Assembly (NCBI GenBank): GCA_965662175.1
Contig: CBFIGT010000033.1
Coordinates: 1-20,502 of the forward strand
Source: Arcobacter sp.
Lineage (GTDB): Bacteria; Campylobacterota; Campylobacteria; Campylobacterales; Arcobacteraceae
DNA: 20,502 nucleotides
Direction: 5' to 3'
The position numbers and the translations under genes were made by a program. A model generated the notes under the pieces. That model was not told where the DNA came from. It ran no database searches and saw only the letters and a list, made by a program, of their open reading frames with translations. Each line of letters opens with the position of its first letter. Position 1 is the stretch's first letter. Positions 1 to 20,502 of the stretch are shown here, in pieces.

Positions 1-471
1 ATTTATATTCAAGTTTTGGATAATCTTTTAGAATGGATTGATAAGAAACAAGAAGTTAATGAAGATATTTTACGATGTTTGATTTTAGTTAATATAAATT
101 TTGTTTTGTATCATACTATTTTAATTAGAGAATTAGTAGATAAAGGTAGTAGTGCATTTTATTTACTAAAAATAAAAAAATTAACATTAGAAGATTTTAG
201 TTATTATAAAAATAATATACATGGTGTAGGTGGATTCCGTGAACCAACTAGTTTCGATGCTTATATAAATACTATAAAGAAGAAGAAACTTAATTTAAAA
301 GATATACCTGATGAAAAAATAAGAATTAATAATAAATTTATAGAAGATAACTTGACTTTATTTAGAAGTGATTATTTTGCAAATAAACTAGATATCACAA
401 AAAATATTGATGAGACTACTCTCAATAAAATTAACAACTTCATAGAAACAGGTATTTTAATAAATGAATAA
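1..471 (+). CDS. Hypothetical protein, probably 5'-truncated by the window edge
   Basis: Frame is open from base 1 (ATT TAT ATT CAA GTT TTG...) to TAA at 469-471 and overlaps the cobQ start by 8 nt. No motif recognised. Confidence 0.55.
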   Translation: MYIQVLDNLLEWIDKKQEVNEDILRCLILVNINFVLYHTILIRELVDKGSSAFYLLKIKKLTLEDFSYYKNNIHGVGGFREPTSFDAYINTIKKKKLNLKDIPDEKIRINNKFIEDNLTLFRSDYFANKLDITKNIDETTLNKINNFIETGILINE

Positions 472-1864
472 TATATCAATCTTTGGCACATCATCAGATG
501 CCGGTAAATCTACTATAACTTTTGTAATAGCAAAAATCTTACAAGACTTAGGAGTAAATGTAGCTCCTTTTAAAGCTCAAAATGTATCAAACAATGCTTA
601 TGTTTGTGATGATGGTAGTGAGATTGCTGTTGCTCAGTATTTTCAAGCTCATGTTTTAGAAGTGCCTACTTCTTATCATTTAAATCCTGTTTTATTAAAA
701 TCAGGTCGCGGTTCAAATGCTTCTGTTATAGTTGAGGGAAAAGTTTTAGAGTCTAAAGATGTGCTAAGTTATTATAAAGATTTAGACCTTTTAAAACCAG
801 CAGTTGATAGATGTTTCGATTATCTTGATAAAAGGTATGATTGTGTTGTTTGTGAAGGTGCTGGTAGTCCTGTTGAGTTAAATCTTATGGATAAAGACTT
901 GTCAAATATTTACATCGCTACAAAATACAATACAAAAATCATCTTAGTAGCAGACATAGAAAAGGGTGGGGTTTTTGCTTCTATTTATGGAGTTTATAAT
1001 CTACTTCCAAAAGAGCTCAGAAATAATGTAATAGGTGTGATTGTAAACAAGTTTCGAGGTGATTTAACTCTTTTTGATGAAGGTATAAAAATCATAGAGA
1101 ATGATTTTAAAATACCTGTTCTTGGTGTTTTACCTTATATTCCTTTTAATCTTGGATTTGAAGATTCACAAAGCCTTAAAAATTACACTCAAAACAATAA
1201 AAATACCATCATAAAAGTAGGGGTGATTTCATATCCTTATATGAGTAACTATAATGATTTTGAGCCTTTGATTGCTGATGACTCTGTTGAGTTGGAGTTT
1301 ATTGAAAATGCTATTGGTTTAGATAGATTTGATATGGTTATACTACCTGGTTCAAAACTAGTTATAAAAGATTTACAATGGCTAAAATCAAATGGTTTAT
1401 ATGAAAAAATCAAAGAGTATGATAAAACTATTTTAGGTCTTTGTGGTGGTTATGAGATGATGTTTAAAAAACTTCATGATATAAATGCCTTAGAAAATGA
1501 TAATGCTATTAGCGAAGTTGGATTTTCTTTTATTGATGATGAAATATTTTTTGAAAAAGAGAAAATACTCAAAAAAGAGAGTTATGATATCTTTGATTGT
1601 CAAATAGAAGGTTTTGAAATACATCATGGAGTATCAAAAAAGTATCCAATATCTTATGAAAAGAGTAATATAAAAGGTACTTTTATTCATGCAATTTTTG
1701 ATAATGACAACATACGAAATACCATATTTAAAAAAATAAATCCAAACTATAAAGAGTTTGATTTTAAAGTTTATAAAAAAGAGAAAATAGATAATTTTGT
1801 AAATAGTATGAAAGAAAAACTGGATATAAATAAAATATGGGAAAACATAAATGAAAAATCTTAG
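464..1864 (+). CDS. cobQ: Cobyric acid synthase CobQ/CbiP
   Basis: N-terminal GTSSDAGKS P-loop, PFKAQN, NPVLLK, EGAGSPVELNL, DIEKGGVFAS, NKFRGD; C-terminal glutamine amidotransferase domain with GLCGGY and GFEIH. Confidence 0.96.
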   Translation: MNNISIFGTSSDAGKSTITFVIAKILQDLGVNVAPFKAQNVSNNAYVCDDGSEIAVAQYFQAHVLEVPTSYHLNPVLLKSGRGSNASVIVEGKVLESKDVLSYYKDLDLLKPAVDRCFDYLDKRYDCVVCEGAGSPVELNLMDKDLSNIYIATKYNTKIILVADIEKGGVFASIYGVYNLLPKELRNNVIGVIVNKFRGDLTLFDEGIKIIENDFKIPVLGVLPYIPFNLGFEDSQSLKNYTQNNKNTIIKVGVISYPYMSNYNDFEPLIADDSVELEFIENAIGLDRFDMVILPGSKLVIKDLQWLKSNGLYEKIKEYDKTILGLCGGYEMMFKKLHDINALENDNAISEVGFSFIDDEIFFEKEKILKKESYDIFDCQIEGFEIHHGVSKKYPISYEKSNIKGTFIHAIFDNDNIRNTIFKKINPNYKEFDFKVYKKEKIDNFVNSMKEKLDINKIWENINEKS

Positions 1865-2603
1865 TAGTTTTATTTTGGGCTTAAAATTTGCCCTTAGTTA
1901 CTTTACAATAATTCCAATCAAAATAAAAGACAGTGATGATTTATCACAAAATAGTGTGTTGTCAGCAACTCTTTTTTCACTTCCTTTGATAGGTTTTATT
2001 TTAGGTTTTATTACAATCTCTTTATATGGAGTTTTAGAACACTTATCATGGTTTGGAGCTATTATTTGTGCTGTTTCATATATGATACTTTATGGTTTTA
2101 TACATACAGAAGCTATAATGGATGTGGTTGATGCAATATATGCAAAACATAGTGGAAAAGATGCTTATGAAGTTATAAAAGAGCCAAGTGTTGGAGCTAT
2201 GGGTGTTTTATATGCTGTTTCATTTATGATCTTAAAGCTTGCTGGGATTGTCTATTTGTTTATGAATAACTATCTTTATGAGTTTTTGACAATTGTTATT
2301 ATTAGTAGATTGATGATTTTAATTATGATTAAAAAGTTTAAATTTAAATCTTCATTTGTAAATGCTTTAAAAGAATCACTCTCTCAAAAAACTGTTTTTA
2401 TTGCTATTGTTATTTTTACAGCTTTAAATATATTTTTAATAAATGATGTGGCAATTGGTCTTAGCATATTTGCATTTATTTTTACTATTTTAATACCAAA
2501 GTTTATAGAAAAAAACCTTGGTTTTTTAAATGGTGATGCTATTGGTACAACTGTTGAGCTAAATGAGTTATTTCTTATTATAGTTTTTTTAATATTATTC
2601 TAA
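1851..2603 (+). CDS. cobS: Adenosylcobinamide-GDP ribazoletransferase (cobalamin synthase)
   Basis: Polytopic membrane protein with FTIIP, GFIHTEAIMDVVDA, VGAMGV and GFLNGDAIG motifs typical of CobS; overlaps the cobQ stop. Confidence 0.92.
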   Translation: MKNLSSFILGLKFALSYFTIIPIKIKDSDDLSQNSVLSATLFSLPLIGFILGFITISLYGVLEHLSWFGAIICAVSYMILYGFIHTEAIMDVVDAIYAKHSGKDAYEVIKEPSVGAMGVLYAVSFMILKLAGIVYLFMNNYLYEFLTIVIISRLMILIMIKKFKFKSSFVNALKESLSQKTVFIAIVIFTALNIFLINDVAIGLSIFAFIFTILIPKFIEKNLGFLNGDAIGTTVELNELFLIIVFLILF

Positions 2604-2685
2604 CTTATAATACTATCCCTTTAGTTTATAAGTTAAAGTTATAATATTTTTTATAATAGATTAATAAACTAAAGATTATAATTCA

Positions 2686-2895
2686 TCAATTATTTGGCTT
2701 GACTAAAGATTTAATAGCTTTTGGAAGATGAGCAAAAGGTAAAGTTTTAACTTGTGTCTCTTTCTCCTTCTCAAAACAAGATACATCAACAGTCATATTA
2801 GCTTTTTTTAGAAATAGAACTTTATACTCTATCCCATCTTGAGTATAGGTTATATTTTTATTTCTAAAATCTATTATCTCTTTTTTCTTAGCCAT
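2686..2895 (-). CDS. Small basic hypothetical protein (69 aa)
   Basis: ATG start with a good SD (GAAGGA on the minus strand, 2904-2909); fills an otherwise empty intergenic gap; ends in PFAHLPKAIKSLVKP. Confidence 0.7.
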   Translation of the reverse strand: MAKKKEIIDFRNKNITYTQDGIEYKVLFLKKANMTVDVSCFEKEKETQVKTLPFAHLPKAIKSLVKPNN

Positions 2896-2934
2896 TAATT
2901 AATTCCTTCATAATAAAAGAGAGAATATCCAAAA

Positions 2935-3909
2935 ATGAATAACGAAACTATAAAACTACTTCCATCAAACAGATTACAGTTTTTTCCAATAATGATGTTT
3001 GCCATTGTTATGGGTTTATCAGGATTAACAATTGTTTTTCAAAAAGCTCATGAAATATTATATTTTAATAAGTTAATTGGAGATATTTTTTTAATAATAG
3101 ATTCAATAGTTTTTATAACAATATTATTATTTTATATAATCAAAATGTTTAGATATTTTGATGAAGTAAAAAAAGAGTTTGACCATCCAGTTAGAATTAA
3201 TTTTTTTGCTGCAAGTGCTATCTCTTTTTTATTAGTTTCAATTGCTTATCACCCTATAAATAAACAGATTGCTGAGTATCTGTTTTTTATTGGAACTGCA
3301 ATGCAAACATTTTTTACATTTTATACAATACAGTTTTGGATTAATAAAAATCTAGAGATAGTTCACTCAAATCCCGCATGGTTTATTCCTATTGTTGGGA
3401 ATGTTTTTGTTCCTGTAGCTGGATACTCTTTTGTTGATAACAACTTTTTAATGTACTACTTTTCAGTTGGTATTTTCTTTTGGATAGTTTTAACATCATT
3501 ATTAATAAATAGAATAATTTTTCATAATCAACTAATGGTAAAATTTATTCCAACACTTTTTATATTTATAGCGCCTCCTGCTGTATCTTTTATTGCTTAT
3601 GTAAAAATGACAGGTGAGTTTGATATGTTTGCTAGTATTTTATTTAATTTAGCACTATTTTTCTCTTTTTTATTGATTTTTATGTATAAAAACTTTTTAA
3701 ATCTTAAGTTTTTTATCTCTTGGTGGGCTTTTACTTTTCCATTAGCTGCTGTTACAATTGCATCTATGTTAGCATATACTAAAACTAATTTAGGTTTTTA
3801 TCACTTTTTATCATATTTTTTTCTTGTTATTACAACAATTGTAGTTCTAATAGTTGCTTTTAGAACTTTTCAACATATGATGAAAAAAGAGATATGTATA
3901 ATGGAATAG
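2935..3909 (+). CDS. SLAC1/TehA (tellurite resistance/dicarboxylate transporter, TDT) family anion channel
   Basis: About 10 hydrophobic segments; FAIVMGLSGL, EFDHPVRINFF, NPAWFIPIVGN, PTLFIFIAPP and SWWAFTFPLAA motifs. Confidence 0.9.
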   Translation: MNNETIKLLPSNRLQFFPIMMFAIVMGLSGLTIVFQKAHEILYFNKLIGDIFLIIDSIVFITILLFYIIKMFRYFDEVKKEFDHPVRINFFAASAISFLLVSIAYHPINKQIAEYLFFIGTAMQTFFTFYTIQFWINKNLEIVHSNPAWFIPIVGNVFVPVAGYSFVDNNFLMYYFSVGIFFWIVLTSLLINRIIFHNQLMVKFIPTLFIFIAPPAVSFIAYVKMTGEFDMFASILFNLALFFSFLLIFMYKNFLNLKFFISWWAFTFPLAAVTIASMLAYTKTNLGFYHFLSYFFLVITTIVVLIVAFRTFQHMMKKEICIME

Positions 3910-3962
3910 TAATTATATAATTGATAATATAAATCAAAATATTTAAATATGAAGGTTTTATT

Positions 3963-4982
3963 ATGAATTATAAATATATAGGAAAAAGTGGATTAAGAGT
4001 AACAGATATTTGTCTTGGTACTATGACTTTTGGTACAACTACATCAAAAGAAGAAGCTTTTAAAATTATGGATAAAGCTTATGAAAGAGGTATAAACTTT
4101 TTTGATACAGCTGAGCTTTATCCTGTACCTCCAAAATCAGATTTAGCAGGATTAACAGAGCAAATTGTAGGTGAATGGCTAAAGACAAAACCTAGAGATT
4201 CTATAATTTTAGCTACTAAAGTAGCCGGTGCAGCTTCTGGTTGGTTTGTTCCACCTATTCGCCATGGACTTACAGCAATTGACTCTTTTCATATAAAAAG
4301 AGCGGTTGAGGGAAGTTTAAAAAATCTTCAAACTGATTATATAGATTTATATCAAATGCATTGGCCAGATACTGTTGTGCCTATTGAAGAGAGTTTAAAA
4401 GCTTTTGATGAGCTTGTTCGTGAGGGAAAAGTTAGATATATAGGAACCTCAAATGATAGTGCTTATGGTTTAACAAAAGCAAATGAAGTTTCTAAATATA
4501 ATAATTTAGCTAGATTTGAATCCATACAAAATAATTTTTCACTTTTAAATCCAAGATTTTTAGATGAATTAAGTACAGTTTGTAAAAATGAACAAATTTC
4601 ACTTCTACCATACTCTCCAATAGCAGGTGGTGTTTTAAGTGGTAAATATAATGGTGGCTTTTATCCTGAGGGCTCAAGATTTGGGCTTTATATGTCAAAT
4701 AAAAGTAAAAGAGTTCAGGCTATGGCAAATAGATTTGTAAATGATAAAACTATTGAAGCAACTGCAAGATATTTAGAAATAGCAAAAGAGTATGATATAA
4801 ATCCAGTAACTTTAGCTGTTGCTTGGTCAAAACAGCATGATTTTGTAGCTTCTACTATAATTGGTGCTAGAAAATTAGAGCAGTTAGATGACTCTTTAAA
4901 TGCAATTGATTTTAATTTAAATAATGATATTTTAAATAAAATAACTAAAATCCAACGAGAAATTCTTTACCCAATGGGATAA
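3963..4982 (+). CDS. Aldo/keto reductase, Tas-like
   Basis: LGTMTFG, FFDTAELYPVP, ATKV, LQTDYIDLYQMHWP, GKVRYIGTSN, YSPIAGGVLSGKY and IIGA motifs. Confidence 0.93.
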   Translation: MNYKYIGKSGLRVTDICLGTMTFGTTTSKEEAFKIMDKAYERGINFFDTAELYPVPPKSDLAGLTEQIVGEWLKTKPRDSIILATKVAGAASGWFVPPIRHGLTAIDSFHIKRAVEGSLKNLQTDYIDLYQMHWPDTVVPIEESLKAFDELVREGKVRYIGTSNDSAYGLTKANEVSKYNNLARFESIQNNFSLLNPRFLDELSTVCKNEQISLLPYSPIAGGVLSGKYNGGFYPEGSRFGLYMSNKSKRVQAMANRFVNDKTIEATARYLEIAKEYDINPVTLAVAWSKQHDFVASTIIGARKLEQLDDSLNAIDFNLNNDILNKITKIQREILYPMG

Positions 4983-5069
4983 ATAATAGTTATATTTTAA
5001 GTATTTAGAAATATAAGTAATGTTAATATTAGTTAAAGAATTATAAAACAAAGAATATAAGGTTTCATT

Positions 5070-7610
5070 TTGAAAAATTTAAGTTTATTAAAAAAGTTTT
5101 CATTGATTACTGTTATTATAACAGTGATTATGTTATTAATTGGTTATTTTATTTTAAATAATCAAAAAAATGATTTAGAAGAAGAGGTAATTCAAAATAC
5201 AATGATTGAATTACAAAACAACTCAGAATCAGCATTAGAATCCAAGCTTGATGTTGGAATTTCTAATGCTATTTCAATTGCAAATGATTCTATGATAAAA
5301 AAATCTTTAAAAGAAGAAAATAGAGATTTAGGAATTGAAGTATTAAAAAACTTATCTGCAAATATGAAAGAATCAACACCTTTTAATAATATAAAAGTAC
5401 ATATTCACACAAAAGATAATCAGTCATTTATTAGGTCATGGAAAGATGATAAATTTGGAGATGATTTATCAGGGTTTAGAGCAAGTGTTGTGGGCGTAAA
5501 TGCTAGTAAAAAAGCTATCAATACTTTTGAAGTTGGTAAAGCAGGGTTAAGTATAAGATCAGTCGTACCAATATTTGAAAATGGTGAGCATTTAGGTTCT
5601 TTAGAGTTTATGCAAGGTATTAATTCTGTTGCTAAAAAATTTGATAAAGCAGGTGATGGATTCATACTTTTGATGGACTCAAGTTTAGCAGTTGCTGACA
5701 CTTCAAAACTTAATAAAGTAGGTAATTATATTGTTTCTCAAAAATTTTTAAATAAAGATTTTTATGAAGATAGCAAAAAAATCAATTTTAAAGAACTTCT
5801 AAAAAATGGGTATTTTATTGATGATAAATATTTTTATACATTTACAAAAATTAAAGATTTTAATGGAAAAGAGTTAGGTATTAGTTTAATAGGTAGAAAC
5901 ATTCATGTTGTTGATAAAGCTATTGACCATGCGGCTGAAATAGTTGTTCAGGCGCTTGTTTTGTTATTTTTATCATTAATTACTTTAATGATTGCAAGTT
6001 TAATTAATCTATCAAAAACAGTAATTAATCCAATTAATGAACTTAAAAACTCTATTAATGAGGTTAAAAATACTCAAAGTGATGAGTTTATAAAAATTGG
6101 AATAAAATCAAATGATGAGATAGGAGATGTTGTTAATAGTTTCAACGCTTATTTACAACATTTAGATGAAAGTAATAAAAAAGATAAGATGGTTATTGAT
6201 GAGACTAGAAGTATAATAGAAAAAATCAATGCTGGACTTTTAAATGATAGAATAAAAACAAAAGGTAGTTCAAAAGCTGTTAACTCTTTGGTTGATGAAA
6301 TTAACTCAATGATTTCTGTTTTACAAAAAAATATGATGACTTTTTCAAATGTATTAGTTCAATTAGCAAATACAAAATATGATTATAAAATGCCAAATGT
6401 TGAACTAACAGGACTTTTAGCCTCTTTATTTAGTGGTATTAAAGTTACTCAATCAACTATTAATGAAGTGATGTGTTTAATAGAAAATGCAAATGATGAG
6501 TTAAGTAATAGTGCAAGTGAGTTATCTGTTGCATCAAAAGAGTTAAGTGAATCATCAAATAGACAAGCAGCCTCTTTAGAAGAAACAGCTGCTGCAATAC
6601 AAGAAATCTCTTCTACAATTGAAAGTAGTAGTGAAAATGCAGCAAAAATGGCTAAATATGCTCAAAATGTATCCCAATCTAATGAAATAGGAAAAAAATT
6701 AGCAAATGATACAGGTGCTGCTATGGTAGAGTTAAGTAATGAAGTTAATTCAATAAATGAAGCAATTTCAGTAATTGATAAAATTGCATTTCAAACAAAT
6801 ATCTTAAGTTTAAACGCTGCGGTTGAAGCTGCAACTGCAGGTGAAGCTGGAAAAGGATTTGCAGTTGTTGCCCAAGAGGTAAGAAGTTTAGCTGCAAGAA
6901 GTGCTGAAGCTGCAAAAGAGATTAAAGAGTTAGTTGGAAAAGCTACAGTAAAAGCTAGTGTAAGTAAAGATATATCTCATGAAATGCTTAAAGGTTATGA
7001 TAAACTAGATGAGAATATTAATATTACAATAAAACTTATTTCAGACGTTGCTAATGCATCTAAAGAGCAAGAAATTGCAATGAATCAAATCAATGATACA
7101 GTTAATTCTTTGGATAAAGCAACTCAACAAAATGCTTCCTTAGCAAGCTCAATTAATCAAATGTCACAATTTACATCAAAACTAGCATTACAACTTCAAA
7201 ATGCTATAAATAGAACAAGCTTTGATAAATCAGCAAAATCTAGAATATGTGATGAAAATTTAATTTTTGATGCAAATAAATTAAAATCTGACCATATCTC
7301 ATTTAAAAATATAAATTTCCAAGAGTCTAGAAGTGGACATAAGTTTAAAGTAAAAACCCATCATGAATGTAATTTAGGTAAATGGATAGATGCCCATGAA
7401 AATGAAGCTATTGCAAATACATCTGGCTGGAGTAGGTTAAAAGATTCACATTTAAAAGTACATAATTTAGTTCAAAATGTTGCTGATTTATATGCTTGTG
7501 ATGCAAAAAATGAAGAAATATTTAAAGCCACAAAAGAGATAGAGAAAAATATTAATATTGTTTTTGATGAATTAAATAATATTAGAGAAGAAAGTTGTAA
7601 AAACTCTTAA
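5070..7610 (+). CDS. Methyl-accepting chemotaxis protein (periplasmic Cache-type sensor, HAMP, MCP signal domain, C-terminal CZB zinc-binding domain)
   Basis: Two TM helices flanking a periplasmic domain; HAMP ([12 protein letters not shown]); hairpin tip [40 protein letters not shown] ligands [19 protein letters not shown] start with upstream TAAGG. Confidence 0.93.
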
Positions 7611-7682
7611 AAAATCAATTTTGTATTGATTTCTCCTCTTTTTTCTAATAAAATAACATATTAAAATAAAAGAGGAGAAGAT

Positions 7683-7889
7683 ATGATTTTAGATGAAAAT
7701 ATATTAGTTACAATAAATTGTGATATTTACAAATATAACTACAGAACTAACTCTTTCCAAGTAAGAAACTACTTTAATACAGATACTGTTAAACTATTAG
7801 AAGAGTTTGATAAAATAATAAAAGTTCTAGTAGAAAATAAGATAAAATTTAAACTGCATAAAGATAATACAATAGAAATAACTTTATAA
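7683..7889 (+). CDS. Small hypothetical protein (68 aa)
   Basis: ATG preceded by a strong SD (AGAGGAG, 7671-7677); convergent with livF. Confidence 0.7.
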   Translation: MILDENILVTINCDIYKYNYRTNSFQVRNYFNTDTVKLLEEFDKIIKVLVENKIKFKLHKDNTIEITL

Positions 7890-7906
7890 AAAATAAGATA
7901 TCAATC

Positions 7907-8602
7907 CTAAGCACCTAAGTACTTAGCCTTGATATCATTAGACTCTAAAAGCTCGCTTCCAGTGCCTTGTAGAACAACTTCACCATTTTCTAATACATAA
8001 GAGTAATCAGATATTTCTAAAGCTGCATAAGCATTTTGCTCAACTAAAAGTATTGTAATTCCTTCATCTCTTAGTTTTAAAATTATTTCAAATAGCTCAC
8101 CTATGATTTTAGGAGCAAGTCCTAATGATGGTTCATCTAGCATAAGAAGTTTTGGTGAACTCATCAAAGCTCTAGCAATTGCTAGCATTTGTTGTTCACC
8201 TCCACTCATAGTCCCTGCTAATTGTTCTTTTTTATCTACTAATCTTGGGAAAAGTTTATAAACATGTGCTCTTAACTCTTCATATTTTTCATCATTGTTA
8301 AATGCACCCATTCTTAAGTTTTCATCAATAGTAAGATTTATAAATACTCTTCTTCCCTCAGGAACCAAAGATATTCCACCTTGTACTATTTTATGTGTTG
8401 CTAATGTTGATATATCATTTGACTCAAACACTATTTGACCATTTTTTTTAACATCATTTACAATTGATGATAAAGTTGAAGTTTTACCAGCTCCATTTGA
8501 GCCAATAAGTGAAACTATTTTACCCTTAGGAACTTCAAAGTCTACTTTTTTAACACCACGAATTAGTCCATAAAAGACCTCTAAATTTTCAACTTTAAGC
8601 AT
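7907..8602 (-). CDS. livF: Branched-chain amino acid ABC transporter ATP-binding protein
   Basis: GSNGAGKT Walker A, VPEGRRVF, MSGGEQQMLAIARAL, LDEPSLGLAP, LLVEQN. Confidence 0.95.
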   Translation of the reverse strand: MLKVENLEVFYGLIRGVKKVDFEVPKGKIVSLIGSNGAGKTSTLSSIVNDVKKNGQIVFESNDISTLATHKIVQGGISLVPEGRRVFINLTIDENLRMGAFNNDEKYEELRAHVYKLFPRLVDKKEQLAGTMSGGEQQMLAIARALMSSPKLLMLDEPSLGLAPKIIGELFEIILKLRDEGITILLVEQNAYAALEISDYSYVLENGEVVLQGTGSELLESNDIKAKYLGA

Positions 8603-9362
8603 GTTTGAAATCTCCTAAATAAGCTTTTATTACCTCTTCATCTTTTATAGCATCTTCAATATGACCTTCAAAGATAGTTTTTCCATAATCTAAAACCATA
8701 ACTCTATCACAAAGATGGTTTACAAACTTCATATCATGCTCTATTAGTAAAATAGTTATATCAAACTCATCTCTAATTTTAAATAAAAGATTTGCTAACT
8801 CTTTTGTTTCATTTGGATTCATACCAGCTGCTGGTTCATCTAAAAGCAAAAGTTTAGGAGTTGTAGCTAAGGCTCTTGCTATTTCTACTTTTCTTTGATT
8901 ACCATAAGAGAGATTTGTTGCTAAGTCATCTTTAAATTTATCAATTCCCAAAAATTTCATAATATCTAAAGCTTTTTGTTTTACTTTTTTTTCTTGGCTA
9001 AAATATCTTGGTAATCTAAAGATTGATTCAAGATAGGTATAGTTTGTCTGATTTTCAAGTCCTATTAAAATATTATCCATAACACTCATAGTTGAAAAAA
9101 GTCTAATATTTTGGAAGGTTCTTGCAATTCCTGCTCTTACTATTTTATAGTTCTTTTTATTTGTAATTTTTTTATTATCTAAAAAAACTTCACCTGAACT
9201 TGGTTTATAATTACCTGTTATTATATTAAACATAGTAGTTTTACCAGCTCCATTTGGTCCAATTAGACCAAATATCTCATTTTTATTTATATGAAAAGAG
9301 GTATCATTTATAGCAACAACACCACCAAAGCTTTTTGTAATATTTTTAAGTTCTAATATCAT
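8595..9362 (-). CDS. livG: Branched-chain amino acid ABC transporter ATP-binding protein
   Basis: GPNGAGKT, ARTFQNIRLF, LSYGNQRKVEIARAL, LDEPAAGMN, IEHDM, C-terminal AYLG. Confidence 0.95.
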   Translation of the reverse strand: MILELKNITKSFGGVVAINDTSFHINKNEIFGLIGPNGAGKTTMFNIITGNYKPSSGEVFLDNKKITNKKNYKIVRAGIARTFQNIRLFSTMSVMDNILIGLENQTNYTYLESIFRLPRYFSQEKKVKQKALDIMKFLGIDKFKDDLATNLSYGNQRKVEIARALATTPKLLLLDEPAAGMNPNETKELANLLFKIRDEFDITILLIEHDMKFVNHLCDRVMVLDYGKTIFEGHIEDAIKDEEVIKAYLGDFKHA

Positions 9363-10366
9363 TTTCTTTTCCTTTTAAAAATATCACTAAACTCTCGTTT
9401 TCCCATAATTCCCTCTCTTGCAAAAAGCATAACTACTATTAATACAATAGAAAAAACTACCATTCTAAGGCCTGGATGAGCATCTGTTTCATAGCCAAAG
9501 ATATTCATAGAACTATCTAGGAATCTTAACCATTCACTTCCACCTATTACAAGTATTGTTCCAATAATTGCACCACTCATAGAACCCAATCCACCAAGTA
9601 CTATGATAATTAGAAGTTGGAACGTTAAGAAGAAGGTAAATAAATCAGGACTAATTGTTGTAAGTAATACAGCTAATAATCCTCCACCAATTCCCTCAAA
9701 GAAAGCAGAAGTTCCAAATGCTAAAGTTTTAATCTTAAATGTATTAATTCCAATAGCACTAGCAGCATCTTCATCATCACGCACAGCTTTCATAGCACGA
9801 CCATATTTTGAATAAACAATGTTTAACATAATAATTACAGTTAATATAGCTATTCCACCTGTCCAATAAACATTTATAAGAGATGGAATTTCATTTAAAC
9901 CAATACTACCATTTGTAATCTCAGGTGAGTTTATAGCAATAACTTTAATAATAAATCCAAATCCAAGTGTTACAATAGCTAAATAATCACCTCTAACTCT
10001 AAATACAGGTGCTGCTAAACAAACAGCCACAAAAGCAGCTATAATACCACTAAGAAGTAGTGCAGGTACCAAAGAAGTGTTAAGTGCTAATACCCAAGGA
10101 GCTGGATCTTCTAGTTGAAAAAGTTCCCATTTCATATCTTCACTAAGTAAACATAAAGCAGTTACATAAGCACCAATTGCTACAAATCCATTTGGTTCAA
10201 GTGAGAATTGACCTGTAACACCATTTATAAGATTATATGAAGCTGCAAGTATTATAAAAATAAAGATATTATTTAAAATTCTCATACCATAATCATCAAA
10301 AATATATGGAGAGACAAATATACAAGCAAGAGCTAATAAAATATATATTATAAAATTTTTATTCAT
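9359..10366 (-). CDS. livM: Branched-chain amino acid ABC transporter permease
   Basis: NLINGVTGQFSL, RVRGDYLAIVTLGF, GRAMKAVRDDEDAA, VLGGLGS. Start placed at ATG 10366, directly after the livH stop, rather than TTG 10387. Confidence 0.93.
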   Translation of the reverse strand: MNKNFIIYILLALACIFVSPYIFDDYGMRILNNIFIFIILAASYNLINGVTGQFSLEPNGFVAIGAYVTALCLLSEDMKWELFQLEDPAPWVLALNTSLVPALLLSGIIAAFVAVCLAAPVFRVRGDYLAIVTLGFGFIIKVIAINSPEITNGSIGLNEIPSLINVYWTGGIAILTVIIMLNIVYSKYGRAMKAVRDDEDAASAIGINTFKIKTLAFGTSAFFEGIGGGLLAVLLTTISPDLFTFFLTFQLLIIIVLGGLGSMSGAIIGTILVIGGSEWLRFLDSSMNIFGYETDAHPGLRMVVFSIVLIVVMLFAREGIMGKREFSDIFKRKRK

Positions 10367-10367
10367 A

Positions 10368-11264
10368 TTAAAACCTACTCTTTTCAAAATTTATTCCCAT
10401 TATTCCAGTTGGTTTAAATAGAAGTACAAATATTAGAAATATAAATGCAATAGCATCTTTATATCCACCATATTCAGGGAAAAAAGCTACAAAGATAACT
10501 TCCGTGAAACCTAAGATAAATCCGCCTAAAACAGCTCCACTAACACTTCCAATACCACCTAAAACAGCAGCTGCGAAGGCTTTAAGTCCTATCATTACAC
10601 CCATGTATGGAGTTAAAATAGGATAAGAGATTGCCCAAAATATTCCAGAAACTGCTGCAAGAGCTGAACCTATTATAAAAACTATCATAATAATTTTATT
10701 TGAATCAATACCCATAAGTGATACTGTTTTTATATCAAAGGCTAAAGCTCGTATTGCCATTCCATATTTTGTTTTAAATAGAATAAAAAGTAATACTGAT
10801 AAAAGCAATAAAGTAATAATAGGCACAATAATAACAGTTGGAGTTAATGTTACACCTTGTACATTTATAACTTGGTCAAAAAATTCTGGAATTGAAAATG
10901 CCTTTGGAGTTCCACCAAATGTTACATTTACAATATTTTCTAAGAAAAAGGAAACACCAATAGCTGTTATAAGAAGAGAAATTCTAGGAGAGTGTCTTAG
11001 AGGTTTATAGGCAATTTTATCTGTTAAAATACCTACTATTATTGAAATCACCAAAGCAAACAAAGCTGCAAAAGCTAAAGAAAGCCCTAAGCTATCACTT
11101 GCATAAAAGGCTGCAAATGCTGCAACCATCATAACATCAGCATGGGCAAAGTTTATAAGTCTAAGTACTCCATAGACCATCGTATAACCGATGGCTATTA
11201 GAGCATACATACTTCCTAAACTTATTCCATTTATTATTTGTTGAAAAAATGTTAATAAATCCAT
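10368..11264 (-). CDS. livH: Branched-chain amino acid ABC transporter permease
   Basis: QQIINGISLGSMYALIAIGYTMVYGVLRLINFAH, GLKAFAAAVLGGIGS, LLFKPTG. Confidence 0.95.
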   Translation of the reverse strand: MDLLTFFQQIINGISLGSMYALIAIGYTMVYGVLRLINFAHADVMMVAAFAAFYASDSLGLSLAFAALFALVISIIVGILTDKIAYKPLRHSPRISLLITAIGVSFFLENIVNVTFGGTPKAFSIPEFFDQVINVQGVTLTPTVIIVPIITLLLLSVLLFILFKTKYGMAIRALAFDIKTVSLMGIDSNKIIMIVFIIGSALAAVSGIFWAISYPILTPYMGVMIGLKAFAAAVLGGIGSVSGAVLGGFILGFTEVIFVAFFPEYGGYKDAIAFIFLIFVLLFKPTGIMGINFEKSRF

Positions 11265-11279
11265 ATCTTATAAAATCTC

Positions 11280-12407
11280 TTATGGATTTACAGTTGTTAA
11301 ATATTTTTTAGAACCTTGTACTACTTGATTTATTACAGCTGATCTAACTGCATCACCATCTTCAAGTGTAATTACACCTGATGCACCTTGGAAATTTTTT
11401 GTAGCTCTAATATTTTTATTTACACAAACTTTATCTTCTGGATCTTCACATTGATTCATTGCATTTACAATTACATTGTATGAATCAGCTGTTAATACAC
11501 CAAATGGGTGAACATCTTTTTTTAATTCATCATGGTAAGCTTTTTCATATCTTTTAGATAATTCAGTTGATTTTGGAGCTTCAGGAGAGTATAAATCAGT
11601 TCCATAGAATCCCTCAACAGCATCGCCACCTGCTTCAAAAAATACATTATCAGCTGTCATCCCATCTGTTCCTAAAAACTTAGCTGTTATACCTAATTGT
11701 TGTGCTTGTTTTGCAATAAGTCCAGCTTCTGCTGAATAAATTGGGAAGAAAATTAATTCTGGATTTAAAGCTTTAATATTTGATAACATTGCTTTAAAAT
11801 CACTATCACCTGAGTTAATTCTTGCAGTTTGAATAATCTCACCACCAAGTTTTTTATAAGCTTTTTTAAATACTTTAGAAATACCAATAGAGTAGTCTAA
11901 CTTAACATCAGTAATTAAAACAGCTTTTTTAAGTTTTAAGTTATTTACAGCAAAGTTTGCAGCTACTTGACCTTGGAAAGCATCTGAAAAACATACACGA
12001 CTTACAAAATCTTTTCTTTTTGTAACTAAGATATTAGTAGCAACAGGAGCTACAACTGGAGTTTTTGCTTCTTCAGCTATTTTTGTCATAGCCATTGTAT
12101 TAGTTGATGTTAAAGCACCTATTATTGCAGTTACTTTATCTGAAGAGATAAGTTTTGAAGCGGCATTTGCTGTTTCGATTTTATCTGATTTATTATCAAC
12201 TAAAACAAGTTTAATGTCATCTCCATTGTTTAGTTTTGGTGCTAATTTATGCATCAATTCTAAACCCTCCATAGCACTTTGTCCAAAACCACCTATTGGC
12301 CCTGACATTGGCATAATAACACCTATTTTTACCTCTTTTGCAAATACATAACCACAACTTAATATTGAGGCTATTGTCACACCCATTAATTTATTTACTA
12401 CTCTCAT
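11280..12407 (-). CDS. Branched-chain amino acid ABC transporter periplasmic binding protein (LivJ/LivK family)
   Basis: Signal peptide, VKIGVIMPMSG, DNKSD, RVCFSDAFQG, FQGASGVITL; first gene of the liv operon; SD GGAG upstream. Confidence 0.92.
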   Translation of the reverse strand: MRVVNKLMGVTIASILSCGYVFAKEVKIGVIMPMSGPIGGFGQSAMEGLELMHKLAPKLNNGDDIKLVLVDNKSDKIETANAASKLISSDKVTAIIGALTSTNTMAMTKIAEEAKTPVVAPVATNILVTKRKDFVSRVCFSDAFQGQVAANFAVNNLKLKKAVLITDVKLDYSIGISKVFKKAYKKLGGEIIQTARINSGDSDFKAMLSNIKALNPELIFFPIYSAEAGLIAKQAQQLGITAKFLGTDGMTADNVFFEAGGDAVEGFYGTDLYSPEAPKSTELSKRYEKAYHDELKKDVHPFGVLTADSYNVIVNAMNQCEDPEDKVCVNKNIRATKNFQGASGVITLEDGDAVRSAVINQVVQGSKKYLTTVNP

Positions 12408-12453
12408 TTATTCTCTCCATCTTTAATTATTTTTTTACATTTTATACTATTGA

Positions 12454-12511
12454 AAAATAATGAAATATTTATGACATTTTACTTGAAATGTCATAAATAT
12501 TTCATTATTTT
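12454..12511. promoter_or_regulatory. Perfect 26-bp inverted repeat (6-nt spacer) between the divergent liv operon and porin gene
   Basis: AAAATAATGAAATATTTATGACATTT (12454-12479) - TACTTG - AAATGTCATAAATATTTCATTATTTT (12486-12511). The repeat is seen directly; a regulatory role is inferred from its position. Confidence 0.65.
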
Positions 12512-12578
12512 CTACTACGATAATTTTTCAAAATTAATAGTTCGGCAAAATTATTAATTCCAAAAAAAAGAGGGAAAA

Positions 12579-13745
12579 ATGAAAAAAATCGTAAAATTAA
12601 GTCTAATAGCAGCAGTTAGTTTAACAGCTGTACAAACATTAAGTGCTGATTCTATCGCACAAGCGTTTCAAGATGGTAAAGTAAGTGGAGAGTTAAAATC
12701 TCAATATTTTCAAAAAGAGACAGGTACAAGTAGTACTGAAGTAAGTATTTGGACAAATGGAGGTAATTTATCATATGAAACAGGTTCATTTTATGGTTTA
12801 AAAGCTGGAGTTACTTTTCAAGCGGCAACTGTTACATCTAGTAGTTTAAAAGGTACAGCTGCATATAATTCAGATCAAAATGTATCAGGTGCTGTTATGT
12901 CTCAAGCTTATTTAGAGTACACAAGAGAAAATACAACTGCAAAAGTTGGTAGACAATATATCTCTACTCCTTTAGTTGCAGGTTCTGGTTCTAGAATTTT
13001 CAAAGAAGCTTTTGAAGGTATTGTAGTATCTAACACTGATATCGCTAACACTACTTTAGTAGCTGCTTATGTTAGTAAAGAACAATATAGAACTGATATT
13101 GCAGCTGGTGGAACTACAGTAAAAGATGTTTCAGACTTTGAAAAATTACAAGATGGAGCTTACACTCTTTATGTAAAAAATAATTCAGTTGAAAACCTAA
13201 CACTTGATGCACAATACGCACAAATTAAAACAGATGGAACACAAGCTAATGATAAAAAAGCATTTTATGCTTCTGCATCATATGATTTAAATAATGTAAC
13301 AATTGCAGCTCAAACATATCAAACTGATAATGGACTTGCAAGTAATTCTGATGGTAAAGCATATGGTATTAATGTTTCTACAAATATTGATAACTTATCT
13401 TTAGCAGCTGCATATGCAACAGTTGATAAAGATGCTGATATTGTGAATGGTATAGGAAATGGAGCTGATGGTATGTATACAGCATCATGGATTAATGGTG
13501 GATTTTATTCAGCTGATACAGATTCTTATAAATTATCTGCTGGATATAAAGTTACTAATGATTTATCACTTGATTTAATGCATGCTTCATGGAAAACAGG
13601 AACTGCACAAAGAGCATCTGAAACAGATTATGTTGCTTCTTATAGCTTTGATAAAAACTTATCAGCTACATTTGTATTTGCTGATTTTAATAATACTGAT
13701 AGTGGTAACTATCAATCAAGATTATACATATCTTACAAATTCTAA
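12579..13745 (+). CDS. Outer membrane porin (OprD/Opr-like, Campylobacterales type)
   Basis: Signal peptide; AFQDGKVSGEL, SQAYLEY, KVGRQYISTPL, EAFEG; amphipathic beta strands; C-terminal RLYISYKF with terminal Phe; SD GAGGG. Confidence 0.88.
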   Translation: MKKIVKLSLIAAVSLTAVQTLSADSIAQAFQDGKVSGELKSQYFQKETGTSSTEVSIWTNGGNLSYETGSFYGLKAGVTFQAATVTSSSLKGTAAYNSDQNVSGAVMSQAYLEYTRENTTAKVGRQYISTPLVAGSGSRIFKEAFEGIVVSNTDIANTTLVAAYVSKEQYRTDIAAGGTTVKDVSDFEKLQDGAYTLYVKNNSVENLTLDAQYAQIKTDGTQANDKKAFYASASYDLNNVTIAAQTYQTDNGLASNSDGKAYGINVSTNIDNLSLAAAYATVDKDADIVNGIGNGADGMYTASWINGGFYSADTDSYKLSAGYKVTNDLSLDLMHASWKTGTAQRASETDYVASYSFDKNLSATFVFADFNNTDSGNYQSRLYISYKF

Positions 13746-13773
13746 TAAGAAAAGGCGTAAGCCTTTTCTTATT
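13744..13773. terminator. Rho-independent terminator, probably bidirectional
   Basis: Perfect 13-bp stem AATAAGAAAAGGC - GTAA loop - GCCTTTTCTTATT right at the porin stop, between convergent genes. Confidence 0.88.
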
Positions 13774-13849
13774 CACCTTTTTATTTAACTCTTTCATTAT
13801 CTTATGGTGTTGCTTTTACTTAAGATAATCTTTATTTTGTAAATAATAA

Positions 13850-16800
13850 TCATCCCACCGACATTTTAGCAATATTTTTCCATAAAAATGGTGGAATTTC
13901 ATATTCTAGCTTCCACGTTATACTCATAGGTTGACTTCCGTAATGAGATTTGTAAAAAACTTTACCCAAACAAACATAAGTCATCACATTTTTATTTTCA
14001 TCATGGTTTGATTCTCTTACAAAAAGAATTATATTTTTTCTATTTTGTTGATGATGGATATAACTTTGACCTTTTGTAGATTCGGGTTTTGTTGCATTTT
14101 GTGATTGCCAATGAAAGAGTTTTTCATTGATTGCATAATCATCATACATTGTAGTTGGTGAGTATTTATCTTCAGTCTTTTCTAAAGTTACAAAAAGAAG
14201 CTCTGTATTTTTCTCTTTGATATCCAAAACACCTTCTCTGCTACTTGATTTTTTATCAAAACTGTGTACTCCAAAACCAGCTAAAATCTGCTCTCTTGTA
14301 TATCTTGAGTGAACTTTTATAGGAGTTTTAAAAGGAAGGTTTAAATTATATTCAATGTAGTTGATTCTTTCATTCAAGAGTTCTAACACCTCTTTTAACT
14401 CATCTACTAATAATCTATTTTCACCGATATATTTTATTCCACTTTCTAAATTATCAAATTTATTTGGCTCTTGAAAGAAATCATAATAAAGCATTAGTGC
14501 CATTAATTTTTCTTCTTGATTATTTGAATTAAATTTAAAATCATTTTGAATCAAAGTTAAGATAAATTGAAAATATTTATATGATTTTGCAAGTAATAGT
14601 TTTTTTGTAATTGCTCTTACAAGCTCTTTTTCATTGGTCTCATTAAACTCTTTTATAACATTAGCTTCATAACAAAGCTTTGTAAAACTATCATTTTTGT
14701 AAAGTTTGTCTAATGAAAGATGATTTATTTCCGTAAAATTTTTTATTGTAAGTGGCCTATCAATATTATTTTGAAAATATTGAATTTTATTTATAAGTTT
14801 TCTTCTTCCAAGAATTGTAGCTTTCTTTATGTTGTTTAAAATATGCTCTTTTGCTTTTTTTTCTAGGATAACAGCACATCCCAAAGGAAGCTGGGGAAAC
14901 TCATTTTCTATTTCATCTTTTATTGAAGTTGATGTTTTACCAATAAGACCTCTAAATTTTCCCTCAAAATCATATTCATCCCTTGCATTTCCTACAAAAT
15001 CCAAAACAGTCAAACACTCTTTGTTTTCAGCAAATCTCAAGCCTCGTCCAAGCTGTTGTAAAAATACAGTTAAACTCTCAGTTGGTCTTAAAAACAAAAT
15101 AGTATCAATTTGAGGGATATCAACACCCTCATTGAAAATATCTACAACAAAAAGATAGTTTATCTCTTTGTTTAATAGTTTATATTTTATCTCACTACGA
15201 TTTTTATTTCCACTGATTAAATAATCTGCTTTTAATCCAGCATTGCAGAAGTTTTCACTCATAAACTGGGCATGCTCTTGTGAAACACAAAATCCTAAAG
15301 CAACAACATCATTTATATCTCTTAGATACTCTTCACATTTTTGTAAAATATCTCCAACTCTTTGCTGCGTTGACAAAGCATCACTTAATTCACTAACTTG
15401 ATATTTTCCTTTTTGCCAAGATATATTTTTTAAATTCACATTATCACTTATTCCAAAATATTGAAAAGGACAAAGTAGTTTTCTATTAAGTGCTTCGGGA
15501 AGTCTAATTTCTGCTGCAATTACATCACAAAAGTCATTTAAGATATTTTCATTATCCATTCGCTCAGGTGTTGCAGTTAGCCCTAAAAGTATTTTAGAGC
15601 TAAATTTATCAAGTATTGGTCGATAACTTTTTGCTGCAATATGATGAACTTCATCAATAATAATAAAATCAAAATAGTTTTGAGATAATTGAAGTGACTC
15701 TATACTATTTTGTAAAGTTTGAACCGAAGCAAAAAGATATTCATAACTTGTTGGCTCAATCCCATCTACCCAAAGTTCACCAAAGTTATTATCTCTTAAA
15801 ATTGCCTGGAAAGTATCTCTTGCTTGAAGTAAAATCTCTTTACGATGAGCTACAAAAAGAAGTTTTGCATTTTTGTTTTGATTTTTAAATCTTTTATAAT
15901 CAAATGCACTAATTACAGTTTTACCTGTACCAGTTGCAGCAACCACTAAATTTTTAAAACGTTTATGTACATCTCTTTGAGTTTGTAACTCTTCTAAAAT
16001 CTCTTCTTGATAATGAAAAGGGTTAATATCAAAAAAAGTAGAAAACCTATTTTGATTTTCTATGGAGTCATTTTTTAATGCTATTTGTAACTTCTCTTTT
16101 TGTTCACCTGTAAAAAGTTCAAACTCTTTATCTTCCCAATATGTTTCAAAAGTTTTTTCAAATTTTTTAATTATGTGTGATATTTCAGCTGTTGTAACTT
16201 TTAGATTCCACTCTAAGCCACTTGTTAATGCACTTTTTGAAATATTTGAAGAGCCTATATAAGCAGTGTGAAAACCTGTATTTCTAAAAAATAGATAGGA
16301 TTTTGCGTGAAGCCTTTCATTTGCTGTGTTATAAGAAACTTTGATTTCAGTGTTTGGTAAACTAGATAAAAACTCAACCGCTTTTAAATCTGTTGCACCC
16401 ATATATGAAGTGGTGATAATTTTTAATTTTTTACCTTGACTTGTAAACTCTCGAAGCTCTTTTTCAAATATTCTTATTCCAGACCATTTTATAAACGATA
16501 CGAGTAAATATATTTTATCTGAGGATAGAATCTCTTTTTTTATTTCACTCTCTAGTGAAACTCCAGCATTACTTCCTGTAAAAAGTTCACTTTGTGTAAG
16601 TCCCGTATAAGGAGTGATCTCTTTTATATAATTATCAAAGTTTACAATATTTGAGTCAATCTTTGGTAAAACTGCTTTTAGTATATTTCCATTGAGGTCA
16701 ACAAGATTTTGTGTAAAATCCTGTTTTTGTATCTCATTTTCTAAAATTAAAATGATTTTATTAATAAGTTCTATTTGTCTTTGGATACTATCTTCTCCAC

Positions 16801-16975
16801 TTATTAAATCAAGTGCAAATTTAATAATCTTTGTACAATAGTTTGTGAGTATCTGTGATGCTTCCGCTTTTTCTATAGTTGATGTTTGGATGTAAAAGTT
16901 ATCAATACTTGTCGTATTTATTTTTTCAGAAATAAGTTTATTTAATAATTGCTCATACAATCCAAGTTCAAACAT
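13850..16975 (-). CDS. PLD-nuclease / SF2 helicase / DUF3427 protein; SauUSI-like type IV (modification-dependent) restriction enzyme
   Basis: PLD motif LHAKSY...IGSSNIS; Walker A ATGTGKT; DEVHH; motif III TAT; DIFNEGVDIP; motif VI QQLGRGLR; C-terminal YDDYAINEKLFHWQSQN typical of DUF3427. Start ATG 16975 (GGA upstream) or GTG 16993. Confidence 0.85.
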   Translation of the reverse strand: MFELGLYEQLLNKLISEKINTTSIDNFYIQTSTIEKAEASQILTNYCTKIIKFALDLISGEDSIQRQIELINKIILILENEIQKQDFTQNLVDLNGNILKAVLPKIDSNIVNFDNYIKEITPYTGLTQSELFTGSNAGVSLESEIKKEILSSDKIYLLVSFIKWSGIRIFEKELREFTSQGKKLKIITTSYMGATDLKAVEFLSSLPNTEIKVSYNTANERLHAKSYLFFRNTGFHTAYIGSSNISKSALTSGLEWNLKVTTAEISHIIKKFEKTFETYWEDKEFELFTGEQKEKLQIALKNDSIENQNRFSTFFDINPFHYQEEILEELQTQRDVHKRFKNLVVAATGTGKTVISAFDYKRFKNQNKNAKLLFVAHRKEILLQARDTFQAILRDNNFGELWVDGIEPTSYEYLFASVQTLQNSIESLQLSQNYFDFIIIDEVHHIAAKSYRPILDKFSSKILLGLTATPERMDNENILNDFCDVIAAEIRLPEALNRKLLCPFQYFGISDNVNLKNISWQKGKYQVSELSDALSTQQRVGDILQKCEEYLRDINDVVALGFCVSQEHAQFMSENFCNAGLKADYLISGNKNRSEIKYKLLNKEINYLFVVDIFNEGVDIPQIDTILFLRPTESLTVFLQQLGRGLRFAENKECLTVLDFVGNARDEYDFEGKFRGLIGKTSTSIKDEIENEFPQLPLGCAVILEKKAKEHILNNIKKATILGRRKLINKIQYFQNNIDRPLTIKNFTEINHLSLDKLYKNDSFTKLCYEANVIKEFNETNEKELVRAITKKLLLAKSYKYFQFILTLIQNDFKFNSNNQEEKLMALMLYYDFFQEPNKFDNLESGIKYIGENRLLVDELKEVLELLNERINYIEYNLNLPFKTPIKVHSRYTREQILAGFGVHSFDKKSSSREGVLDIKEKNTELLFVTLEKTEDKYSPTTMYDDYAINEKLFHWQSQNATKPESTKGQSYIHHQQNRKNIILFVRESNHDENKNVMTYVCLGKVFYKSHYGSQPMSITWKLEYEIPPFLWKNIAKMSVG

Positions 16976-17100
16976 TTTTGATATCCAATTCACACAAATT
17001 TTAATAATAGAATTTATCTAAGTAGTATAGTAGAACTATTTTAATGACCAACTTAGTGGATATCAAATATTATCACAAGATTGAAAGAGCAAGCCATCTA

Positions 17101-17190
17101 AAAGATAGGGCATTGTATAATTCAGATCATAACTACTTTACAGATAATAACGTAAGAAAAAATATTAAAAAATAGGCAGGATTTTAGACT
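17101..17190 (+). pseudogene. Highly degenerate remnant of a tyrosine integrase 3' end (copy A)
   Basis: Aligns by eye with 19136-19286: CATTGTATAATT identical (17111-17122 vs 19146-19157) and a 26/27 match (17157-17183 vs 19253-19279). Confidence 0.65.
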
Positions 17191-17257
17191 GCATTTTTGA
17201 TAAAAAATTTTCATTCTTTCTATTGATTAATTCTATTAGATAATAAAATTGTACCTT

Positions 17258-17338
17258 AGTATAAAATATGATTATTTTTAATAATTAATCCAAAATAATT
17301 GGATTATCTATATAATATTATTGATTTTATAGTATAAT
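17258..17338 (+). promoter_or_regulatory. abiE promoter with inverted-repeat operator candidate
   Basis: TAATCCAA-N5-TTGGATTA (17286-17306) nested in outer TATAAAAT...ATTTTATA arms; TATAAT boxes at 17311 and 17333. Confidence 0.5.
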
Positions 17339-17345
17339 AACTCTT

Positions 17346-17984
17346 ATGAAAACAATTGAATTAAGAAATGCCTTACCATTGTCCATATTTTCTCACGAGA
17401 TGCTTTACTCATTACTTGAAAAATCAGTTAGTAATGTCAATGATAAAATCTCAAATCTTGTAAAAAGTGGTGAACTAATAAGACTAAAAAAAGGTTTTTA
17501 CACTTTTTCTAAAGCTTATCTTACAAGACCGATTGATTTAATCAGTGTTGCAAACACACTTTATACACTATCTTATGTATCATTTGATTATGCATTAAGC
17601 TACTATGGAATGATACCTGAACGAGTAAGTGAAATAACATCAGCTACAAGTAAAAATGAAAAACTTTTTGATACTCCAATAGGAAGATTTAGTTATAAAA
17701 AAGTACCACTTCAAGCTTATTCATTAGGTGTTGATTGGATTTATGATGATGTAGATGGTGGAAGATTTATAGCCACACCCGAGAAAGCTTTGTGTGACAA
17801 AATTCGATATGATAGAGGTATTGGCACGCTTACACAAGGTGCAATGCTTGAATATCTAAAATATGATTTACGACTAGATATTATAAAGCCATTGAATAGC
17901 CATCCTATAGAAGAGATTGCAACCGCATATAGATCTAAAAATTTAAAAACTCTCTCAGTAGTAATCAAAAAAGGTAAATTATGA
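17346..17984 (+). CDS. abiEi: Type IV toxin-antitoxin antitoxin, AbiEi family
   Basis: N-terminal wHTH-like KISNLVKSGELIRLKKGFY, SYVSFDYALSYYGMIPE, ATPEKALCD; ATGA overlap with a downstream AbiEii gene. Confidence 0.88.
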   Translation: MKTIELRNALPLSIFSHEMLYSLLEKSVSNVNDKISNLVKSGELIRLKKGFYTFSKAYLTRPIDLISVANTLYTLSYVSFDYALSYYGMIPERVSEITSATSKNEKLFDTPIGRFSYKKVPLQAYSLGVDWIYDDVDGGRFIATPEKALCDKIRYDRGIGTLTQGAMLEYLKYDLRLDIIKPLNSHPIEEIATAYRSKNLKTLSVVIKKGKL

Positions 17985-18868
17985 CACATCCAGCACTTAT
18001 AAAAATGTTAGAAAAATATGATTTGACAAATTCCAATAGTAGCTATGATGCGCTGAGAGAGATTTTACAAGAGATAGTATTACTTGGACTTTATGATGCA
18101 GGTTTTTTTAAACATGCCACTTTTTATGGTGGGACGGCTCTTAGAATACTGCATAATCTTCCAAGGTTTTCAGAAGACTTGGATTTTTCACTTCTTGAAA
18201 GTAATCGTGATTTTAACCTAAAACCTTACGAAGAAGGGATTATATCAACTTTAAAAGCTTTTGGGTTTGATGTAACAATAGAGATAAAAGAAAAAAATAA
18301 CGATAGTGCTATAGCTTCAGCTTTTGTAAAAGGTAACACGATTGGGCATCTTATAAATATAAACGCACCAAAGGATATAACAAATAAGATTCATAGAGAT
18401 CAAGCGGTAAAAATAAAACTAGAAGTGGATACAAACCCACCACTAGAGTTTGAAACAGCAAATACCATACGACTAACACCAAGACCATTTTCAATAAATG
18501 CTTTCACTTTACCATCATTATTTGCAGGTAAAATGCATGCAATTCTTTGTCGTGCATGGAGCACAAGACCAAAGGGGCGAGATTGGTATGATTTAGTTTG
18601 GTATATAGCAAATGATGTTGAGCTTGACTCTATTCATTTAAAATCAAGACTCTCTCAAAGTTGTAAGTATTTAGAAGAGAACAATATACAAATACCAAGT
18701 GAGCTTTCAAAAGAAACTATAAAAGATCTTCTTTTACAAAGAATAGAAAGTCTTGATGTAGAAAAAGCAAAAAATGATGTACAAGCTTTTATAAAAGATA
18801 TAAGAGAGATTGAACTTTGGTCTAAAGAGTTTTTTGTGGCAGTGATAGAAAATATGGAAGTTAGATAG
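17981..18868 (+). CDS. abiEii: Type IV toxin-antitoxin toxin, AbiEii/AbiGii nucleotidyltransferase
   Basis: FYGGTALR, RFSEDLDFS, KIKLEVD, AGKMHAIL, KGRDWYDL motifs of the DNA pol beta-like NTase toxin family. Confidence 0.92.
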   Translation: MTHPALIKMLEKYDLTNSNSSYDALREILQEIVLLGLYDAGFFKHATFYGGTALRILHNLPRFSEDLDFSLLESNRDFNLKPYEEGIISTLKAFGFDVTIEIKEKNNDSAIASAFVKGNTIGHLININAPKDITNKIHRDQAVKIKLEVDTNPPLEFETANTIRLTPRPFSINAFTLPSLFAGKMHAILCRAWSTRPKGRDWYDLVWYIANDVELDSIHLKSRLSQSCKYLEENNIQIPSELSKETIKDLLLQRIESLDVEKAKNDVQAFIKDIREIELWSKEFFVAVIENMEVR

Positions 18869-18875
18869 TTTTGCC

Positions 18876-19062
18876 ATGACACTTCAAGAACTCCATCATA
18901 AACTACAATATTTAGAATCTCAAAACTAGCGAATAGCGGTTTTGCAAAGCAAAAATTTTCCTTGAAAAAGTACTACTTGAAAATGAGATTTTAGAAACCA
19001 AAAACTAAATAGAACAACTTTCTCTTTTTACAAAAGAGCAAAAAATTGAACTTTTTAAATCA
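18876..19062 (+). pseudogene. Disrupted 5' remnant of a third islet gene
   Basis: ATG 7 nt after the abiEii stop. Removing 18926-18968 gives MTLQELHHKLQYLESQKVLLENEILETKN*IEQLSLFTKEQKIELFKS with one internal TAA (19006-19008). Confidence 0.5.
18926..18968. repeat. Short hairpin-containing dispersed element, copy 1
   Basis: CTAGCGAATAGCGGTTTTGCAAAGCAAAAATTTTCCTTGAAAA; shares AGCGGTT..GC(A/G)AAGCAAA..TTTCCTTGAAAA with 19187-19223. Confidence 0.7.
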
Positions 19063-19310
19063 ATCAAATGAATCTTTCTATAGTCATGACATCATAGGCA
19101 AGAGATTTAGGGAGATTATAAAACAAAGCGGTGTGAAAGAGAGACCATTGTATAATTTAAGACATACTTTTGCTTCACAGATGATAAGCCGAGAGCGGTT
19201 GCGAAGCAAAGTTTCCTTGAAAATTTATCAAAGAAGATGATGAAGTAAGAATAAAAAATATTAAAAAATGGGCAGGATTATTGACACTTTCTCTGAATGA
19301 GAAGTGCTAA
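19046..19310 (+). pseudogene. Tyrosine recombinase/phage integrase C-terminal remnant (copy B)
   Basis: RPLYNLRHTFASQMIS is a box II-like LRHT motif; the expected LGH...Y segment is missing and replaced by the short repeat; a plausible tail KFIKEDDEVRIKNIKK resumes in another frame at 19221. No N-terminal part. Confidence 0.8.
19187..19223. repeat. Short hairpin-containing dispersed element, copy 2
   Basis: AGCCGAGAGCGGTTGCGAAGCAAAGTTTCCTTGAAAA, containing TTGC-GAA-GCAA. Confidence 0.7.
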
Positions 19311-19335
19311 AGCCCTAAAAATAAGGGTTTATAAG

Positions 19336-19707
19336 GTGCAGATACGAGTTTATTATGAAGATACAGATTGTGGTGGAGTTGTTTATCACTCCAATTATTT
19401 AAATTTTTGTGAAAGAGCTAGAAGTGAACTTTTTTTTCAAAAGGGTTTATCTCCTCATAATCAAAATGAATTTTTTGTTGTAAAATCACTAGAGGCTAAT
19501 TATATATCTCCTGCTTTATTTGGAGATATTTTAGAAGTTGAAACTAAACTTGTTTCAAAGAAATCAGCCTCTTTAGTTTTATTTCAAGAGATAAAAAAAG
19601 ATGATAAAACTATTTTTACATTAAATGTGAAAGTTGCTTATTTAAAAGATACTAAACCATCTAAAATTCCAAATAAATTGTTTGAGGTATTCCAAAATGA
19701 AAATTAA
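19336..19707 (+). CDS. ybgC: YbgC/FadM family acyl-CoA thioesterase
   Basis: IRVYYEDTDCGGVVYHSNYLNFCERAR hotdog-fold signature. GTG 19336 preferred as start (AAGGG upstream) over ATG 19297. Confidence 0.92.
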   Translation: MQIRVYYEDTDCGGVVYHSNYLNFCERARSELFFQKGLSPHNQNEFFVVKSLEANYISPALFGDILEVETKLVSKKSASLVLFQEIKKDDKTIFTLNVKVAYLKDTKPSKIPNKLFEVFQNEN

Positions 19708-20185
19708 ATTAATCTCCTTTTTTGTATTGCTATTTTTTATAACAACATTAAATGCCAAAAGTGAATTCTTCTTTTTGCCAAAAGATGCTCAAGTTGCTAA
19801 AGATAAAATAGTTTCCTTAATTGAAAAATCTGAAAAATCAATTGATATTGCTATGTATAATTTCTCATATAAAAAGTTTTTAAAAGAGCTTGAAAAGGCT
19901 TCAAAAAGAGGTGTTAAAGTAAATCTATACTTAGATAAGGAAAAACTAGATAAAAATGATAAAATCCATAAATTTTTGGATAAAAGTGGTATAAAATACA
20001 AAGTTTTACCAAATAAAAATCATATAAAGCTTGCTTTGTTTGATAATAAAACAGCTATTTTTGGAAGCATTAACTATACAAAAGAGTCTTTTGAAGATAA
20101 TTTTGAATTATTATATTTAACTAATAAAGATAGTGATATAAAAGAGTTGGTAGAACTTTTTAAGTCATTGGAAAAAGATTATTAA
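19697..20185 (+). CDS. Exported single-domain PLD-family nuclease (Nuc/NucT-like)
   Basis: Signal peptide (MKIKLISFFVLLFFITTLNA), SIDIAMYNF, HIKLALFD (HxKxxxxD) and GSINYT; ATG 19697 with GAGG SD. Confidence 0.82.
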   Translation: MKIKLISFFVLLFFITTLNAKSEFFFLPKDAQVAKDKIVSLIEKSEKSIDIAMYNFSYKKFLKELEKASKRGVKVNLYLDKEKLDKNDKIHKFLDKSGIKYKVLPNKNHIKLALFDNKTAIFGSINYTKESFEDNFELLYLTNKDSDIKELVELFKSLEKDY

Positions 20186-20257
20186 CTACTTTAAATCTTT
20201 TACTAAAATTCAAGTTCCAAATAGATAAAATATCTAAAATTATATAAAGGAATTTTA

Positions 20258-20502
20258 GTGTTAGAAATTTTTATAATCGCATATTGCTTCTATTTTTTAG
20301 TAAATATTTATACCTCTTTTATGCAAGTTGGATATATTCAAAATGCAAAAAAATTATCACCTGTAATTTTATCAAGTGATAAATATGAAATAGCAGGAAA
20401 TTATAGTGTTGAAAAACAAAGAGTTGCAATCATTACTACATTGTATGATTTTGTTGTCTTTTTTGTTTGGGTTGGATTTGGATTAGAGTTTTTAGACTCT
20501 TT
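20258..20502 (+). CDS. Probable M48 (Ste24-like) membrane metallopeptidase, N-terminal part, runs off the window
   Basis: SD AAGGA, GTG start, open to the end: MLEIFIIAYCFYFLVNIYTSFMQVGYIQNAKKLSPVILSSDKYEIAGNYSVEKQRVAIITTLYDFVVFFVWVGFGL; resembles the Ste24 N-terminus. The HExxH site is not in the window. Confidence 0.65.
   Translation, partial: MLEIFIIAYCFYFLVNIYTSFMQVGYIQNAKKLSPVILSSDKYEIAGNYSVEKQRVAIITTLYDFVVFFVWVGFGLEFLDS

Follow-up and report, generated by a model that had tools for sequence, protein, structure and literature searches.

The two short repeats at the right edge of an island in the window, the whole stretch of 20,502 nucleotides analysed here (G000:C33:1-20502), belong to a family of tiny insertion modules that is widespread in Arcobacter, Sulfurimonas and related bacteria, across Campylobacterales. 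It is all but certain that this family represents a mobile insertion element. The family is apparently undescribed, its kind being known but mechanistically unexplained: Rfam holds no relevant match, and literature searches, with most subscription journals and the figures and supplements of PMC3733652 outside their reach, found no published description, in line with the first-pass annotation, which could not assign the repeat to a named family. As to how it moves, the preferred reading, to which we give roughly even chances, is that a non-coding module of 37-45 bases inserts precisely and in one orientation at C-AAA, moving as folded single-stranded DNA that is cut and rejoined by an enzyme acting in trans and probably guided by pairing between its TTTC and the A-runs at the junctions.

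The sequence neighbouring the window matches Arcobacter plasmids, and a BLAST search against plasmids and phages returned the helicase plus chance matches only. Along the island a PLD/helicase DUF3427 gene is followed by an AbiEi/AbiEii-like pair, gene relics and a YbgC-like thioesterase gene (Table 1). The primase-helicase relic is interrupted by copy 1, contains a stop codon at 19006-19008 and breaks off near 19061; a 10-base stretch shared with the integrase relic marks the fusion of the two. The block made of the AbiEi/AbiEii-like pair and the AEP-TOTE primase-helicase is conserved in relatives (window 17346-19061; L010, L017, L019, L024). The tyrosine-integrase family stands directly 5' of the YbgC-like gene in several Arcobacteraceae (window 19052-19340; L003, L004, L005, L008), and an attachment site at the 5' end of that gene is likely. 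A second, more eroded integrase 3' relic lies on the other side of the AbiE-like pair (window 17078-17189), with 70% and 89% identity to parts of 19113-19285, which suggests that related islands integrated repeatedly at the ybgC-like gene.

Table 1. Features at the right edge of the island, in window positions, with the evidence for each.
Feature	Position	Strand	Evidence
Copy 1: complete 43-nt module, decayed, frameshifts the primase-helicase gene	18922..18964	+	Empty alleles; match to covariance model R1, E 2e-12
Copy 1 target base C, immediately 5' of the insertion point	18921..18921	+	C at -1 in 121/136 sites
Copy 1 target AAA, 3' side (2-3-base A core seen at both junctions)	18965..18967	+	Joint fits 3 letters either side
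Copy 2: remnant of a 39-nt module (its right 26 nt), with 11-nt GCGAAGC hairpin	19194..19219	+	Alignment with G077 and intact integrases; R1, E 5e-5
Copy 2 target AAA, 3' side, inside integrase TKF codons	19220..19222	+	Filled/empty comparison
Primase-helicase relic: 5' fragment of an AEP-TOTE primase/SF2 helicase gene	18876..19061	+	Homologue L011 has PF22548 and PF04851
Integrase relic: 3' end of a tyrosine integrase, carries copy 2	19052..19300	+	Homologue L003 has PF00589

Copy 1 is laid out as AAAA-CT, A-GC-GAATA-GC-GG, a 15-nt hairpin, AT-TTTC and CTTG, and it has decayed: the loop is AAA in place of GAA and a covarying stem pair is broken. In an alignment with empty alleles from four relatives exactly these 43 bases are missing, and a contig of run X4 is a close allele that skips exactly 43 bases, passing from 18921 to 18965. 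Both copies are also present, with 6 and 4 differences, on contigs of X2, an independent run, which shows that neither is an assembly artefact. The first-pass annotation had recognised copy 1 but placed it at 18926-18968, four bases too far to the right. Its proposal that excision rejoins a reading frame holds for the 5' piece of the primase-helicase gene, but the same frame then runs into the stop codon named above and ends with the fragment.

Copy 2 was inserted, as 39 nt, at the same integrase site in G000 and G077, two codons past the Tyr of the STY motif, which we take to be the catalytic residue of the tyrosine integrase. G077 retains the whole copy as well as the region from the LGH position (reading LEH there) to the Tyr, and the two genomes share the same 11-nt hairpin and a G-to-A change upstream of the copy. 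Relative to G077, 83 nt are missing from G000, either 68 of the host and 15 of the element or 70 and 13; this deletion took LGH...Y together with the left 13-15 nt of copy 2. The earlier span of 19187-19223 did contain the element, but its first seven letters (19187-19193) are integrase sequence, and the loss of LGH...Y, which had been tied to the insertion, is due to the later deletion, as G077 makes plain. Insertion thus struck both genes, the primase-helicase gene and the integrase of an island at the ybgC-like gene, but most of the damage came afterwards, from deletions that fused and eroded the two. The 39-nt insertion of G077 keeps the frame open, having TGG where other copies have TGA, and adds 13 residues to the integrase relic (L006, G077:C2:87421-87464).

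That the two repeats are related was borne out, since a core pattern common to both has two matches in the window and none in 100 shuffles, and the difference in stem length noted at the outset (hairpins of 15 and 11 nt) is genuine and usual for the family. Scanning this 94%-complete genome by pattern, with mismatches and by covariance model found the two copies and no third, the next match of the model after those two standing at E 0.15. A count of only two, which had been named as pointing to a local duplication, is literally what is seen, yet the idea of a mobile element stands, because the copies are of different subtypes and the family lies at >100 unrelated sites elsewhere. The element is also absent from intact homologues of the disrupted genes. 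Although two copies set 270 bases apart are all that this genome holds, a local duplication or repair scar peculiar to the island deserves next to no weight: copy 2 is common to G077, the subtypes differ, and the family recurs with precise empty alleles at many unrelated sites (136-196 unique sites outside this genome, depending on the set). The precise filled/empty pairs and the GNA mini-hairpin folding support the original proposal of a tiny non-autonomous mobile element. The exact 25-nt pattern first offered for searching was found in 0/60 relatives, being too strict because the hairpin varies within the family.

A DNA search with 432 bases around both copies against 184 genomes of the same bacterial family found that copy 1 recurs alone in other genera, at sites unrelated to this one, that the flanking genes exist free of copy 1, and that G077 has a full copy at the copy 2 site. 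Left-end patterns matched 32/184 of these genomes (control 0), two of the matches (L033, L034) being chance on inspection, 35/401 genomes of the order (control: 4 single matches), and 18/61 and 15/221 genomes in two further families. In GTDB, searched with the CTAG variant only, 89 stretches matched, mostly Campylobacterota by title, with chance matches elsewhere; a further 9 matches came from phage or viral contigs. Scans of viral sequences gave 0 matches to the tandem junction and 7 to the sister left end, all chance by context. Two Vibrio-like, non-Campylobacterota loci (L261, L297) share the same left 19 letters, followed by long inverted repeats; they were set aside, as their architecture differs, and no transposase frame was seen beside them.

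The first covariance model, R1, exposed sister variants and led to a broadened model, R2. At E <= 1e-4, R2 detected the module in 47/149 other genomes of the bacterial family and in 59/150 of family f15, with 40 candidates scored per genome and E-values that are rough, being without a decoy-genome control. The highest counts were 31 copies in G108, 28 in G109, 26 in G122, 25 in G035, 24 in G739, 23 in G760 and 20 in G786. Copy number is lineage-specific, with 25-31 in three of four g9 genomes and none in 102/149 other family genomes. A rule-based finder recovered 276 modules in 592 loci and 0 in reversed sequences.

With slashes marking the junctions, the module can be written [C]/AAAA-XY-A-(small hairpin)-GR-(variable hairpin)-Y'X'-TTTC-(2-4 nt)-G or GT/AA(A). 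It measures 36-49 nt by the rule-based finder, most often 39, and typically 37-45 nt. XY pairs with Y'X': position 5 is complementary to its partner, a base left free in the search, in 134/136 unique sites (74 G-C, 60 C-G). In an alignment of 33 gap-free copies, which are related sequences selected for C or G at two covarying positions, 98.9% of cells pair, a value reached by 0/500 shuffles and compared with 31-46% in slid controls. Here 4/11 pairs change on both sides, rising to 8/11 in a model-fitted alignment of 64 copies that itself leans towards structure; the pairing counts of the rule-based finder are conditioned on pairing and were left out of the covariation evidence. The DNA minimum-energy fold is the same three-way junction for 5 of the 6 copies listed. 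The window copies alone, both decayed, fold no better than shuffles (z about -1.2).

The central loops of 136 copies comprise 64 GNA, 7 GNNA, 21 TTTA, 17 AAA, 26 other and 1 reverse-complement GNA, and mismatches read on the + strand are G-T in 16 cases vs A-C in 4. In the main family the small hairpin reads GC-GAATA-GC; the sisters have GC-GAA-GC, GG-GTA-CC, GA-GAA-TC and others, exchanging GC/GC, GG/CC, GA/TC or AC/GT around GNA loops. Judged by its compensatory changes, the module folds as a covarying three-way junction with DNA-type GNA loops. According to PMC13037366, mini-hairpins with GNA loops have a much higher stability as DNA than as RNA, d(GCGAAGC) melting at 76.5 C vs 39 C for r(GCGAAAGC), and they resist nucleases. 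In the preferred reading the + strand would be the folded species, and as DNA, because GNA, GNNA and GNNNA loops occur on that strand only.

The loops also bear on whether an RNA copy is moved by a reverse transcriptase (RT) of retron, DGR or group II type, which we consider distinctly unlikely. Such a route had reportedly been proposed for the SDRs of Nostoc, and SDRs likewise insert without a scar, nest and lie embedded in other repeats; tolerated G-T pairs would also fit. RTs were found in two of the five highest-copy genomes and, counting carriers only, in 9/19 carriers, five of them DGR-like by sequence or context. One of these DGR-like RTs, in the 28-copy genome G109, comes with an accessory gene and is flanked by two modules, the first lying upstream and the second at the stop codon of the RT (L626, G109:C37:1-2890). 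Against this, the GNA triloops that are strongly stable in DNA are much weaker in RNA (PMC13037366), the RTs are of mixed, unrelated types, and none was found in the eight carriers G035, G739, G547, G119, G468, G764, G158 and G754. Copies also lie in both orientations to host genes, 25 on the same strand and 11 on the opposite one.

Filled/empty pairs at many unrelated sites show nothing lost or gained beyond the module, with a shared core of AA or AAA. C stands at -1 in 121/136 sites vs a 15% background, G at -1 occurs mainly where the target is the end of another module, and there is no upstream target consensus apart from -1. Modules ending in G lie before AAA in 98/100 sites and those ending in GT before AAT in 10/20 (Fisher p 9e-8), or 161/164 and 12/32 in a wider set, related copies being counted in these statistics, so that the observations are not independent. 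The last base thus covaries with target base +3, as expected if TTTC reads the junction bases or if cutting takes place a set number of bases from the terminal G. The sequence does not fix where within the A-run the cut is made: a cut after CAA(A), a cut at C/AA and a 2-base duplication all fit.

These junctions leave little room for a classical MITE, mobilised by a DDE transposase that duplicates 2-4 bases of the target (AA becoming AAAA). A-runs do stand at both ends and copies are often in or near IS elements, but the target has an orientation and is not palindromic, and the length of the repeated A-run, 2 to 4 bases, depends on the base with which the module ends. Paired-end DDE substrates are, in addition, far longer than a unit of about 40 nt. 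No terminal inverted repeats exist under any choice of ends, and because inverted ends are absent this highly improbable reading is largely refuted. A resemblance of the junction to the arms of Epsilon dif sites was likewise rejected, because the targets lack dif-like arms. Integron attC sites are crossed over by IntI at G/TT (AA/C on the other strand), whereas the module junction is C/AA.

Head-to-tail arrays consist of identical units (periods 37-45) or of mixed variants. One site has an old copy preceded by new variants that differ from case to case (L251, L272, L292), a sign of repeated insertion in addition to slippage. No circle was observed: an end-to-start joint is present in runs X2 and X4 but fits a tandem array or a circle equally well. 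Mixed arrays of two or three variants, often at contig ends, occur at L574, L601 and L607 (G108, G035), and the genomes of genus g9 that hold mixed arrays are small, at 1.4-1.5 Mb.

A nearby ORF was present at 111/136 sites, giving 110 distinct ORFs for a Pfam scan. By classes that we assigned ourselves, the 65 named nearest ORFs comprise 25 for transposases, integrases or RTs, 12 for defence, toxin-antitoxin, restriction or phage-accessory functions, and 28 core genes. The earlier suggestion that the element inactivates genes of incoming islands is too narrow, with 28/65 named neighbours being core and many copies in frame or intergenic. The reading frame is kept in 24/36 insertions inside open frames vs 33/67 elsewhere, a weak difference. 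In several lineages the module sits within larger palindromic repeats or IS copies, and riding in these inflates some counts (G122, G547, G786). For example, sister modules lie at C/AAAA inside a larger multicopy palindromic intergenic repeat (L557-L563 in G786; L553-L555, L567-L571), and in G547 the module is embedded likewise in an inverted-repeat element of roughly 100 bases. An IS1182-type transposase lineage in a dense IS graveyard carries the module and has multiplied with it (L150, L151, G122:C28). Modules and other short repeats have landed repeatedly upstream of metK in several genera (L055, L082, L090, L214, L599).

The search for a mobilising enzyme found no partner. As most carriers are MAGs, its results mean 'not found' and not 'absent'. 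ORF clustering beside 96 and 172 loci gave no recurring partner, only targets (IS3, IS1182, IS110 and IS256 types, core genes), and neither did the Pfam scan of the 110 neighbouring ORFs and of 75/148 ORFs of high-copy genomes. The involvement of HUH enzymes proposed at the outset is plausible from geometry, but PF01797 (Y1) was not found in four of the five highest-copy genomes, namely G108, G035, G109 and G739 (24-31 copies; 94-100% complete). It was found in 14/26 carrier genomes and not in the complete or near-complete carriers G425, G215, G406, G739 and G035. Only 1/25 Y1 loci has a nearby copy, a single one, and resident Y1 genes were rejected as the mover, since those in carriers have their own unrelated flanking repeats.

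Other candidates fared similarly. IS110/IS1111 (PF01548) was found in 4/16 carriers and in none of G108, G035, G109 and G739; an integron-type integrase (PF13495, SAM domain) in 1/5 high-copy genomes; and DUF559 in 3/16 carriers, inside long proteins. GIY-YIG matches were UvrC-sized frames in all 5 genomes searched plus one short frame in G119, at a locus without a copy. Elements of the IS91/ISCR type have a Y2 transposase and a CTTG/GTTC target 5' of the element; their profile, PF04986, matched 0/5 carriers and was also silent in all 14 controls. No autonomous parent with the same ends was found among the left-end matches (89 in GTDB, CTAG variant only; at least 122 in metagenomes; 9 in viral contigs), and those without a near right end are truncations, secondary IS insertions or chance matches.

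A dedicated enzyme may not be needed if nuclease-resistant folded strands were patched into gaps or lagging-strand A-runs via the A core by host replication, repair or transformation, with arrays arising by slippage. We regard this as unlikely, even though no transposase-like family tracks the element, high-copy genomes hold the module mostly beside core genes, arrays of identical units fit slippage and the mini-hairpins resist nucleases (PMC13037366). Exact ends at >100 sites, C at -1, the covariation of end and target and the mixed-variant arrays point instead to sequence-specific cutting, and a lineage-specific copy number is not readily given by a universal host process.

There are partial parallels among known repeats. 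SDR1-8 of Nostoc punctiforme were reportedly described by Elhai et al. in 2008 as ultra-small, non-coding, structured and dispersed, with a target preference, nested or embedded in other repeats and with an unknown mover. The module agrees with SDRs, as these are defined, in being <100 nt, dispersed and mobile by filled/empty comparison, with a conserved fold and nested or embedded copies. Compared by description only, it differs in its length of 37-45 nt, its three-way junction with two GNA-type hairpins, its C/AAA target and its phylum. SDRs are described as some 20 bp long and perhaps mobile (PMC2884548), and SDR5, of 21 nt, is tied to HIP1 and has no known function (PMC13756078).

Similarly, the REP, BIME and REPIN repeats that accompany TnpA-REP are bulged palindromes of 20-50 nt that act as single strands, form arrays and are sometimes in frame, as outlined in PMC8266576 and PMC6006769. 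The module is also a strand-specific imperfect palindrome of 36-49 nt, and it could be imagined to depend on a conventional RAYT or IS200/IS605 TnpA, the gene for which would in most carriers be mobile, lost or missing from the assembly, several carriers being incomplete MAGs. The word GTAG in 74/136 copies, the length of 37-45 nt, the bulged stem, the arrays and the GTAG repeats reported from Sulfurovum (PMC3733652) would all suit such an origin. It nevertheless appears very doubtful. The REP tag, a GTAG-type tetranucleotide 5' of the hairpin, is unpaired according to the text of PMC3733652, whereas the first base of the GTAG or CTAG word of the module is paired and covarying (GT, CT, CA, CC; at position 5, of 136 copies, 74 have G and 62 have C), versions with CTAG, CAAG and CCAG being equally common. 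The TnpA-REP core is CT in the account of PMC8266576, and that of the module in filled/empty pairs is AA(A). Moreover, module arrays are direct and head-to-tail, not REP/iREP doublets, genomes mostly hold 1-7 copies, no flanked tnpA-REP and thus no REPtron was seen, and Y1 was not found in complete or near-complete carriers. The module does not, therefore, qualify as a REP in the strict sense. It may still overlap a Sulfurovum GTAG family of PMC3733652, a comparison made by text description; those families have an unpaired tag.

IS200/IS605 elements (IS608, ISDra2) and their non-autonomous derivatives insert strand-specifically and without a scar by a short motif, with guide pairing (PMC8266576), as the module may do, and similar words stand at the target and the element end (CAAA and GAAA in the module). 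The whole module, however, is about 40 nt, with no separate left-end and right-end hairpins. In the text of PMC8266576, IS200/IS605 and TnpA-REP pick cut sites via DNA-DNA guide pairing on single strands, with the guide 5' of the hairpin in known HUH systems; the candidate guide of the module lies 3' of its hairpins. No IS200/IS605 element with the module's ends was found, and the IS200 of this genome has unrelated ends. One IS200-type element there has split a gene resembling nitrate transporters near its 5' end (L173, G000:C32:248-3607).

The steps that lead from the fold to an enzyme are inferred. On the preferred reading of a folded single strand moved in trans, the unit would leave its site either as a small circle or as a single strand in linear form, and its joined ends would re-form G-AAAA and pair with TTTC. 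A modelled 39-nt circle is unfavourable, at a mean of +0.5 kcal/mol, in a model that ignores GNA stabilisation. Cutting at or inside C or G followed by AA(A), in both target and donor, would give scar-free exchange, as in the peel-and-paste of IS200/IS605, and the joined ends would themselves be a target, allowing arrays to build up. The enzyme would act in trans and would not be a Pfam-detectable Y1 resident in the richest genomes. More tentatively, and at less than even chances, the modules could represent a superfamily of self-guiding single-stranded DNA replicators of about 40 nt, among the smallest mobile elements known, in which TTTC reads the target, the joined ends are their own target and the mover is neither Y1/RAYT, IS110, integron integrase nor RT.

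How non-coding repeats far below 100 bases spread is an open question, entirely for SDRs and in part for REPs, and the present family makes it testable. It offers exact ends, a defined target, a structure established by compensatory changes and a natural variant whose last base changes the target, while sister genomes with 0 vs 25-31 copies provide a contrast for finding the enzyme by comparison. There are also consequences for annotation, as the 39-, 42- and 45-nt forms add in-frame peptides (e.g. KVANSGCEANFPR) to core and phage proteins and other module lengths break transposases, integrases and defence genes. If the reading as self-guiding replicators is true, the high-copy lineages g9, g106, g15 and g78 would reveal the long-missing mover of SDR-type repeats and a minimal system for scar-free insertion.
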